Shown: one piece after another, positions 1 through 64,000 of the stretch | How the letters are laid out: each line of letters starts with the position of its first letter | Position numbering within the stretch: the first letter of the stretch is position 1 | NCBI GenBank assembly: GCA_963754875.1 | Contig: CAVWHO010000017.1 | Coordinates: 128,001 to 192,000 of the forward strand | Length of the DNA: 64,000 bases | Direction: 5' to 3' | Source of the DNA: Nitrospirota bacterium | GTDB lineage: Bacteria > Nitrospirota > UBA9217 | The notes under the pieces: generated by a model | Databases searched by the model: none | What the model saw: only the letters and a program-made list of their open reading frames with translations | Told to the model about the DNA's origin: nothing | Position numbers and translations under genes: made by a program

Positions 1-24
1 ATTACTTTTCCGATTGCAGTCTTT

Positions 25-510
25 TTGATATTGTCTATTGCAGCAACTGTGTTGGCCGCGGAGCGAATGAAGCCGGGGTTGTGGCTCATTACGATTAAGT
101 CTGAAGCGATGACGCAGATGCAGCATATGTCGCCGCAACAAATGGAAATCATGCGTCAACGAGGTATTAATCCAGGCGGTGGTATGGAATCCAGGGTCTG
201 CATAACAAAAGAAATGGCTGAACGCGACCGTCCTCCAGTAGGGAAAAGTAAAAAAGATTGTCACATGGATAGTTTTGAGCGCAGTGGGAATAGCTATACC
301 GTAAAAATGGTGTGTGATGGCCCGACTATTCAAGGTACTATCGTGACTAAAGGCGTGCATTCAGGACTCGAAAATTATAGCTGGATCAGTGATATGAAAG
401 GAACCGCGCGCGGTCATAAGATCAATTCGCACCAAGAAGGCAGCGGCAAGTGGCTAGGTTCAGATTGTGGCGATGTTAAACCAATGACCGATTATGTGAA
501 AGAGAAATAG
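25..510 (+). CDS. DUF3617-like exported protein (true start may lie upstream of the window)
   Basis: Signal-peptide-like start, KPGLW motif, paired Cys, C-terminal GKWLGSDC. Confidence 0.7.
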   Translation: MILSIAATVLAAERMKPGLWLITIKSEAMTQMQHMSPQQMEIMRQRGINPGGGMESRVCITKEMAERDRPPVGKSKKDCHMDSFERSGNSYTVKMVCDGPTIQGTIVTKGVHSGLENYSWISDMKGTARGHKINSHQEGSGKWLGSDCGDVKPMTDYVKEK

Positions 511-548
511 CGACGTACAATACACTATATTGAATATGTCGGTCCGAA

Positions 549-588
549 AACCCGAAGGTCGAAGGTAATAATCCGGCCCCCGCTACCA
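549..588 (+). repeat. Degenerate 3' fragment of tRNA-fMet (att-like scar 1)
   Basis: AACCCGAAGGTCGaAGGTaatAATCCGGCCCCCGCTACCA resembles the initiator tRNA 3' half; no 5' half. Confidence 0.75.
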
Positions 589-597
589 AACTTATCA

Positions 598-633
598 AGG
601 GGTTACAGCTTATACTGTAATCCCTCTTTTTTC
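598..633 (+). terminator. Hairpin plus T-tract after tRNA scar
   Basis: AGGGGTTACAG...CTGTAATCCCT followed by T run; related hairpins at 18771 and 45687. Confidence 0.6.
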
Positions 634-708
634 TTCAGGACAGGGTCAGGACAGTTACAGGACGGATTTATGCGTTCCCCTTAGTATATACGTCAGGAGG
701 TGAATGCT

Positions 709-951
709 ATGTCAACGAAACTTACCCTGCGGCTTGACGAGAATGTAATTCGTAACGAGAAACGCGCAGACCGTGTCGTGGTGTCAGCCTCTCCCAGAAG
801 GTGATCGGTTACTTCCATGCAGTATCCGGAAGAAGAAAAGACTGAGGCGACACCCGTTCTCGCGAGAATTTCTGGTGTGCTCAGTCCAAAGGCCGACGCA
901 AAACAACTTATCGCAGGCTACCGGAAACATAGGGAAGAGAAATACCGATGA
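709..951 (+). pseudogene. Disrupted DUF6364-like antitoxin
   Basis: AGGAGG RBS, MSTKLTLRLDENVI start and YRKHREEKYR* end, with the middle apparently disrupted; overlapping ATG AAA ATA GTT may be the stub of a toxin gene. Confidence 0.5.
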
Positions 952-962
952 AAATAGTTCTA

Positions 963-1298
963 TCACTGACCATTTATTGATTTCCTTCTGACCATGCAAA
1001 CCGAGGTCAATCCTCTATCGTATGCTTCAAAACCAAAACGCCCGTAGTAGTTTACGAGTCTTTTTAGCGTTTCCTCGCTGTTATTGCCAAGGGGCCGGGC
1101 CGATACGAAAATTTCCTTCTGCATGCCATCAGCCATTAACAGAAGGCGATTAATGAGCATGGTGCCTACTCCCTTGTTGCGATGATGTGACGGGACCATA
1201 ACGATATCGAGCGAAAAAGACGTCTTGCTTTCAGAGAACTTTAGTTGGGCAAAGTCCCCATCTCCAAGAAACCATCTTATTTCGCCTGTTATATTCAC
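963..1298 (-). CDS. GNAT-family N-acetyltransferase
   Basis: VPSHHRNKGVGT acetyl-CoA motif; YYGRFGF. Confidence 0.75.
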   Translation of the reverse strand: MNITGEIRWFLGDGDFAQLKFSESKTSFSLDIVMVPSHHRNKGVGTMLINRLLLMADGMQKEIFVSARPLGNNSEETLKRLVNYYGRFGFEAYDRGLTSVCMVRRKSINGQ

Positions 1299-1379
1299 CT
1301 GTGCATCCCCACGGGGGAAGGAGCGAGAGGATACGACGGCTGTCCTAAACTTCCCATTCCCCTCAGCAGTCTGTCGTGC

Positions 1380-2513
1380 CTATCCAAGCTCCTCCATCAT
1401 AGGAGCAACCATCTTTTCCATCTGCATTTTCATAAGCGCCTGATTGCCGTCGCTCGCCATGATGCCAATGATGTGAATATGCGATTTTGAATCGACGCCC
1501 GAGCACCGCATGACGACTATACCCTTCGGCGTGCTGATGACAGTTTCCTTGCATGCATCTAACCCGATCTTTTTTGATGCCTCATGCGCTGACCGGAAGA
1601 TGTCGTTGAACGTCGCCCCGACAAGAGACAGATTGATGTTAGGGTCTTCAGATTCTGCGGCCATCATCTCGCCCGTAAAGTTCATCACACCTGCAGCCTT
1701 AAATCCTTTCACTTCTTTCAAACCTTGAAGATGTTTTTCCAGTGCCATAGTGTCCTCCTTGTTTATAGCGTTTTTTAGAGTTCTTTCTTCCTGTGTATCT
1801 CCGTTTTCCTGCTTTACCAATCCGTCAGCCTCGGTCTGCCTCCTTTTTCGTTCATCCTGCAATCTCATGCTTTCCATGAGGATTTCGTTCATGGATTCCT
1901 GAATGTTTTTCGTCTTCCGCTTGCAGCGGGGAGTAATTTCAATTTCCGTCTGCTTCCAGTCGAGCATCTGGTAGGCGGCATCAAGCCCGATTTTTTTCCC
2001 CACCTCAGCATCCAGCAACTCACCTTTCTGAAAATACCAGTAACCGAACTCTTCGTTGGAGTTGACCGTAAGGGTGCAGGTTCTTTTTTCCATCTCGATA
2101 AGTTGCAGGAAGGTGGGAAGGGTGATTCCCTGGAGATGTCCTGCAGAACCAAAATTCAGTTCGTTGAGAATTACGGCGGCGAGTTTTTTATAGTCGACTG
2201 GCTTCTCGATGTAATGAGATACTCCGTAGCCGTCTATTCTATTCTCGATGTCAGGAGTTCCATAGGCGGTCATCACAATCATCGGAATATGCGGATAGTG
2301 CTTGCTCATATGGACAAGCAGCTCGAAACCGTCCAGTACGGGCATTTTGAGGTCGGTTACGACAAGATCAATCGGCACAGAAGAAAGCTGGGCAATAGCC
2401 TTCGCCCCGTTCTGGGCTGGAATGACGTTAAAGTCCTTCGCATAAGCGCTCAAGCCTTCTTGGAGACTGAGTAAAAAAAGTTTCTCATCATCAACGATCA
2501 GAACATTTTTCAT
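1380..2513 (-). CDS. Response regulator receiver + DUF4388 + Roadblock/LC7-like C-terminal domain
   Basis: VLIVDDE/TDLKMP/KP receiver; LQLIEMEKRTCTL..G..YF..G.L.DA DUF4388 pattern; roadblock-like tail. Confidence 0.8.
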   Translation of the reverse strand: MKNVLIVDDEKLFLLSLQEGLSAYAKDFNVIPAQNGAKAIAQLSSVPIDLVVTDLKMPVLDGFELLVHMSKHYPHIPMIVMTAYGTPDIENRIDGYGVSHYIEKPVDYKKLAAVILNELNFGSAGHLQGITLPTFLQLIEMEKRTCTLTVNSNEEFGYWYFQKGELLDAEVGKKIGLDAAYQMLDWKQTEIEITPRCKRKTKNIQESMNEILMESMRLQDERKRRQTEADGLVKQENGDTQEERTLKNAINKEDTMALEKHLQGLKEVKGFKAAGVMNFTGEMMAAESEDPNINLSLVGATFNDIFRSAHEASKKIGLDACKETVISTPKGIVVMRCSGVDSKSHIHIIGIMASDGNQALMKMQMEKMVAPMMEELG

Positions 2514-2539
2514 AGTACCGTCCTTTGTTTTCTACTAAA

Positions 2540-2555
2540 GCAAACGACATGCCAA
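2540..2555 (-). promoter_or_regulatory. sigma54 -24/-12 promoter
   Basis: Minus strand TTGGCATGTCGTTTGC, about 27 nt upstream of the 2513 start and next to an NtrC-type activator gene. Confidence 0.75.
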
Positions 2556-2661
2556 GTAGAACGGTGCATAGATGTTCCATAAAATCAATTAGTTCCTGCA
2601 AAATGTCTGTGATTATCCCGGCGAAAGGTCCAAGATGAACCTCACAGTCTGAGCCCAGGGG

Positions 2662-4011
2662 TTAAGATGAGCTCTTTCTCGATATTGAATATTCCTTAAT
2701 TCTTCGTTTAAGGGTGGAAAGGGAAATGCCTAGGCGTCGTGCCGTTTCACGATAGTTGCCTTTGCCCTCGTTCAAGACACGATCAATATATGCCTTTTCC
2801 ACTTCTCCCAGCGGTACAAATATGTCGGACGCGGGAGGGTCCTTTAATTGCGACCCGGTGGGACGATCTTTTTTACCGAGAAGCGTAGCGGGGGATAGGT
2901 AAGGACCGTCCCTCAGAAGAACCGCCCGTTCGAGAATGTTCTTGAGTTCCCTGATATTTCCCGGCCAGGGGTAGTCCATAAGTTTCTGCATTTCTCCGTC
3001 TGGGATTTGAAGCGTGGCCGGTATGATTTTTTTCAACAAATTGAGGCAAAGACCGGGAATGTCCTCGCGTCTTTCGCGCAACGGCGGAAGATGGAGGTGG
3101 ATGACGCTTAGTCTGTAGTAGAGATCGGAGCGAAATGTCTTCATCCGGATGGCCACCTCGATATCCTGGTTAGTAATGGCAATTATCCTGACATTTACAG
3201 GCCTCAAAACGTCATCGCCAATTTTTTTTATATGTTTGCTGTCCAGGACTCCGAGGAGCTTCGCCTGGAGGTTGGGCGGCATTTCGGCGATTTCATCAAG
3301 CACCAGGGTCCCTCCCTCCGCCATTTCAAAAATTCCTTTTCGCGATGTTGAAGCGCCCGTGAAAGCCCCTTTTTCATAGCCGAAGAGTTCCGACTCGATA
3401 AGATTCTCCGGAAGAGCAGCGCAGTTGATCGCGATACAGGGGGCCTCACGTAACTGGCTGCAGTCATGGATGTACTGAGCGAGCACGTTCTTACCCGTCC
3501 CCGTCTCTCCCGTAATCAGAATTGGGGCATCAGACTGGGCTGCAAGGTCAATAAGCTTCGCCAGGGGGGCAAGACCCGCTTCACCGATAAAAGGGCCGGA
3601 ACGTTCCCGGCCGTTCTGATATAAATGGATCTGCTCAATCCTCTCTAGATCGATGGTTCTTAATGCCTTTTTCACAACAATATCCAGTTCTTCGAGCTCA
3701 AAGGGTTTGGACAGGTAGTCGAATGCTCCTGATTTCATCGCGTTCACCGCGTGCTTAAAATTCGGGAATGCCGTGATGAATATTATTTTAGTTTTATCAT
3801 GGTACTTCATGATTGATTGGCAAAAAGTGTGCCCCTCTCCATCGGGAAGTTTCTGGTCGAGGAGAACGACGTCAATGGTCTTCTGAGCGCAGTGAGCGAG
3901 TCCATCATACCCGCAGGAAACCGTGAGCACGTTCATGACACGGTCGAAATGGTCCTTGAGGGCGTCGCACAACAGGGCATCGTCATCTATTATCAGGAGC
4001 GTCTTTCGCAC
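2662..4011 (-). CDS. sigma54-dependent NtrC/AtoC-type response regulator
   Basis: Receiver, GETGTGK, ESELFGYEKGAFTGA, WPGNIREL, Fis-type HTH. Confidence 0.95.
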   Translation of the reverse strand: MRKTLLIIDDDALLCDALKDHFDRVMNVLTVSCGYDGLAHCAQKTIDVVLLDQKLPDGEGHTFCQSIMKYHDKTKIIFITAFPNFKHAVNAMKSGAFDYLSKPFELEELDIVVKKALRTIDLERIEQIHLYQNGRERSGPFIGEAGLAPLAKLIDLAAQSDAPILITGETGTGKNVLAQYIHDCSQLREAPCIAINCAALPENLIESELFGYEKGAFTGASTSRKGIFEMAEGGTLVLDEIAEMPPNLQAKLLGVLDSKHIKKIGDDVLRPVNVRIIAITNQDIEVAIRMKTFRSDLYYRLSVIHLHLPPLRERREDIPGLCLNLLKKIIPATLQIPDGEMQKLMDYPWPGNIRELKNILERAVLLRDGPYLSPATLLGKKDRPTGSQLKDPPASDIFVPLGEVEKAYIDRVLNEGKGNYRETARRLGISLSTLKRRIKEYSISRKSSS

Positions 4012-4018
4012 ATGGACC

Positions 4019-5455
4019 TCACTTGGGTATTAGAGGCACGGATACGTCTACGATGGTTCCGGCACCCTTCTGACTGGTAATCTCTATTGAACAGCTCATC
4101 TGGGTGAGCATCTTGCGGACGATTATCAATCCCAGGCCGGTTCCCTTGTCCTTCGCGGTGTAGAACGGTCTGAACATGTTCTGCTGCTCCTCCTCGCTCA
4201 TACCACATCCGTTATCTATGATTCTGATCACAACAAATTGCAGAGTCTGGAAAACGTGAATAACGATCTTCGGCTCATCCATTCCTTCCAGCGCGTCCGC
4301 GGAGTTTGTCAGAATGTTCAGAAGAATCTGTTTGAGCGCCCGCGGGTCAGCGAGCATTGTCTTGGTCTCGGGATGAAAAATGACTCGGATCGAGATGCCC
4401 TGGCTCCTGAAATCTTCCTGCACCAGCTCCAAGAACTTGTACATGAATGGTCCGGCGTCAATCGCTTGAAGCACCGGATGCTCATACATGTTAAAGTTTT
4501 TGAGACTACTTAGCAGCTCTTCCAATCGAAGTATTTCAGCCAGTGATCGTTCTATATACCGCCGGATGCTCTGCTGTGGAAAGGTCTCAACATTATCGAG
4601 CAAAACGCTCAACGCGACCTTGATTGAGTTGACTGGATTCCCGATCTCATGACGGATGCCGGAAAAGACATACCCGATGTTATTCATATTATTCACCGCT
4701 GCTGCGATAGACTCCAGCCTGACTTTTTCAGTAACATCTCTCATCACAGCTACAAAGTTTATGACTTCGCCCTGGTTGTTTTTTACCGGTTTAATTGTGA
4801 TCTCTTCTTCATAGCGGGAGCCATCCTTTTTTGAGCTCACCAGATGTTTTTCCCATGGTTCGCCTGCCTCAACGGCTTCCCACATTTCGTCACAAAATAT
4901 TTTGGAGTTCATACCTCCCTTGAAAGTACAGAAATTTTTTCCCAGAACCTCTTCTTTCGCATACCCCGTGATGATTTCGAATGCCGGGTTGACATACTGA
5001 AGAGCCCCCTCCGCATCCAATATCACAATGGATTCGGCCGCTGACTGAACTACCGCAGCCAGAAGCGAGTTCTTCTCCTGGATTATTTTCCGGTCGGTGA
5101 TATCTTGAAGCATGATCCAGCAATATCCCCTGCTGATTGGGTAAATCGTATACCCGATGAACCGCTCTCCTATGCGCATCGACTGGGGGACGTGGGGCGG
5201 GCAAGTTTTTTTATCATCCCCGTTCCCCCGCAGGAACACGGACGACAGTGATTCATAATCACGTGCTTGTACGACACCATCGAGAATACTCGTTGCGGTT
5301 TTGTTGATGAAGATGACCGACTGACTATCTCTATCAAGCACGACGATCCCAACTTGAATATTTTCCATGATGCCAGAGTATACGCATGCATTGTCTTGGG
5401 CATTTTTGTCGCCAGGGCAAACTCTTTCCATGTTCTGAAGATTGCGAAAAGACAT
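4019..5455 (-). CDS. PAS-domain sensor histidine kinase
   Basis: PAS domains, RHEIGNP H-box, N/G boxes (DNGCGM, GTGLGL); start chosen at ATG after GGGGGA. Confidence 0.92.
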   Translation of the reverse strand: MSFRNLQNMERVCPGDKNAQDNACVYSGIMENIQVGIVVLDRDSQSVIFINKTATSILDGVVQARDYESLSSVFLRGNGDDKKTCPPHVPQSMRIGERFIGYTIYPISRGYCWIMLQDITDRKIIQEKNSLLAAVVQSAAESIVILDAEGALQYVNPAFEIITGYAKEEVLGKNFCTFKGGMNSKIFCDEMWEAVEAGEPWEKHLVSSKKDGSRYEEEITIKPVKNNQGEVINFVAVMRDVTEKVRLESIAAAVNNMNNIGYVFSGIRHEIGNPVNSIKVALSVLLDNVETFPQQSIRRYIERSLAEILRLEELLSSLKNFNMYEHPVLQAIDAGPFMYKFLELVQEDFRSQGISIRVIFHPETKTMLADPRALKQILLNILTNSADALEGMDEPKIVIHVFQTLQFVVIRIIDNGCGMSEEEQQNMFRPFYTAKDKGTGLGLIIVRKMLTQMSCSIEITSQKGAGTIVDVSVPLIPK

Positions 5456-5827
5456 GACAGATCCCCCAAATTCACTGTTGTCGCATTTACGTATCAAGGA
5501 CAGAGTCGTCTTACAATAATAGACCAAGTACTAATAGGAGTATCATTACTAATGATATTCATCGTGCGTTGGCGCAGGACTGAGCATCATCATCTGCTAA
5601 CAATGAGGACCATAACTTTCCTGGCCTTGAGGTACTTTTCCTTGAGAGTGCTATCCCAAAGAGACAGTGTATTCACCATAACGAACATGCACAGTCCCGA
5701 GATCGGGTATAACGATGATGAGTAGTTTGCGGGCTAACTTGAGCGTTGAGGCAATTTCCAAGCGCTTTTTTCCGTAAAAAAAAGCGTTAGTTTAGTAGAT
5801 TACACTATCTGCAACAACTATATATAT

Positions 5828-5854
5828 TTATCGGCATAGCAGTTAAAAACTTAA
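5828..5854 (-). promoter_or_regulatory. sigma28 (FliA)-type promoter
   Basis: Minus strand TTAAGTTT-N11-GCCGATAA pointing at the kinase operon. Confidence 0.7.
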
Positions 5855-6320
5855 GCAGGGAATTCAAACCGCTAGTGATTCGTTCATTGGCGCTGGATCA
5901 TTCTGTGGACGATTGTATTGATTATGCCTATTTCATGGAAGATCAACTTTTTTAGCTAAAAATCAGACTGATAATTTTAGGGTAGCGCTTTTTCTTTAGT
6001 TTATTGAGAGGAACGCTGACGTATGAATTTGGGTATCATACCAACGATAGGAAATGTTTTTCTGCTCGAGAGCACTCAAATATGGCGTTTCAATGCTGCA
6101 AATTGTTAAGCAGAGCGGGATTATTTAATAAAAACTAAAAATAATAGTTTACAACGAAACAAATAGTCCTATAATGATTCTACTGATATCTGACCCGAAT
6201 GAATTGATCGACTTTTTAAAGTCGAGTAGAGAGAAAAGCATCATCCTATCATCGAATTTCTCTCAAGATTTATTCTTTCCCTGGTATTGCGAATGGAATG
6301 CTATGAGGAGGATAAAGATA

Positions 6321-6719
6321 GTGAAAGTTAGAAAGTCAATTCTGATTGTAGATGATGAAGAACTCTTTGGCACTATCCTTAGGGACGCTTTGGAGCAGGA
6401 AGGTTATTTTGTATCATTCTGCAATAATCCGTCTGACGCAATACTCCTCTCTCAAAAAAACAATTTTGATATAATTGTGACAGATTATAACATGCTGGAA
6501 ATGAATGGGGCTGATTTCACAAGACTAAGACGTTTCCGTTTCGAAAATTCCTTTATTATTGGTTTAAGTTGTGAATCAACGGAAAGCGCATTTCTTGCAG
6601 CTGGCGCTGATGCATTCTTTGAAAAGCCTATTAACTATCGAGAACTGATTTCAATGATTAACGCGAATTCAATCTCGAAGTGTAGTGTTGAGGCTCCGAC
6701 CTCCAGTGGCGTTTTATAA
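6321..6719 (+). CDS. Single-domain response regulator (CheY-like)
   Basis: ILIVDDE, TDYNM, EKP; GAGGAGG RBS before GTG; paralog of 52633..53028. Confidence 0.85.
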   Translation: MKVRKSILIVDDEELFGTILRDALEQEGYFVSFCNNPSDAILLSQKNNFDIIVTDYNMLEMNGADFTRLRRFRFENSFIIGLSCESTESAFLAAGADAFFEKPINYRELISMINANSISKCSVEAPTSSGVL

Positions 6720-7368
6720 CCGAGGCACTTTCTCGGTCTGCTGTTAAGCAAGTATTCGACCCGGGCTACACCTCTTAGATCCTTCCGAAGCGCAAACTTG
6801 AATATTTCAAATTCCGATTCTATGGACCATATGACTGTCCTGATACAGTCCCGCTAAACAAAAAGAGAATTTTAAAGGCTCTTAGACCGTGATTTACTTG
6901 GTCACGGAAGAGGAGCATTTCACCCTTTGAGGTTGCGCACCCGAATGGTCGTTTGGATACGTTATTTGTATCTTCGACAGCAGAGAACGAATCTTCCCTT
7001 CAGTGATCCTTCATACGTAGACTATTTTAGGTACAATGGTGTCGTTAATTTCAACTAGAATAGTGGAGCCTTGCAGAATCGAGCGGGAGTGTGGAGTCTC
7101 GGTTGAAACCTGCGCATACAGCTCCTTCCTATAATCCTCATCAGTTGCATCTCGTGTACATTGCAAGATTCATATTGTAAATCTCACAACCAAGGTGTGA
7201 CTGTAATCACATATTTAGCGATAATAAACTAGCATAATTGACCTCGCCTGCTACAAGATTTCTACTCTGTATTTGGATTAGGAGTTTGGTTGAGGAGGGG
7301 CTGTTCCTCTTTAGGGAATGCCTTTATTGGATTTACTACAATTGAAAACGCAAAAGGAGGATGTAAGT

Positions 7369-9453
7369 ATGGAAAGAAAATTTATCATGTGCTCGATCCG
7401 ATTTAGTTTAATCACTTTTCTTTTGTTAGTTACTGTTCTAGTTTGTATTCTCGGAGAGCCGCAGAATGCATGGGCGAGATCCGGGGGGATAACCGGCTAC
7501 TCGGGCAAGACGGGTTCAATATGCAATAGCTGCCATTCGGGCGGGACGACCCCGACGGTGGCCCTCACCGGCCCGACCAGCCTTGCCACAGGCGCTTCCG
7601 GGGTTTACACGTTCACGATCACCGGCGGTGCGGCCGTTGTCGGCGGGCTCGATGTTGCGACGAGCGCCGGCAAACTCCAGGCAACCGGTTCCAACACCAA
7701 GCTCTCAGGCATCGAAATAACGCAAACAGCCGCCACCTCATTCACCGCAGGATCACTTGCCTTCACGTTCACCCTGGTCGCGCCGTCAACAGCAGGAACG
7801 GTCACTCTCTATGGTGCCGGTCTTTCAGCTAACAACAACGGCTCGACGAGCGGCGACAAGGCAACCGGAACAACGCTTGCCGTCAGCGTGACCAGCGCTT
7901 CAGCGCCGAACATCGTCGTAACCGATTCGGTCGCGCCTGCGACTGACCACCAGATCCCGTTCGGCACGGTAACCGACGGCCTCACTTCCAACCAGACCGT
8001 GACTGTCACCAACACCGGAAATGCGAATCTTGTCATCGGCACGATAGCAAGCGCAAATCCGCTCGCAGCTCCCTTCAGCATTACGGCTGATGCTTGTTCG
8101 GGCCAAACTATCGCTCCCGCAGGTGCCTGCGCGATGACGGTCCGCTTTGCCCCGACAGCAGCAGGCCCATCCAGTGATTCCTTCGACATCCCGAGCAATG
8201 ACTCCACTACGGGAACAGTCACCGTAAGCGTATCCGGCACTGGAACGGCAACACCTGTGCCCGTCATTTCCGTAACCGATTCCGTTGCACCCACAACTGA
8301 CCACCAGATCCCGTTCGGCACGGTAACCGACGGCCTCACTTCCGACCAGACCGTGACTGTCACCAACACCGGAAATGCGAACCTTATCATCGGCACGATA
8401 GCAAGCGCAAATCCGCTTGCAGCTCCGTTCAGCATCACGGCTGATGCTTGTTCGGGCCAAACCATTGCTCCCACAGGTGTCTGCAAGATGACGGTCCGTT
8501 TTGCCCCGACAGCAGCAGGCACATCCAGTGATTCCTTCGACATCCCGAGCAATGACTCCACTACGGGAACAGTCACCGTAAGCGTATCCGGCACTGGAAC
8601 GGCAACACCTGTGCCCGTCATTTCCGTAACCGATTCCGTTGCACCCACAACTGACCACCAGATCCCGTTCGGCACGGTAACCGACGGCCTCACTTCCGAC
8701 CAGACCGTGACTGTCACCAACACCGGAAATGCGAACCTTATCATCGGCACGATAGCAAGCGCAAATCCGCTTGCAGCTCCGTTCAGCATCACGGCTGATG
8801 CTTGTTCGGGCCAAATCATTGCTCCCGCAGGTGCCTGCAAGATGACGGTCCGTTTTGCCCCGACAGCAACAGGCTTATCCAGTGATTCCTTCGACATCCC
8901 GAGCAATGACAGCGTCGCTCCGTCGGTCACGATGAACGTGAGCGGAACGGGTCTTTCGTCGGCAACAAATAATCCGCCGAGCGCGCCGACCCTGGTCTCC
9001 CCCACGGACGGTCAGACTGGCGTCGGCACAACAGTCACACTTCAGTGGAACAAATCCACGGATCCGGACAATGATCAGCTCACGTACCACGTCTACGACT
9101 GCACGGACAGTACCTTTACGTCCTGTACACCCGTGGATGTCGCTTCCCGGGGCATGGCCGGGATCTACTTCGCGGGGTCCGGTCTCCTGTTCTTCGGATT
9201 CGTATTTACCCGCGGCAACCGCGGCAGAACGCTCATGCTTACGCTGATGATTGCAGCGCTCTTGATGACCGGCGCACTCTTTATTTCCTGCGGCAAGAGC
9301 AGCGGATCGGATGCACCGGCAACCACCACTGCGGATATGGCCCATCAGGTTTCCGGCCTGAGCAGCACAACGACGTATTACTGGAAGGTTGTCGCCGACG
9401 ACGGCAAGGGCGGCCTGACGTCGAGCGCGACATGGAGCTTCACGACGCAGTAG
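7369..9453 (+). CDS. Secreted/surface protein: CxxCH-containing Reeler-like N-domain, three Ig-like (ASH/choice-of-anchor D type) repeats, FN3-like C-terminus with inserted hydrophobic hairpin
   Basis: AAGGAGG RBS, signal peptide, CNSCH, 118-aa repeats with VTNTGNANL and CxMTVRFAP, YYWKVVADDG. Confidence 0.8.
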   Translation: MERKFIMCSIRFSLITFLLLVTVLVCILGEPQNAWARSGGITGYSGKTGSICNSCHSGGTTPTVALTGPTSLATGASGVYTFTITGGAAVVGGLDVATSAGKLQATGSNTKLSGIEITQTAATSFTAGSLAFTFTLVAPSTAGTVTLYGAGLSANNNGSTSGDKATGTTLAVSVTSASAPNIVVTDSVAPATDHQIPFGTVTDGLTSNQTVTVTNTGNANLVIGTIASANPLAAPFSITADACSGQTIAPAGACAMTVRFAPTAAGPSSDSFDIPSNDSTTGTVTVSVSGTGTATPVPVISVTDSVAPTTDHQIPFGTVTDGLTSDQTVTVTNTGNANLIIGTIASANPLAAPFSITADACSGQTIAPTGVCKMTVRFAPTAAGTSSDSFDIPSNDSTTGTVTVSVSGTGTATPVPVISVTDSVAPTTDHQIPFGTVTDGLTSDQTVTVTNTGNANLIIGTIASANPLAAPFSITADACSGQIIAPAGACKMTVRFAPTATGLSSDSFDIPSNDSVAPSVTMNVSGTGLSSATNNPPSAPTLVSPTDGQTGVGTTVTLQWNKSTDPDNDQLTYHVYDCTDSTFTSCTPVDVASRGMAGIYFAGSGLLFFGFVFTRGNRGRTLMLTLMIAALLMTGALFISCGKSSGSDAPATTTADMAHQVSGLSSTTTYYWKVVADDGKGGLTSSATWSFTTQ
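7918..8952 (+). repeat. Three near-identical 354-bp tandem coding repeats
   Basis: Units start at 7918, 8272 and 8626 (GTAACCGATTC). Confidence 0.95.
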
Positions 9454-9656
9454 GAACTGATTTCGAGTAATTTGGGCAAAAGCTATACGGTCCGGGCGCT
9501 GTGATACGCGCCTGGACCACCTTTGTGAGTCATATCCTAGAAGATGCTTCAGCGGACTACAAAGTTAAGATATATTCCGAATTCCGCGTTTTTATCAACT
9601 GCACGTAAATAAAGCCCAAAACGCGACTTTACGCTTTTTTTAGCATATACCCTGAA

Positions 9657-9676
9657 AATACCCCGCATGGGGTATT
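9657..9676. promoter_or_regulatory. Inverted repeat resembling a NarL/LuxR 7-2-7 operator
   Basis: AATACCCCG-CA-TGGGGTATT upstream of the receiver and dsrC-like genes. Confidence 0.4.
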
Positions 9677-9762
9677 GCATAGCCCCATTTTCAAATGTAA
9701 TATGACTAAAAATAATAGTAATTACTAAATAAATTAGTAATATTTGCATCCGGAGGTATAAA

Positions 9763-10173
9763 ATGCTTGAAAATAAATTAGATGTGCAGACAATGCAACA
9801 GGAAAAATGGATGTATTGGACTCCGAAGTCGTTCATTGTCAGTTGCGACGAGGATTTGAAGGAGATGCTCAAGTATGCCTTCGCCCCTTACGGTATACAG
9901 ACTTGTTTCTGCCAAGGCCGTGCAGAAGTCTTGACATTTTCGGAAATCGATCCATTCGATTGCATCATCATAGACTGCGATACACTGGGCATGGATGGTA
10001 TTAAGTTTATCAGACGACTTCGTGAGCAATTCTTATTCGCTATTATTATTGGCCTGGGCAAGGAAGACAAGGGAGCAGCATACCTTCGGGCAGGGGCGAA
10101 CGATTTTCTTCAAAAACCTTTTGTCCCCTACAGGCTCGCAATGATGCTGGACAGCCGAGATATCGATATCTGA
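9763..10173 (+). CDS. Atypical single-domain response regulator
   Basis: IIIDCD..GMDGI, AGANDFLQKPF; acidic pocket degenerate. Confidence 0.75.
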   Translation: MLENKLDVQTMQQEKWMYWTPKSFIVSCDEDLKEMLKYAFAPYGIQTCFCQGRAEVLTFSEIDPFDCIIIDCDTLGMDGIKFIRRLREQFLFAIIIGLGKEDKGAAYLRAGANDFLQKPFVPYRLAMMLDSRDIDI

Positions 10174-10328
10174 CGCTTCATGACTCGTGAACATTGTATC
10201 ACCAACGTGTGGGGATTGGTTTGAGAGAAAAAAAGACTCGAAGTTGGTGGAATAGGCCTGCCCGTCAATTGTAGAGGTAACATTTCTAAGAATGGATATT
10301 CTGAGAACTTTTAAAGGAGAAAGGAACA

Positions 10329-10664
10329 ATGGAAGCAATTACGGTAAAAGGAAAGACTCTGAGATTGGATGAGAATGGTTTCTTGGCTAATCCTAACGAA
10401 TGGAACATTGATGTGGCCAACTATTTCGCTGCGGTCGAAGGAATCGAGATGACCGAGCCTCGCTGGGAGGTAGTGGATTTCCTTCGCGAATATTACACGC
10501 AGTATAAGATCGCCCCTAAGATCAAGATCCTAGTTAATGAAATCGGAAATAAACCCTGCTCCGTAAAGGTCAATGCGAAGTACCTCTACAAGCTCTATCC
10601 GTGCGGCCCGGCCACGCAGGCATGTAAGATTGCCGGCTTTCCCAAATCAACCGGCTGCATATAA
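10329..10664 (+). CDS. dsrC: TusE/DsrC/DsvC-family sulfur relay protein with both C-terminal Cys
   Basis: LDENGFL, WEVVDFLREYY, C-terminal ACKIAGFPKSTGCI (CX10C). Confidence 0.85.
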   Translation: MEAITVKGKTLRLDENGFLANPNEWNIDVANYFAAVEGIEMTEPRWEVVDFLREYYTQYKIAPKIKILVNEIGNKPCSVKVNAKYLYKLYPCGPATQACKIAGFPKSTGCI

Positions 10665-10959
10665 AAACGATGCTTGGTCTCATTTGTGAAGGCTCGCTGT
10701 AGAGATATAGAGTTTCGTATAATATTATGAAAAGCGATTAATTGACATTGAAGTATGCGTTACACCATTAATCTCGTAACAGCATTTTTTAAAATCCCAT
10801 GTCAATATCATTACTGTCATTGACTAAGGTTGCGCATTTGTGCTACAACAAGCATGCATTTTTGTATAACTTGCCTTACCTCACTTTTTTAGCTTGAAAT
10901 TCTGAATACGTACGAGAGAAATATTTGCATACATACTAGACTGTTATGGAGGGATAGTC

Positions 10960-11307
10960 GTGATTAAGGTTTTTTTAACAAATAGTGAACAGATAGAGTT
11001 TGAATTAGGTGATGAGAAAAAAGAAATTGATCTTGTTACTCGCTTTCACCATGGGCTTGATGGCAATACTGTATTAAATTTAAAAACAAACAATAAAGAA
11101 ACGCATTCTCGCATAAAGGTATCAGAAATAAAAAACATGCAGCACTTGAAAAATAAAAAAACCGGACCTGATTTAAATAGTCCGTTTCATGCTCCCCATG
11201 ATTCTAAATTCAAAACGCGTGATGAATATGAAAAATGGAAAAGGCAGAAGATTAGTGAGAGCAAACTTAATTCCACAAAAGACAGGACAACAAAAAGTCG
11301 CCCCTGA
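10960..11307 (+). CDS. Hypothetical protein
   Basis: GGAGG RBS, 115-aa ORF, no recognised motif. Confidence 0.5.
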   Translation: MIKVFLTNSEQIEFELGDEKKEIDLVTRFHHGLDGNTVLNLKTNNKETHSRIKVSEIKNMQHLKNKKTGPDLNSPFHAPHDSKFKTRDEYEKWKRQKISESKLNSTKDRTTKSRP

Positions 11308-11648
11308 TACGCTCAACACTCACCTGTTAAGGTATGCGGAGCGAAAGTTACAGCGCATGATTTTACAGGCATCATTCTGCATCTCTTCTTGTCAACCGGC
11401 GTCGCAAGATTGTAGGTGCTGATCGTATCGGTAGGATCATCGATGCTTGAAGATTCCTTGTTAAAGTTTTCAGTCCGGCGTTCTTGCTGTATTTGATGAG
11501 AGTGGCATTATTTTAAACTTATTGAGTTACAAAGTGAAATCACCAGCCGTCTACCCTGTAAAATGCCACTTACCCTCTATACGACTACCTTACAGTGAAC
11601 TCGGGAGGCATGTTGATTGCTCAGTAGAAAAAGGAAGAGGAGGCACCC

Positions 11649-12002
11649 ATGACCACGAACATTAAAGATAGAAGAAATGGCATAAGAATAAGATTGGAAA
11701 AAGAATTTCCCGTTGGGGTCAGGACTGGTGGACCCACCGGGGTGTCAAAACTGGCATACGCGATCGACCTCTCCCGCGGCGGTATGAAGATTGTGAGCCC
11801 GGTGCTTTATCTGTCTTTAGGAGAACAGGTTGAACTTCTGGTTGATAGAGACGAGAGGAAAATGGTGTTCCCCGGGCGTGTTTCGCGGAAAGAGGGCACT
11901 CATTATATTGAACGAATAAGCCAAAATGGAAATGGTTATTTTATCCGGGTCGAAGATATTGGGTTTGCTGGATTTATGTCTCACTATTATTTTATTAGCT
12001 AA
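11649..12002 (+). CDS. PilZ-domain protein
   Basis: DRRNGIR (RxxxR) and DLSRGG (DxSxxG) motifs. Confidence 0.8.
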   Translation: MTTNIKDRRNGIRIRLEKEFPVGVRTGGPTGVSKLAYAIDLSRGGMKIVSPVLYLSLGEQVELLVDRDERKMVFPGRVSRKEGTHYIERISQNGNGYFIRVEDIGFAGFMSHYYFIS

Positions 12003-13586
12003 AGTCCATATCGATCAAAAAAAGAATATTCCGCGCGTTCGCATGTAAGATACAAAACGAAATTGTTATTTTTTCAGCTTCTATGCAAACCAATGTTTGT
12101 AGGTGTTATGTGGAGCTCCACATAACACCTATTATGGTGCGCCCGGCAGGGCGCGCTCACTTGGAGGTGTAAGTCCTCTACGGACCCTGATGACGGGAAC
12201 CGTTAGCCGAACCGCAAGGGCTGCCGCCGCGAGGCGGGGTCTGAAGGAAGCGGAACGCAAATCCCCGGCCCGAAGTACATGAAGCGCATACGAGGCAGCC
12301 GCGTCTGGGCGAGAAGGCCATAATATTCAAAGCCCGATAGTCATTCGGAAGACGTGGAAGTAGATGCGACGGGTATATGGGGAGAAAGTGGGTGCGCAAT
12401 ACCCGGGGAGGTCTGCAAGCTTGCTATGGCTACCACCGTCAAGAGACGGCGGGATGAGCTTGCAGAAGTCAGCCGAGGGCATACTAGTCGCTGCGCACAG
12501 CGATGAAGGCCCGAACATGGAAGGACGGAGGGGTGCCGAAACCTCGATGGACGAAGCAGACGCGCGAAGGAAGGCTGAGATGCCAGAGGACTCCCGGAAG
12601 GTAGCGGGCGGAACCCGTAAGAATACGGCGAGGGAGCGTCAAGCGTCCGCGGCGGCAGAGGAGAACGCCCAGCCGGAAGCGACGAATCTCTTAGAGGAGG
12701 TATTGCGCCGTGAGAACCTGATAGCAGCCTTACATCGCGTCCAGTCGAACAAAGGAGCGCCGGGAGTAGACGGCATGACCGTTCTTGAACTCACGCCCTA
12801 CCTTAAGACGAACTGGCCGCGCATCCGGGAAGAGTTGCTGAGCGGACAGTACGACCCTGCGGCCGTCCTTCGGGTAGAAATCCCGAAGCCGGACGGAAAG
12901 GGAATGCGACTGCTCGGAATCCCCACCGTGCTCGATCGGTTCATCGAACAAGCAATATTGCAGGTACTCACCCCTATCTTCGATCCACAATTTAGCGAAA
13001 GCAGCTATGGTTTCCGCCGTGGACGGGGCTGTCACGGCGCAGTAAAAGCAGCTCGCGCCCATGTGGAAGCAGGCTACCGCTTTGTGGTGGACATGGACTT
13101 GGAAAAGTTCTTTGACCGCGTCAACCACGACGTACTTATGGTGCGGGTGGCCAGACGGGTCAAAGACAAGAGACTCCTCCGACTCATAGGCCGCTATTTG
13201 AGGGCAGGCATCATGATCGGAGGGATCGTTCAAGCCCACGAAGAAGGGACGCCACAAGGTAGCCCACTCTCGCCGCTTTTGTCTAATATCATCTTGGATG
13301 ATCTGGACAAGGAACTAGAGCGAAGAGGCCACCACTTCTGCCGGTACGCCGATGACTGTAATATCTACGTCAAGTCGAAGGCAGCCGGAGAACATGTTAG
13401 CGCCGGTCATGCCTGGACCCACCCGCGGCCAGATTTCGGACCCACTCACCGATTTTTGATCTACTGAGCAAACACCGGTTACCAGACCCACCCTCTTATC
13501 TTTCTATCTCCTCCCTTTCTATTTCTCATCGACAAGCGCATCATGTCTGTCCATATGTTCCTCATTGATCTCAAAGCGGAGGAAGT

Positions 13587-14003
13587 ATGGAGAAGACGTG
13601 CGCGTGCTGCAGCAAGACATTCATCCCATTGCCTACGGTACGCAACCAGCTGTACTGTTCGGAGACACAGTGTCAGAAGGCCAGGAAGAAACGATGGCAG
13701 AAGCGGAAGCTGATGACCGACGAAGCCTATCGAGAAAATCAAAGCGATGCCCGGAAAGCATGGGTCAAGAAGAACAGCGACTACTGGAAACGGTATCGGG
13801 AAAAGAATCCAGCCTACACAGAGCGCAATCGTCTTCTCCAAAGGGAGCGCAACCGGAGGAAGAGAGGGGCTCCAGTGATTGCAAAGATGGACGAGTTAAC
13901 CCCGCGAAAAACAATAGTTCCCGGACGATACAGGCTGGTTCCTGTGATTGCAAATATGGACGAGCTGATTGTGGAAATAGGCGTCATATCAGGGGTTTCG
14001 TAG
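13587..14003 (+). CDS. IS passenger protein with Cys-rich N-terminus
   Basis: CACC..YCSETQC, basic helix, repeated IA(K/N)MDEL. Confidence 0.65.
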   Translation: MEKTCACCSKTFIPLPTVRNQLYCSETQCQKARKKRWQKRKLMTDEAYRENQSDARKAWVKKNSDYWKRYREKNPAYTERNRLLQRERNRRKRGAPVIAKMDELTPRKTIVPGRYRLVPVIANMDELIVEIGVISGVS

Positions 14004-14100
14004 AGCAGCCGGTAAGCTCCTGATTGCAAAGAGATGACTTGATGGCTTTTCGTCATGCTGCCTGTTATGCTGGCCGTGCTTTTTAAGAGGAAGATCTCGT

Positions 14101-14973
14101 ATGCATGAAGCATTTCCCATAGAAGACCTTGCGGTATCGGCGATCGGCCGGAAGTACGCGGAACTTCGCATCGTAAAACCCCGGGCGGACAGGGTCATGG
14201 AGAAATCGATACGACAGTACGGCCAGATGCTTCCGACGATATGCGTCAGGTCCGGATTGGGCTACGAGATGATCGACGGGTTCAAGAGACTCAGGGCCTG
14301 CCAGCGGCTGGGAAGAACAACGCTTTCAGCGCGGATCCGGGAGGAGATGCCGGAACGCGTGTGCAAGGCCGCCGTTGTCCAGTTGAACCAGACGAGCATG
14401 TCCATAAGCGATCTGGAGGAGGCCATGGTGATTCAGTCCCTATATCGTAAGGACGGGATGAATCAGCCAGAGATCGCAGTTTTGTTCGGACGGGACAAGA
14501 GCTGGGTAAGCCGTCGGCTGTCCCTGATTGAGAGGCTTTCGGAAGAGGTTCGGAAGAACATTATGCTGGGACTGGTTTCGGTTGTAACGGGGAGGGAGTT
14601 GGCGCGGTTGCCGCGCGGCAACCAGGATGAAGCCTTGGCCGCTGTCGTCAAGCACTGGCTCAGCACCAGAGACGTGGCGAAGCTGACAAGCCATCTGTTG
14701 TCCCGCCCGTCATGGGAGTATGCGGTGATTCTCAAGAACCCCTGGGAGGTGCTGGATCTTGAGTCGAAACCATCGTCGTTCGATTTAAAAACGAGACTCC
14801 TGTCCATGCGGAAAAGCTGCCGGGCGGTATCAGATATCGCATCTACCTGTGGACGGCAGGAAGCGGAAAGACAGTCGGTCCTGATAGAGGGCGCCATCGC
14901 CGAGGCTCTTACGGCAGTAGAAAACTTAAGAGGCCTTATCCGCGCAAATGAGCAGGGAGTCAAGCAGTGTTGA
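14101..14973 (+). CDS. ParB/Spo0J-like protein (ParB N-domain + HTH)
   Basis: SIRQYGQ..P, IDGFKRLRA, EIAVLFGRDKSWVSRRL. Confidence 0.85.
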   Translation: MHEAFPIEDLAVSAIGRKYAELRIVKPRADRVMEKSIRQYGQMLPTICVRSGLGYEMIDGFKRLRACQRLGRTTLSARIREEMPERVCKAAVVQLNQTSMSISDLEEAMVIQSLYRKDGMNQPEIAVLFGRDKSWVSRRLSLIERLSEEVRKNIMLGLVSVVTGRELARLPRGNQDEALAAVVKHWLSTRDVAKLTSHLLSRPSWEYAVILKNPWEVLDLESKPSSFDLKTRLLSMRKSCRAVSDIASTCGRQEAERQSVLIEGAIAEALTAVENLRGLIRANEQGVKQC

Positions 14974-16574
14974 TTAGGAGCCGCAAAGAACTGGAACATA
15001 AAGTGATCATCATGCATGCCGAAGGCTCGAGTATCCGCGAGCTCTCCCGGCGTTTCCATTTGGGTCGTAACACCATCCGAAGAATCCTCCGGGACCATAC
15101 GAGCCGTCGTGATCAAGGGCATGATATCCTGACAAAGCCCCCTGTTCGGACGAGCAAGCTGGATGTCTATGCTCCACTGATTAAAGAAACGCTTGAGAAA
15201 TACCCGACCATCACGGGCCTGCGGGTCTATGAAAAACTTAAGGACGCCGGCTATGCTGGCGGCATCACCATCGTGCGGGAACAGCTCAGGAAGCTGGGAG
15301 CAGTGAAAAGGGATCCGGTAATCCGGTTCGAAACGGGTCCAGCGCAGCAATCGCAAATGGATTGGAGCCCCTACACGATCCACTTCACGCGCACGGGCAA
15401 GATGACGGTCTTGTGCTTCTCCTATATCCTGGGCTACTCCCGGAGACAGTATATCGACTTCACCCTTCGTCGTGACTTCCACACTCTTATCCGTCGGCAT
15501 CAAGATGCCTTTCAGTACTATGGCGGGGTTGCAAGGGAGTGTCTTTACGATAACGAGAAGACCGTTGTGCTTCGGTGGGAAGCAGGACGACCGATCTTTA
15601 ACCCGGCGTTCGCGGATTTTATAACGTTCTATCGCTGCAAACCAATAGCCTGTCGACCGAGGACGCCCCAAACAAAAGGAAAAATAGAATCCCCTTTTAA
15701 ATATGTGGAATCCAACTTGCTGGGTGGAAGAGATTTCCAGGATATCGAAGACCTTCGTGCTACCGCCAGATGGTGGCTCAAGGAGAAGTCCGATCTGCAT
15801 ATCCATGACACCACCCGACGAGCGCCGATCGAGCTGTTTCAGGAAGAGAAGCAGAAGCTTCAGCCCCTCCCTCTTCATCCTTACGATACCTCCGAGGTTG
15901 CACTACGGGTCTGTGAAGGAGACGGCTTCATAGAGTTTGAAGTGAACTGGTACTCCGTGCCGCCCAAAAACATAGCCGACATCGTAACGCCTAAAGCGAC
16001 GGAACGGGAAGTGTTGATTTACAGTCCGGAGCTGGAGCTGATTGCCCGGCACGAAAGGCAGCCCGCGGGGAGCCGCAAGCGGATGGAGAACCCGGAGCAT
16101 TTTGTGACAAAGAAAATCCGCTATGGTCTGGAGCCTGTACGAGAGGCGTTTATCGCGCTGGGAGACGGCGCTGAAAGCTTCCTCGCAGGGCTTACAAACA
16201 AACAGCCACGGAACTGCGGGTTCCATGCCCGGTTCATCCTGCGGCTTAGAGAAGAGTATCAAAGCGAGGACATTAATAACGCCCTAAAGCACGCGGAGCG
16301 GTACCAGGCATACGAGGGTGGAGCCGTGGAGCGGATTTTAAAAGCCATGGCCACCCCCCGTACCCTGGAGTCTATCCGCAATGAGCATGCGCGTCAGGAA
16401 CTAGGGAAGACCCTGCCCAGAATCACCCAGCGGTCGTTGGATGAATACCAATCCTTGATGGGAGAAGAAAAAAACCACCATGAACAAAAAAACGACGGTG
16501 CCGGACGAGACGGTGACGAACATCAAGAAACATCTTGCGACTCTGAAGCTGACGGGAATACAGAAGGTACTTGA
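14967..16574 (+). CDS. istA: IS21 transposase IstA
   Basis: RFETGPAQQSQMDW, YDNEK, PQTKGKIE. Confidence 0.93.
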   Translation: MLIRSRKELEHKVIIMHAEGSSIRELSRRFHLGRNTIRRILRDHTSRRDQGHDILTKPPVRTSKLDVYAPLIKETLEKYPTITGLRVYEKLKDAGYAGGITIVREQLRKLGAVKRDPVIRFETGPAQQSQMDWSPYTIHFTRTGKMTVLCFSYILGYSRRQYIDFTLRRDFHTLIRRHQDAFQYYGGVARECLYDNEKTVVLRWEAGRPIFNPAFADFITFYRCKPIACRPRTPQTKGKIESPFKYVESNLLGGRDFQDIEDLRATARWWLKEKSDLHIHDTTRRAPIELFQEEKQKLQPLPLHPYDTSEVALRVCEGDGFIEFEVNWYSVPPKNIADIVTPKATEREVLIYSPELELIARHERQPAGSRKRMENPEHFVTKKIRYGLEPVREAFIALGDGAESFLAGLTNKQPRNCGFHARFILRLREEYQSEDINNALKHAERYQAYEGGAVERILKAMATPRTLESIRNEHARQELGKTLPRITQRSLDEYQSLMGEEKNHHEQKNDGAGRDGDEHQETSCDSEADGNTEGT

Positions 16575-17286
16575 CGATGAACTGACCAAGGCAACGGCGA
16601 AGCATCTGCCTCCCACCGAACTCCTGGAGCGGGTGCTCTCGGTAGAAGCCCATGCCCGTGTCGAACGAAGGATCGAACGGAGGATCAGGGAAGCAAAGCT
16701 CTCGGAACGAAAGCTTCTTGCCGACTTCGACTTCGTCTTCCAGACCGGCGTGGACAAGGCGCAGATCATGGAGCTGGCCAAGCTGGACTTCGTGGGCCGC
16801 AGGCAGGGGCTGGTTATGGCGGGCAACTCGGGAACTGGCAAGAGCCATCTTGCCAAGGCGCTTCTTCTCATCGGTTGCACCAAGCTCTATCGCTGCCGCT
16901 ACACCACCGCGGCCGACATGCTGGTCGACCTTATGTCCGGCCTCGCCGACAACAGCCTTCCGAAGCGGCTCAAAGAGTATACCGTTCCTGATATCCTTTT
17001 TATCGATGAACTGGGGTTCGATCGTCTTGAGCAGTATGATGCCAGGAACGCATCCCTCTTCTTCAAGGTCATCGACGGCCGGTACTGCAAGGGATCCACG
17101 CTCATCACTACGAATATCGATTTTAAAGAACTCGGAGATTACCTGGGCGACCCCGTGGTCACAACTGCTATCGTGGACCGCATGGTGCACCACTCCGTCA
17201 TCATCAATATCAAGGGGCCGAGCTACCGTATGCACGAATCAAAGAAGCTCAACTCAAAAGTAAAGAAACCCTCCGAATCAAAGTAA
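16480..17286 (+). CDS. istB: IS21 helper ATPase IstB
   Basis: GNSGTGKSHLA, IDELG, AIVDRMVHH, GPSYR. Confidence 0.95.
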   Translation: MNKKTTVPDETVTNIKKHLATLKLTGIQKVLDDELTKATAKHLPPTELLERVLSVEAHARVERRIERRIREAKLSERKLLADFDFVFQTGVDKAQIMELAKLDFVGRRQGLVMAGNSGTGKSHLAKALLLIGCTKLYRCRYTTAADMLVDLMSGLADNSLPKRLKEYTVPDILFIDELGFDRLEQYDARNASLFFKVIDGRYCKGSTLITTNIDFKELGDYLGDPVVTTAIVDRMVHHSVIINIKGPSYRMHESKKLNSKVKKPSESK

Positions 17287-18720
17287 AACCCTCAAACGCA
17301 ATCCGTCCGTTCTTCCTCTACATGCACCAACACACAACCCTCTGCGCTCAATCTTTACGCTCTAATGCTCATAAAAAAATCCAACTTCACAAGAAATATC
17401 TCTGACAAAAGGTAGAATCGAAATCTAGACGGGTCTTCAAACCGGCGCGGATCCTATCGGTTAATCAAAATCACGCAACTTCAAGTGGGTCCAGCAAAAC
17501 CGCTGAGGTGGGTCCGTTTCAAGCCGGTGGTAGCAGAGAACAGGTGATGCAGTCAATCACCCGGTTTCTTGCAAAGAAGCTACGCTTGACGGTTAACAAA
17601 GAAAAGAGCGCGGTAGACCGTCCTTGGAACCGCAAGTTCCTCGGTTACACCATGACATTGCATCGTAGCCCGAAACTCAAGGTGTCGCCGAAAAGCATCA
17701 AGAGAGCCAAGGCGCGTGTTAAGGAGATCACCCGAAAGGGACGGGGACGCTCACTGCCGAAGGTGATTGCCGAACTTACGAAGTACCTTCGGGGATGGGT
17801 AAATTACTTCCGGCTGTCCCAAGTGAAGATCGCTTTCGAGGAACTGGATCAATGGATACGGCGGAAACTGCGCTGTGTCCTCTGGCGACAATGGAAGAAG
17901 CCGCGAACCAGAGCCAAGAAACTTATCCAGCTAGGGATAGAAAAGGTAAGAGCTTTTGCCTCAGCCTACAATGGCCGGGGTCCATGGTGGAACGCCGGCG
18001 CGTCACATATGAACGCTGCGGTAACCGCCAAAGGGCTACAACAACAGGGACTCATGAGTCTTCTCACAGAGCATCGACGCTTTACAGACCTTGCGTGAAC
18101 CGCCGTATGCCGAACGGCACGTACGTGTGGTGTGAGAGGCTGGGGCCGGAAGGCCCCCGCCTACTCGATTGAAGTTCCCCGTTATGTGAATCGTTTGCAT
18201 TAAATCCTTTATTAGTGCCTATTCTGCGAGAATTTACTCCACATAATAATGCCGCTGTCTTCGATATCCTCTTCATTGGAACCAATCAAATGAGGAGGTG
18301 CATATGGTCACGTCACAAGAGGAATGGAATTTGAATTGCACTGAATACTGTGCGATTTAAGCAGTCCCGTGAGTGTCTTTCTTCTTTTGAACCCGCTTAC
18401 ACGGTGACAATCTAAAATACCTGATCAAACAAAGAAACAACATTGTATACTGCTTTGATTCGTCGTAAGAGCCTCCGTTATGTGAAGTAAATTGTTAGAA
18501 AACCGCTGAATTTCCTTTGCTCACGACATTTGCTTCACATAACGGGGAACTTCACATAATAGGTGAACTTGAGAAAATCCAGTGTGCTAAAAAATATCAA
18601 AAAAGGCAAAATAGACGTAATTGATACAATCAATACATGATGGATAACACCTCGATTATCAAAGCAAAACGGGAAACCAGGCTTTAATCAAGGGTCTCTA
18701 AAAAATGGCTTGTTGTCGCG

Positions 18721-18762
18721 CATAACCCGAAGGTCGTCTGTTCAAATCCGGCCCCCGTGCCA
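18721..18762 (+). repeat. 3' half of tRNA-fMet (att-like scar 2)
   Basis: CATAACCCGAAGGTCGTCTGTTCAAATCCGGCCCCCG with CAT anticodon and T-arm; no D-arm upstream. Confidence 0.85.
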
Positions 18763-18770
18763 ATCAATAC

Positions 18771-18800
18771 AAAGGGTTACAGCACATGCTGTAACCCTTT
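18771..18800 (+). terminator. Perfect hairpin after scar 2
   Basis: AAAGGGTTACAGCA-CA-TGCTGTAACCCTTT. Confidence 0.7.
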
Positions 18801-18871
18801 GCTATCCCAGTGGGCCGGTAATGGGCCGGTCTCCTCAATGCTGTCCCCGCTACCTAAAATGGGAGATCGTC

Positions 18872-19168
18872 ATGAACCAAAAAGACAAGCCGATTGTCTC
18901 GATGACGAAGGAAGAACGAGAAGAATTTTGGGATGATGTTTATGTAAAAGAAGAGGGCATCAGCACTGAATTTAATTTGGACACTCATACAGGCAAAGTT
19001 CGTTCACTCCTGGACAATGCTAAGTATAAAATAGATGGTCGGGAACTCGTACGAACGAAAATTGAACTCCATGCCGGTGACAAAATTCTGTTTGCTCCGA
19101 TAGCAGATCCCGACGGAGATGATTACGCCAGGATCATCGGCTTGAAGGGCACTTCGTGCGGCTGTTGA
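18872..19168 (+). CDS. Small hypothetical protein; homologous remnant at about 45.8 kb
   Basis: GGGAG RBS; YKIDGRELVRTKIELHAGDKILFAPI. Confidence 0.6.
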   Translation: MNQKDKPIVSMTKEEREEFWDDVYVKEEGISTEFNLDTHTGKVRSLLDNAKYKIDGRELVRTKIELHAGDKILFAPIADPDGDDYARIIGLKGTSCGC

Positions 19169-19329
19169 ACTGCGGCATATTATTTCCGGGAATCGAGGCG
19201 GGCCCTATTTCCGTTTGCAATTCTGGCCAAGCTTTGATAAAGTAATTGTGTGTTCAGGTGTCTGTTGGCTTAGGAAGTGTCTCATGCCAAAAACCATCGA
19301 GGCTATTTACTTGTAAGGAGGGGAGAGTC

Positions 19330-19611
19330 ATGACAAAACTTATTATTGAAACCGATGATGCCTGGGCTCGTGAAAAGATCAAATTTGCCATCGATACGGA
19401 AATTCACCTCCTAAAAAAAACAGTCGAAAAGATCGACCGTAAAATAAAAGACTTTGAGAAACAATATGGGCAGCTCGACCGAGAAAATCTCTACGGTAAA
19501 GTAGACGACATGATCCTTGTTGAATGGGAGGGAGAGGCAGAGGCAGAATCTCTGCGGCGTGTTCAGGGCAGACTGAAATCGCTTGAGGAGATCAGCTTTG
19601 AGTATCGATAG
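19330..19611 (+). CDS. Putative antitoxin (TumA-like)
   Basis: KIKDFEKQYG..D...EWE pattern; overlaps the downstream toxin gene. Confidence 0.6.
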   Translation: MTKLIIETDDAWAREKIKFAIDTEIHLLKKTVEKIDRKIKDFEKQYGQLDRENLYGKVDDMILVEWEGEAEAESLRRVQGRLKSLEEISFEYR

Positions 19612-19993
19612 TTATATTGCAGATTTCGAAACTGTCATTTCAACGCATTCCTTCGTCTCTTCCTACTCGCTCACCATCGATAGAAAAACTCGTGATATTA
19701 CTTTTCTCTCGGAAACCATAGAATTCAGGAATGGAACAGTACTTGATTTTAAGGAGTTTATCGAGAGTAAAGGCACGGCGATAGAAAAATATCTTTATGG
19801 ATACAATCATCGTCTGGGCAGTACTCTCATTTTCCGCTACGACAATTCCCCGGATCCACGCGCACGCCAGATAAGAACATTCCCGCACCACAAGCATCTT
19901 CCGCCGGACAAGCTTGTCGATTCCGACAGACTGATTGACTTGCCTGCTGATCTGAAGGAGATTGAGGGCTTACATACTGAATCGGAAGAATAA
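19598..19993 (+). CDS. DUF6516/TumE-like toxin
   Basis: FRYDNSP..TFPHHKH motif. Confidence 0.75.
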   Translation: MSIDSYIADFETVISTHSFVSSYSLTIDRKTRDITFLSETIEFRNGTVLDFKEFIESKGTAIEKYLYGYNHRLGSTLIFRYDNSPDPRARQIRTFPHHKHLPPDKLVDSDRLIDLPADLKEIEGLHTESEE

Positions 19994-19995
19994 AA

Positions 19996-22691
19996 ATGAA
20001 CCTGAACCAGGAAATGTTGTCAGTAATCCTGCCGCATGGAGCTATACGGCTGGAATGGGCAGAGGCCCAGGAAGAAGTCAGTAAGGACCAGGAACTTCTC
20101 CAGCGGGAAATATTTCGGCGATTTGCCGACCATCCCGATGGCGCATTTCTTTTTCTCGGATTCTCCAATAAATCAGTTCCCCTTTCTCCTTCCCTCGATT
20201 ATTGGCGCAACGTATGCGGACTCTTCGCCAGGAAACTCGCTCACACTCCAAATCTGGAAATCCTTCGTCATAAGGCCATCGTCGAAATCAGCGAAGAAGA
20301 ATTAAACCATGTCCTTGCATCAGCGCCGCTGATGACTGGCGCTGAGTATTTGACCAGGGTCGTTATCGATGATCTTTGGCAGCGGCTTCATGACGAATTC
20401 AGCAAGGAGATCCAAAAGACAAAAGAGAGCGTCGAGGAGTTTATCCGGGCATACAGTCCCGATATCCATCTCATCGGCCGGGTGTTTTTCCACCTCGTGG
20501 AGAGCAAAAAAGATGATTACCCTTTTGCGTTTCTGGCTACGTATTCACCGGGACTGAACAGACAGGGCAAATCGCAGCATCTTCCCCTGAGACAAGCCCT
20601 GCAGGAATACGACAGGGACGGGAAAAAGCTTCTTGACCTCCTCGTGACGGTGCATCGAGCTGCCAAAGAAAGCGCCCTGGTGGCCCAGCTGCTTGAGAGC
20701 GGCGAACTGTTCCATCCGCTCGCCTGGACGGCTAAGGAAGCATACACCTTCCTCCGGGAGATTCCGATCTACGAACAAGCGGGAATATTGTGCCGCATTC
20801 CCGACTGGTGGAAGCGCGGCGCATCAAGTTTACAGGTCAATATATCCCTGGGAGGCCGCCAACCCTCAACGGTAGGCATGGATGCCCTGCTCAGTTTTGA
20901 CATAGACCTGCATCTTGAGGGTGAGCAGATATCCTATGAAGAGGCCAAACGGCTCATTGATGCGTCCGAAGGGCTTGCCTTGATCAAAAACCGTTGGATC
21001 GCCGTGGACCATGAAAAGCTGCGCCAGACCCTCGAAGCCTACGAAAAGCGCAAGCTCCCTCGCCAGTAGTGGAGGGTTGAGCTTTCGCGAGGCATTGCGG
21101 TTCGAACTGAATCCGAAGAGCTTTCTGGACCTTCCCGATAATGATTCAAGCGTGGTCATCACAAACGGACAATGGATGGAGTCGGTCATGGCGCGCATGC
21201 TCCACCCCGAAGCCATAGCGCCCGTACAGATGGAAACATCCTTCAAGGCGAAATTGCGGCCTTATCAGCAGAGAGGAGTAGCCTGGCTTTCGTTCCTCCA
21301 TTCCCTCAGATTCGGCATGTGCCTTGCCGATGACATGGGACTCGGTAAGACCGTGCAGGTTTTGGCGATGCTGCGAGAGTTTGAAATCGAATGGCGAAAA
21401 AGGGGCCAGCCTGCTTGTGGTTCCTGCATCTTTGCTCTCTAACTGGGCTGCTGAGATCGGGAAATTCACTCCTGAACTGTCATTCGCCATTGCTCATCCC
21501 TCCGGAAAGGATGAGACGGGCGAGATGCCGAAAGAAAGGAAAGAGATAGACAGGCTTGATCTCGTGATCACGACGTATTCGCTGGTGCAGAGATACGAAT
21601 TGCTGCAAACATACGAGTGGAAGTATGTGATCCTCGATGAGGCTCAGGCTATCAAAAATCCCGGGACGAAGCAAACGAAAGCGGTAAAAAAACTAATAGC
21701 AATAAACAGGATCGTCATGACCGGGACCCCGGTCGAAAACCGGCTGTCTGACCTCTGGTCGATCTTTGATTTCATCAACCCCGGACTCCTCGGCAGCAGC
21801 CAGGAGTTCAGTCGATTTGCCAAGAACTTGAATAAGGACCCCGAAGGATATGCACGTCTCAGGAAAGTCATCGGTCCCTATATCCTCCGGAGGCTAAAGA
21901 CCGATAAATCTGTTATTTCCGACTTGCCGGAAAAGGTCGAGATGAAGACCTGGTCGTACCTCGGGAAAAAACAGGCCGTCTTGTATCAGAAACTGGTCGA
22001 CGACCTTCGCAGGTCCGTTGAAAATGTCGAGGGAATTCAGCGGAAAGGAATTATTCTGAGTTCACTTATGAAATTCAAGCAGATATGCAATCATCCGGAC
22101 CAATACCTTGGGACTGGTTCCTTTGACGAAAAAGAAAGCGGCAAGTTCGGTCGACTGCGGGAAATCTGCGAGACCATCTATGAAAAGCGGGAACGGGTTC
22201 TCGTTTTCACCCAGTTCCGGGAGATGACTGAACCGCTCGCCGGCTTCTTGAGCACGTTGTTCGGTCATCAGGGCTTGGTATTGCACGGCGGTACGCCTGT
22301 AGGCAAGAGAAAGGAAATCGTGGCTCGTTTTCAGGACGAAGAATATGTTCCCTTCATGGTCCTGTCGCTAAAAGCCGGCGGTGTTGGACTCAATCTGACC
22401 GCCGCAAATCATGTCGTTCATTTCGACCGCTGGTGGAACCCGGCCGTCGAGAACCAGGCCACGGACCGGGCTTTCCGAATCGGCCAGAAGAAGAACGTGG
22501 TCGTGCACAAGTTTATTACTAAGGGTACGGTCGAGGAAAAGATAGACCAAATGATCGAGGGAAAGTTGAAACTGTCTAACGATGTGGTTCAGGCCGGCAG
22601 CGAGGCATGGATCACGGAAATGGACAATGACGAGCTGATGAGATATGTTTACGTTGACGCTGTGATGATAATGAGAAAGGGATTGCAATGA
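19996..22691 (+). pseudogene. SNF2-family helicase with two single-base frameshifts (about 21049 and 21374)
   Basis: [47 protein letters not shown] spread over three frames. Confidence 0.9.
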
Positions 22692-23542
22692 GCTGGAGTT
22701 TTCCTCGATATGTGGCTAAAGCCGAGAAACAGGCACGGGCGGCAAAAAAACTTGAACAGCTGAAGAAAAAGCGGGACGTGAGGCCGGTTATTATTCAGGG
22801 CAGCGCTATTGCGCGCACCTGGTGGGGCAAATCCTGGAACCGAAACCTGGAGCAGTATGCGGACTACAGCAACCGTATTGGAAGGGGACGCAGTTATGTA
22901 CGCCACGGCGCCGTTCTGGACCTTCAGATTAACGCCGGCGAGATCAAGGCGCTCGTGCAAGGTTCGAGGTCCAAGCCCTATGAGATACTTATTAAGATCG
23001 GGAAACTCGGCAAAAATACCTGGCAGCAGATATCGTCATCCTGTTCCGGGATGCTCGACTCCGTATCGGAACTTCTTTCGGGAAATTTTCCAAAAGAGCT
23101 CGGTGAATTGTTTCTGCAGCGCGATGCAGGCCTTTTCCCGTCGCCAAAGGAAATTGCCTTCGAGTGTTCCTGCCCTGACTGGGCGAGCATGTGCAAACAT
23201 GTGGCGGCAACGCTGTATGGTGTCGGCGCGCGGCTCGATGAAGACGCCACGCTCTTTTTCACGCTTCGCGGCGTTGATATGACCGATCTCATAACCCGGA
23301 CCGCTTCAGCCAAGGCTGAGAGCATGCTCGAAAAGGCAGCGAAGAAAAGTTCTCGGATTATCGATGATACGGACCTGTCCGCGCTTTTTGGCATAGAGCT
23401 GACAAATATTGATAAACCGGCGACTATGGCTGTCGATGTAAGGCCTGTGAAAAAAACAGTGCGCGTGAAAGCTGCAAAAAGCATGGTGAAAGCAAAGAGG
23501 AATATCTCCGAAGAGAAAGAAAAGAAAGGCATCAGACAGTAA
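22688..23542 (+). CDS. SWIM zinc-finger protein
   Basis: RIGRGRSY, CSCPDW..CKH; ATGA overlap with the helicase. Confidence 0.9.
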   Translation: MSWSFPRYVAKAEKQARAAKKLEQLKKKRDVRPVIIQGSAIARTWWGKSWNRNLEQYADYSNRIGRGRSYVRHGAVLDLQINAGEIKALVQGSRSKPYEILIKIGKLGKNTWQQISSSCSGMLDSVSELLSGNFPKELGELFLQRDAGLFPSPKEIAFECSCPDWASMCKHVAATLYGVGARLDEDATLFFTLRGVDMTDLITRTASAKAESMLEKAAKKSSRIIDDTDLSALFGIELTNIDKPATMAVDVRPVKKTVRVKAAKSMVKAKRNISEEKEKKGIRQ

Positions 23543-23911
23543 AAAGAAATCGATTTCGTCGACAAAATCAGTGAATAAAAAACATGTTGTGCAGAATGTG
23601 AAAAAAAGAAAGCGAGTTCGCTGATTAGATCAGAAAGCTAAAATGGTGTTAAATGGCTATGAGGCCGTCATCATGCTCTATAATATATCGATTAAAGGGA
23701 GTTTTTCCGATATCACAATATACCTCTAAGAAGGAATTTCATTCTCGTCTGGATACAGAGATATCCGAGAAGAATCTTTGTGAAGGTGCTGAAGAATCAT
23801 CGAGGTGGATGTAATAATGGAGGCAAAACGGATAAGTGAGATAAAACCGTATTTGCCGTGACTTGTAGCCACATATTAGTATAATGTATATACATGCGGA
23901 AAGGAGGAGCT

Positions 23912-24109
23912 ATGCCAACTGCAACAAAAAAGACCGCAAAGCATTTTAGGCTGGATGAAACGCTGATTAAGAGTGCCCAGAAGATACTCGGTTCCAAGAC
24001 TGAGACCGAAGCAATCGAAACAGCGCTCGCCGAGATTATCTACCAGGAGAAGATCAGGAAGTTTATTGAACAGACCGCCGGAAAGTTCAAGTTCGAGGGA
24101 CTTAATTGA
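23912..24109 (+). CDS. VapB-like antitoxin
   Basis: RHH-like FRLDETLI..AQKILG.KT.TE.IE.AL; overlaps the PIN gene. Confidence 0.7.
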   Translation: MPTATKKTAKHFRLDETLIKSAQKILGSKTETEAIETALAEIIYQEKIRKFIEQTAGKFKFEGLN

Positions 24110-24504
24110 AATCGAAGGCTGTTCCTGATACTTCCTTCCTCATTGAGCATTTCAGAAGGGGAACTGTTCAAAAAGCTTTTCTGAATCTCACGCGCTACTA
24201 TCATGTCTCTTTCAGTTCTGTTGTGCTCATGGAGCTGCTCGCCGGTGCCTTCGATCCAAAGGAACAGAAGCTTATTGACCAGATAGCGCGAAATTTTACG
24301 GTCATATCAGTTACCGAGCGTGCATGGTTTGCTTGCGGCGAGATCATGATGAAACTGCGAAGGGATAAAAAGATCGACAGGCAGAGGATAAAGGGGCTCC
24401 TGGCGGACATCCTGATCGCGGTATCGGTCCGGGACACAGGAGCGGTTCTCATCACGAAGAACGAAAAGGACTTCAAACTTATTCGCGGAGTGTACAATTT
24501 TTAA
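24106..24504 (+). CDS. vapC: PIN-domain (VapC) toxin
   Basis: DTS, ELL, DILIA, T.N.KDF. Confidence 0.85.
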   Translation: MKSKAVPDTSFLIEHFRRGTVQKAFLNLTRYYHVSFSSVVLMELLAGAFDPKEQKLIDQIARNFTVISVTERAWFACGEIMMKLRRDKKIDRQRIKGLLADILIAVSVRDTGAVLITKNEKDFKLIRGVYNF

Positions 24505-24729
24505 TATGTCGTGATTGATTGATATTGACAGTGTTTTTTCCTGTTCCGTTACTTTCCTGTTAAATAAAAGTACATTTTTGTGAGTTCTAAGCCCTTGATT
24601 TGCCGGGTCGGGGAAGGGGGGGGCCGCTTTGCGGTGGCACACCAGAAGGACATTATGATTCGCTGTACAGTACCCATTGTTAATAAGAAAACACTTGACG
24701 TTTAACGCGCGGCGTTATACTATGATCGC

Positions 24730-25011
24730 GTGATCAAGTCATTCAGGGACGGCGAAGCCGAGAAGATATATTCTCGTGAACGGTCACAGAAATTGCCGTC
24801 CGATATTCAGCAGGTTGCCTTAAGAAAGTTGCGCATGATAAACAACGCGAAGAATTTCAACGACCTTCGCATTCCTCCAGCAAACAGGCCAGAAAAACTG
24901 TCCGGCAATCGGGCAGGGCAGTACAGCATTCGCATAAATGACCAATGGCGCGTTTGCTTCGCATGGAAAGACGGCGACGCGGCAGACGTTGAGATCACTG
25001 ATTATCATTGA
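24730..25011 (+). CDS. higB: HigB (RelE/ParE family) toxin
   Basis: MIKSF..ALRKL..PPANR.EKL.G.R.GQYSIRINDQWR. Confidence 0.92.
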   Translation: MIKSFRDGEAEKIYSRERSQKLPSDIQQVALRKLRMINNAKNFNDLRIPPANRPEKLSGNRAGQYSIRINDQWRVCFAWKDGDAADVEITDYH

Positions 25012-25023
25012 GAGTAAATTAGA

Positions 25024-25329
25024 ATGAAGAAAAAAGCATTGCATCCTGTCCACCCCGGCGAGGTTCTTCTTGAGGAGTTTCTTAATCCCTTGGGTTTGAG
25101 CCAAAATAAGCTTGCTGTGAATATTGGCGTTCCAGCGCGAAGAATCAACGAAATCGTTCTTGAAAAAAGAAAAGTTACCGCCGATACCGCGCTTAGGCTT
25201 GGGCGGTTTTTTAGTACGTCTTCAGAGTTCTGGCTTGGGCTTCAGTCGCAGTACGACCTTGATTTAGCCGCCGATGCTCTCGGAGACCGTCTCAAGAAGG
25301 AAGTTAAGGAATACTCAAAGGTAGCGTGA
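25024..25329 (+). CDS. higA: HigA antitoxin
   Basis: HPGEVLLEEFL, RRINEIV, FWLGLQ. Confidence 0.92.
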   Translation: MKKKALHPVHPGEVLLEEFLNPLGLSQNKLAVNIGVPARRINEIVLEKRKVTADTALRLGRFFSTSSEFWLGLQSQYDLDLAADALGDRLKKEVKEYSKVA

Positions 25330-26221
25330 AAATCAGAAACCGTTTGAACAAACCGTTTGAACAAAATGCTCTAACGCATTGTTTGTACTTTCCTGAAGAT
25401 ATAGTTCCTACCTTTTTTGCCCCTGAACTCATATCATGAAGCGGCTCTACCCGCATCGATATTTTCCAACAGCTCTCATTACTGTCCTGTTTGTGCCCTG
25501 CAAAACAATAATGCATTTATGGATGCTCTAAGTTCTTGATTTGGTGGGAGGAGGAGAAGGAAAAGGAATATTGGCCCCCCTTCGGGTGATTACTCTGAAG
25601 GCCATTTGGTGACAGTATTCACTTTTTTCGGTAAACTGTGTCTTTGAAGATAATTTTGGATTGTATTCTTTTTTTAATATCACATTAAAAAAACGCAACT
25701 ACTGACATTATCATGCACCTTGCCGCGCATTGTTGCATAGCAGATTATTAATTGAATCTTGTTGTTGCGCCTGTTCTTATTCCGTTATTTATTGCAATAC
25801 CCTAAAAATACCCATATCAAAAATTCCCCCCCGTGCTAATATAAAGAAAGAGCCATTCAAATTACTTTTTTCGTATCGTAATAACAGTACATATATAAAT
25901 ATGCGCATATCTTGTATTTTTACGGATTGATGAATATTCTTTCCTGACAAAGCCAAAACCGTTTGCGCGAGTTGGACGGACAGAGGCAAGTCGCAGAGAC
26001 GGGTACATCAGCGCGCTCGGCTTTGTGGTTTCTCCACGAGCAGCTGCTCTATCAAGCTTATGCACTCGTCAAAGTCTGCCTCGATCTCTTGGATATCGAA
26101 GGTTACAAGTTCTCTCCAATGTCATATATGATAGACACCAGACGTCTACGCACTAAGGGGCTTACAAAATCGGATCAAGGGATCCAAAAGTCAGCAAAAG
26201 CAGCAGCAGAGGAGTGTCTCC

Positions 26222-27331
26222 GTGCTCGATCCAGTTAAAGTGGCCATGGGAGATCCGTATTTTTTCAGGGATGCACCCGTGTCCATCTGGGTGGAAGATT
26301 TTTCAGAGGTGAGGTCCCATTATCAGTCTTTAAGGAAGCAGGGCGTCCGGGATATGAGGACGTACTTTGCGCAACATCCCGAAGAAATCGTTTTGCTCGC
26401 AGGGAAAGTGAAAATCATTGATGTAAACAACGCCACACTTCGTCTCTATCAGGCCCTCAGTAAAAAGGATTTTTTCAAGGGCTTGAAACAGATCTTCGGC
26501 AAGTCCTCTTATGAAACCTTCAAGGAAGGGCTTATCGCGCTGGCCGAAGGCAGAAGGGAGTTCGCGAGAGAGTGCGTGAACCTCACGATGAAAAAAGAGG
26601 GGCTCAACGTTTTTCTGCAATGGTTTGTTCCCGCCGATTACGAGAATACCTGGTCCCGCGTCATTGTCTACGTCAGCGACATCACCGCTCTCAAGACAAG
26701 AGAGACCGAACTTCTGTACTCAGAGGAGAAGTATCGCAGGCTCTTTGAGTCCATCAATGAGGCCGTCTTCCTTGCCGACGTGGAGACCGGACTCGTTCTC
26801 GCGGTGAATAAGCGGGGCGGAGAGATTATCGGACTTCCATGCGACGATATCATCGGGATGCACTTTTCCCAGCTCCATCCTGCTGATCAAGCAGACTTCC
26901 ACATGGCGATGTTTAAGAAACACGTTCAGGGGGACGTGACCATATCCGATTGTGTTGAGGTCTATCGAGCAGACGGTGAAAGAATTCCAGTGTCGATAAT
27001 CTCAAGTCCTCTGACAATAGGGGGGAAGAAATGCATTTCAGCTATATTCAGACAACAGCCTCAAAAAGATCTGACACCCGCCGCATCAGCAACGACCACT
27101 GCTTATACCGCGATGCTGTCGCCACGTGAATGTGAAATCGTAAGATCGATTGCAGCAGGACTGAACAACCATCAGATGAGTAAAAAACATACTATCAGCG
27201 AGACAACGGTGAAGACCCACCGGACGAGGATCATGCAAAAACTGAAGCTGCATAAGACTGCAGAACTCGTACTGTTCGCAATAAAGTCAGGTCTGCTTGA
27301 CGAAAAAATAATCCTCCAAAAAGTTCAGTGA
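26222..27331 (+). CDS. PAS-domain LuxR-family transcriptional regulator
   Basis: Two PAS-like domains; LSPRE..TVKTHRTRIMQKL. Confidence 0.88.
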   Translation: MLDPVKVAMGDPYFFRDAPVSIWVEDFSEVRSHYQSLRKQGVRDMRTYFAQHPEEIVLLAGKVKIIDVNNATLRLYQALSKKDFFKGLKQIFGKSSYETFKEGLIALAEGRREFARECVNLTMKKEGLNVFLQWFVPADYENTWSRVIVYVSDITALKTRETELLYSEEKYRRLFESINEAVFLADVETGLVLAVNKRGGEIIGLPCDDIIGMHFSQLHPADQADFHMAMFKKHVQGDVTISDCVEVYRADGERIPVSIISSPLTIGGKKCISAIFRQQPQKDLTPAASATTTAYTAMLSPRECEIVRSIAAGLNNHQMSKKHTISETTVKTHRTRIMQKLKLHKTAELVLFAIKSGLLDEKIILQKVQ

Positions 27332-27739
27332 ACCCTGCCTCTCTTATATCATGAAACATCACTTCAGCAGCCATCAAAGCACGCACGCCCTACACCTTTA
27401 ACCCGACAAAATCGGGTATAAGGTCTACAGGTATTTACTCCAAAAGGTCGATTGACAATGATCTATTTCTTAGCTAGCTTTAAAAAACAGTTTTTTGGAT
27501 AACTCTCTCAATTCGTAAAAACATAAAATATCAGAATGCAAGCATATCGTGCATTCTATCTCTTTTGATACGGGCTTCCCGCTTATTTGGCGGAACAGCT
27601 CATAGCGTGTTCGCTTATGCTCATGTAAGTGAGTAGGCGGAGCGATGCTTGGAACGTTTACGAATCGATTATATTTCAGTCAGGGCTGATGTTCTCGATT
27701 TTACGTGCTTCATTAAGATTTTTATCGTCTCGCAAAAAT

Positions 27740-28474
27740 ATGATTAATAAATTAATGAATAAGAATTATAACGCGATACTCATCTTTCTGTTAAGCTTGT
27801 TTCTGACTGCCTGCGCCGCTTCCGTGAGAAATCCACCAAGCGCTGCATCCCCGTTAGAGCAAGAATTTTCTTCGCTTCAAACACCGGAGTACCAGGTCAG
27901 GGCGGGAGACCAGCTTGACATCAAATTCTTCTACAATCCCGAACTGAACGAACAGGTCCTTGTTCGACCCGACGGCCGTATCTCCCTTCAGCTGGCGCAC
28001 GAAATTATCGCAGCAGGACTCACTCCCGCCGAGTTGACAAGTGTGCTCACCAAGAAATATGCTGCAGAACTTGATACCCCTGAGATCACGGTAATCGTCC
28101 GAGCCTTCGGCGGACAGCGGGTTTATGTCGACGGAGAGGTGAACAAACCGGGCATCATCAACCTGAGTACCCCGATGACCGTTGTGCAATCGCTTGCCGA
28201 GGCCGGCGGTGTCAAGGACACGGCGAAAACGAGTGAGCTTGTGATCATACGGCGCGGTCCGGATAGCAAGCCAATCGCGCTTGTGATGAACATGGAAAAA
28301 GTTGTCGATGGCACGGATATGGGCCGTGACCTTTATCTCATGCCGAATGACATTGTTTATGTGCCTAGATCCCGGATCGCTAACGTGAATCTGTGGATGG
28401 ATCAATACATACGGAAGAACATTCCGATATCAATTGGCGCCGGCTATTACTATAATTACACCCCCCACCCATAA
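27740..28474 (+). CDS. wza: Polysaccharide export lipoprotein (Wza/GumB-like)
   Basis: LTAC lipobox, VRPDGRISL, SLBB domain; start approximate. Confidence 0.88.
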   Translation: MINKLMNKNYNAILIFLLSLFLTACAASVRNPPSAASPLEQEFSSLQTPEYQVRAGDQLDIKFFYNPELNEQVLVRPDGRISLQLAHEIIAAGLTPAELTSVLTKKYAAELDTPEITVIVRAFGGQRVYVDGEVNKPGIINLSTPMTVVQSLAEAGGVKDTAKTSELVIIRRGPDSKPIALVMNMEKVVDGTDMGRDLYLMPNDIVYVPRSRIANVNLWMDQYIRKNIPISIGAGYYYNYTPHP

Positions 28475-28490
28475 TATATTGGATAAATTT

Positions 28491-29960
28491 ATGATAAACC
28501 AAAAGCAAGATACTGGCAGTTTAAGAGACTTTCTCACTGTCCTATTTAAGCATCAAACAAGGATGCTCACCATCTTATTCGCAACGGTCGCAACAGTCAC
28601 GATCGCTTCTTTCCTCATGTCGCCTCAGTATGAAGCCAAATCAAGCATTCTGGTAAATGTCGGCAGAGAATATATCTACCGCCCCGACGCTGGCGGTCAG
28701 ATGATTTCGATCAACCAGGAAGAGGCCGTAAATTCCGAAATCAATATACTTCTGAGCCGGGACTTGATAGAAAGCGTCATTACTACCTTGCAAGTTAAGA
28801 ATCTCTATCCGGATTTGAGCAAAGAATCCTTCTCTTTGCTGCCAGCTACGGGGAATGGTATAAAGATGACCCCTTTACAAGCAGCCGTAATGAGATTTGA
28901 AAAAAAGCTAACCGCGGAAGTGGTTAGAAAATCGAGTGTTATCGAGGTCACTTTTCAGCATAAGGACCCGGAGATCGCGGCCAAGGCTCTCAATCTGCTC
29001 GTTGAATTGTACAAGGGAAAACACTTTCAAGTCCACACCGGTGCACAGTCCTCCTTCCTGGAACAACAACTATCCGATCACGAAATAAAACTGAAACAAT
29101 CGGAAACCAAGTTGGAACAATTCAAACAAAAAAATCGCGTTTATTCCCTTGAAGAACAGAGGAGCCTTCTGCTTAAACAGCGAATGGAGCTGGACACGGA
29201 TTTTAAAAACACTAACAACCGTATTGCGGAACTTCAAAAAAAGTTATCTTCTCTGGAATCACAAATGAAGGTAATTGCTAATGATAAAAGCCGATACACC
29301 CAGACCGAGCGGGACAAAATCATCATTGAAGCAAAATCAAAACTTCTCGATCTCCAGCTGAAAGAACAGGGGCTCCTGCAGAAATATAAAGAAAAGAACC
29401 GTTTGGTCGTGAATGTCCACAAGGAACTAGAACTCGTTAAGGATTTTCTCAAGCAGCAAGAGGTGGCTATCACCAGCAAGGTGAACACAGGAAACGCTGT
29501 CTACCAGGAAGCGGAGCGGTCGATTCTCCAAACAAAGGCAGACCTTGACTCTCTAGAGGCGAAAGACAGTGCGCTCAGACGCCAGCTGGCACAAGTCGAT
29601 GGAGAGATTCAATCCTTGGACCTCAATGAAAAAATGAACCAGGAATTGAAACGAGAAGTTGCGACTAATGACAAGAATTACAGAACGTATCTTGATAGAC
29701 TCGAAGAAGCCCGCATTTCGGATGATATGAATCTGCAACGGATGTCGAATGTCAGCATAATCCAGGCAGCCACAGTCTCCGCAAAACCGATCAAACCGAA
29801 GAAGGCGTTGAATATCCTGCTGGGAATCATCCTTGGTACAGTTTCGGGTTTTGGCTATGCATTTTTCTCGGAGTATTTATCTCAAGGACTCTCTACTCCT
29901 GAAAGCGTGGAAAAAAGACTGGGGTTGCCTGTTTTGACGACCATTTCTTATAAAAAATGA
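28491..29960 (+). CDS. Polysaccharide co-polymerase (GumC/Wzc N-terminal)
   Basis: Two TM segments flanking a coiled coil; PIKPKK; LGLPVL. Confidence 0.88.
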   Translation: MINQKQDTGSLRDFLTVLFKHQTRMLTILFATVATVTIASFLMSPQYEAKSSILVNVGREYIYRPDAGGQMISINQEEAVNSEINILLSRDLIESVITTLQVKNLYPDLSKESFSLLPATGNGIKMTPLQAAVMRFEKKLTAEVVRKSSVIEVTFQHKDPEIAAKALNLLVELYKGKHFQVHTGAQSSFLEQQLSDHEIKLKQSETKLEQFKQKNRVYSLEEQRSLLLKQRMELDTDFKNTNNRIAELQKKLSSLESQMKVIANDKSRYTQTERDKIIIEAKSKLLDLQLKEQGLLQKYKEKNRLVVNVHKELELVKDFLKQQEVAITSKVNTGNAVYQEAERSILQTKADLDSLEAKDSALRRQLAQVDGEIQSLDLNEKMNQELKREVATNDKNYRTYLDRLEEARISDDMNLQRMSNVSIIQAATVSAKPIKPKKALNILLGIILGTVSGFGYAFFSEYLSQGLSTPESVEKRLGLPVLTTISYKK

Positions 29961-30140
29961 GGGCTGACGGCCGCTCGTCAAAAGGAATGCAATGTACCTC
30001 GAAAGCCTGAGATATCTAGGGTCAGCTTTCATGGGAACTGCACAAATTGGTCATGAAAAAGGACTCCGGTACCAAAAGCATCTGGAGCCCGGCAGAGCAG
30101 AAAATAGTCTTTCCCCCCGCATTCCATCCACAGAGGACAC

Positions 30141-30887
30141 ATGGGTAAGATATACGAAGCACTGAAACAAGCACAAAAAGAAAAGCAAGTAACCCTGACA
30201 TCGTCTCTGGTCCCGGCACGACAGCAGTCTTTAAACGTGTCCGCGCCCGAATGGGAAGAGAGGGGACAGGAAAAAGCGCTGCACAGCCTCTACCAGCGTA
30301 TTGATTCCCATATTTCCCAGGCTCGGGGAAAAGTGGTTCAGTTCATAGGCTCGCGGGCAGGAGAAGGCACCTCGACGATTGCATGCATGTTCGGGAGAAT
30401 GACAGCGACTAATCTGAATAAATCGGTCTTGATCTTGGATGCCGACCAGCAGAATCCGAAACAACACATCTTATCGGGGATCACGCCCGAGTACGGCTGG
30501 GAGGATTTGCTGGAAAATGGTGGTGCCCTCGACAATGTTATTTATCAAGTGAATGAATCGAACCTCTATGTATGCCCCGTCTCTCCAAGCGCCGTCATAA
30601 CCCACCATGTTTTTGATTCGCCAACGATTGTGGACCTGTGGAACATGTTGAAAGAACACTTCGATCTCGTCATTGTGGATTCCCCTCCGGCTACAGCGTC
30701 GCCCGACGGGATCGCGATCTCACGGCATGTGGACGGCGTCGTCCTGGTTCTAGAGGCTGAAAAAACCCGCTTGCCGGTGGCGGTCAAGGCCAAGGAAACC
30801 ATCGAAAAGCACGGAGGGAAGCTCCTCGGCGTCGTCTTCAATAAGAGACGGTACTATATCCCCGATTTTATCTATCGCAGGTTGTAG
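30141..30887 (+). CDS. CpsD/CapB-family BY-kinase-like protein
   Basis: GEGTST (degenerate Walker A), DAD, IVDSPP, GVVFNK. Confidence 0.85.
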   Translation: MGKIYEALKQAQKEKQVTLTSSLVPARQQSLNVSAPEWEERGQEKALHSLYQRIDSHISQARGKVVQFIGSRAGEGTSTIACMFGRMTATNLNKSVLILDADQQNPKQHILSGITPEYGWEDLLENGGALDNVIYQVNESNLYVCPVSPSAVITHHVFDSPTIVDLWNMLKEHFDLVIVDSPPATASPDGIAISRHVDGVVLVLEAEKTRLPVAVKAKETIEKHGGKLLGVVFNKRRYYIPDFIYRRL

Positions 30888-30952
30888 AAGACTTTCCAGC
30901 CTGCAGGTTAACCAGCTGGCAGGCTTACACGCTAATCCGCTTACCTCTTAAT

Positions 30953-32360
30953 TGTCAAATGTCAGGACATCGGTTACCCGTTTCTAATGGTCCGAAATGT
31001 CAAGACATCGGTTACCCAAGGCTGGTAACGGAGTCCTCAGGTAGTAAGTCTTCAGGCAATCGGTACTCGAAAGTATCGACAGTGTCGTTCCCGAGGTAGA
31101 GCTGCACTGAATGGATTTTCGTCACAATTTGTGCCCTTACGTAAGAGTATACGAGGTCTTTTGATACCTCGAAGCGTTCACCGAAGATGTCGAGTTTCCG
31201 ATCACTTCGAATGAACCGAATGACAGAAATACATCCATCCGGAATGAAGCTGAGGTCAGGCATCTTGGTATTCGATCCTACTGTTACCGGCGTAAAATTG
31301 TAGGCGGCCTGCCTCATCTCAAAAGGGGTTTTTCCCTTAAGGAAGCTGTAACGGTGATACTTGTTGTGAAACCGCTGGAAATTCTTGCTCTGCCGCTTCA
31401 GAACGGTATAGCTTGAAAACCATTGTCTGTGGTAGAACTTTTTGTCGTAGGTGTTGTTAAAATGCTCAACGACGCCGTTGCGCCACGGTTCGGCAATCGG
31501 GATAAAGACCGGATGGACACCATAGGCCAAGCAAAGCCGTATGACCATTCCGAAAGATCGGGGGTAACGATTGCTGCCGCGGAAGTTCAGCGCATTGTCC
31601 ATCTGGAGATAATCAGGAATCCCCATGGTCTTCCAGCAGCGTAAAAGCCCATGGCAGACGTGGGAATCCTCCTTTGTTCTTTGAGCCTCTATGTATACTT
31701 CACGGTCGAACAGATCGATAACGTTCATCGAATAGAATCTGCCGTCTCCTTTAATGTAACGCGGTCCTACCAGATCCATCTGGTGAATGTTGTTGCTGCA
31801 CAGAGCTTCGATGAAGTAAGGGTATTCGACCCCTTTCGGTACATAGGCTGTTTTTTTTTACGAGCCCTTCGCGCTTCAGCACTCGGTTAATTGTACTATC
31901 CGAAGGGAACGGTAAATCCTGCTTCTTGAGTTCCCACTTGATGGCCGAGACACCGATCTGGGAATAGGGAGCAGCTACCAACTGTTGTCTGGTCGAAAGG
32001 ATGCGCTCTTTTTCTTCCTGGTCGATCTCTGAGGGCCTTGTTTTGGGAGCCCGGGATTGTTCTTTGTACCAGTCTGGTGCTCCGGTCTGATAGCGGTTCA
32101 GCCATTTGAAGAACCACTTTTTGGATCGGTTCAAGCTGGTATAGACATCCTTGGGTGATTCACCTCCTTGGATGTGTCTATTAATTGCGGTTTGTCTTAG
32201 TTCTTCTTCCATCAGTGCTCTCCTTTGACGATCTCGGATAAGGAGAGCATGATAGCATTAAATGCAGACTAGGACACCGATGTCCTGATGTAAAAAAAAT
32301 GACGTTTCGGGTAACCGATGTCTTGACACATCTGGGTAACCGATGTCCTGAAACTTGTCA
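30953..32360 (-). mobile_element. IS481/ISNCY-like insertion sequence
   Basis: IRs TGTCAAATGTCAGGACATCGGTTACCC / TGACAAGTTTCAGGACATCGGTTACCC, internal repeats, 6-bp TSD CTTAAT. Confidence 0.88.
31012..32212 (-). CDS. DDE transposase split at an A9 run (31851-31859)
   Basis: HTH ORF 31751..32212 plus integrase-core ORF (QMDN, NGVVEHFN); removing one A fuses them. Confidence 0.85.
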
Positions 32361-32794
32361 CTTAATAGCTAGTCAGCTTGCCCGTTTATCAGCAAGCAGG
32401 CTTAGAGGATAAGCCGCCTGCTCGTATGTGCACCGAACCAAGACCTACAAGGAACCGATAGTCTGGCAAAGGATTGATGAACTCGCCATTGAAGGATATA
32501 AGGCAACCAAAAAATCTCAAAAGAAGAGATGCACGGATTTACCTCGTACGCAAATGCAACTCTTTCAATTCTAACGAATATGATTTGGGTACGTTAGAAA
32601 AAGGAGACAGGGAATTTGCATGATTTGTGAACGTATCAATCGAGTCAGTGGCCGAGACGAAATATCTGCTCAATTCTGCGGCGAAATTTAGATATTTCAA
32701 AGAGTAAGAATAGGAGAAGAAAGAGGAACTGAAAAAAGTCAGCAAAATACTGTGAAACTTTTCGATTTCGCGCCTACCTGTTGGTGAAAAAATT

Positions 32795-34231
32795 ATGACA
32801 CCTCCCCGCAGAAAAATACTTTTTCAGTCAATGAAACTCTTTGATCTCCTGAACATGATCATTTGCTTTATTTTTGCTGCGTCAATCGAATCGAGCAGTG
32901 AACATGTTTCGTTGGAGGAGTTCCTTTCCGTGCGCATCAAGCTGGCGAACGTAGTGCTTTTTTCCGGTTTTGTCTTCCTGTGGTATTACACCCTGTTTTG
33001 GTTCGGGTCTTATGTATCGCAACGGCTCGCCTCTCTCAAGAGCGTAGTCGCCGATATCGTAAAGGCCACATCTGTAGGGACCATTATCCTCATGGTTTTT
33101 GCGATGCTGTTTCATATCACAATGGCCAGCAAAAGCTTCCTCGTTTTTTTCTGGCTTAGCGTCACAATTATCGCTATTGTGAGCAGGCTCATTCTCAAGC
33201 TTGTGTTGGAGAGGATCAGGCTTCGTGGAAGAAACCAGCGGAATATCATCGTCGTCGGGACCAATGCACGGGCCATGCGTTTCGCGAGGTGGATGGAAAC
33301 GAACAACGAGCTCGGTTACCGTCTCGTCGGTTTTGCAGACGATGATTGGCCTCAGATTCAAAAAGCTCGACAGGCCGGCTATGTCGTTGTGAGCGGCTTA
33401 AAGGAATTTCCATCCTATTTGAGAAAGAACATTGTCGACGAAGTGATGATCTGCCTTCCTGTGAAGTCATTTTACCAAGACGCCTCGGGCATAATCTCCG
33501 CCTGTGAAGAGCAGGGCATCATCGTGAGATTTTTTTCGGACTTGTTTGATCACAAGATTGCCCATACCCTAACCACAACCTATGATGACGAATCGATCGT
33601 CACGTTGTTCACCGGGAGCATGGTTGGCGGCTGCGTCCTCATCAAACGCGCCATGGACATCCTCCTTTCCCTTGTCATCATTATTACACTCTTGCCTCTC
33701 TATCTGGTCACTGCTCTCCTGATCAAGCTCACTTCACCCGGACCCGTCTTCTTTGTTCAGGAACGATTGGGTCTTCATAAGCGGAGGATAAGAGTCTTCA
33801 AATTTCGCACAATGGTGCAAGATGCAGAAAAAAAACAGGCTGAGTTGGAACATCTTAACGAGGTGAGCGGTCCGGTATTCAAGATCAAACATGACCCTCG
33901 TGTAACTCCTGTAGGGAAATTATTGAGAAAGTCCAGTATTGATGAACTTCCGCAGCTTTTTAATGTATTGAGAGGGGATATGAGCCTTGTTGGTCCCAGG
34001 CCGATGGCTGTGAGGGACTATAATGGCTTTGACCAGGATTGGCACCGCCGTCGCTTCAGCGTAAGGCCAGGCATCACCTGTCTCTGGCAGATCAGCGGAA
34101 GGAGTGATCTATGCTTCGAAAAATGGATGGAGCTGGATATGCACTATATCGACAACTGGTCATTGTGGCTTGATCTGAAGATATTGCTGGGGACAATTCC
34201 TGCTGTGTTGAAGGGAAGCGGGGCAGAGTAA
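32795..34231 (+). CDS. Priming polyprenyl-phosphate glycosyl-1-phosphate transferase (WcaJ/WbaP-like)
   Basis: KFRTM, DELPQL.NVL.G.MSLVGPRP, PGIT. Confidence 0.93.
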   Translation: MTPPRRKILFQSMKLFDLLNMIICFIFAASIESSSEHVSLEEFLSVRIKLANVVLFSGFVFLWYYTLFWFGSYVSQRLASLKSVVADIVKATSVGTIILMVFAMLFHITMASKSFLVFFWLSVTIIAIVSRLILKLVLERIRLRGRNQRNIIVVGTNARAMRFARWMETNNELGYRLVGFADDDWPQIQKARQAGYVVVSGLKEFPSYLRKNIVDEVMICLPVKSFYQDASGIISACEEQGIIVRFFSDLFDHKIAHTLTTTYDDESIVTLFTGSMVGGCVLIKRAMDILLSLVIIITLLPLYLVTALLIKLTSPGPVFFVQERLGLHKRRIRVFKFRTMVQDAEKKQAELEHLNEVSGPVFKIKHDPRVTPVGKLLRKSSIDELPQLFNVLRGDMSLVGPRPMAVRDYNGFDQDWHRRRFSVRPGITCLWQISGRSDLCFEKWMELDMHYIDNWSLWLDLKILLGTIPAVLKGSGAE

Positions 34232-34429
34232 GTGGTCTGCCGTCTGGCAGCTTGAATTCTTGACAGTTTTTTAATTTGCAGTTTGCTTAAGACAATACTG
34301 GCTTTGCTGAAAGGATCGGGAGCAGGTTAAGGTCGGATCGGTCGAAGTAATGCATTACCGCTGTGGATATGATGATCGAGAGACACGAGGCCGCAGTTTT
34401 ATTCCTTGAAGAGGAGTTAGATTTATAAC

Positions 34430-35758
34430 ATGTTCACCGAACGACTTGAAATGAAAACGGCATTGGCAAGCGTCGTCTTTTTCGCCCTAGTATTTTTTTT
34501 TAGCGATCATTATTTGTACTACTCTCTCTTAGAAAATTACGACCTCTCGACTGATGTTTTTGAAAGCTTAACTCTGGAAGGAAATTTAGGAAGACGGCTA
34601 GCGTTTGTGGCGCTTGCTTTATTTGCGATTAGCAGTTTATTGGCCAAGAACCGCCACCGTCTTAAGATTCATGGGGCTCTCGGTTGGATGCTAGCATTAT
34701 TCTTTCTGTGGTCCCTCATGAGCATTGCCTGGTCCATTGATCCAGGCTTGACCTTCCGCAGACTCGGGGTCTTCATTATTGTTTGCCTCAGTGCCGTCGC
34801 CACGGTCAGACTTATCCCGATCAGTTTTCTTCCATCTTTGGCCTTTTTCGTTACGGCCTCTTATCTACTGGTAGGACTGATCGTAGAGATAAGCTTGGGG
34901 ACATTTAGACCAATATCAGAGGGATATCGTTTCGCCGGCACTCTCCATCCAAACATGCAGGGCGTTAATTGCGCCATGATGTTACTTTCAGCTACAACCC
35001 TGGCTGGCAGTGGTAAAAGCCGAAAAGCCGTTTTTATCCTCGCTGCTTTTATCGGTTTGCTGGCTTTATGCCTCACCAAGTCCCGGACGGCCTTTGCCGC
35101 TATGTTTTTTGCCCTGACCGTGTTCAAAACATTAAGTGGTTCTGCATCAAAGTGTTTAAAAGTCATCTTGGGTATAATATGGATCTTCTGTTTTTCATAT
35201 CTCCTCTGGGGAGATGATTTGATTTCGGTCTTGGGAAAATGGGTTTTTATGGGGAGAGCGTCCGAAGGTCTGGATACGCTTGCCGGTCGTATGCAAATAT
35301 ATAAACTAAGTCTGGATTACATCGGCCAGCATCCATTTCACGGTTATGGGTTCGCTAGTTTTTGGGTGCCCCGTCACATCCGTGAGTTTTCGCAAGCGGT
35401 AGGAATAGGCATCAACGGCGCCCACTCCATCTATCTTGAACTTTTGCTCAATGTTGGACTAGTGGGTTGTATCACCTATGTTTTCATTCTCTTTCTAGGG
35501 GTTAAGGATGCATTAAGCTACTATAAAAACACTCAAGCTGCCGAATATGGCTTTCTATTCATGCTGTTTGTTTTCTCTGTAATGCATGGGATGCTAGAAG
35601 GGGCACTAATTCAAGTGTCTTTCGGCTTGTTTCTGTTGATCTGTGGCTTCTTACACTTAGCCTTCGGGGCTGTGCCAGCAACCATGCAGTTTGAGGGCGA
35701 GCTACAAGATAAGAGGGCCGAGTCTTTACCCTTTCCACGGCAGACAACACCAGAATAA
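34430..35758 (+). CDS. Wzy polymerase / O-antigen ligase family
   Basis: Multi-TM, HPN, TKSRTA, GYGFASFW, AHS.YLE. Confidence 0.85.
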   Translation: MFTERLEMKTALASVVFFALVFFFSDHYLYYSLLENYDLSTDVFESLTLEGNLGRRLAFVALALFAISSLLAKNRHRLKIHGALGWMLALFFLWSLMSIAWSIDPGLTFRRLGVFIIVCLSAVATVRLIPISFLPSLAFFVTASYLLVGLIVEISLGTFRPISEGYRFAGTLHPNMQGVNCAMMLLSATTLAGSGKSRKAVFILAAFIGLLALCLTKSRTAFAAMFFALTVFKTLSGSASKCLKVILGIIWIFCFSYLLWGDDLISVLGKWVFMGRASEGLDTLAGRMQIYKLSLDYIGQHPFHGYGFASFWVPRHIREFSQAVGIGINGAHSIYLELLLNVGLVGCITYVFILFLGVKDALSYYKNTQAAEYGFLFMLFVFSVMHGMLEGALIQVSFGLFLLICGFLHLAFGAVPATMQFEGELQDKRAESLPFPRQTTPE

Positions 35759-35760
35759 TC

Positions 35761-37230
35761 ATGCACAATATTCTAATAAAAAAAATCCTGCGTGTTTACG
35801 AGAATGTATTGTTCAAAAATAGTTCCTGGGGATTAATGTCTCATATCTCGCAAACAATCCTGGTAAGCTTTTTTTTCATCATCATTGCAAGAATATATTC
35901 TACTACTGAATTTGCCAACTACATAATTGCCATTACTATTTACCAGCTTGTAGCAGCTTTTTCCACTTTCGGACTTAGCCAATGGTTTATTAGGGAATTT
36001 GCAGGTACGAGCAACCGAACGGATTTAATAAGTAAATTTTTGAAGATGCAAATTTATTTTGGGGTTTTTTTTTATGTCATAAATATCATTTTTACACTAT
36101 TTGTTTATAATGACGGGTTCATCCGCCTATTGGCCGCAATCTGTGGTCTTAATATTATTTTTGATAATTCAATTAATGCGATAAAATGTTTGAATATTGC
36201 AGAATTTCAGCAAACAAGAACATTTAAAATACTTACAGTTGAGGCGTTTTTAAAGTTAATAACTGGCTGCTTTCTGTTTGCGTATCCATTCTCTATAATC
36301 ACACTGTCCACCCTTCTAATAATCATACGATTAGTAACCTTAAATATGTTCTTGACATATGGTTCTTCCAGCCTAATCAGTTTGCATTCTCTTTTGAAGT
36401 ACAAGTTATCATTTATTGATATACGGCACTTGATCATTTTAAATTGGCCATTTGTGATTATTGGAAGTGTGTCCATGGTAAATTGGCGCCTTGCAAATAT
36501 TATAATATCGAAAACATTAACTATTGCCGATATCGCTAATTATGAAATATCTTATAAGGTATTTTCAATAGCTCAATTGTTACCAGTCGTTGTATCCACC
36601 ACAGTTTATCCGTTGCTAGTAAAATTATATGCAGAGGGAGACATGGATAGGTTTCGATCTTTATATAAAATGACTCATTTGTATTATCTATTATTTGGTC
36701 TTTTTTCTTACACATTTATTTATACATTTTCAGATTTCCTGATACCGTTGGCATTTGGTTCAAGATATGTCTTCAGTGCAGTTTATACAAAACAGCTATT
36801 CTTAACAATGCTAGTTTTTCCTACAGCTTTTTTACAAGCAAATATCCTAATTGCTATGAGATATGAAAAAAATGACATGTGGTTAAATATCATTTTACTC
36901 TTAGCAAATATTATTATATGTCTTATCGGATTGCATTATATAAAATCACTTGCAGTAGTGACTATTTCTATTTTCTTATCTTTTCTTATCTTTCATATTT
37001 TGCAAGATATATTTATGATAAAAGTAAACGTCTCGACCATAAGACACGCCTTCACATTTTATGCTATTAGTTTAGTGGCTGTCATTAGCTATATATTACT
37101 ATCCAAAGCTTTTGGTTCTTACTTTGCTTTTTTTACCTTTTGGCTCTTGACATATTATTTCCTGATTCGCTCGAATAAACTTAAGCATCACAATGAAAAT
37201 ATTACTTTTTTAACAATTAAGGATGGATAG
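35761..37230 (+). CDS. Wzx-type flippase
   Basis: Many TM segments, polysaccharide-biosynthesis layout. Confidence 0.85.
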   Translation: MHNILIKKILRVYENVLFKNSSWGLMSHISQTILVSFFFIIIARIYSTTEFANYIIAITIYQLVAAFSTFGLSQWFIREFAGTSNRTDLISKFLKMQIYFGVFFYVINIIFTLFVYNDGFIRLLAAICGLNIIFDNSINAIKCLNIAEFQQTRTFKILTVEAFLKLITGCFLFAYPFSIITLSTLLIIIRLVTLNMFLTYGSSSLISLHSLLKYKLSFIDIRHLIILNWPFVIIGSVSMVNWRLANIIISKTLTIADIANYEISYKVFSIAQLLPVVVSTTVYPLLVKLYAEGDMDRFRSLYKMTHLYYLLFGLFSYTFIYTFSDFLIPLAFGSRYVFSAVYTKQLFLTMLVFPTAFLQANILIAMRYEKNDMWLNIILLLANIIICLIGLHYIKSLAVVTISIFLSFLIFHILQDIFMIKVNVSTIRHAFTFYAISLVAVISYILLSKAFGSYFAFFTFWLLTYYFLIRSNKLKHHNENITFLTIKDG

Positions 37231-37334
37231 GATAATGTATAAAATGATTTTCCATATTAAATCTAGAGTAATAAAAGTCGCTAATGTGGCAATTGACAAG
37301 TGGATAAACTGTATACAATAAGAAGAGAAAATTA

Positions 37335-38291
37335 ATGGCAAGAGCTAAAAGTGCACTGATTTGCGGAATTTCAGGTCAGGACGGCGCATACCTTTCGCAG
37401 TTTCTGTTAAACAAGGGGTATGAAATATATGGTACCTCCCGCGATGCGCAAATGCAAGCATTTCATAACCTGGCCCGACTCGGAATACGTGATCGCGTAA
37501 AAACGGAATCAATGGCATTGAATGACTTCCGAAGTGTCCTCCAGATTGTTGCCAAAGTCAGGCCGGATGAGATCTATAACCTGGCAGGACAGAGCTCGGT
37601 AGGACTTTCCTTTCAGCAACCTATAGAGACACTAGAAAGTATTAGTGGAGGTACTCTCAATTTGCTTGAAGCAATCCGTTTCATCGACCTTCCCGTCAAA
37701 TTTTACAATGCTGGCTCTAGTGAAAGTTTTGGGGATACCGGTGGCGCCTCGGCGGATGAATCCACCCCATTCAGGCCGAGAAGCCCTTATGCAGTGGCAA
37801 AGGCGACTTCTTGTTGGGAAGTGTCAAATTACCGAGAGGCTTACGGCCTCTTTGCCTGTTCTGGAATCCTGTTTAACCATGAGTCTCCCTTACGGCCAGA
37901 TCGCTTCGTAACAAAAAAAATAACTTCCGCCGTCTGTCGGATCGCTAAAGGATCAAGGGAAAAACTGAGGTTGGGGGATATTTCAATTTCCAGGGACTGG
38001 GGATGGGCCTCGGAATATGTCGAGGCGATGTGGCTTATGCTCCAGCAGGATCAACCGGATGACTACGTGATAGCCACGGGAGAGGAGCATACCCTGGAAG
38101 AGTTCACATCTTTTGCCTTTGGATGCATGGGGATTGACTGGCGCGACTATGTGGAAAATGGCCCTGAATTGTATAGACCGACCGAAATCAGGACAAGTCG
38201 AGGGAACCCTGAAAAGGCGCTGACTCAGCTGGGCTGGCAGGCTCGTTATAAGATGTGCGACATAGTTAAAATGATGTTAATGGAACAGTAA
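37335..38291 (+). CDS. gmd: GDP-mannose 4,6-dehydratase
   Basis: GISGQDG, SPYAVAK, LFNHESP, RDWG. Confidence 0.92.
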   Translation: MARAKSALICGISGQDGAYLSQFLLNKGYEIYGTSRDAQMQAFHNLARLGIRDRVKTESMALNDFRSVLQIVAKVRPDEIYNLAGQSSVGLSFQQPIETLESISGGTLNLLEAIRFIDLPVKFYNAGSSESFGDTGGASADESTPFRPRSPYAVAKATSCWEVSNYREAYGLFACSGILFNHESPLRPDRFVTKKITSAVCRIAKGSREKLRLGDISISRDWGWASEYVEAMWLMLQQDQPDDYVIATGEEHTLEEFTSFAFGCMGIDWRDYVENGPELYRPTEIRTSRGNPEKALTQLGWQARYKMCDIVKMMLMEQ

Positions 38292-38386
38292 AGGATGAAG
38301 CTGGGCGGAGAATTATAAACCGGTCGCGTTATGCTTACTGGCAGAGATTATGAAGGTGATTTCAAGTAAAAAAAAGAGCTGATGAT

Positions 38387-39499
38387 ATGCCAAAATTAAA
38401 GAAAAAACTCTGCTGGATAACACCTGATTATTTTTTGTGCGTTGATGCTTTAATTGTTCCAGAGCTATCTAATGACTATGAGATTGACTGGATTCTTATT
38501 AATACACGAAATACAGGAAGAAAATCAGATGGCCTAGTATTTAATACATTTAAGCCCAAAGAATATAACCTAAAATATAGACAAAGGGACCCCCGCATAA
38601 TAATACAATATCTGAGGTTACTAAACAACATCCGGGAATCAGATGCTGACTTAATTTATATATCTTTTCACGGTCTGCCATATTTTTTCCCTCTTTTCTT
38701 TTTGTTAATAAACCCCAATCGGGTGATTTATGGTGCTCACAATGTTAGTACTCCAAAAGGGGCGAGTAATGAGTGCCTTATGCGAATATATAATAATTAT
38801 GTACATAGCAGAATGAAAAAATTTCACGTATTTTCGAAGTCGCAGTTAACCATTATTAGAAGACTGCTACCTGATAAAAAATCATATTATGCTCCCTTAG
38901 CTCTAGAAGATTATGGATCATCAGCTGTTATTCCACCTGATAATATAATAAGGTTTTTATTTTTTGGGTACATTAGAAATTATAAAAGGCTAGATTTATT
39001 GATAAATGCTTTTCAGGATTTGTACAAATCCGGAATGCAAAATATTGAGCTCTATATTGCCGGCAATTGTGAAAATTGGGAATATTATCAATCAATGATT
39101 ACTATCAGTGAAGGGATTAAAACAAGAATTGAAATTATACCCAATCATGATATTCCAGATCTAATATCTTCTTGCCATTATATGGTATTGCCTTACCAGG
39201 ATATAGCCCAAAGTGCGGTGCTTACATTAGCATATCAATACAATAAGCCAATAATCGCTTCCGATATTGATCCTTTCAGGGAGTTCATCGTAGATGGATT
39301 TACAGGATTCTTTTTTAAAAGACAATCACGGGAAAGTTTATCTTCTGTTATGAGAGAAGTAATTTTAAAGCATAATGCTAATTACGAAAACATGAGACAA
39401 AATATCATGGCTTTTGTAAAGAAAGAGTATTCAATGAGCCAAATAATATCTATGTATAAAGCCTTTTTAGATGAATGTATTTCAAGGGAACAGCAATAA
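38387..39499 (+). CDS. GT4 glycosyltransferase
   Basis: FFGYIRNYKRLD, LPY...QSAV. Confidence 0.85.
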   Translation: MPKLKKKLCWITPDYFLCVDALIVPELSNDYEIDWILINTRNTGRKSDGLVFNTFKPKEYNLKYRQRDPRIIIQYLRLLNNIRESDADLIYISFHGLPYFFPLFFLLINPNRVIYGAHNVSTPKGASNECLMRIYNNYVHSRMKKFHVFSKSQLTIIRRLLPDKKSYYAPLALEDYGSSAVIPPDNIIRFLFFGYIRNYKRLDLLINAFQDLYKSGMQNIELYIAGNCENWEYYQSMITISEGIKTRIEIIPNHDIPDLISSCHYMVLPYQDIAQSAVLTLAYQYNKPIIASDIDPFREFIVDGFTGFFFKRQSRESLSSVMREVILKHNANYENMRQNIMAFVKKEYSMSQIISMYKAFLDECISREQQ

Positions 39500-39516
39500 A
39501 AAAAAATGGGCTCTGT

Positions 39517-40674
39517 ATGAAAAAAATAGGAATATTAACTTATTTAAATGAATATGCAAATCTTGGTACTAACATGCAAGCGTATTGCACGTTGGAGGCA
39601 ATTAAAAAAGAATATCCTGATGCCCAAGTAGAACTAATAAATTATGTGGGATGGCGGCGGCCAATGAGGCCCTATCTAACGGATATTTCTTTTCATTCGT
39701 TTAAAAATGATATTATCAGAATTAAAAAATATAATATTTTTTTTAAAAATGAAATTACAACGAGCCGAAACAAATTAATGTCTTCAAACCGTGACAACTC
39801 TATTGAGTTTATTAAGAAACAAAACTATGACGCAATATATGTTGGCTCTGATACGGTGTTGGAATTACAACAGGCCAACAAAGATAACTTGACTGCATAC
39901 TGGTTAGACAATACGGTTGATAGTCATAAATTTCTTATAGCAGCTTCCTCTCATAATGTTTATTATGACGCCTTATCTGAAAATCAAAAGAATCTAATTC
40001 AGAAAACAATAGATGGATTTTCTTTATTAGGGGTTAGAGATGAGGCTACCTTCCGATTGCTATCAAATTTTACGTCGCCAGGAGATAAAAGGTTGCAAAT
40101 CGTACCAGATCCAACGTTTACCTATGAAATAGATTATAGTATTGCCGAGCAATATATTAAAAGGAAGAAATTAAATTTTAATAAACCTGTTGTCTGTTTG
40201 CATTTATTAAGAAATACAAAATGGGCGTGGGATTTATCGAATTATTTCAGAAAGTCGGGTTTTATTGTAGTATCGCTTCGTCCTGCTTATTATGCTGATA
40301 TGATTTTTACAGATTTGTCGCCTTTTGAACAAATGGGAATATATAAATATTTTGACCTCGTCATAACTCATCGATTCCATGATTCCATTTTTTGTATAAA
40401 AAATTATACTCCTGTTATTTTCTTTACAGAGAATGTTACTGATGTAACGCCAGATCAAGAATCGAAAGCCTTGACGCTATTTAAGTCGTTTAAATTAGAC
40501 AAATCAAATTACATCGCAAACAAGGATATTTTGACAGCTAAATATTTACTTGATATGCAGCAGAAGGCGATAATGAATTTTAAAAATAATGAGGATTTTA
40601 TTAAATGTGAACTTAAGGTGCAAAAAAATAAATATGAAAACTTTGTACAGGAATCTAGAAGAATGTGCATGTAA
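39517..40674 (+). CDS. Polysaccharide pyruvyl transferase family protein
   Basis: N.G..QAY, VGSD, VRD, DPT, RFH. Confidence 0.85.
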   Translation: MKKIGILTYLNEYANLGTNMQAYCTLEAIKKEYPDAQVELINYVGWRRPMRPYLTDISFHSFKNDIIRIKKYNIFFKNEITTSRNKLMSSNRDNSIEFIKKQNYDAIYVGSDTVLELQQANKDNLTAYWLDNTVDSHKFLIAASSHNVYYDALSENQKNLIQKTIDGFSLLGVRDEATFRLLSNFTSPGDKRLQIVPDPTFTYEIDYSIAEQYIKRKKLNFNKPVVCLHLLRNTKWAWDLSNYFRKSGFIVVSLRPAYYADMIFTDLSPFEQMGIYKYFDLVITHRFHDSIFCIKNYTPVIFFTENVTDVTPDQESKALTLFKSFKLDKSNYIANKDILTAKYLLDMQQKAIMNFKNNEDFIKCELKVQKNKYENFVQESRRMCM

Positions 40675-40689
40675 TGATTGCACAACAAT

Positions 40690-40813
40690 GAGATTACGCC
40701 CGAGCAAAATAGCTCGGATCGAATATCTACTGAACCGCCGACCAAGGAGCCTTGGTTACAAAACGCCATTGAAGGTCGCAGCCTCAAGTAATACACTTCG
40801 AGTTTGAATTCGC
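40690..40813 (+). pseudogene. IS30 transposase C-terminal remnant and right end
   Basis: IEYLLNRRPR.SLGYKTP followed by CACTTCGAGTTTGAATTCGC. Confidence 0.6.
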
Positions 40814-40847
40814 GACCTTACATTTTATCTGGTTATTCCCAAATTCT

Positions 40848-41942
40848 ATGAAAATTATTATAACCTCACCTTCACTTAAGAAAAATCACAATATAAGTGG
40901 CATTTCATCGGTCACACAATTTATTATCAAAAGAAATACGGGAAAGGAATATATTCATTTTCAACTGGGCAAAAAAGACTTCGAAAGTCGTAATTTAGGC
41001 TGGTTTTTCCGAATTCTGAAAGCATATCTGAAATGGGGTTATTTGATGCTTACCCAAAAGGATATATTGATACATTTCAATCTCGCCTTTAGCATACTCT
41101 CCATATTTCGTGATTCTCCTTTGATTTTATTTGCCCGCTTGTTGCGCAAACCCATGATTATTCATTTACATGGTGGTGAATATCTCACAGAGAGCAAAAT
41201 GCCATTATTGATAAAGTATATTTTAAAATGCAGTATGTCGGGCCAAAACCCGAAAATTGTCCTAAGTTCTACGGAAAAGAAAATGATCAATCGAAATTTC
41301 AGTATTAGTAAAATATTTGTTCTCCCAAATTGCATCGAATTAGAGGATGCAGGCAAGTTTCAACGTACTTATACGAAAAACGAGGTGCTCAGACTTCTAT
41401 TCATGGGCCGTATTGTTGTAAGCAAGGGAATTGAATTAATTTTTCGGGCACTGGAATGCCTAAAACAGAAAGGCGTTAGATTAAAATTTGTTATAGCAGG
41501 CAAAGGCCCTGACGAAAAACTTTATGTCCGTAAATTTAGGGAGTTGTTAGGCGAGGATTTTGAACATAAGGGCGTTGTATCAGGTGACCAAAAGACAGAA
41601 TTATTAAGAAATTGCCATGTATTTCTTTTGCCATCATTTTTTGAGGGATTGCCAATGGCATTGATCGAGAGCATGTCTTTTGGCTTAGTCCCCGTAACCA
41701 CGAATGTTGGTTCCATCAAGTATGTAATTAAACATGAGATAAACGGGATATTTGTAAATAAGCATTCATCAGCAGAAATAGCATCTGCTATTGAAAAACT
41801 TTCTAAAGATAAAGAACATTTGCAAGAATTAAGCAGAAATGCACGACAATATATCTTTAGCAACTACAATCCGGACGCCTATATTGCCAGACTAAATGAG
41901 ATCTACGACGATGAATATAATCATAAATATTCATTCAGTTAA
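40848..41942 (+). CDS. GT4 glycosyltransferase
   Basis: HLHGG, FMGR...KG, EGLPMALIESM. Confidence 0.9.
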   Translation: MKIIITSPSLKKNHNISGISSVTQFIIKRNTGKEYIHFQLGKKDFESRNLGWFFRILKAYLKWGYLMLTQKDILIHFNLAFSILSIFRDSPLILFARLLRKPMIIHLHGGEYLTESKMPLLIKYILKCSMSGQNPKIVLSSTEKKMINRNFSISKIFVLPNCIELEDAGKFQRTYTKNEVLRLLFMGRIVVSKGIELIFRALECLKQKGVRLKFVIAGKGPDEKLYVRKFRELLGEDFEHKGVVSGDQKTELLRNCHVFLLPSFFEGLPMALIESMSFGLVPVTTNVGSIKYVIKHEINGIFVNKHSSAEIASAIEKLSKDKEHLQELSRNARQYIFSNYNPDAYIARLNEIYDDEYNHKYSFS

Positions 41943-42849
41943 TAATAGTTTATGGTTTGAGACCATAATTTGTTTCTTAAAATCAAAGTATGCATTGATA
42001 CCTGTAGAAACTTTGCATGAAATCTACCTGGGACGAATATATATAAAAAACTCATGTCATATTACTGTAGATGACGGCAATAAATCATTTTACGATGTAA
42101 TTTTCCCCGTATTAAAAAAACATCATGTCCCGGCCTCTGTCTATGTATCTCCCAAGATATGTAAAGAAAAAAGCAATTATTGGTTTCAGGAAATACAAGG
42201 ATATGACCAAATTGAGTTAAAGCGGATCATTGCCGATATGTCGAATTGCTCATATAATTACCTTCTCAAGTATAGTGCAGAAGGGATATTGAAGACCTTT
42301 CCAGTTTACCAGATTCATGAAATAATAATGAGATACCGAAAAATAACTGATACTGAAAAAAAAGTATTTCAGAATCTGACGGTAAACAACCTTAAAGAGA
42401 TCGATCAATCCGGTTTGGTGACAATTGGGTCGCACACTATCAACCACCCAATATTAACAAATGAAGATGATGCAAGCAGCAAATATGAAATAGTTGAATC
42501 TGTACGCGAATTATCAACCCTATTAAGCCGAGAAATAAAATATTTTGCATATCCTAATGGCATACCTATCCTGGATTTTACAGAACGAGAGATGAATTAT
42601 CTAAACAATATTGGTATTCAATTAGCTTTTACGACAGAGTCAAAAAATATCTCCTCCTTTGACAACCCAATGGGTATCCCCAGAATAGGAATATCGGATG
42701 GTGAAAGTTTGTCTTTTTTTAAAAGTAAATTATTTTTAGCTTCTTTTTGGAACACCTTTAAAAGGTTGAACCCGACAGGTGAATATAGAGAAAGAAAGGA
42801 ATTACGCCGGTTTTTTCAGTCGGGAACACGCATGGATTATATTTCATGA
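41911..42849 (+). CDS. Polysaccharide deacetylase (CE4)
   Basis: TVDDG, GSHT..H, FAYPNG. Confidence 0.88.
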   Translation: MNIIINIHSVNNSLWFETIICFLKSKYALIPVETLHEIYLGRIYIKNSCHITVDDGNKSFYDVIFPVLKKHHVPASVYVSPKICKEKSNYWFQEIQGYDQIELKRIIADMSNCSYNYLLKYSAEGILKTFPVYQIHEIIMRYRKITDTEKKVFQNLTVNNLKEIDQSGLVTIGSHTINHPILTNEDDASSKYEIVESVRELSTLLSREIKYFAYPNGIPILDFTEREMNYLNNIGIQLAFTTESKNISSFDNPMGIPRIGISDGESLSFFKSKLFLASFWNTFKRLNPTGEYRERKELRRFFQSGTRMDYIS

Positions 42850-43652
42850 ACGTCCAAAAACCTTTTCCATTACCTCATCGTACTATCCTTGGAATGCGGC
42901 TCGATGCGGCTAGCAATGCAGATGCAACTCGCATTATTTTAAAGTCGGCAAAGGAAAAAGTGCGCGGCTATGTTTGTGCAGCAAATGTGCACATGGTCAT
43001 GGAATCGCACGATGAGGAGGCATTTCAAAGGATTGTGAACGGTGCCGTTTTAGTCATTCCGGACGGCATGCCTTTGGTTTGGGGTTTACGCTTTTTAGGG
43101 GTAAGAAAAGCTACTCACATTCGCGGCTACGATCTTACCGTGGATCTTCTCGAAGCGTCAGCACGAGAAGGCGTGACGGTCGGATTTTACGGCGGAAGCA
43201 TCGAAGTTTTGAATAAGCTGCTGCAGGCTTCCCAAAAGAGATTCTCACAACTTAAAGCAGTCTATTCATATAGCCCACCGTTCCGCCAGATGTCACATGA
43301 GGAAGATGAGCGTATAATTACGGAGATCAATGACTCAGGAGTGAACATTCTCTTTGTCGGACTTGGATGTCCCAAGCAAGAGCGATGGATGGCAGAGCAT
43401 GCTGGCCGTATCGACGCGATTATGATCGGCGTCGGTGCTGCGTTTGATTTTTTAGGAGGCTCAAAGCCCCAAGCTCCTCGTTGGATGATGTCTGCAGGGC
43501 TTGAATGGTTATTTCGCTTGGTTATAGAGCCGCGAAGACTTTGGCGAAGATACTGTATTTATAATGCTCGATTTATAGTTTTATTTATTATGCAGTTGCT
43601 CAGCAATTACTACAGCATTGCCCGGCAAAAAATTTTTAAATGCATGGGCTGA
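42846..43652 (+). CDS. WecG/TagA/CpsF (GT26) glycosyltransferase
   Basis: PDGMP, VGLGCPKQE, GLEW.FRL..EPRRL.RRY. Confidence 0.92.
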   Translation: MNVQKPFPLPHRTILGMRLDAASNADATRIILKSAKEKVRGYVCAANVHMVMESHDEEAFQRIVNGAVLVIPDGMPLVWGLRFLGVRKATHIRGYDLTVDLLEASAREGVTVGFYGGSIEVLNKLLQASQKRFSQLKAVYSYSPPFRQMSHEEDERIITEINDSGVNILFVGLGCPKQERWMAEHAGRIDAIMIGVGAAFDFLGGSKPQAPRWMMSAGLEWLFRLVIEPRRLWRRYCIYNARFIVLFIMQLLSNYYSIARQKIFKCMG

Positions 43653-43869
43653 AAACCTCTTATTCTGGATAAGAAAGGAGACCAGACCCTATTCTAGCAT
43701 CGACAAATCTTTTTTCACTCACACACATATGCCATTAGACGGGATCAAGCATACGCGCGATTACAACTGCTAAGGCAAGAGAGGGAAAAAGAAACACTGC
43801 TGTAATTAAAGAACCACAGAATCTTTTTCCATTTTAGTTTCCGGCATCTGAGCAGTATAGGTTTTATTT

Positions 43870-44982
43870 TCAATGAGCAACCAAATTACTTGGAATCAGA
43901 GGAGGAAAGCTAGTGTGTTTTTTGATAATGCTCCACTGCGCTTTATCCTGACGATTTACCTCTGGAATAAGACTCATGCCGTAATCCGTACCGCTCATGC
44001 TCGGCCACCATGAATTTGCCCCGGAAGGATCGGCATAGGCATAGTACCAATACGTTCCTGACACTCCATTTTGCTTCAAGACGTTAAGGAAATTGTCAAG
44101 TACAGTAAGCCATCGAGGATCGTTTTCTGGAATACCAAACTCTCCGACAAATCCTTTTGCATTGCTCTGCTTTAGCCATTGTAAGAAGGGCTGAACTTTA
44201 TCGACTCCCCAGTTGGGATACGCGCCTTGCTGGTCATACGTCTGTGTATATGTGCCGCTCCCGTTGCCGTCAAAATACAAGTGGGCCTCATAGATGAGGT
44301 TGTTCGCCGGGTCAATAATTTTGAGGCCGCCATTGTCCCTAGGCCAATAATAGGCGCTAGCCCATTGCGTGCCTTCCACGTAAATTGTTGTGTGCATATC
44401 GACTGAGCGGATGCCATTAACCGCCGCTTGTGCGGCTTGTGGCCACACGCCTGTGCCGAGGTCGTGAGGTTCGTTCATGATATCGTAGCCAGCGAGACCA
44501 GCACTCCCCGATAGAGCTCCCGCCAGTTTGGTCCACAGATCTTGGAAAGCAGAAATGGGGAGAGAACTTGATCCGATAACCAGTCCGCCGGTACTGCTAA
44601 CCGCAACGATGCCGTAATTAGCCACTGCGGTAGCCGCCCAATTAGGATTGTAGCGCCCATAATTATGAATATCTACAATTACTTGCATTTTGCGGGTCGT
44701 TGCTAAGTCTAAAAATGATTTAAGCTTTCCAACTTCAGTTTGATTGAGCGGGCCATTGAGAGTAGACTGTAATTTTTCCCATGCGATGGGCAAACGGACG
44801 AGAACGATACCTTTATTTTTGAGATAATCAAGGTGGCTCGCAATCGGATACGTTTCCCAAGAATATTCCGACCCAGATATGTTTATGCCGATCATTGCCC
44901 CGGTTGCCATACTTGGCGCAGCATAAGCCAGGATCATTAGTACGAAAAATAATCTCTTTAGCATTTCATTTCTCTCCTTCAT
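43870..44982 (-). CDS. Secreted GH5 endoglucanase-like glycoside hydrolase
   Basis: Signal peptide, RLPIAWE, DIHNY, MNEPH, EAHLY, GEFG. Confidence 0.9.
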   Translation of the reverse strand: MKERNEMLKRLFFVLMILAYAAPSMATGAMIGINISGSEYSWETYPIASHLDYLKNKGIVLVRLPIAWEKLQSTLNGPLNQTEVGKLKSFLDLATTRKMQVIVDIHNYGRYNPNWAATAVANYGIVAVSSTGGLVIGSSSLPISAFQDLWTKLAGALSGSAGLAGYDIMNEPHDLGTGVWPQAAQAAVNGIRSVDMHTTIYVEGTQWASAYYWPRDNGGLKIIDPANNLIYEAHLYFDGNGSGTYTQTYDQQGAYPNWGVDKVQPFLQWLKQSNAKGFVGEFGIPENDPRWLTVLDNFLNVLKQNGVSGTYWYYAYADPSGANSWWPSMSGTDYGMSLIPEVNRQDKAQWSIIKKHTSFPPLIPSNLVAH

Positions 44983-45056
44983 AATAGGTTACTCTTTGTA
45001 GATTGGGATTAATAATGACATTTCTACAATCTAATTTCAATTATGGATAGAGAATG

Positions 45057-45474
45057 CTAATGCACTTTTTGAACTGTTCTGAGCGGGAATTGTAAACCAC
45101 CTGAGCTCCCGTCATTGGCTGCAAGCCAGCGCTTTTTTTTAACCTCGTTTTCCAAGTGAGCTTTTTTGAGCGCTTGTTCCGACTGGCCGATTCGTTCTTC
45201 CAACCCAGCTTCTTTTGCGGAATCGGCTTCGAAGCTTTTTTTGATATACTGCTTTCTCCAATGATACAGATGCCCGGAGGAAATGCTGTGTCTCCGGCAG
45301 AGCTGGGCTGCGGTGCTCACCCCGCTCAGATACTCTTCAACGACCTAGCCTTTGAATTCGGTGCTGAACTTCCTCTGTTTGCTCATGACAAGATCCTTTC
45401 CGCCCCTCGGGGCCGAAGATCCTGTCCGACATTCTAACATAACTTGACTTGTCTAAACAGAGGGGGTCAGTTCA
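45057..45474 (-). pseudogene. IS3-family remnant (IRL plus frameshifted OrfA)
   Basis: TGAACTGACCCC end; MSKQRKFSTEFK..AQLCRRHSISSGHLYHWRKQY..LENEVKKK. Confidence 0.75.
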
Positions 45475-45627
45475 GACGGCGGGAACCTTTCATCTATTAG
45501 AGAAGCATGGACGCAAAGCGACTATTGATATGAAATCGGCAAAACAAACATTAGCTGAGAGAGATCTCGTAAGTCAAAGTAAAAAAGAAAAAGAGACAGC
45601 AACTTGTTTTGATCCCTAGCTCAAAAA

Positions 45628-45676
45628 TCGGGTTTCACAACCGAAGGTCACGTTTTCAAACCTTGTCACGCTACCA
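45628..45676 (+). repeat. Decayed tRNA-fMet 3' fragment (att-like scar 3) with downstream hairpin and CAGGACA repeats
   Basis: TCGGG..CACAA-CCGAAGGTC...TTCAAA...CGCTACCA then TATCAAGGGGTTACAGC as after scar 1. Confidence 0.7.
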
Positions 45677-45780
45677 AATCTATCAAGGGGTTACAGCACA
45701 TGCTGTAACCCCGATTTATTTATCAGGACAGTCTCAGGACACTCTCGAAACATGAGATGTGACAGTGATAAAAGACGAGT

Positions 45781-46008
45781 TTGACAGCCTCAATGTCGAA
45801 TGAAAAAAAGGAAAATTATGGGATGAAGTCTATACAAAGAGGATGGCATTGTCATCGAATTCGATCCGATCACAATTCAAAAAAATTTCGCGTTCTTGCT
45901 GATAGCAATATCTATAAGATTGGGGATTGTGAATACATAAGAACCAAAATCGAACTCCATCCCGGAGACGAAATTCTCTTCACTCCCATAGGCCCAATGG
46001 GTTCATAA
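45781..46008 (+). pseudogene. Degraded paralog of 18872..19168
   Basis: YKIGDCEYIRTKIELHPGDEILFTPI. Confidence 0.6.
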
Positions 46009-46097
46009 ATCCAAACGTTTGATCGTTCTGCATCGTTATACTGACTAGTTGAAAGTATCGTTGTATCGGATTTTTTCCCTTGGGATGCCAGGTACAC

Positions 46098-46430
46098 TTA
46101 TCGCATCAAATTCGTGCTTCGGATCAGGTTCACATTCTTGATAAGTCCTTTTTCGCTGCAGCTCTCGTTCACCGAATCCGCACTGTATTTCTCTGCAAGC
46201 TGCCGTGTCCGTTGTTGGAGACCGCGGGGCTGTTTCAGTACGATTTGGAAATGGCCTTCCGCGAAATTAACAGGCATGAACAGCCCCCGCTCTCGTGCGA
46301 TCAGAGATGCTTGTACGAAGGCCCATTCACTGCCGGTCTTAAACCCTCTGCTCTGACCGATAGGAACGCCAACAGCAAAACCGATCAATACTAAAACGAT
46401 AACCGACACAATTCGTACTATAATTTTCAT
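46098..46430 (-). CDS. Hypothetical membrane-anchored protein
   Basis: AGGAGG RBS, N-terminal TM segment. Confidence 0.65.
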   Translation of the reverse strand: MKIIVRIVSVIVLVLIGFAVGVPIGQSRGFKTGSEWAFVQASLIARERGLFMPVNFAEGHFQIVLKQPRGLQQRTRQLAEKYSADSVNESCSEKGLIKNVNLIRSTNLMR

Positions 46431-46659
46431 AGCTCATCCTCCTTTTTTTACTTGGCAAACGCGAGAGGAATCACATTCCGACGCGATCATTTTTCGGCTT
46501 GCTCCCGTGCGCGTCAAAGCGGCGAACAAAGTTGTGCTCATGCCGGTACAAGTTCGTAACTAACTCTTATCCACAGAAAAAGTGAACGAACATTTTGTTT
46601 TCCCGCCCCTGACAGTTGTCAGTTAAAGCAACCATTGATAATTATTAATTCACAGCCGG

Positions 46660-47040
46660 TTAATTTTGTAGCGGGTCACTTTTTGTGTCCGTTTTAATGT
46701 TGAATCTTACTCCAACAAACTCCCGAAACTTTTCTTCATCGACTTTGATAAAGTATGCATTCCCGAGTCGTCCTCCGATCCGTGTAATCCCTCGAGGACC
46801 GTCTTTCCTTGATACTATTCCTGCACCTCCGTATTTTTCGACTGGCACCATTAAGGAAAAGTTTATTTGTTCACGGAGCGCCAACCTTAGGCCGATGCCG
46901 GCTACCCTAAATCCCCCAGGGGATAAGTCGAGAGAGTAAGCTTTTCCCAGATTCTTGCCTGCAACCATTATATTGACTTCAAGTTCTCTTTTTTGGCGAT
47001 TACCGCTCTTTCTCCGGTCCTTACCAAATATTGCCCGCAT
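46660..47040 (-). CDS. PilZ-like protein, paralog of 11649..12002
   Basis: DRRKSGNR, DLSPGG, shared VSRK.G...I.RI...GN.YFI.V. Confidence 0.75.
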   Translation of the reverse strand: MRAIFGKDRRKSGNRQKRELEVNIMVAGKNLGKAYSLDLSPGGFRVAGIGLRLALREQINFSLMVPVEKYGGAGIVSRKDGPRGITRIGGRLGNAYFIKVDEEKFREFVGVRFNIKTDTKSDPLQN

Positions 47041-47264
47041 ATTCCTCCTTTCCGTTCGGAACAGCCTGTCTTTAATAAATCAGAGGCAATTACACCTAAA
47101 CATTTTTTACTATTGGTACTGGCCGTCTTGCGCCCTAAGACACATGTTCCCAAAATATGCATTCTGCAAACTCACATCATCAGAGTAAAACGATCTCCGC
47201 AAGCTTTGGAAAGATTACTTCCGGGTCAATCCGTTCTCTATTCCGGGGACCTCCGGCGGCTTCT

Positions 47265-47600
47265 TCACTTGGCGGAGATCGCAAAAGTGTTGGGTGCAGT
47301 TCGTGAAAGGCCTGGCAGCCTATGGAGTTTTTTGGCTAGGGCGCTCACGATCGATTCCCGGTTAAGATTTGCTCCGTGAACCGTTTTAACTTCGGAAATG
47401 ATCTCTGAAACATGGAGTGGGCGCCCGGCGCGTATAAGTATGTCTATGACCATATCCATATTAGACATACCTGTTCGCTCCCCTGTCAAACCCTTCAACT
47501 TAATCGGCCGAAATTGACGGATAGCGCGAAGCTGGGCCAATAATAAAGATTCATGCATTTCAATAAGATAATCAGGTATGGTATTTTTTAATTGTTTCAT
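47265..47600 (-). CDS. Winged-helix (HARE-HTH-like) DNA-binding protein
   Basis: IL..AGRPLHVSEII..RESIVSAL..R..PNTF. Confidence 0.7.
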   Translation of the reverse strand: MKQLKNTIPDYLIEMHESLLLAQLRAIRQFRPIKLKGLTGERTGMSNMDMVIDILIRAGRPLHVSEIISEVKTVHGANLNRESIVSALAKKLHRLPGLSRTAPNTFAISAK

Positions 47601-47626
47601 GCAGCTTATCCTTTTCTCATTTTACG

Positions 47627-49402
47627 TTTTGTCAAAATACTGCGATTAATTTTTCTGATTGCTTTTGCTTTTCAAGATGTTCTTAACAATTCTCTTGTCT
47701 CCCCCCTGAAAATGAGCTAAAAGTAGTGTTGATAACACCCTCAAGGGAGAGCTTGCTCATGTCGAACACGTCGCGTGTTGCTCGTTTTATCATCTGGATC
47801 TGTTCCAAGTTCACTCGCGTTGAAATTGAACAGATCGCCGCCGGGTTACAGGATGTTCTCCAAAATCGCAATCCGGAAGTGAAACCGAAAGACGATTTTA
47901 AAGAGAAGCATCCAAACTACCGGCAGTTCGCGGTCGATCCAAAACCGCCGCTCACCGAACCGCTGCTCGAAAAAAAACACAAGAAACGAAAGACTACAAC
48001 CAACTCTTAGCTCAGTACGAAGCGCTTCACGGAAAGCCTCTTGCTGCTGTAAAGCGCTGGGGCAAGTCTCATGCACTCCCCAAACTGGTTTTTTGCCCCG
48101 TCTGCAATGCCCCGCACGACTATCTCTACTACAACGACGGTAAGAAAAAATCTCAGATCAGGTGCAAGGTCTGTGGTCACTTGTTTCAAGCCGACCAGAG
48201 ATTCCGTAAAAACGATAAGTCAAAATACTTTTGCCCCTACTGCAACCACGCTCTCTTTCGTTGGAAAATGCGGAAAGAGGTTACGCTTTACAAATGCCCC
48301 AACGATGACTGCCAGCACCGCGTCCAGGCCATCGCAAAACTTAATCCGGCTGAGCGTGCATTACAGAAGAAACGAAGCTCGCAGTTCAAGCTCTGCTACC
48401 AGTACCGGGAGTATCATTACAAACCCCAAGAGCTTCTTCACTCTGAGCCCGAAAAGCCGATCGTCGAGCTTACGAAGATCCATAACTCCGAGAACGTCCT
48501 CGGCCTGATCCTTGCCTTTTATGTTTCCTTCGCCGTTCCAGCCAGGAAAACCGCGGCTATTTTGAAGTCCGTCTTCAATATCAAAGTCTCTTATCAGACG
48601 GTCCTAAATTATGCGGCAGCCGCAGCGTTTTACTGCCACAGCTACAATCTCCAGCGTAAAGGCCCGATCGATTCTATTCAGGCTGGCGATGAAACGTATA
48701 TCAGGGTCCTGGGGAAGCATCAATACGTCTTTTTCTTCATCTCATCCAAGAGCCTGAAAATCACCGCCTACCATGTTGCCGATAACCGGGGAACGCAACC
48801 AGCAATCATCGCCATGAACGAAGCGATCCGTACCGCAGCTCCCGGTCAGGAGATTATCCTCGTGACCGACGGCAATCCTTCCTACCCAGCCGGCATCCAT
48901 TTTCTGAATGCTCAGGAAGGCGATGATCCCGATATCCAGCACCACAAGGTCATCGGCCTCCAAAACCTCGATGCCGAGTCAACGGAATGGAGGGCGTTTA
49001 AACAGCTCATCGAGCGCTTGAATAGGACCTACAAGTATCACGTGAGGCCTGCGGCCGGTTTCAACAGTAACAACGGCTCCGTGGTCCTGACGACGCTCTT
49101 TGTGACCCATTACAACTTTCTCCGCCCTCACATGTCATTGAACTACAAGCCACCCGTTCAATTGCCGGAGCTCCAGGCCATTACCACGCTTCAGGGCAAA
49201 TGGGCGAAGATTCTTTCTCTCGCTGCTTAAACTTTCCGCCTGCTACATCTCAAAGAACGATCTCGTTAATGGACTTCTGTTGCCTGCTGCGTCCCATGCC
49301 GACGGTCGATCCGCCGCTAGATGATCTGGCTCCCCGTCGCTAACCTTATCCGTCGATCATTTCATAGGGTCTACTCTCATTTTCATGAAAGTTTTGACAC
49401 TA
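47627..49402 (+). mobile_element. IS6-like DDE insertion sequence
   Basis: Ends TxxTGTCAAAA; 12-bp direct repeat TCTCATTTTACG at 47615 and 49403. Confidence 0.8.
47759..49230 (+). CDS. Zn-ribbon DDE transposase requiring a -1 frameshift at A8 (47970-47977)
   Basis: CPVC/CKVC/CPYC knuckles, DETY, TDG, IERLNRT; the -1 frame is open from the A8 run. Confidence 0.82.
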
Positions 49403-49722
49403 TCTCATTTTACGGAATATTGGCACTATAGCAGAATTACGTATGTATGTCAATAAGATAGTTACATACATAATGGGGAGCGTATGGTGATATTTTGCCG
49501 TAACGAGAATTAGGATGCCGATGTTCGTTCCAAACTAAAGATAATATTCTCAGAAAACAATGACATAATGATTCTTGACAAGTGTGCCAAATATGGCACA
49601 ATGGGATTCGCATGGTGATGGTTCATGCTTACTGTGGAGTGGGCTATAGAGTGCGGCAGGTCGTTTCGTGCAGGAATGCCGGGCAGTGCACTCCGGCAGC
49701 CCGGTAACAAAAGGAGGGCAGT

Positions 49723-51282
49723 ATAAGGCAGGGAGTAAAATATGATGTATCGGCGGTTGTTTTGTGGGGCTTATTCTCTATCCTCGCTGGTTGCAGCAGC
49801 CAGAATCCACAGTCGAATTTCAATCCCGATACGGGAAGACATGTGTCCTCCGACTGGCTTCCTGCGGGCCACATGACGGCGGCGACGGCGGACATCGCCT
49901 CCTGCATCCAATGTCATGGCGCGGATCTCGCCGGAGGCATTTCTCGCATCTCATGCACGTCGTGCCATATGGGAAGCCCAACGTCCGTCCATCCGGCAAA
50001 CTGGGTTCCCCTGTTCAGAACGCATGGGCCCTACGCGACGCTGAACGGGACCGTCGCCTGTGCGAACCAGTATTGCCACGGACCTACGCTTGCCGGCGTT
50101 GCCGGCAGCGGACCGTCCTGCACGAGCTGCCACGGTCTTCCCTTCGACCCGACAGTGCTCGTTTGCGGAGACTGCCACAAACAGCAGATGGGCACGCGGA
50201 GACCGGTGGTGGGACCAAATGGAGATTTCGGCCAAAACGCAGCGATTCTGTCTCATCATGTCACGGGAACGGCTGATCCCACGCCCAACCAGTGTCGGGT
50301 CTGCCATGACATGTCTGAGCACATGTCCGGCACGGTCCGTCTGCGGAACGCCGATACAGGAGCGACCATTGTCTACAGCATAGCCGCTCCCAGCACACTC
50401 AAGCCCTTCTGCTTGAGCTGTCACGACGCGAGTGGCGCGCTCGCGACCGCGGTCATGAGCGGTACGCCCTCAGCGCCATTCAACGACGGTTCAAGACTGG
50501 GAACCCCGCCATATCCCTTTGCCACCAGGATCTATTCAAGCTGGAACGGCACATACGGCCACGGCACGAATGGGAACCACGCACCCGGATCGAGGCTTAC
50601 CTGTCTAGGCACAGGCCAGCCCGGCACCGGCTGTCATGGAAATGGCCAAAGCATCAATGCACACGGGTCTGTAAACCAGGTGTTGGCGACGAGGGAATTT
50701 AAATATGATATTGCTTCCTCGGGCCCGATGTATACTTATGATGAGGCGCATTTTGACCTGTGCTTCAATTGTCATGAAAGCTATCCTCTTGTCTCGAAGA
50801 CGGAAATCTTTGGGGTGAAGTTCGGCGGGTTACTGGACACTGCTTACGGTCCTCTCGGACCACGCGGTCAGAATCCACCCTATGATACTGGTGGACTCTT
50901 CCTTACGCACTTTGCTGACCATGACGATCTCTTGAATCCCTCTAATCCCCTGAATGATCCGGCCTTTTGGGGTACGACGAACATGAACCTTCACTGGTTC
51001 CATATAGGAGGGCAGACAGCCTCATTCCGCGGGACCGGTGCTACAACCGGCATCAACTGCGTCAACTGTCATGATGTTCATGGTTCGAGTGATCCCTACG
51101 GTGCAGTTTATGATGAGCTGGCATATAGCAATACGACGACTCTTGGGAACAATGTGAGCGGAGAGATGGTATATTCAGCATATACGACTACCTTGTTGGA
51201 AGGTTATCCCACTTATTGTTCCTTCAACTGTCACTTTTTGCAGGGTCCGACAAAGGCGTGGTTTTCCCCGATTGTTGAGTAG
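49723..51282 (+). CDS. Multiheme c-type cytochrome lipoprotein
   Basis: LAGC lipobox; 8 CxxCH plus CX3CH, CX4CH and CX9CH; apparent ATA start after AGGAGG. Confidence 0.88.
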   Translation: MRQGVKYDVSAVVLWGLFSILAGCSSQNPQSNFNPDTGRHVSSDWLPAGHMTAATADIASCIQCHGADLAGGISRISCTSCHMGSPTSVHPANWVPLFRTHGPYATLNGTVACANQYCHGPTLAGVAGSGPSCTSCHGLPFDPTVLVCGDCHKQQMGTRRPVVGPNGDFGQNAAILSHHVTGTADPTPNQCRVCHDMSEHMSGTVRLRNADTGATIVYSIAAPSTLKPFCLSCHDASGALATAVMSGTPSAPFNDGSRLGTPPYPFATRIYSSWNGTYGHGTNGNHAPGSRLTCLGTGQPGTGCHGNGQSINAHGSVNQVLATREFKYDIASSGPMYTYDEAHFDLCFNCHESYPLVSKTEIFGVKFGGLLDTAYGPLGPRGQNPPYDTGGLFLTHFADHDDLLNPSNPLNDPAFWGTTNMNLHWFHIGGQTASFRGTGATTGINCVNCHDVHGSSDPYGAVYDELAYSNTTTLGNNVSGEMVYSAYTTTLLEGYPTYCSFNCHFLQGPTKAWFSPIVE

Positions 51283-51625
51283 TTCGTAACCTGACCAAGC
51301 ATGCAAGATTTTCCATCAAGAAAGCAGCCATAAGAAAGGCCGCTGCTTCATCCCTGCCCGCGACGGGGCCTGTGGACCGCTGCTGGTCGGCGCATAGGCG
51401 GTGGGCCTGATCGCCCGCCGGAGTCTTTCCCGCTGGCCCGGGATTGGGCTTTCCACCTGGATCTCCTGAAGGCATGCTCACCATAATGAGCTGGCATGCC
51501 CAGCTGCACGGAATGGCCTCTTTAGTATCGCCTCTCCTCGCTGAAATTTAAACATTAAAAACCTGAAGAGAGGTCTCGTCCTAAGGCCTTTTTGACTGCT
51601 TAGGATATCGTCATACAATACTGAA

Positions 51626-51811
51626 CTAATCACGTACATTGACTGCAAAGATAACGGTCCAGAAGAAAATAACAAAAGTTGCGGCCCCCCGGTAAATCTG
51701 CTCCAGGTTCCAGGAACCTGATGGCGTGTTCAGCAAGTCGGAAGGGTAGGCCCAATATGCCAGCGGTAGGCCGATAACGATGATCGCTATCCGGATAAAG
51801 CGCGCTTTCAT
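51626..51811 (-). CDS. Small two-TM hypothetical protein
   Basis: Two hydrophobic segments, 61 aa. Confidence 0.45.
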   Translation of the reverse strand: MKARFIRIAIIVIGLPLAYWAYPSDLLNTPSGSWNLEQIYRGAATFVIFFWTVIFAVNVRD

Positions 51812-51959
51812 GAGAATTCAAACCTTCCTGAAATTATGATACCATGTTCAGCCATCCTGTGTGGGCAGGCCGCAGCGAAATTATAAGAGCCGCTGATCAA
51901 GATTACACGGTGGATGATGTTTAAGAGAGTGTAAAAGAGGTCCTGAAGTGTACGCCGTT

Positions 51960-52060
51960 CAAAGCGGAGTTGGAGCTTCGGGTGGATCTCCGTCCCGTCC
52001 CGATTGATGCAGAGCAAGATAAGGCAGGTCTTTTTCAATCTCATGACGAACGCAAAAGAA
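51960..52060 (+). pseudogene. Histidine-kinase N-box fragment
   Basis: [10 protein letters not shown] / [13 protein letters not shown] across a frameshift. Confidence 0.45.
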
Positions 52061-52101
52061 AAGTTGCTGCGTGTAGATGTCGTAGCCGAAGGAGAATAGA
52101 C

Positions 52102-52431
52102 ATGCTCGTTGCAAAATCACTTGCTCTTTTTGTAGTTGCCGGTTTATGCGAGATCGGAGGCGGGTACCTCGTTTGGCTCCGGCTCAGGGAAGGCAAAAGC
52201 TTGTGGGTAGCCTTTGCAGGGGCGATTGTGCTCATTCTGTACGGCATTATTCCCACCATGCAGGCGGCGAATTTCGGAAGAGTCTACGCGGCTTACGGCG
52301 GCGTGTTCGTGATCCTGTCGATCCTGTGGGGCTGGAAAGTGGACAACATTCTTCCTGATCGGTTCGATGTTCTCGGAGGATTGATCTGTCTTATCGGCGT
52401 CGGCGTCATCATGTACTGGCCGAGAGGATAA
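52102..52431 (+). CDS. ynfA: YnfA (UPF0060) small membrane protein
   Basis: [22 protein letters not shown]. Confidence 0.9.
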
Positions 52432-52453
52432 ACAGAGCGAGGAGGGAAACGTC

Positions 52454-52585
52454 ATGAAAGAGCTTATGAAAGTGCTGTCAGCAGCAGGCGTCGCCTCATA
52501 CAGTGCGGTTGCCTGTGCTCAAGGACAACTCCAAGGCTACGGCATGGGTCCCGGCGTGATGGGCTGGGGGTGCGGCATGGGGTAG
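52454..52585 (+). pseudogene. Truncated YGMGPG-type exported protein (possibly SHOCT family)
   Basis: GGAGG RBS, signal-like start, YGMGPGVMGWG, early TAG. Confidence 0.35.
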
Positions 52586-52632
52586 CCGTGGCCCATTATG
52601 GTACAACTCTTCAGGGTGCCCATCAAATCGGC

Positions 52633-53028
52633 TTAGACAGAAATCATATTCTCCACTTCCCGGCCAGTAAGAATGTTGTTATATTGCCTGATCATTGAAA
52701 TCAGTTTTTGAAAGTCGACAGGCTTTTCAAAGAATGCATTAGCGCCGGCGGCAAGAAAGGCACTTTCCCTTGTTTCACAACTTAAACCGACAATAAGGGA
52801 ATCTGCGAAGCGGCACCGCATGAGTCTCGCGAAATCAGCCCCGTTCATTCCCGGCATGTCATAATCGGTCACAATGATATCAAAGTTGCGCTTTCGAGAG
52901 AGGAGGAGTGCATCAGACGGGTTATTGCAGAATGATACGACGTATTCTTCTTTTTCCATGAAACGCATAAGGATGGTGCCGAAGAGTTCTTCATCATCTA
53001 CAATGAGAATTGATTTTTTGTTTTTCAT
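52633..53028 (-). CDS. Single-domain response regulator
   Basis: ILIVDDE, TDYDMP, EKP. Confidence 0.9.
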   Translation of the reverse strand: MKNKKSILIVDDEELFGTILMRFMEKEEYVVSFCNNPSDALLLSRKRNFDIIVTDYDMPGMNGADFARLMRCRFADSLIVGLSCETRESAFLAAGANAFFEKPVDFQKLISMIRQYNNILTGREVENMISV

Positions 53029-53235
53029 ATATTTCTGTCAAAATCTAATATTAAAAAATACGACAAGTTCGGCGCGTTGCTCTTTACACATTTATCGCCA
53101 TATCGGGCCAATAACTTTAATATTTTGTAAAATTTTATACAGTCGTACTCTCCTGGTAAATAAAAGAGTTTTCCCTTATGTTGTAAATTGTTGAATTAAT
53201 GATATAAAATTGAACTATGCGCGATGTCTGAAAAG

Positions 53236-53266
53236 AAAAAGCAGGCCGGATTTCAGCCTGCTTTTT
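53236..53266. terminator. Bidirectional intrinsic terminator
   Basis: AAAAAGCAGGC...GCCTGCTTTTT. Confidence 0.7.
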
Positions 53267-53306
53267 AATCAGTTGATGCATCTGCCTGTTTTCTGAGGTA
53301 ATCGTG

Positions 53307-53588
53307 TCAAAAAACGGTAATTCCGTTCCCCCACTCCATGCTCGGCTCGGTTGAACGTAAGCCGCCTGCGGCTGAACCTTCGTTTTCGGTATATTTTACC
53401 GGTCGAATGTCAAATGCGGTAATTTCGTTCCCCAGTGCGAGCCCCGATCCGAGATCATGCGAGGGAACAGGTACCTTATCAAATACCGTAATGGCATTAT
53501 ACTCACCAGCGCTCATATCTTTGGCATAAGCAGTTCCGAAGGTAAGAGCAATTACCAGAACGCTCAAAAGAATTAGTGTCTTTTTCAT
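53307..53588 (-). CDS. Small secreted protein with three NxITxF motifs
   Basis: MKK signal peptide ending AYA; GAGG RBS. Confidence 0.7.
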   Translation of the reverse strand: MKKTLILLSVLVIALTFGTAYAKDMSAGEYNAITVFDKVPVPSHDLGSGLALGNEITAFDIRPVKYTENEGSAAGGLRSTEPSMEWGNGITVF

Positions 53589-53963
53589 AGTTATCGCCTC
53601 TTTTCTTTTTGACTTTACCAAATCATGGTATAAGCTTATCACAGCTTTTGCAATTGTCAAGAGAGTATGCAACTTTGCAACTTATCTGCAGCCAAAGTAA
53701 ATCGGAGCTGTTCAAATAAAATAGATTGTAGTATGAATCCCGGGACTTGCAATCCTCCGGCTCCTGCCCGGGTAATGCGTCGTAAACAGCACCATGCACT
53801 CGCGCTATTTCACTCGTAAACGCTGGTGCAGCCGGGAGGTCGCGATAGATATTAGAGGAAACTCCACTTGGTTGGACGGGAGAGGGGATATCGAAAACCC
53901 CTCCGCGGTGCTGCATCCGAAGGTCACGTGCTATTTCGATTATTACTTCCCCTGGAAAAGAAA

Positions 53964-56036
53964 CTAATAGGGAGACACGAAGCAGGTACTTAACCCCTTC
54001 GATGCCTGTTCCTGCTGCACTACCTTCTGCAGTTGTTGCCCGTTGGATTCAAGCAGACTGGAAGCGGACAATTGCCCCCAATTACTGACATGTATGAGCC
54101 TGACCACGCTGTTGGCAATGCTTTTTCTTTCATCCGGCGTGATTGCCATACACGATGTGCTTTTGCGGCAATATCCGGAATAGCTGCAACTGATATTTTG
54201 ACACATGTCATTGTCAACGGTTACGCTTTTGGACAAATTCCTCGGCCGGTCGACATTACAGCCTTTGATCACGGCGACATGATAGGCAAGGAGCTGCAGC
54301 GGTACAACGGTGACAAAAGGAACGAGCGCGGGATGTGTCGGCGGCACCACGATCATGTCGTCCGCCTTGTCGCGGAAGGCAGCGGGTGAATCCGTGACCA
54401 CAATGATCCTTCCTCCCATCGCTTTCACCTCCGCGATGTTCGAGAGCATCTTTTCGTGCAGGCCGTCGATCGTTGCCAGGAAAACAACGGGGACTCCCTC
54501 CTCGATCAGCGCGATGGGGCCATGTTTCATTTCTCCCGCCGGATATCCGTCAGCGTGAATGTAGGCGAGCTCCTTCATCTTGAGCGCGCCTTCGAGCGCG
54601 ACAGGGTAGTTTATGCCCCGGCCGACGTACAGCATGCTCTTCGCGTTCACGAGGGTCTTTGCGATCTCCTTGACCACGCTGTCGGTTTGGAGCGCCTGTC
54701 GAATGAGCCTTGGCAGATCGAGCAGAAATGGTTTGAGCGTCTGAATCTCGAGGTCGCTGAGCTTGCCTTTCTTGGTACCCAGGGCAATACCCAGGAGGCT
54801 CAGGGCGGCAAGCTGAGCGGTAAAGGCCTTGGTGGACACCACGCCGATCTCCAGCCCCGCACGCGTGTAGAGGACCGAATCAGCCTCGCGCGTGGTCGTG
54901 CTGCCGACGACATTGCAGATCGTTAAGGTCCTCGCTCCTTTTCCCTTCGCTTCCCGCTGTGCTGCGAGGGTATCGGCTGTTTCTCCGGACTGCGTAATGG
55001 TGATGAGTACCGTTCCTTTCGGGATGACCGGGCACATGTCGCGGAACTCCGAGGCGATGTCCACGGCCACGGGGATGCGGACGAACTTCTCGATCATATA
55101 CCGGCCGACGAGGCCTGCATGGTACGATGTACCGCAGGCTGCAATATGGAGCCGCCTGAGGTCCTTGACGCTACCCGCGATACCCATCTCCTCCATGAGC
55201 CTGTTCGTGTCGTCGATCCACTCCCGCAGGGTATCCATGACCCCCTGGGGTTGCTCGTATATCTCCTTGAGCATAAAATGATCATATCCCTGCTTCTCGG
55301 CCATTGCGGGCGTCCAGTTGACCGTTACGATTTTCCCTTCAAGCTGCACCGATTCCCGGGTCTCGGCATGCTTCAGTTCGACCCCGGTGCTCCTGAGCGC
55401 GGCCAGGTGCCCCTCTTCGAGATAAATGAAGTTCCTCGTATAGGGGAGAAGCGCGGGAACATCAGATGCGAGGTACTGTGCATCCGTGCCTATCCCAATG
55501 ACGAGCGGGCTGCCGTTGCGAATCGCGAACAGCGTGTCCGGCGTGCCTTCGTAGATGATCCCCAGCGCATAAGCCCCGCGAAGGTGCGCGATCGCTTGTC
55601 GGATCGCCTCATCGATGGGAAGGCCGCGGTCAAGGTAACTCGCGATGAGCTGAGGCACCACCTCCGAGTCCGTCTGGGATGTGAAAACATGTCCGGTAGC
55701 TGCCAATTCGGTCCGCAACTCGCGGTAATTTTCAATGATGCCGTTGTGTACCACGGAGACGCCTTTCACGGTGTGCGGTTGGGCATTGACTGTGGACGGC
55801 GCCCCATGGGTGGCCCATCGCGTGTGGCCGATGCCGATCGTAATGGCTGGTAAGGGGGTAGGCAGTAGCTTCTGGAGGTCCTTCAGCTTGCCTGGAGTCT
55901 TGTAAACCTCGATTCCCGATCCGTTCTTAAAAGCAATTCCTGACGAATCGTAACCACGGTATTCCAAACGGGTAAGGCCATCAAAGAGAAGCTGCAGAGA
56001 ATCCTTTTTTCCAACATATCCCACGATTCCGCTCAT
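53964..56036 (-). CDS. glmS: Atypical glutamine--fructose-6-phosphate aminotransferase homolog (Cys1->Ser, C-terminal extension)
   Basis: LEYRGYDS, GHTRWATHG, HNGIIEN, SGETADT, EMKHGP, PRNLSKSVTV. Confidence 0.9.
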   Translation of the reverse strand: MSGIVGYVGKKDSLQLLFDGLTRLEYRGYDSSGIAFKNGSGIEVYKTPGKLKDLQKLLPTPLPAITIGIGHTRWATHGAPSTVNAQPHTVKGVSVVHNGIIENYRELRTELAATGHVFTSQTDSEVVPQLIASYLDRGLPIDEAIRQAIAHLRGAYALGIIYEGTPDTLFAIRNGSPLVIGIGTDAQYLASDVPALLPYTRNFIYLEEGHLAALRSTGVELKHAETRESVQLEGKIVTVNWTPAMAEKQGYDHFMLKEIYEQPQGVMDTLREWIDDTNRLMEEMGIAGSVKDLRRLHIAACGTSYHAGLVGRYMIEKFVRIPVAVDIASEFRDMCPVIPKGTVLITITQSGETADTLAAQREAKGKGARTLTICNVVGSTTTREADSVLYTRAGLEIGVVSTKAFTAQLAALSLLGIALGTKKGKLSDLEIQTLKPFLLDLPRLIRQALQTDSVVKEIAKTLVNAKSMLYVGRGINYPVALEGALKMKELAYIHADGYPAGEMKHGPIALIEEGVPVVFLATIDGLHEKMLSNIAEVKAMGGRIIVVTDSPAAFRDKADDMIVVPPTHPALVPFVTVVPLQLLAYHVAVIKGCNVDRPRNLSKSVTVDNDMCQNISCSYSGYCRKSTSCMAITPDERKSIANSVVRLIHVSNWGQLSASSLLESNGQQLQKVVQQEQASKGLSTCFVSPY

Positions 56037-56111
56037 GATTTCGCTCCCTCGACTTGCCGGGTCTCATGCCAGTGATAACGGCATTGCTATTTTGGACTTG
56101 ACATATATAAA

Positions 56112-56127
56112 GCAAGAAGGGTGCCGG
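56112..56127 (-). promoter_or_regulatory. sigma54 promoter upstream of the glmS-like gene
   Basis: Minus strand CCGGCACCCTTCTTGC (GG-N10-GC). Confidence 0.6.
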
Positions 56128-56461
56128 ATTAATGAAGGAAACGGCCAAGGCGTGATAAAATACCGTTAATCCCTTTATTTCCTCTATTTCTTCTATTTTT
56201 TAATAAGTTACTCGCACGCTTCCTTCTCATTAGAACATAATTAAAGAGAGGAACGAAATATGATTTTGCCCTGAAATTTCACCTATCGCGGAGAAGGACA
56301 TTAAAAAAAAATTGAGTTCTCCAATAAGTGGTTCCAGGGTATACAATAAAAAATCAGAATTTTAAGTAATTATTCAATATAATATGGTGATGTATCTATG
56401 AGATACAATATATTATAATATTATTCAATTGTTTATATAATGTGTATCAAATATATACACA

Positions 56462-56480
56462 AAATCCGGCCCCGCTACCA
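56462..56480 (+). repeat. Short tRNA-fMet 3' end (att-like scar 4)
   Basis: AAATCCGGCCCCGCTACCA; sequence composition visibly changes here. Confidence 0.6.
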
Positions 56481-56661
56481 AGAACTCATAACTCGACACA
56501 GCAATAACATTTCCTTTGAGCCGACAATCACCCTTTGATTTGCTTGATTTTTTCCCCAAGTTGTCCTATTCTCAGGGTAAAAAAGGAGAAGGAAAAGGAA
56601 AGGAAGAATTAAGAAGGAAGAAGGGGAAAATAAAAGAACTTCTTAATTCCTCAATTGTCTT

Positions 56662-57072
56662 ATGAAAAAACAGGTAGAGTATCTGCAGAGGTTGTTTTAC
56701 GATATTTGGAATGATTTTGGAAGCGTCTATCTCATCGTGAAATATTCAAGCACTACCAGCATCGGCAGACGCGGGTTTACCGAAGAAGAGAAGAAACAGG
56801 GGCTGCTGCTCGTTTTTAACGATAAGACCAACACCACGCTGGACTGGGACGCCGAGGGAAATCTCACCTGCGTCCTCGCCTTCGGCACCCGCAAAGAAGA
56901 CGTCTTCATCCATCACGATGATCTGCTGGGCGTGTATTCACCGGAGGCACGGGTGCAGTTTCTCAGGAGCGATGTCAGCAACGAACCTGCCGAATCGCCC
57001 GAAACGGATGCCGGGCAGCGTGATAAAAACCACGTCGTTTCGATCAGCAATTTCAAACAAAGGAAGAAGTAA
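56662..57072 (+). CDS. SspB-like ClpXP adaptor (putative)
   Basis: L.W....LTCVLAFG core and C-terminal VVSISNFKQRKK resembling the ClpX-binding tail. Confidence 0.55.
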   Translation: MKKQVEYLQRLFYDIWNDFGSVYLIVKYSSTTSIGRRGFTEEEKKQGLLLVFNDKTNTTLDWDAEGNLTCVLAFGTRKEDVFIHHDDLLGVYSPEARVQFLRSDVSNEPAESPETDAGQRDKNHVVSISNFKQRKK

Positions 57073-57125
57073 AAAGGTCTGTTCTCGATTCTTTTTTCCA
57101 ATTGCCTGCAGGAGGGGACACAAAG

Positions 57126-57506
57126 ATGTTAACGAGAATCAGTGTTGCCGCGTTCGCATTCATGATGTGCATCTCGCCCGCTGCTGCCGAACAACGACTC
57201 GGGGTCGCCGTGTATCCCGGAGCGAAATACGATTTCATCAGGACGAAGCTGCTCGCGGAGAACCCGTCAGTTCAAGGGGCGGCATACCGGACCGGCGACG
57301 ATCTCGCAAAGGTCACAGCCTTTTACCGGGAGCATGGGCTCCTGTTCCTGAAGATCGGCAGTACGTCGAAAGAGGAAGTGCGGTTCAAGAAAGTAGATAT
57401 TAACGTGGATGTGGTCGTTCAGCAGCCGTGGAGGGACCCGCAAACGGGCGCCACAATGAAGGACACCCTTATTCTGATTTTAAAAGAAAAGGAGCAGGGG
57501 AAGTAG
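57126..57506 (+). CDS. Exported hypothetical protein
   Basis: Signal peptide, GVAVYPGA motif. Confidence 0.7.
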   Translation: MLTRISVAAFAFMMCISPAAAEQRLGVAVYPGAKYDFIRTKLLAENPSVQGAAYRTGDDLAKVTAFYREHGLLFLKIGSTSKEEVRFKKVDINVDVVVQQPWRDPQTGATMKDTLILILKEKEQGK

Positions 57507-57508
57507 TG

Positions 57509-57697
57509 ATGCCGAAACGGCCTGTTGTAGATCAAGACCTGTGCATAGGCTGCGGACACTGCGCGGAAGTGTGCCCCAAGGTCTTCGATCTCATCGACGA
57601 CAAGTCGAACGTGACCGGGCCGCACCAGTGCGGCACCTGCAACTGCCAGGAGGCGATCGATACCTGCCCGGTGCAGGCGATCTCATGGGAAGAGTAG
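57509..57697 (+). CDS. Single-cluster ferredoxin
   Basis: CIGCGHCAEVCP...CPVQAI. Confidence 0.9.
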   Translation: MPKRPVVDQDLCIGCGHCAEVCPKVFDLIDDKSNVTGPHQCGTCNCQEAIDTCPVQAISWEE

Positions 57698-57763
57698 GCG
57701 CGATATAAACACGAGAGACCCGAACCGGAAGTTTGCGCAACCGTCCTTATGAGAGAGGTGTCT

Positions 57764-57885
57764 ATGAAACAGATCGCTGACAAAACCTCGTTCTGCCTGC
57801 CCTGGACCCAGACGCTCCTGGGCACTTATGTGAACGAACGGCAAGGTGAACTTCATGGCCCTGGACTGGCTCACGCGCGCGAACC
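57764..57885 (+). pseudogene. Flavoredoxin/flavin reductase N-terminal remnant
   Basis: PWTQTLLGTYV-NGKVNFMALDWLTRAN after removing a GAAC duplication. Confidence 0.55.
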
Positions 57886-58000
57886 GGGGCCACGCCTCGA
57901 ACGACGCCATCCGAGTGACCCGGCCCTGCCGGGAGGCTTGCCCAGTGCTATAATTTAATTATCCACAACAAATATCCTGAAGGAAAAGGGGTGAGTCTCT

Positions 58001-58180
58001 ATGAACATCGATCTGGACAAGAAAGAACGGGACCTGCTCGTTCATGAACTGGAGGAGACCACGATTCCGCAGATCAGGGAGCTGGTCGCCTCAGGCATGC
58101 GGAAGATCAGCCGCGATGAGCTTAAAATGGACGAGGAAGTGCTGAAGAACGTGCTTGAAAAATTGAAAAAGGCCGCGTGA
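58001..58180 (+). CDS. 59-aa hypothetical protein (absent from the ORF track)
   Basis: MNIDLDKKERDLL..LEKLKKAA*; followed by a terminator. Confidence 0.7.
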   Translation: MNIDLDKKERDLLVHELEETTIPQIRELVASGMRKISRDELKMDEEVLKNVLEKLKKAA

Positions 58181-58237
58181 TCAGTTTCAGCTTCGGTCGT
58201 AAACAGCGGATCGATCCATCGCCCGGACCTTGGAGGG

Positions 58238-58267
58238 AGAGGTACTTTTTTAAGTGCCTCTTTTTTT
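58238..58267 (+). terminator. Intrinsic terminator
   Basis: AGAGGTACTT..AAGTGCCTCT plus T run. Confidence 0.7.
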
Positions 58268-58454
58268 GTGGTTCAGGAGAAAAGTGAACGGACAATTAAG
58301 ACCGCTGCACAAAGGGCCCCTTTACTTTTTTGTGCAGCGGTCTCCCCCACAGGCTGAAGAAATTGCATCGCATCTAATCGTTGGTAGGGAAAAGGAAGAA
58401 GTAAGAAATAAAGGAATTTCTAAATTCATGCATTCTTAATTCTTTCTTTAGCCA

Positions 58455-59765
58455 CTAGTACCATTCAAAGCCATAGTTATAACCTGCCTGGTCAGCGTAG
58501 ATGACCCTGAAGACACCCGGAGTAAAACTCTGTGAGGCCGGCGCCGTGCTGCCGCTGGTTGTCAAATTAATGCTGCCTCGTACCCTGTTCGCGGCGCTCC
58601 AGCCCGAGTCTCCGATCTCATACCCGGCGTTGCCAAATACGGTCGAAAGCTCGGCATCGGAAGGCTGGACCCAGGAGCCATCATTCAGTTTCTTCCACCA
58701 TTGCCATTCGATATTCGTAATGTTACCGTTGGCCATCGTGAGCCTGATTTGAGGCATATACATGTTATAGAGGTTCGAATCGATCGTTTGTGAGTTCACG
58801 TTCTGGAAGGTAAACACCGTCGAGCCCACGGTTACCGTATAAGTCCCCGCGGGAGGCGTGGCAGGCGTTGTTGCACTGCCGCCGCAGAAAAAGTTCAGGT
58901 TCCTGCCTGATGTGTCTGCAACGTTCCAGCACGGCGTCTGATCATTTGACCCGTTCACGGTTGCCGGAGTATGGAGTGCAGCACTCGGCCAGCTGGCGGA
59001 AGGCATATCCGGATTTGCCCAGAAATAATATTCATACCCTTTGTAGGTTATGGCCGTATGGTCGCTCCAGGCCCCCTGAATAGCGGAAAAACTGCTGCTG
59101 CCGTTAAATTCATAATCAAGCCCCAGGGAGTAAGACTTGTTTTCCTGATGATCGATCACTCCGTTTCCATCAATGTCCACATTACTCAACCTTGTCATGG
59201 CGATGTCCATGATGCCGTACGCCGTCGCTATCGCTTGAGAGAGTCCGAGGTCTTGAAGAAGCGCGGACGACGTTATGGAACCCTGGGCCTCGCTCCCGCT
59301 GAGAGAAACAGTACCCAGATTGATGTCCGTCGAATTCAAATTGATGGGGAAGGAATGCATGCCCGTCGTAGCGTCGGTTTTATAGAGGCCGACGATCGAA
59401 GTCCCATTTAAAAGACCGATGATATAAGGCTTACCCTTATCGAGGTTGAGGGAAAAATCGCTTCCGCTTGTTGTTGCTGTTGCAAACGTCCCGTCGGAGC
59501 TGACGGCCACGATGTTGCTGACCGTGGTCCCGGCTGCAAAAGCGCTTTTTAACGGAGACAGGTAAGCCAGCAAGCGGCTGAATCGGGTGTCTGTTGCGGC
59601 CATGGTAACGGTTGCGTTGTCCAGCTTTCCAGTGATTTTAACGGTGCCATTGCCCGCTCCCGCTCCGGGTCCGGACCCGGAGCCGCCGCTGCTGCAGCCT
59701 GATGCGACAATACCGATCGCGCAGACTGTCGCGATCATAAGAACATGAACTCTGCCAATCTTCAT
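58455..59765 (-). CDS. Lipoprotein of unknown function
   Basis: ASGC lipobox, Gly/Ser linker, DIDGNG motif. Confidence 0.75.
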   Translation of the reverse strand: MKIGRVHVLMIATVCAIGIVASGCSSGGSGSGPGAGAGNGTVKITGKLDNATVTMAATDTRFSRLLAYLSPLKSAFAAGTTVSNIVAVSSDGTFATATTSGSDFSLNLDKGKPYIIGLLNGTSIVGLYKTDATTGMHSFPINLNSTDINLGTVSLSGSEAQGSITSSALLQDLGLSQAIATAYGIMDIAMTRLSNVDIDGNGVIDHQENKSYSLGLDYEFNGSSSFSAIQGAWSDHTAITYKGYEYYFWANPDMPSASWPSAALHTPATVNGSNDQTPCWNVADTSGRNLNFFCGGSATTPATPPAGTYTVTVGSTVFTFQNVNSQTIDSNLYNMYMPQIRLTMANGNITNIEWQWWKKLNDGSWVQPSDAELSTVFGNAGYEIGDSGWSAANRVRGSINLTTSGSTAPASQSFTPGVFRVIYADQAGYNYGFEWY

Positions 59766-60091
59766 GATACGCCCCTTTCTTTTCCACAAAAAGATATTGA
59801 GCTGATCGTACACCCCTTTTCCCGCACACGCAACATAAAGTTGCAGTTTACGTTGTGCAAAACGCAACAGGTTGTTTTCAAGAAAAGAAAATATTTTGCC
59901 TTGCCGCATCAATACTGATTTTGTTCTTTGCCTTCTGCAATTCTCACGCAAAACTGTTGACTGGACTGCCTCTTTCCGTTATGGTGATCATGACCGCCCG
60001 CGCTGTCCCGTACTCCTAGTGCAGCACACTGCGACGGGATTACGAGGTCTGCGGCCGGACCGAAATACGGACTCCTCACTGCCTGTTGAAG

Positions 60092-60601
60092 ATGGTCTTT
60101 TCGTACTACAATAAACTGTCATCAGCCCAAAAGCGCGTCTATCGGAAGAGCGACGAGATTCACGCGGTGCCCCTCGTTGATGGCAGGACATTCCAGCCGC
60201 TCATCGCGCGCCTGGCTTCGGCTTTGGAGCAGGAAGACCGGGCGCAGACAGAAGAGATCTGTAGAGCGCTCGCCTTGGGCCTCGCAAACGGTCTCGGTGT
60301 CCCTCCGCTTCGCCTGAAAGTGCTTCCAGCGCGGCCGGCCGGCGGATGGGGAGAACTGCACGGCTTGTATGAACTGGCCCAAGGCAGGGCATCCGCTGTC
60401 ATAACCCTTTGGATGCGCACGGCAAGGCACAAGCGCGTGGTTGCCTTTCGTACGTTCCTGCGCACGTTCCTGCACGAGTTCTGCCATCATCTGGACTATC
60501 ACCGGTACGGCCTGGACGACTCGTTCCATACCGAGGGGTTCTATAAGCGGGAATCGAGCCTCTTTCATCAATTGGTGCCGGAGTCGCACCCAACCTCATA
60601 A
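60092..60601 (+). CDS. HExxH zinc metallopeptidase-like protein
   Basis: TFLHEFCHHLD...HTEGF. Confidence 0.7.
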   Translation: MVFSYYNKLSSAQKRVYRKSDEIHAVPLVDGRTFQPLIARLASALEQEDRAQTEEICRALALGLANGLGVPPLRLKVLPARPAGGWGELHGLYELAQGRASAVITLWMRTARHKRVVAFRTFLRTFLHEFCHHLDYHRYGLDDSFHTEGFYKRESSLFHQLVPESHPTS

Positions 60602-60732
60602 ACACAACTGAATAGAGATACGCGAAATGCAGAAGCAGCCATGGCGACAGGGTCTTCGATTTCAAGGTACTTCAGATAATCAACGGCTTCGTGATACTGT
60701 GTGATCTATGAGAGAATTGTCCAAAATCACCC

Positions 60733-60759
60733 TATAGTTTCAGCCAGAGTTGCCGATAA
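60733..60759 (+). promoter_or_regulatory. sigma28 promoter
   Basis: TATAGTTT-N11-GCCGATAA, 45 nt before ATG 60805. Confidence 0.75.
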
Positions 60760-60804
60760 GACAGATGGATGCTAAATGTTGCATAATGAAAGGAGCAAAT
60801 AATC

Positions 60805-61038
60805 ATGTCAGATGCAATTTCTGGAATTGTTTCCGGGCAACCAGCTTATCAGCCTCAGCAAGTGGCTTCTCAGCAACCAGCAACACAGGGAGCTGCCCCA
60901 TCATCCAAGGATGATATTGTAACTATCTCGTCTCAGGGCAAGCAAGCAACACAACAACCCGCCCCTTACTCGCCGACTGAGGAAAAGAACGAGTCTTACG
61001 CTCAGAAGACCGCAGAGGCCCAGGCTGGCAAGAAGTAG
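60805..61038 (+). CDS. Small Gln-rich protein with FlgM-like D.V.IS..G motif
   Basis: AAGGAG RBS; DDIVTISSQGKQ; sigma28 promoter upstream. Confidence 0.7.
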   Translation: MSDAISGIVSGQPAYQPQQVASQQPATQGAAPSSKDDIVTISSQGKQATQQPAPYSPTEEKNESYAQKTAEAQAGKK

Positions 61039-61175
61039 CAGTTTTAAGAAATGGGATGTTTTTATAGAGCACATCGGTACATCGGTGTGCTTATTTTGTT
61101 TCCAAGCTGACACACGTCGGAAAGGTAATGAGGGATTGTCGGCCGGCTGAAGGGAGCGTTGCCAGGAGATAGAAA

Positions 61176-61436
61176 TCAAGATTTGATGGGATCCCTTTTC
61201 AAATAGCAGCTCTCGCAGAAGGCCTTCCCATCAACGGAATAGTAGCCTTTGTTAGAGCAATCGCGATAAAAATTCCGTGTCGGCGAGCATGCCTCGTTAC
61301 CGACAGCCGACGGTACGCACAATTGCAATTTGCATGCGGAACAAGTCAGTCTTTTCGGACAAGGACAGTGCTCGCAGTCTTTGTCAGGACATCCGGGGCA
61401 TGGCTGCGCTGTTGAAGAATCCACAATAGTCTCCAA
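61176..61436 (-). CDS. Small Cys-rich hypothetical protein
   Basis: CPGC, CEHC, CSAC, CESC; start uncertain. Confidence 0.5.
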   Translation of the reverse strand: METIVDSSTAQPCPGCPDKDCEHCPCPKRLTCSACKLQLCVPSAVGNEACSPTRNFYRDCSNKGYYSVDGKAFCESCYLKRDPIKS

Positions 61437-61688
61437 GATCTACGATCCTAAAGCCGGAATAAAAATGCCGGTGTCAACCATCTGTTCTGCGTGGTGCCGT
61501 ATGGCAGGGCCGACGTTGTTATCTGCCGCCTTTCTGTTGCAGTGCCCGGTTTTCTAAAGAGTGAGCGCCCGGGGACGCGCTGGGCTCATGAAAAATTATA
61601 GTCGAACCCTGATTAATTTCAATCGGGGATTCCCTGATTGCTCTTCTGTGAGAAGCGAATGTAGGTCCGGCGCGCTTGCTTGGCCTGA

Positions 61689-62342
61689 TCAGTCTTCGAG
61701 GGAGGTTATGCCTTCGCGGATGGCGAATTTCGTAAGATCGGCGATGCTGCGGGTATTCAATTTGGTCATGATCTGGTGGCGGTGCGTTTCTACGGTCTTC
61801 ACGCTGACGTCGAGCAGGGCTGCAACTTCCCGTGTTGTTTTGCCTTCCGCCAGGAGCTGGAGCACCTCCCGTTCCCGGGCAGTGAGCGTTGATTTAGCTG
61901 CTTTCCGGCCTTGCCGGGACGCCCGCGTCTCGCCTTCGCGATGAACAGCCGCGTTCTGGGGGCAGAAATATCGTTGGTTCTCCAGTACTGCGCGAACGGC
62001 CTTCAGCAACTCCGTGTACCCGCAGGTCTTGTGTATATAACCCGATGCGCCGGCATCGAGCATGTCCAGAACAAACCGCTTCTCCCTGTGTTTGGACAGG
62101 GCTATGATCTTGATGCCGGGACATTTGCCGACAATGCGTCGCGTCGCTTCCATCCCGTTCATCCGGGGCATGGAAATGTCCATGATGACTACATCGGGAG
62201 TAAGCCGCTGCGCCAATTGGACAGCCTCGCGACCGTCATTCGCCTCGGCAACGACTTTCATGTCCGCCTGTTTGTCGAAAAGCGTTCTCAGCCCTTCGCG
62301 CACGATCTCATGATCGTCGGCAAGAAGGATTTTAATGCTCAT
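61689..62342 (-). CDS. NarL/LuxR-family response regulator
   Basis: LADDH, MDISMP, LTAREREVL..TVETHR. Confidence 0.95.
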   Translation of the reverse strand: MSIKILLADDHEIVREGLRTLFDKQADMKVVAEANDGREAVQLAQRLTPDVVIMDISMPRMNGMEATRRIVGKCPGIKIIALSKHREKRFVLDMLDAGASGYIHKTCGYTELLKAVRAVLENQRYFCPQNAAVHREGETRASRQGRKAAKSTLTAREREVLQLLAEGKTTREVAALLDVSVKTVETHRHQIMTKLNTRSIADLTKFAIREGITSLED

Positions 62343-62656
62343 ACGTCTCCTCTTTGCAGTCTTGAATCAGCATGAATGAACCACGAATGTCGGTTGTCAG
62401 TGTTGTTGTTTCAGATGGACAGTGCAATGGGTGAGTTAAACAGGATGAATGGTACCTTAAATCGTGGCAAATGACAATCGGGGAATTCCTTAGTATTGCT
62501 TTTTAAACGTTTCCCGTTCGACTTTTTCCGTCGGTTCATTCTGCTTTCATCTATGCCTCATATGATATGATACCTCTTGCAAAAATTTAGTCAAGACCGC
62601 ATCGAAGGTCCTCCACACCGTACCGTTATCCACTGCAACATGCCGGGGCTTTTATT

Positions 62657-62685
62657 TTGACAGCGCTCCCTTTTTTTGCTAAAGT
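62657..62685 (+). promoter_or_regulatory. sigma70 promoter
   Basis: TTGACA-N17-TAAAGT with extended TG. Confidence 0.55.
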
Positions 62686-62846
62686 TCCTGCATGACGCGC
62701 CACTCCTCAGAGAACATGCCCGTACTGTTTACCCGTTCAAAAACGCTGGCGTTCTCTATCACGATGGTGAAGTCGCATAACCTCAAGCGGCAATGAAAAG
62801 AGGGGGATGTTCAAAGCAGACCAGGACCGTATCTGAGAGGTGACCC

Positions 62847-63671
62847 ATGCAGGAGGAACAGAAGCACATACCCGGATCGGTCTGAGCGCCGTCGAGCGGC
62901 ACCGGGGGGTGTTGCCAGGCGGGTCAGCAGCCGGGGCTGCAACCGGAAGAGATCAGGAGCGCGGTGCGGACCAAATATTCCGAGGTGGCCCAGTCGGCCT
63001 CCGGGAAATTCTCCTACCCCACGGGCCGGGAGGGCGCATGTGCGCTCGGCTATGATCCCGCACTCATCGACGCCGCCCTTCCCAGCCTGCTCGAATCCTT
63101 CTGCGGTGTGGGCAATCCCTTTTCCCTGTTCCCGATCCAGCCCGGATCGGTCATCCTCGATGTCGGATGCGGCGCGGGTTTCGATCTCTCCGTCGCGGCG
63201 CGGCTGACCGGTCCCGAAGGCATGGTGCACGGGGTCGATCTGACCGAGGCCATGGCGGCACGGGCGCGTGAGAACCTTCACAAGGCAGGCATTGCGAATG
63301 TCCGCGTGCAGCAGGTGGGGTCGGAGAGCCTGCCGTTTAAAGACAACACCTTTGATGCGGTCATTTCGAACGGCGTGATCAATCTCTCGCCTGACAAAGA
63401 GACCCTGTTCTGCGAGATCAACCGGGTGCTGAAACCGGGGGGCTGGTTCGGCTTCGCCGATGTGGTGCTGGAGAAGGAACTGCCCCAGGGCATGGCAGGC
63501 AGTGCCGAAGCGTGGTCGCAATGAATCGGCGGCGCGGTCCCGGTCGGGGACCATCTCCTGGCGCTCCGGCGGGCGGGCTTTGCAGACATCCTGTTCACCG
63601 GCATGACGGGTTTCCGAACTTCTCCCTACACCGAAGGCGCGCTCTTCAGAGCCAGGAAGAAAGCGGCGTGA
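62847..63671 (+). CDS. ArsM/AS3MT-like SAM methyltransferase, predicted selenoprotein with two Sec (TGA 62883 and 63522), 274 aa
   Basis: GAGAGG RBS; SFCGVGNP, LDVGCGAG, SNGVINL, WSQ-U-IGGA; SECIS-like hairpins after both TGA codons. Confidence 0.82.
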
Positions 63672-64000
63672 TACAGGAGCGACGGGCGGAGCAACTGACT
63701 CTCTTCTTTGATCTTTCCCGCATTTGAATCTATCAATGGTCGAGAAGTGCCTCCGGTCCTCCTCTCGTCTTCCTGAACCCCATTCGGACAAGCCGGAACC
63801 AACGGCAGAAAACAAAAGCATCTCACGCAAAGCCGGACCCTGCCCCGGCATTTCTTTGCGTGCTTGGCGTCTTTGGGCGAAAATTTTTTTCAGTTTTGGG
63901 TAGAATTTTACTTATACGTCCCTGATTCCCGGAGCGATAGATGCGCGACGCGATAGCCCTGACCGCGAACATGGACAAACGCCGGAGACATCCCCCCGGA

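Follow-up and report, generated by a model that had tools for sequence, protein, structure and literature searches.

A gene-less RIT derivative beside a palindrome, interrupted by a group II intron, in a Nitrospirota genome

MITEs of DDE insertion sequences are short, gene-less elements which keep both ends and are moved in trans. RIT elements are widespread, and their repeated boxes and adjacent palindromes were reportedly described by Ricker in 2013. According to the accessible part of one account, RIT elements comprise three overlapping recombinase genes, measure about 3.5 kb and are bounded by an inverted repeat of 28-29 bp with an overlapping palindrome (PMC3414803), and the available text of another source places the Rit proteins among the simple recombinases related to Xer (PMC8138268). 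The “RIT” of a further paper stands, in its accessible text, for terminators and is unrelated to these elements (PMC12306157). A 2023 source, in its available part, states that laboratory reproduction of RIT transposition is still lacking and lists movement as untested; it also presents the SE elements and Tn554 as transposons with tyrosine recombinases which bring 6 bp of donor flank to the target and produce no target duplication (PMC10214605). Class C group II introns, as far as the accessible text goes, insert a few bases past DNA stem-loops such as terminators and attC sites (PMC4424553).

Here, a locus related to these systems is described from a Nitrospirota bacterium (contig CAVWHO010000017.1, positions 128,001 to 192,000; this stretch of 64,000 nucleotides is termed the window, and all coordinates without a contig name refer to it). 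An earlier note, made from the letters alone, had reported a gene-less mini-element with recombinase-like sites at 12100-18565, and all features that it listed were re-found. Removal of a group II intron (12137-18169) joins 12136 to 18170 and yields the described two-arm site of 11-6-11 layout, which is present only in the intron-free form; it also restores the left end, whose 32 bp equal 18534-18565 read on the opposite strand, so that the claimed inverted repeat is exact without the intron. Each end carries two direct boxes 17 bp apart and one inverted box; box 2 and the inverted box inside it together span 65 bp on the left as well as on the right. The TTATG-type boxes lie at 12132/18170, 18182, 18238 (a one-base variant, TCCACATAA), 18478, 18534 and 18551. 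TAGGTG is indeed repeated at 12100 and 18560, and 12100-12131 form a perfect 32-bp palindrome in which a 20-bp core (PAL) is enclosed by a hexamer and its inverted copy. This palindrome ties with one other as the longest perfect one in the 4.3-Mb host genome, and its fold, hexamers included, is a hairpin of 14 bp (-16.9 kcal/mol, z -8.7). The order host, 6 bp, PAL, inverted 6 bp, element, 6 bp, host is the usual RIT layout, and the three hexamers are all identical, the middle one being inverted. The element, referred to below as the window mini-RIT, measures 395 bp from box to box and 433 bp including palindrome and hexamers (Table 1).

Table 1. Features of the interrupted locus in the window
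Feature	Position	Strand	Basis or remark
Outer 6-bp spacer s3 (TAGGTG)	12100..12105	+	left limit of the putative mobile unit
PAL, 20-bp RIT-associated palindrome with two outward-facing TTATG boxes	12106..12125	.	motif scan and fold
Middle 6-bp spacer s2 (CACCTA)	12126..12131	+	inverted copy of s1 and s3
Left terminal box 1, first 5 nt, severed by intron	12132..12136	+	sequence
Group II intron, 5' part with RT	12137..13394	+	Rfam RF02001, RF01998; RVT_1
IS21-like insertion in intron ORF	13395..17535	+	138-aa ORF, ParB-like, IstA-like, IstB
Group II intron, 3' portion (maturase domain)	17536..18169	+	GIIM
Left terminal repeat, remainder: end of box 1 and box 2 (18182-18190)	18170..18190	+	
Left inner inverted box	18238..18246	-	
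ritA remnant: ribosome-binding site, ATG at 18304, frame closed at codon 19	18292..18378	+	identity to L281 and L038
ritC 3' remnant up to stop codon 18466-18468	18368..18468	+	67% to L038
Deletion joint ritA/ritC	about 18368-18383		
Right inner box	18478..18486	+	
Right terminal repeat with its pair of boxes, spaced 17 bp	18534..18559	-	
Distal 6-bp spacer s1 (TAGGTG)	18560..18565	+	right limit of the putative mobile unit

Ends of this type are common. The exact 32-bp end was found at three contig ends with differing flanks in one Nitrospirota metagenome-assembled genome (MAG), the named records bearing the identical end or the palindrome belong to Nitrospirota, and a degenerate double-box pattern was matched in at least 134 stretches. 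Among the matches listed, paired inverted ends occur at 24 loci, 18 of which are 3.1-3.6 kb long, one 5.7 kb and five 271-888 bp; this count excludes three rows, namely a spurious start in L035, a row of L067 that begins in PAL and a 100-bp row of L137. At locus L038, three overlapping ORFs lie between such ends and all three match Phage_integrase, as do both scanned ORFs of L042, and the three proteins of L281, a metagenome contig, are 67-75% identical to the L038 trio. The ends of the window mini-RIT are therefore RIT ends, since the same ends flank Phage_integrase trios. The core agrees with this assignment: its positions 1-209 match the full RIT L281, from the left end into the start of ritA, at 78% identity (76% for the ritA-side match to the full RIT L038), and its positions 199-390 match L038 at 67% over the end of ritC and the right end of the element. 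The earlier description of the core as gene-less holds insofar as there is no complete gene, but the core does contain the ribosome-binding site and start of ritA, whose frame meets a stop after 18 codons, and the 3' end of ritC.

In comparison with an autonomous RIT element, the locus has the palindrome adjoining one end (12100-12131) and a terminal inverted repeat of 26 bp plus a 6-bp spacer, which is exact without the intron and compares with a range of about 28-34 bp. Its 395 bp fall far short of about 3.5 kb, and instead of three adjacent overlapping tyrosine-recombinase genes only the ritA 5' and ritC 3' remnants are left. Judged from these alignments, the window element is an internal-deletion derivative of a RIT element that kept both ends; it stands outside the autonomous RIT family because the genes are gone. 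The proposal of a non-autonomous element with RIT-like ends made in the earlier note, which was to be abandoned if further copies, an empty site and recombinase-associated homologous ends were all missing, is borne out, as such ends are abundant in other genomes, like ends flank three-integrase elements and sister miniatures exist in relatives.

The same note had likened the joined site to dif and had considered an invertible switch. A dif-like site for the host XerC/XerD or a phase-variable switch is very improbable, even though the joined 11-6-11 site agrees with the dif sequence given in that note at 17 of 22 arm positions, XerC/D-like genes are present in the host genome and the available text of PMC8138268 relates the Rit proteins to Xer; inversion relative to PAL also occurs within the RIT family. 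Both ends and core derive from a RIT element and the site is split by the intron. The 11-6-11 layout is not a stand-alone site but arises where one arm of the RIT palindrome meets a RIT end, and scanning the host genome for dif-like motifs gave no match. A regulatory switch is further disfavoured by the split left box and by the surroundings, as no adjacent gene start faces the element and the promoter scan of the element found one site (1.7 expected), located at the right end, and none inside the core.

The window mini-RIT is single-copy in the host genome by motif scan and blastn, so that the search for further copies suggested in the earlier note recovered none there. No RIT trio was found in this genome, which is 90% complete: none of its 14 integrase matches forms a trio, and tblastn searches with seven trios gave best hits of 22-32%. 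An adjacent integrase pair on host contig C22 was rejected as a candidate, its neighbour being a primase gene and not a third integrase. Cognate helper recombinases were thus not detected in the same genome, and no close ritB was found in 63 genomes of the family; distant ritB genes (35-37%) are present in G001 and G085.

The same deletion joint recurs in four further copies in three genomes of the same genus: two in G001 (76% and 78% identity), one in G002 (79%, outer ends lost) and one in G003 (69-87%), the latter interrupted by an insertion that we take to be IS3-like. Including the window copy, five copies with the common joint are thus known in 4 of 64 genomes. All of them differ from L281 by the same 1-nt indel, and they lie between mutually unrelated flanks. 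Remains of PAL lie on the ritC side in the second G001 copy and in G003, and on the ritA side in the window copy. Movement after gene loss is the simplest reading of a shared joint and indel at unrelated sites, and we regard it as quite likely, from comparison of the copies, that this miniature lineage moved after the deletion by means of RitABC supplied in trans. Since the sister miniatures are only 69-79% identical, this movement would be old. A dead relic, formed when the middle of an inserted full RIT was deleted on the spot and never mobile as a miniature, would account for the single copy and the missing helper in the host genome. It also draws on the short derivatives with other joints, namely L039 and L041, which are of similar size, and L055, L133, L169 and L193, whose differing joints indicate that deletions are frequent. 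We nevertheless consider a relic improbable, as it is opposed by five copies in four genomes, including a pair within a single genome, that have joint and indel in common but occupy unrelated sites. One of the short derivatives, L039, is a 386-bp mini-RIT with the same end type on a contig binned as Methanosarcina, which could be a binning error or a transfer to an archaeon.

An exact search for PAL retrieved at least 121 loci. Among the matches listed, PAL lies beside a RIT-type end at 67 of 117 usable sites by one classifier and at 61 of 114 by a second, and 46 of about 115 usable sites are solo PALs by both. The hexamer pairs of these 46, again among the matches listed, are inverted in 25 cases, direct in 4 and other in 17. 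At junctions of PAL, 6 bp and an end, the matches listed contain identical inverted hexamers in 62 of 114 cases, and no junction has more than four differences. The full layout (host, 6 bp, palindrome, 6 bp, element, 6 bp, host) is found in 27 complete units among the matches listed, which are not independent as they include same-genome copies and count L162 twice; the palindrome adjoins the ritA side in 14 units and the ritC side in 10, and its side is unassigned in 3. All three hexamers are equal in 13 of these units, s1 equals s2 in 3, s2 equals s3 in 3, s1 equals s3 in 1 and all differ in 7. Consequently, the outer hexamers differ in 13 of the 27 listed units, which argues against plain target duplication.

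Removing PAL, the element and one hexamer gave an open frame in all 12 units tested, these being the units with unequal outer hexamers and enough flank; in just two cases was the native hexamer assigned, on the plausibility of the resulting protein. Nine of the 12 rejoined frames resemble what we take to be known proteins (IS256, IS66 TnpB and HUH transposases, an integrase and a kinase). The open frames imply that PAL is not native to those targets. Empty sites for the 25 other units were not found among the fetched loci, apart from one spurious hit.

The window copy and its sister copies suggest that the adjacent palindrome is a travelling part of the RIT recombination machinery. In a model to which we assign nearly, if not quite, an even chance, PAL would travel with the element in a circle with two junctions, and 6-bp spacers would be passed along. 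Recombination at the two outer hexamers would produce a circle of element and PAL carrying two two-armed core sites, each composed of a PAL arm, 6 bp and a RIT box in the 11-6-11 arrangement. For insertion, either site could open at a host hexamer similar to its own; the hexamer of the target would stay at the RIT end and the older hexamers would be carried along. Insertion via the other site would place PAL at the opposite end, with the element flipped relative to PAL, and a second recombination might separate the element from PAL and leave a solo PAL. As predicted by a joint circle, element and asymmetric PAL centre are both flipped between L019 and L044, which have the same flanks in one MAG. 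On a single contig, L160, L177 and L208 have the carried hexamers in common and vary in the distal one. Exonuclease-resistant RIT DNA was reported with no mapped circle in the accessible text (PMC5737581), so that hairpin-ended forms, too, are possible on that source.

Alternatively, PAL may have been there first, or have been left by an earlier RIT, with the element inserting beside it and later inversions across mismatched hexamers, followed by replication, giving rise to the inverted hexamers. The abundance of solo PALs (the 46 among about 115 usable sites of the matches listed), solo TAGGTG-PAL-CACCTA sites in G026 and G001, and L162, where one RIT is flanked by two PALs, speak for this sequence of events, and an inverted-copy outcome is expected, by reasoning, from tyrosine-recombinase strand geometry. 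Against it stand the joint flip of element and PAL centre in L019/L044 and the observation that the PAL sequence tracks the RIT subfamily; moreover, two independent hits at one hexamer are required. We regard prior residence of PAL, the main rival, as the less likely of the two. With three identical hexamers, the window locus alone cannot discriminate between the models.

The same host flank occurs twice in G001, next to a PAL arm in L305 and next to the end of a miniature in L155 (95% over 757 bp), the exchange point being the hexamer, and the L145/L159 pair behaves alike (84%). Mini ends and PAL arms are thus interchangeable recombination partners. Extending the travelling-PAL model, we tentatively propose that PAL may be a separable recombination adaptor, in effect a 20-bp non-autonomous element, that the hexamers may record recent targets, and that miniatures of 270-490 bp and solo palindromes may have been moved or left by RitABC acting in trans.

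Several further sites deserve mention in their own right. One subfamily (L162, L188, L193, L214 and many solo sites) has GGCCGA at all three positions at unrelated sites, which suggests strict spacer matching in that lineage. At a repeated host site in one MAG (L070 and L185), one copy holds an 888-bp RIT derivative without PAL and another holds PAL without an element, both inserts lying between direct hexamers. The host genome contains another 32-bp perfect palindrome of 6+20+6 layout, a solo one at C20:179251-179282, which joins two different outward-pointing integrase 3' fragments, each starting at Arg-His codons; it resembles a trace left by a different RIT subfamily, comparable to L299.

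An IS21-like insertion of 4.1 kb in turn divides, at 13394/17536, the intron that interrupts the left end. The intron shares 99-100% identity with a 1884-nt copy on host contig C18 (99.8% for the 5' part), and its insertion point lies 5 nt past the palindrome hairpin. The sister introns at C18:18981-20864 and C20:9326-12373 both follow terminator-like hairpins; the C20 copy carries a separate insert of about 1.15 kb close to the same part of the ORF. The intron combines a group II RNA with an ORF for RT and maturase and, like its copies, sits behind a stem-loop; it appears to be class C-like, as judged from its ORF and RNA matches and its insertion pattern. The IS21-like element is present in a single copy with a 7-nt overlap at its ends; two extra ORFs, of 138 aa and 290 aa (ParB-like), lie upstream in it. 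Probably, the intron used the PAL hairpin as a stem-loop target, split box 1 and thereby immobilised the copy, and the IS21-like element then broke the intron. The window copy is probably immobile as the intron cuts box 1; it is also probably inactive, and an effect on the host is not evident. No other intron at a PAL junction was found among the fetched loci, and as the sole such case this insertion was probably opportunistic.

The empty site suggested for this locus in the earlier note did not turn up, as no empty allele was found among 60 relatives. G003 shares the PilZ gene of the locus and diverges about 45 bp before the site; in G024 and G019, the left host flank is homologous up to TAGGTG and lacks the palindrome, and the right flank is not shared. 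Of 21 sequencing runs (top share 0.08), none contained the window stretch, and contigs from four runs did not cover any of 18196-18459 and contained no joints. Comparison of the window element with plasmids gave no match and with viral contigs one hit.

Several observations concern the neighbourhood. Degenerate 3' halves of tRNA-Met with a hairpin occur in the window at 18718-18801, about 549-623 and 45641-45711, and on the host contig at C17:116027 and 120624; four repeats lie downstream of an intact tRNA-Met. The repeats suggest a tandem island array, with the mini-RIT at the end of one segment. At an 80% threshold, each of the four unrelated runs has contigs matching 18583-18735, in front of the tRNA fragment; this stretch is thus a conserved non-coding piece. 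Downstream, at 19330-19993, lies a small gene pair whose second member matches Pfam TumE, likely a toxin-antitoxin module.

The locus provides a natural minimal substrate of 433 bp, for which matching trios (L038, L281) and exact predictions on circle junctions and hexamer inheritance are at hand, and it makes the RIT mechanism directly testable. Gene-less miniatures and solo palindromes would be missed by gene-based annotation, yet they mark rearrangement joints.

With RIT elements as presented in the accessible parts of PMC3414803 and PMC2864759, the window element shares terminal inverted repeats of about 30 bp, the adjacent palindrome and descent from ritA and ritC. RIT elements are about 3.5 kb long and carry genes, whereas the window element has 395 bp and no recombinase gene and consequently requires help in trans. 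Miniatures, solo palindromes and the three-hexamer layout are not described in the available text of these two sources, and literature searches retrieved no paper on any of the three, part of which may nevertheless be in print. Size, gene loss and retained ends resemble those of DDE MITEs, but the window element has tyrosine-recombinase sites, and its outer hexamers, equal here and different in 13 of 27 units among the matches listed, do not represent a true target-site duplication. Insertion past a stem-loop is as in class C introns (accessible text of PMC4424553), the hairpin here being the RIT palindrome. Finally, the carriage of 6 bp proposed here for RIT elements is known from SE elements and Tn554; in contrast to the latter, RIT elements have near-perfect inverted-repeat ends and an additional hexamer in inverted form, and two of their hexamers enclose a palindromic module of 20 bp.

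Follow-up and report, generated by a model that had tools for sequence, protein, structure and literature searches.

The window, by which we mean the whole stretch of 64,000 nucleotides analysed here, contains on its forward strand a single frame of 274 codons (62847-63671) when translated with TGA read as selenocysteine (Sec) at codons 13 and 226. A first-pass annotation of the same DNA had proposed one frame running from an ATG at 62847, behind a ribosome-binding site, through TGA codons at 62883 and 63522, with a 186-residue open reading frame as its middle portion. These coordinates were all borne out, and the 186-residue frame, which opens with GTG and spans 62964-63524, corresponds to residues 40-225 of the full protein. 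The two hairpins that had been described, one of 20 nt starting 10 nt after the first TGA and one of 17 nt starting 11 nt after the second, were likewise located at those places. The features of the locus are listed below in order of position.

62837..62843, + strand: Shine-Dalgarno-like GAGGTGA, 3 nt ahead of ATG 62847; SD-like words occur in most homologues too
62847..63671, + strand: full coding sequence of an ArsM-like class I SAM methyltransferase, 274 aa, with predicted U13 and U226
62847..62930, + strand: N-terminal arm, residues 1-28, predicted to be disordered, with U13 and Cys22/Cys23
62883..62885, + strand: first in-frame TGA, predicted Sec13; TGA in 62 of the 65 distinct homologues listed
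62896..62915, + strand: SECIS-like hairpin 1, 8 bp with a GGGG loop, 20 nt, 10 nt after TGA 62883
63102..63104, + strand: Cys86 (FCGVGNP), two residues before the CmArsM Cys72 column in the HMMER alignment
63156..63179, + strand: SAM-binding motif I LDVGCGAG, residues 104-111 (Pfam PF13847, PF08241)
63372..63374, + strand: Gly176, giving SNG for SNC, in the CmArsM Cys174 column
63522..63524, + strand: second in-frame TGA, predicted Sec226, in the CmArsM Cys224 column; TGA in 65 of the 65 close homologues listed
63536..63552, + strand: SECIS-like hairpin 2, 6 bp with a GGUCG loop, 17 nt, 11 nt after TGA 63522
63669..63671, + strand: true stop TGA, which varies among homologues and has no SECIS-like hairpin

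The gene is solitary, divergent from a LuxR-type response regulator and followed downstream by a peptide-transporter-like frame. TGA 62841 was rejected as a Sec site because it falls within the SD sequence and no hairpin follows it. The terminal TGA 63669 was likewise rejected as a third Sec site on the grounds that a hairpin is absent and that the stop codon is variable, being TGA, TAA and TAG in 25, 24 and 16, respectively, of the 65 distinct close homologues listed. Elsewhere in the window, a small ferredoxin-like frame with two cysteine clusters (57506-57697, +) appears ordinary.

Homologues were collected at several phylogenetic levels. Of 64 genomes searched in the host's order, 24 had a double-Sec gene at E ≤ 1e-77, and extension to the 401 genomes of the phylum added seven matches outside the double-Sec methyltransferase family, six of which were fetched. 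A scan of genome contigs contributed the best 80 of 591 confirmed stretches. The resulting pool (loci L006-L029, L035-L040 and L041-L093, with duplicates removed) comprises 65 distinct homologues among the matches listed. Three loci (L040, L083 and L093), all with TGA at the second site, were dropped by the motif parser, and the fragment L034 was excluded. Two copies belong to cultured Desulfocapsaceae, Desulfopila aestuarii and Desulfosediminicola flagellatus, and one of the 62 arm-bearing homologues, L029, appears degraded.

In the protein collection the window gene is represented by the fragment of residues 40-225, and the truncation that had been anticipated for standard annotation extends to its relatives, with 103 of the 120 best database homologues stopping at the second TGA. 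Sixteen further entries have Trp at both TGA sites, most likely through translation with a TGA=Trp code, and in 14 of these the first read-through falls at residue 14. One entry out of the 120 is arm-less, with Ser at the second site, and Cys at the second TGA site was found in none of the 120 best database proteins.

Both in-frame TGA codons are conserved. At the first site the codon is TGA in 62 of the 62 arm-bearing loci listed and never TAA or TAG, the three exceptions in the pool being the arm-less L037 and L039 and L081, which is truncated by a contig end. The segments beyond each TGA are conserved as well, in agreement with the first-pass reading: among the matches listed, the 45 residues past the second TGA are 61% identical to the window, against 65% for the core, and the ten residues after the first TGA are 45% identical. 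The protein ends 48 residues beyond U226. The first-pass annotation had also proposed to check whether Cys or TGA aligns at both positions in homologues. At site 226, Cys occupies the column in CmArsM and in 25 of the 27 distant loci listed (L094-L120) and TGA in the other two (L103 and L109). At site 13, no Cys homologue was found in the 62 listed loci or in the 120 best database proteins.

The hairpins were assessed individually and across homologues. Hairpin 1 is more stable than nearly all of its shuffles (z = -2.87, with 2 of 200 shuffles and 1 of 100 synonymous-codon shuffles equally stable). Hairpin 2, whose spacing (11 nt/17 nt) had been likened to the geometry of the E. coli fdhF SECIS, is by itself no more stable than shuffled sequences (z = -0.93, 38 of 200; 9 of 100 synonymous shuffles). 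Defining a hit as a hairpin with a loop starting with G, 16-23 nt past the TGA and with a folding energy of -5 kcal/mol or better, a hairpin was detected after the first TGA in 58 of 62 and after the second in 62 of 65 of the homologues listed, compared with 14% of 9,813 control codons and none of 25 terminal TGAs. The real hairpin was more stable than the mean of its synonymous shuffles in 57 of 62 cases at site 1 and in 65 of 65 at site 2, and reached p ≤ 0.05 in 24 and 49 of these listed homologues, respectively. Pairing of hairpin 1 is preserved in 81.6% of alignment cells, versus 30-67% in slid registers. Covariation support for it is modest to weak, with two-sided changes at two of its eight pairs and an RNAalifold consensus of only three pairs in a shifted register.

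The host genome (90% complete) also encodes the machinery that decoding of UGA as Sec calls for. The first-pass annotation had pointed to selABCD as a check on its proposal, and selA, selB and selD, all above their cut-offs, are present together with a tRNA-Sec; the host selD carries a TGA of its own. Within the order, selA was found in 21 of the 24 gene-bearing genomes, the three lacking it being 68-86% complete, and it was present in 4 of 4 others. Its occurrence in 55 of the 64 genomes of the order makes it uninformative as a contrast. Judged as a bacterial selenoprotein, the window protein thus has selA, selB, selC and selD in its genome, at both sites an in-frame TGA that is conserved along with the coding sequence past it, and, in our own hairpin scan, a SECIS-like hairpin 3' of each UGA. 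Since, in addition, the segment separating the first UGA from the catalytic domain contains no conserved start, we consider it very probable from the comparative evidence that both UGAs are decoded as Sec, as the first-pass annotation had suggested.

Pfam and NCBIfam both identify the protein as a class I SAM methyltransferase, and the ArsM-like fold initially suggested for it was recovered by structure and profile searches. An AlphaFold model with U entered as Cys has a core of mean pLDDT 88.8, and CmArsM, CrArsM and human AS3MT occupied the top Foldseek ranks (E 2e-18 and TM 0.67-0.69 by query length; the CmArsM structures are 4FR0 and 6CX6). A PDB profile search at E ≤ 1e-20 retrieved only arsenic methyltransferases (five sequences). 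The SAM motif is shared with ArsM/AS3MT, and U226 falls in the CmArsM Cys224 column, which agrees with the proposal of an active-site Sec at the position of a conserved arsenic-binding Cys. According to PMC6138428, Cys174 and Cys224 form the arsenic site of CmArsM, and the Cys44/Cys72 pair re-reduces the product and is reset by thioredoxin. In contrast to this arrangement, the window protein has no Cys counterpart of Cys44, Val88 in the Cys72 column, with the invariant Cys86 two residues earlier, and Gly in place of Cys174. The Cys three residues ahead of GNP and the SNGVINL-type SNG instead of SNC, the latter already noted in the first-pass annotation, are each present in 65 of the 65 close homologues listed. 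The ArsM call described in PMC5552862 demands at least three of cysteines 44, 72, 174 and 224, and in the window protein only column 224 is filled, by Sec; likewise, its score against the ArsM/AS3MT model NF008823 is 192.8 bits, versus a cut-off of 263. Canonical ArsM, for its part, lacks the N-terminal Sec and belongs to a separate clade. The window enzyme may work like ArsM, though it stands outside ArsM membership. Haloarchaea, Halomonas and Myxococcota were also seen to have a broad clade of ArsM-like methyltransferases of the SNG type, in which the Cys224-column cysteine is the only one of the four present (L094-L120 among the matches listed).

The N-terminal arm differs in character from this core. 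Residues 1-28 have pLDDT values below 50 and are not docked on the core in the AlphaFold model, and between 72 and 101 codons separate site 1 from the core among the homologues listed. The start codon lies exactly 13 codons before the first TGA in 46 of the 62 genes listed; the leader that it opens is 12% identical in sequence to that of the window, and the linker after the UGA varies in length by 30 codons. A fixed 13-codon leader of free sequence could reflect a translation constraint. After the UGA, the SECIS stem determines residues +4 to +10, with codons +9 and +10 (Cys22-Cys23 in the window) forming the 3' strand of hairpin 1. The window TGT-TGC preserves stem pairing through a G-U wobble, and some homologues have Arg or Ser in place of Cys in these codons with pairing preserved. 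The position of the +9 Cys inside the stem means that RNA structure accounts for part of its conservation. The first-pass notion of a metal-binding U...CC tail did not survive this comparison, as CC occurs in only 2 of the 62 homologues listed and both of its codons belong to the stem.

What is retained is one Cys near the arm Sec, found at shifting positions in 60 of the 62 homologues listed. Among the 62 arms placed on the tree (L141 included, L029 excluded), 40 have Cys at +9, and a further nearby Cys is present in just two of these. The other 22 lack the +9 Cys, and 20 of them have another Cys within -13 to +15 (at -9 to -1, +8 or +13/14), against a linker background of 3 Cys per 969 residues. 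The tree implies eight changes of the +9 state, with just two independent pairs on strong branches (sign test p = 1). With so few independent events, compensation by a relocated Cys is suggestive and not significant. Pro follows at +2 after the arm Sec in 52 of the 62 N-arms listed, with all four Pro codons in use.

Selenoproteins related to this enzyme have been catalogued. Table 1 of PMC13188914 lists a single-Sec arsenite methyltransferase (UxxG, WP_011987699.1, Fomenko 2007) as experimentally verified, and credits NF047649, NF041536, NF041537 and MduS, with two to three Sec, to Haft & Tolstoy 2025. The best NCBIfam match of the window protein is NF047649 (methyltransferase/UXPK-star), at 283.6 bits versus a cut-off of 460; members above this cut-off were found in 4 of the 401 genomes, and four were fetched for comparison. 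Their core is shared with the window protein (49-54% identity), including FCGVGNP, SNG for SNC and the Sec at W-x-x-U-x-x-G, so that the Sec at UxxG in an SNG-type core is found here too. Both kinds of protein have two Sec, and both present one of them in a U-x-P context, with Cys nearby, on a terminal extension. The extensions lie, however, at opposite ends: in four of four NF047649 members the second Sec is C-terminal, in C-x5-U-x-P-K-stop, and none of the four has an N-terminal arm, whereas the window protein carries this Sec at residue 13-14 and lacks the C-terminal U-x-P-K-stop tail. The UXPK-star tail model NF047647 gave no match to the N-arm at E ≤ 10, and the 56 N-terminal residues matched no NCBIfam family at E ≤ 1. 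A PSSM of the N-arms scored -1.5 to 2.6 on the four UXPK tails, versus a null 99th percentile of -0.1. With no NF047647 match beside this PSSM signal, neither common descent of the arm and the UXPK-star domain nor a simple permutation is established. The ArsM/AhpD (NF041537) and ArsM/DUF2284 (NF041536) models recognise the same single-Sec core at 282 and 260 bits, below their cut-offs, over profile positions 11-251. These families have a C-terminal domain with further Sec and, like the NF047649 members, tails that contain U at their end, whereas the window protein lacks an AhpD or DUF2284 domain, and their profiles do not cover its N-terminal arm. In seven ArsM/AhpD- or ArsM/DUF2284-like loci (L126-L128 and L131-L134), extra in-frame TGAs, at most two per tail, were seen in Pro/Gly-rich C-terminal tails, and some of them may be Sec sites beyond the catalogued count.

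The relationships among these families were examined with a quick maximum-likelihood tree of the core only (96 rows, excluding L029, L081, L129 and the duplicates L140 and L144). A branch with SH-aLRT 91 sets off the 62 N-arm proteins, which lie among single-Sec relatives that have no arm and apart from the C-arm families (SH-aLRT 97) and canonical ArsM (100), and their branch spans both Nitrospirota and Desulfobulbia. Because N-arm and C-arm proteins form separate branches, a Sec arm was most likely gained independently at each terminus, as far as core sequences can indicate. Sec-containing ArsM is thus already catalogued, as are two-Sec relatives whose Sec tail is C-terminal, and the N-terminal Sec arm is absent from the catalogues checked. 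Our literature searches brought up no account of an enzyme of this type with an N-terminal Sec; the text or supplements of Haft & Tolstoy 2025 may mention the arm.

Genomic context is heterogeneous. No neighbourhood is conserved, with no neighbour family present in more than 7 of the 67 loci listed once gene-overlapping ORFs are excluded, and ars motifs were found in none of 52 flanks; the host's own ars genes lie on contigs other than that of the window. Across the host's order the double-Sec gene is present in 24 of 64 genomes, versus 7 of 64 for canonical arsM. The two co-occur in 2 of the 24 gene-bearing genomes, approximately the chance expectation, with no sign of mutual exclusion. One genome with a double-Sec gene also has a canonical arsM above the NF008823 cut-off with one in-frame TGA (G021:C11:607843-608631). 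Two genomes have an in-frame fusion in which a TsoC-like selenoprotein of thioredoxin fold precedes the arm (G060, L026:683-1756, -; G050, L028:1495-2583, -; 43.6 and 44.5 bits versus a cut-off of 45), yielding a predicted three-Sec protein that retains the arm UGA, here 96-97 codons past the start. The G050 fusion locus also contains acr3, selD (with a TGA), a regulator of the ArsR type and another, incomplete copy of the methyltransferase (L034). Genes for TsoA-like selenoproteins lie upstream of the methyltransferase at L053, L054 and L069, with merT/merP-like genes at L054 and an ArsM-family gene downstream at L053. Informative loci are thus a minority; they are consistent with a role in metalloid and selenium biology and with a partner of the thioredoxin type. 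The TsoA-related selenoprotein (L053:2166-2651, L054, L069; NF045695, 102.6 bits, cut-off 170) has its TGA in a different motif, H-U-I-x-x-C, and possibly constitutes a further subfamily. In the host genome itself, a small TsoC-like selenoprotein frame, unfused and interrupted by a TGA in frame, was seen near position 230894 of contig C20, which also bears selA, selB and tRNA-Sec. The host is, separately, a predicted mercury methylator, since hgcA is present above its curated cut-off (G000:C16:598766-599746) with an hgcB-like motif just downstream.

The reading that we favour, by a modest degree, is that of a two-Sec SAM methyltransferase engaged in the methylation of a soft metalloid, in which a mobile N-terminal Sec/Cys arm stands in for the lost ArsM cysteines. 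With moderate confidence, the metalloid would be held by Sec226, by the nearby Cys86 and by Sec13, which movement of the arm would bring into place. Once SAM has donated its methyl group, Sec13 and the Cys paired with it would reduce the pentavalent intermediate again and end up as a selenenylsulfide, to be reset by a thioredoxin-like protein, in a cycle that would parallel the Cys44-Cys72 pair of CmArsM. Several observations count against this model: only one of the four CmArsM cysteine columns is occupied, and the binding site described in PMC6138428 is formed by Cys174 and Cys224. To these are added the lack of any Cys homologue at site 13 among the loci and database proteins compared, the position of the +9 Cys in the stem, the few independent events behind Cys compensation, the arm left undocked by AlphaFold, the missing NF047647 match, the lack of a conserved neighbourhood or of ars motifs in the flanks, the placement of the host's ars genes on other contigs and the chance-level co-occurrence with canonical arsM. 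Arsenic, most plausibly as arsenite or methylarsenite, is our guess for the substrate, at even chances, and antimony, selenium, tellurium or a thiol would be a distinctly weaker guess.

The role assigned to the arm presupposes that the first UGA is translated and that residue 13 is chemically active. If the first TGA were instead the true stop of a short leader peptide, the enzyme would begin downstream with a single Sec, and the poor conservation of the residues ahead of the TGA would be accounted for. A start codon of some kind does occur between the TGA and the core in 33 of the 62 genes listed (ATG in 14), but 29 of the 62, the window among them, have none before the first conserved helix. 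Starts preceded by an SD sequence are present there in 9 of the 62 listed, at scattered positions, and absent from the window; a start 8-18 codons ahead of the TGA is found in 59 of the 62 listed. The codon, moreover, is invariably TGA in the listed genes, while the real stop varies freely, and the SECIS-positioned hairpin follows it in 58 of 62, so that we regard a true stop as highly improbable. Another possibility is that the N-terminal UGA is read as Sec and serves as a selenium gate, residue 13 being chemically idle: when selenium is scarce, translation would stop after about 13 codons and not produce a 225-residue dead enzyme. Leader length is indeed fixed (-13 in 46 of the 62 listed; residue 14 in 14 of 16 database proteins) while its sequence is 12% identical, no Cys replacement was found at the first site, residues +4 to +10 are set by the stem, and arm-less single-Sec relatives exist (L037, L039, L142, L143 and L145). 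Such a gate would not explain, however, why arms without the +9 Cys regain a Cys partner elsewhere (20 of the 22 listed), nor why the C...U-x-P arm of related enzymes is C-terminal, three residues before the stop, where there is nothing to gate, and the TsoC fusions keep the UGA 96-97 codons from the start. We judge an idle residue 13 improbable.

A different objection accepts both Sec and concerns the substrate, which could be selenium, tellurium, antimony or a small thiol or selenol, possibly in selenium handling at tso-type loci. The empty Cys174 and Cys44 columns and the NF008823 score (193 versus 263) are compatible with such a role, as are the TsoA-like (three loci), TsoR-like, TsoC-like, selD or merT/merP-like neighbours of some loci and the lack of mutual exclusion with canonical arsM. 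Against it, every one of the nearest solved structures is an arsenic methyltransferase, two loci have acr3 or an ArsM-family gene close by, and most loci have no selenium-handling neighbours. This alternative appears rather unlikely, and metalloid methylation with an active Sec/Cys arm remains our preferred reading.

In its fullest form, which we put forward tentatively, this reading describes an uncatalogued family of at least 62 double-Sec methyltransferases in Nitrospirota and Desulfobulbia, in which the ArsM cycle would have been rebuilt with a mobile N-terminal Sec/Cys arm gained apart from the C-terminal arms of the sister families. For databases, the analysis corrects a systematic annotation error, in which most of the best homologues are entered as fragments that stop at the active-site UGA. 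It also adds an architecture to a recent group of multi-Sec ArsM-like enzymes, and the existence of the same core with a Sec arm at either end, or with none, constitutes a natural experiment on the role of the second Sec. Should the enzymes methylate arsenic, surveys that require three of the four cysteines would miss them in 24 of the 64 genomes of the order, compared with the 7 of 64 that have canonical arsM, both because the canonical cysteines are absent and because the proteins are annotated as fragments. If the interpretation is correct, methylation of arsenic or another metalloid would proceed in anoxic soils and sediments by a route that has stayed hidden.
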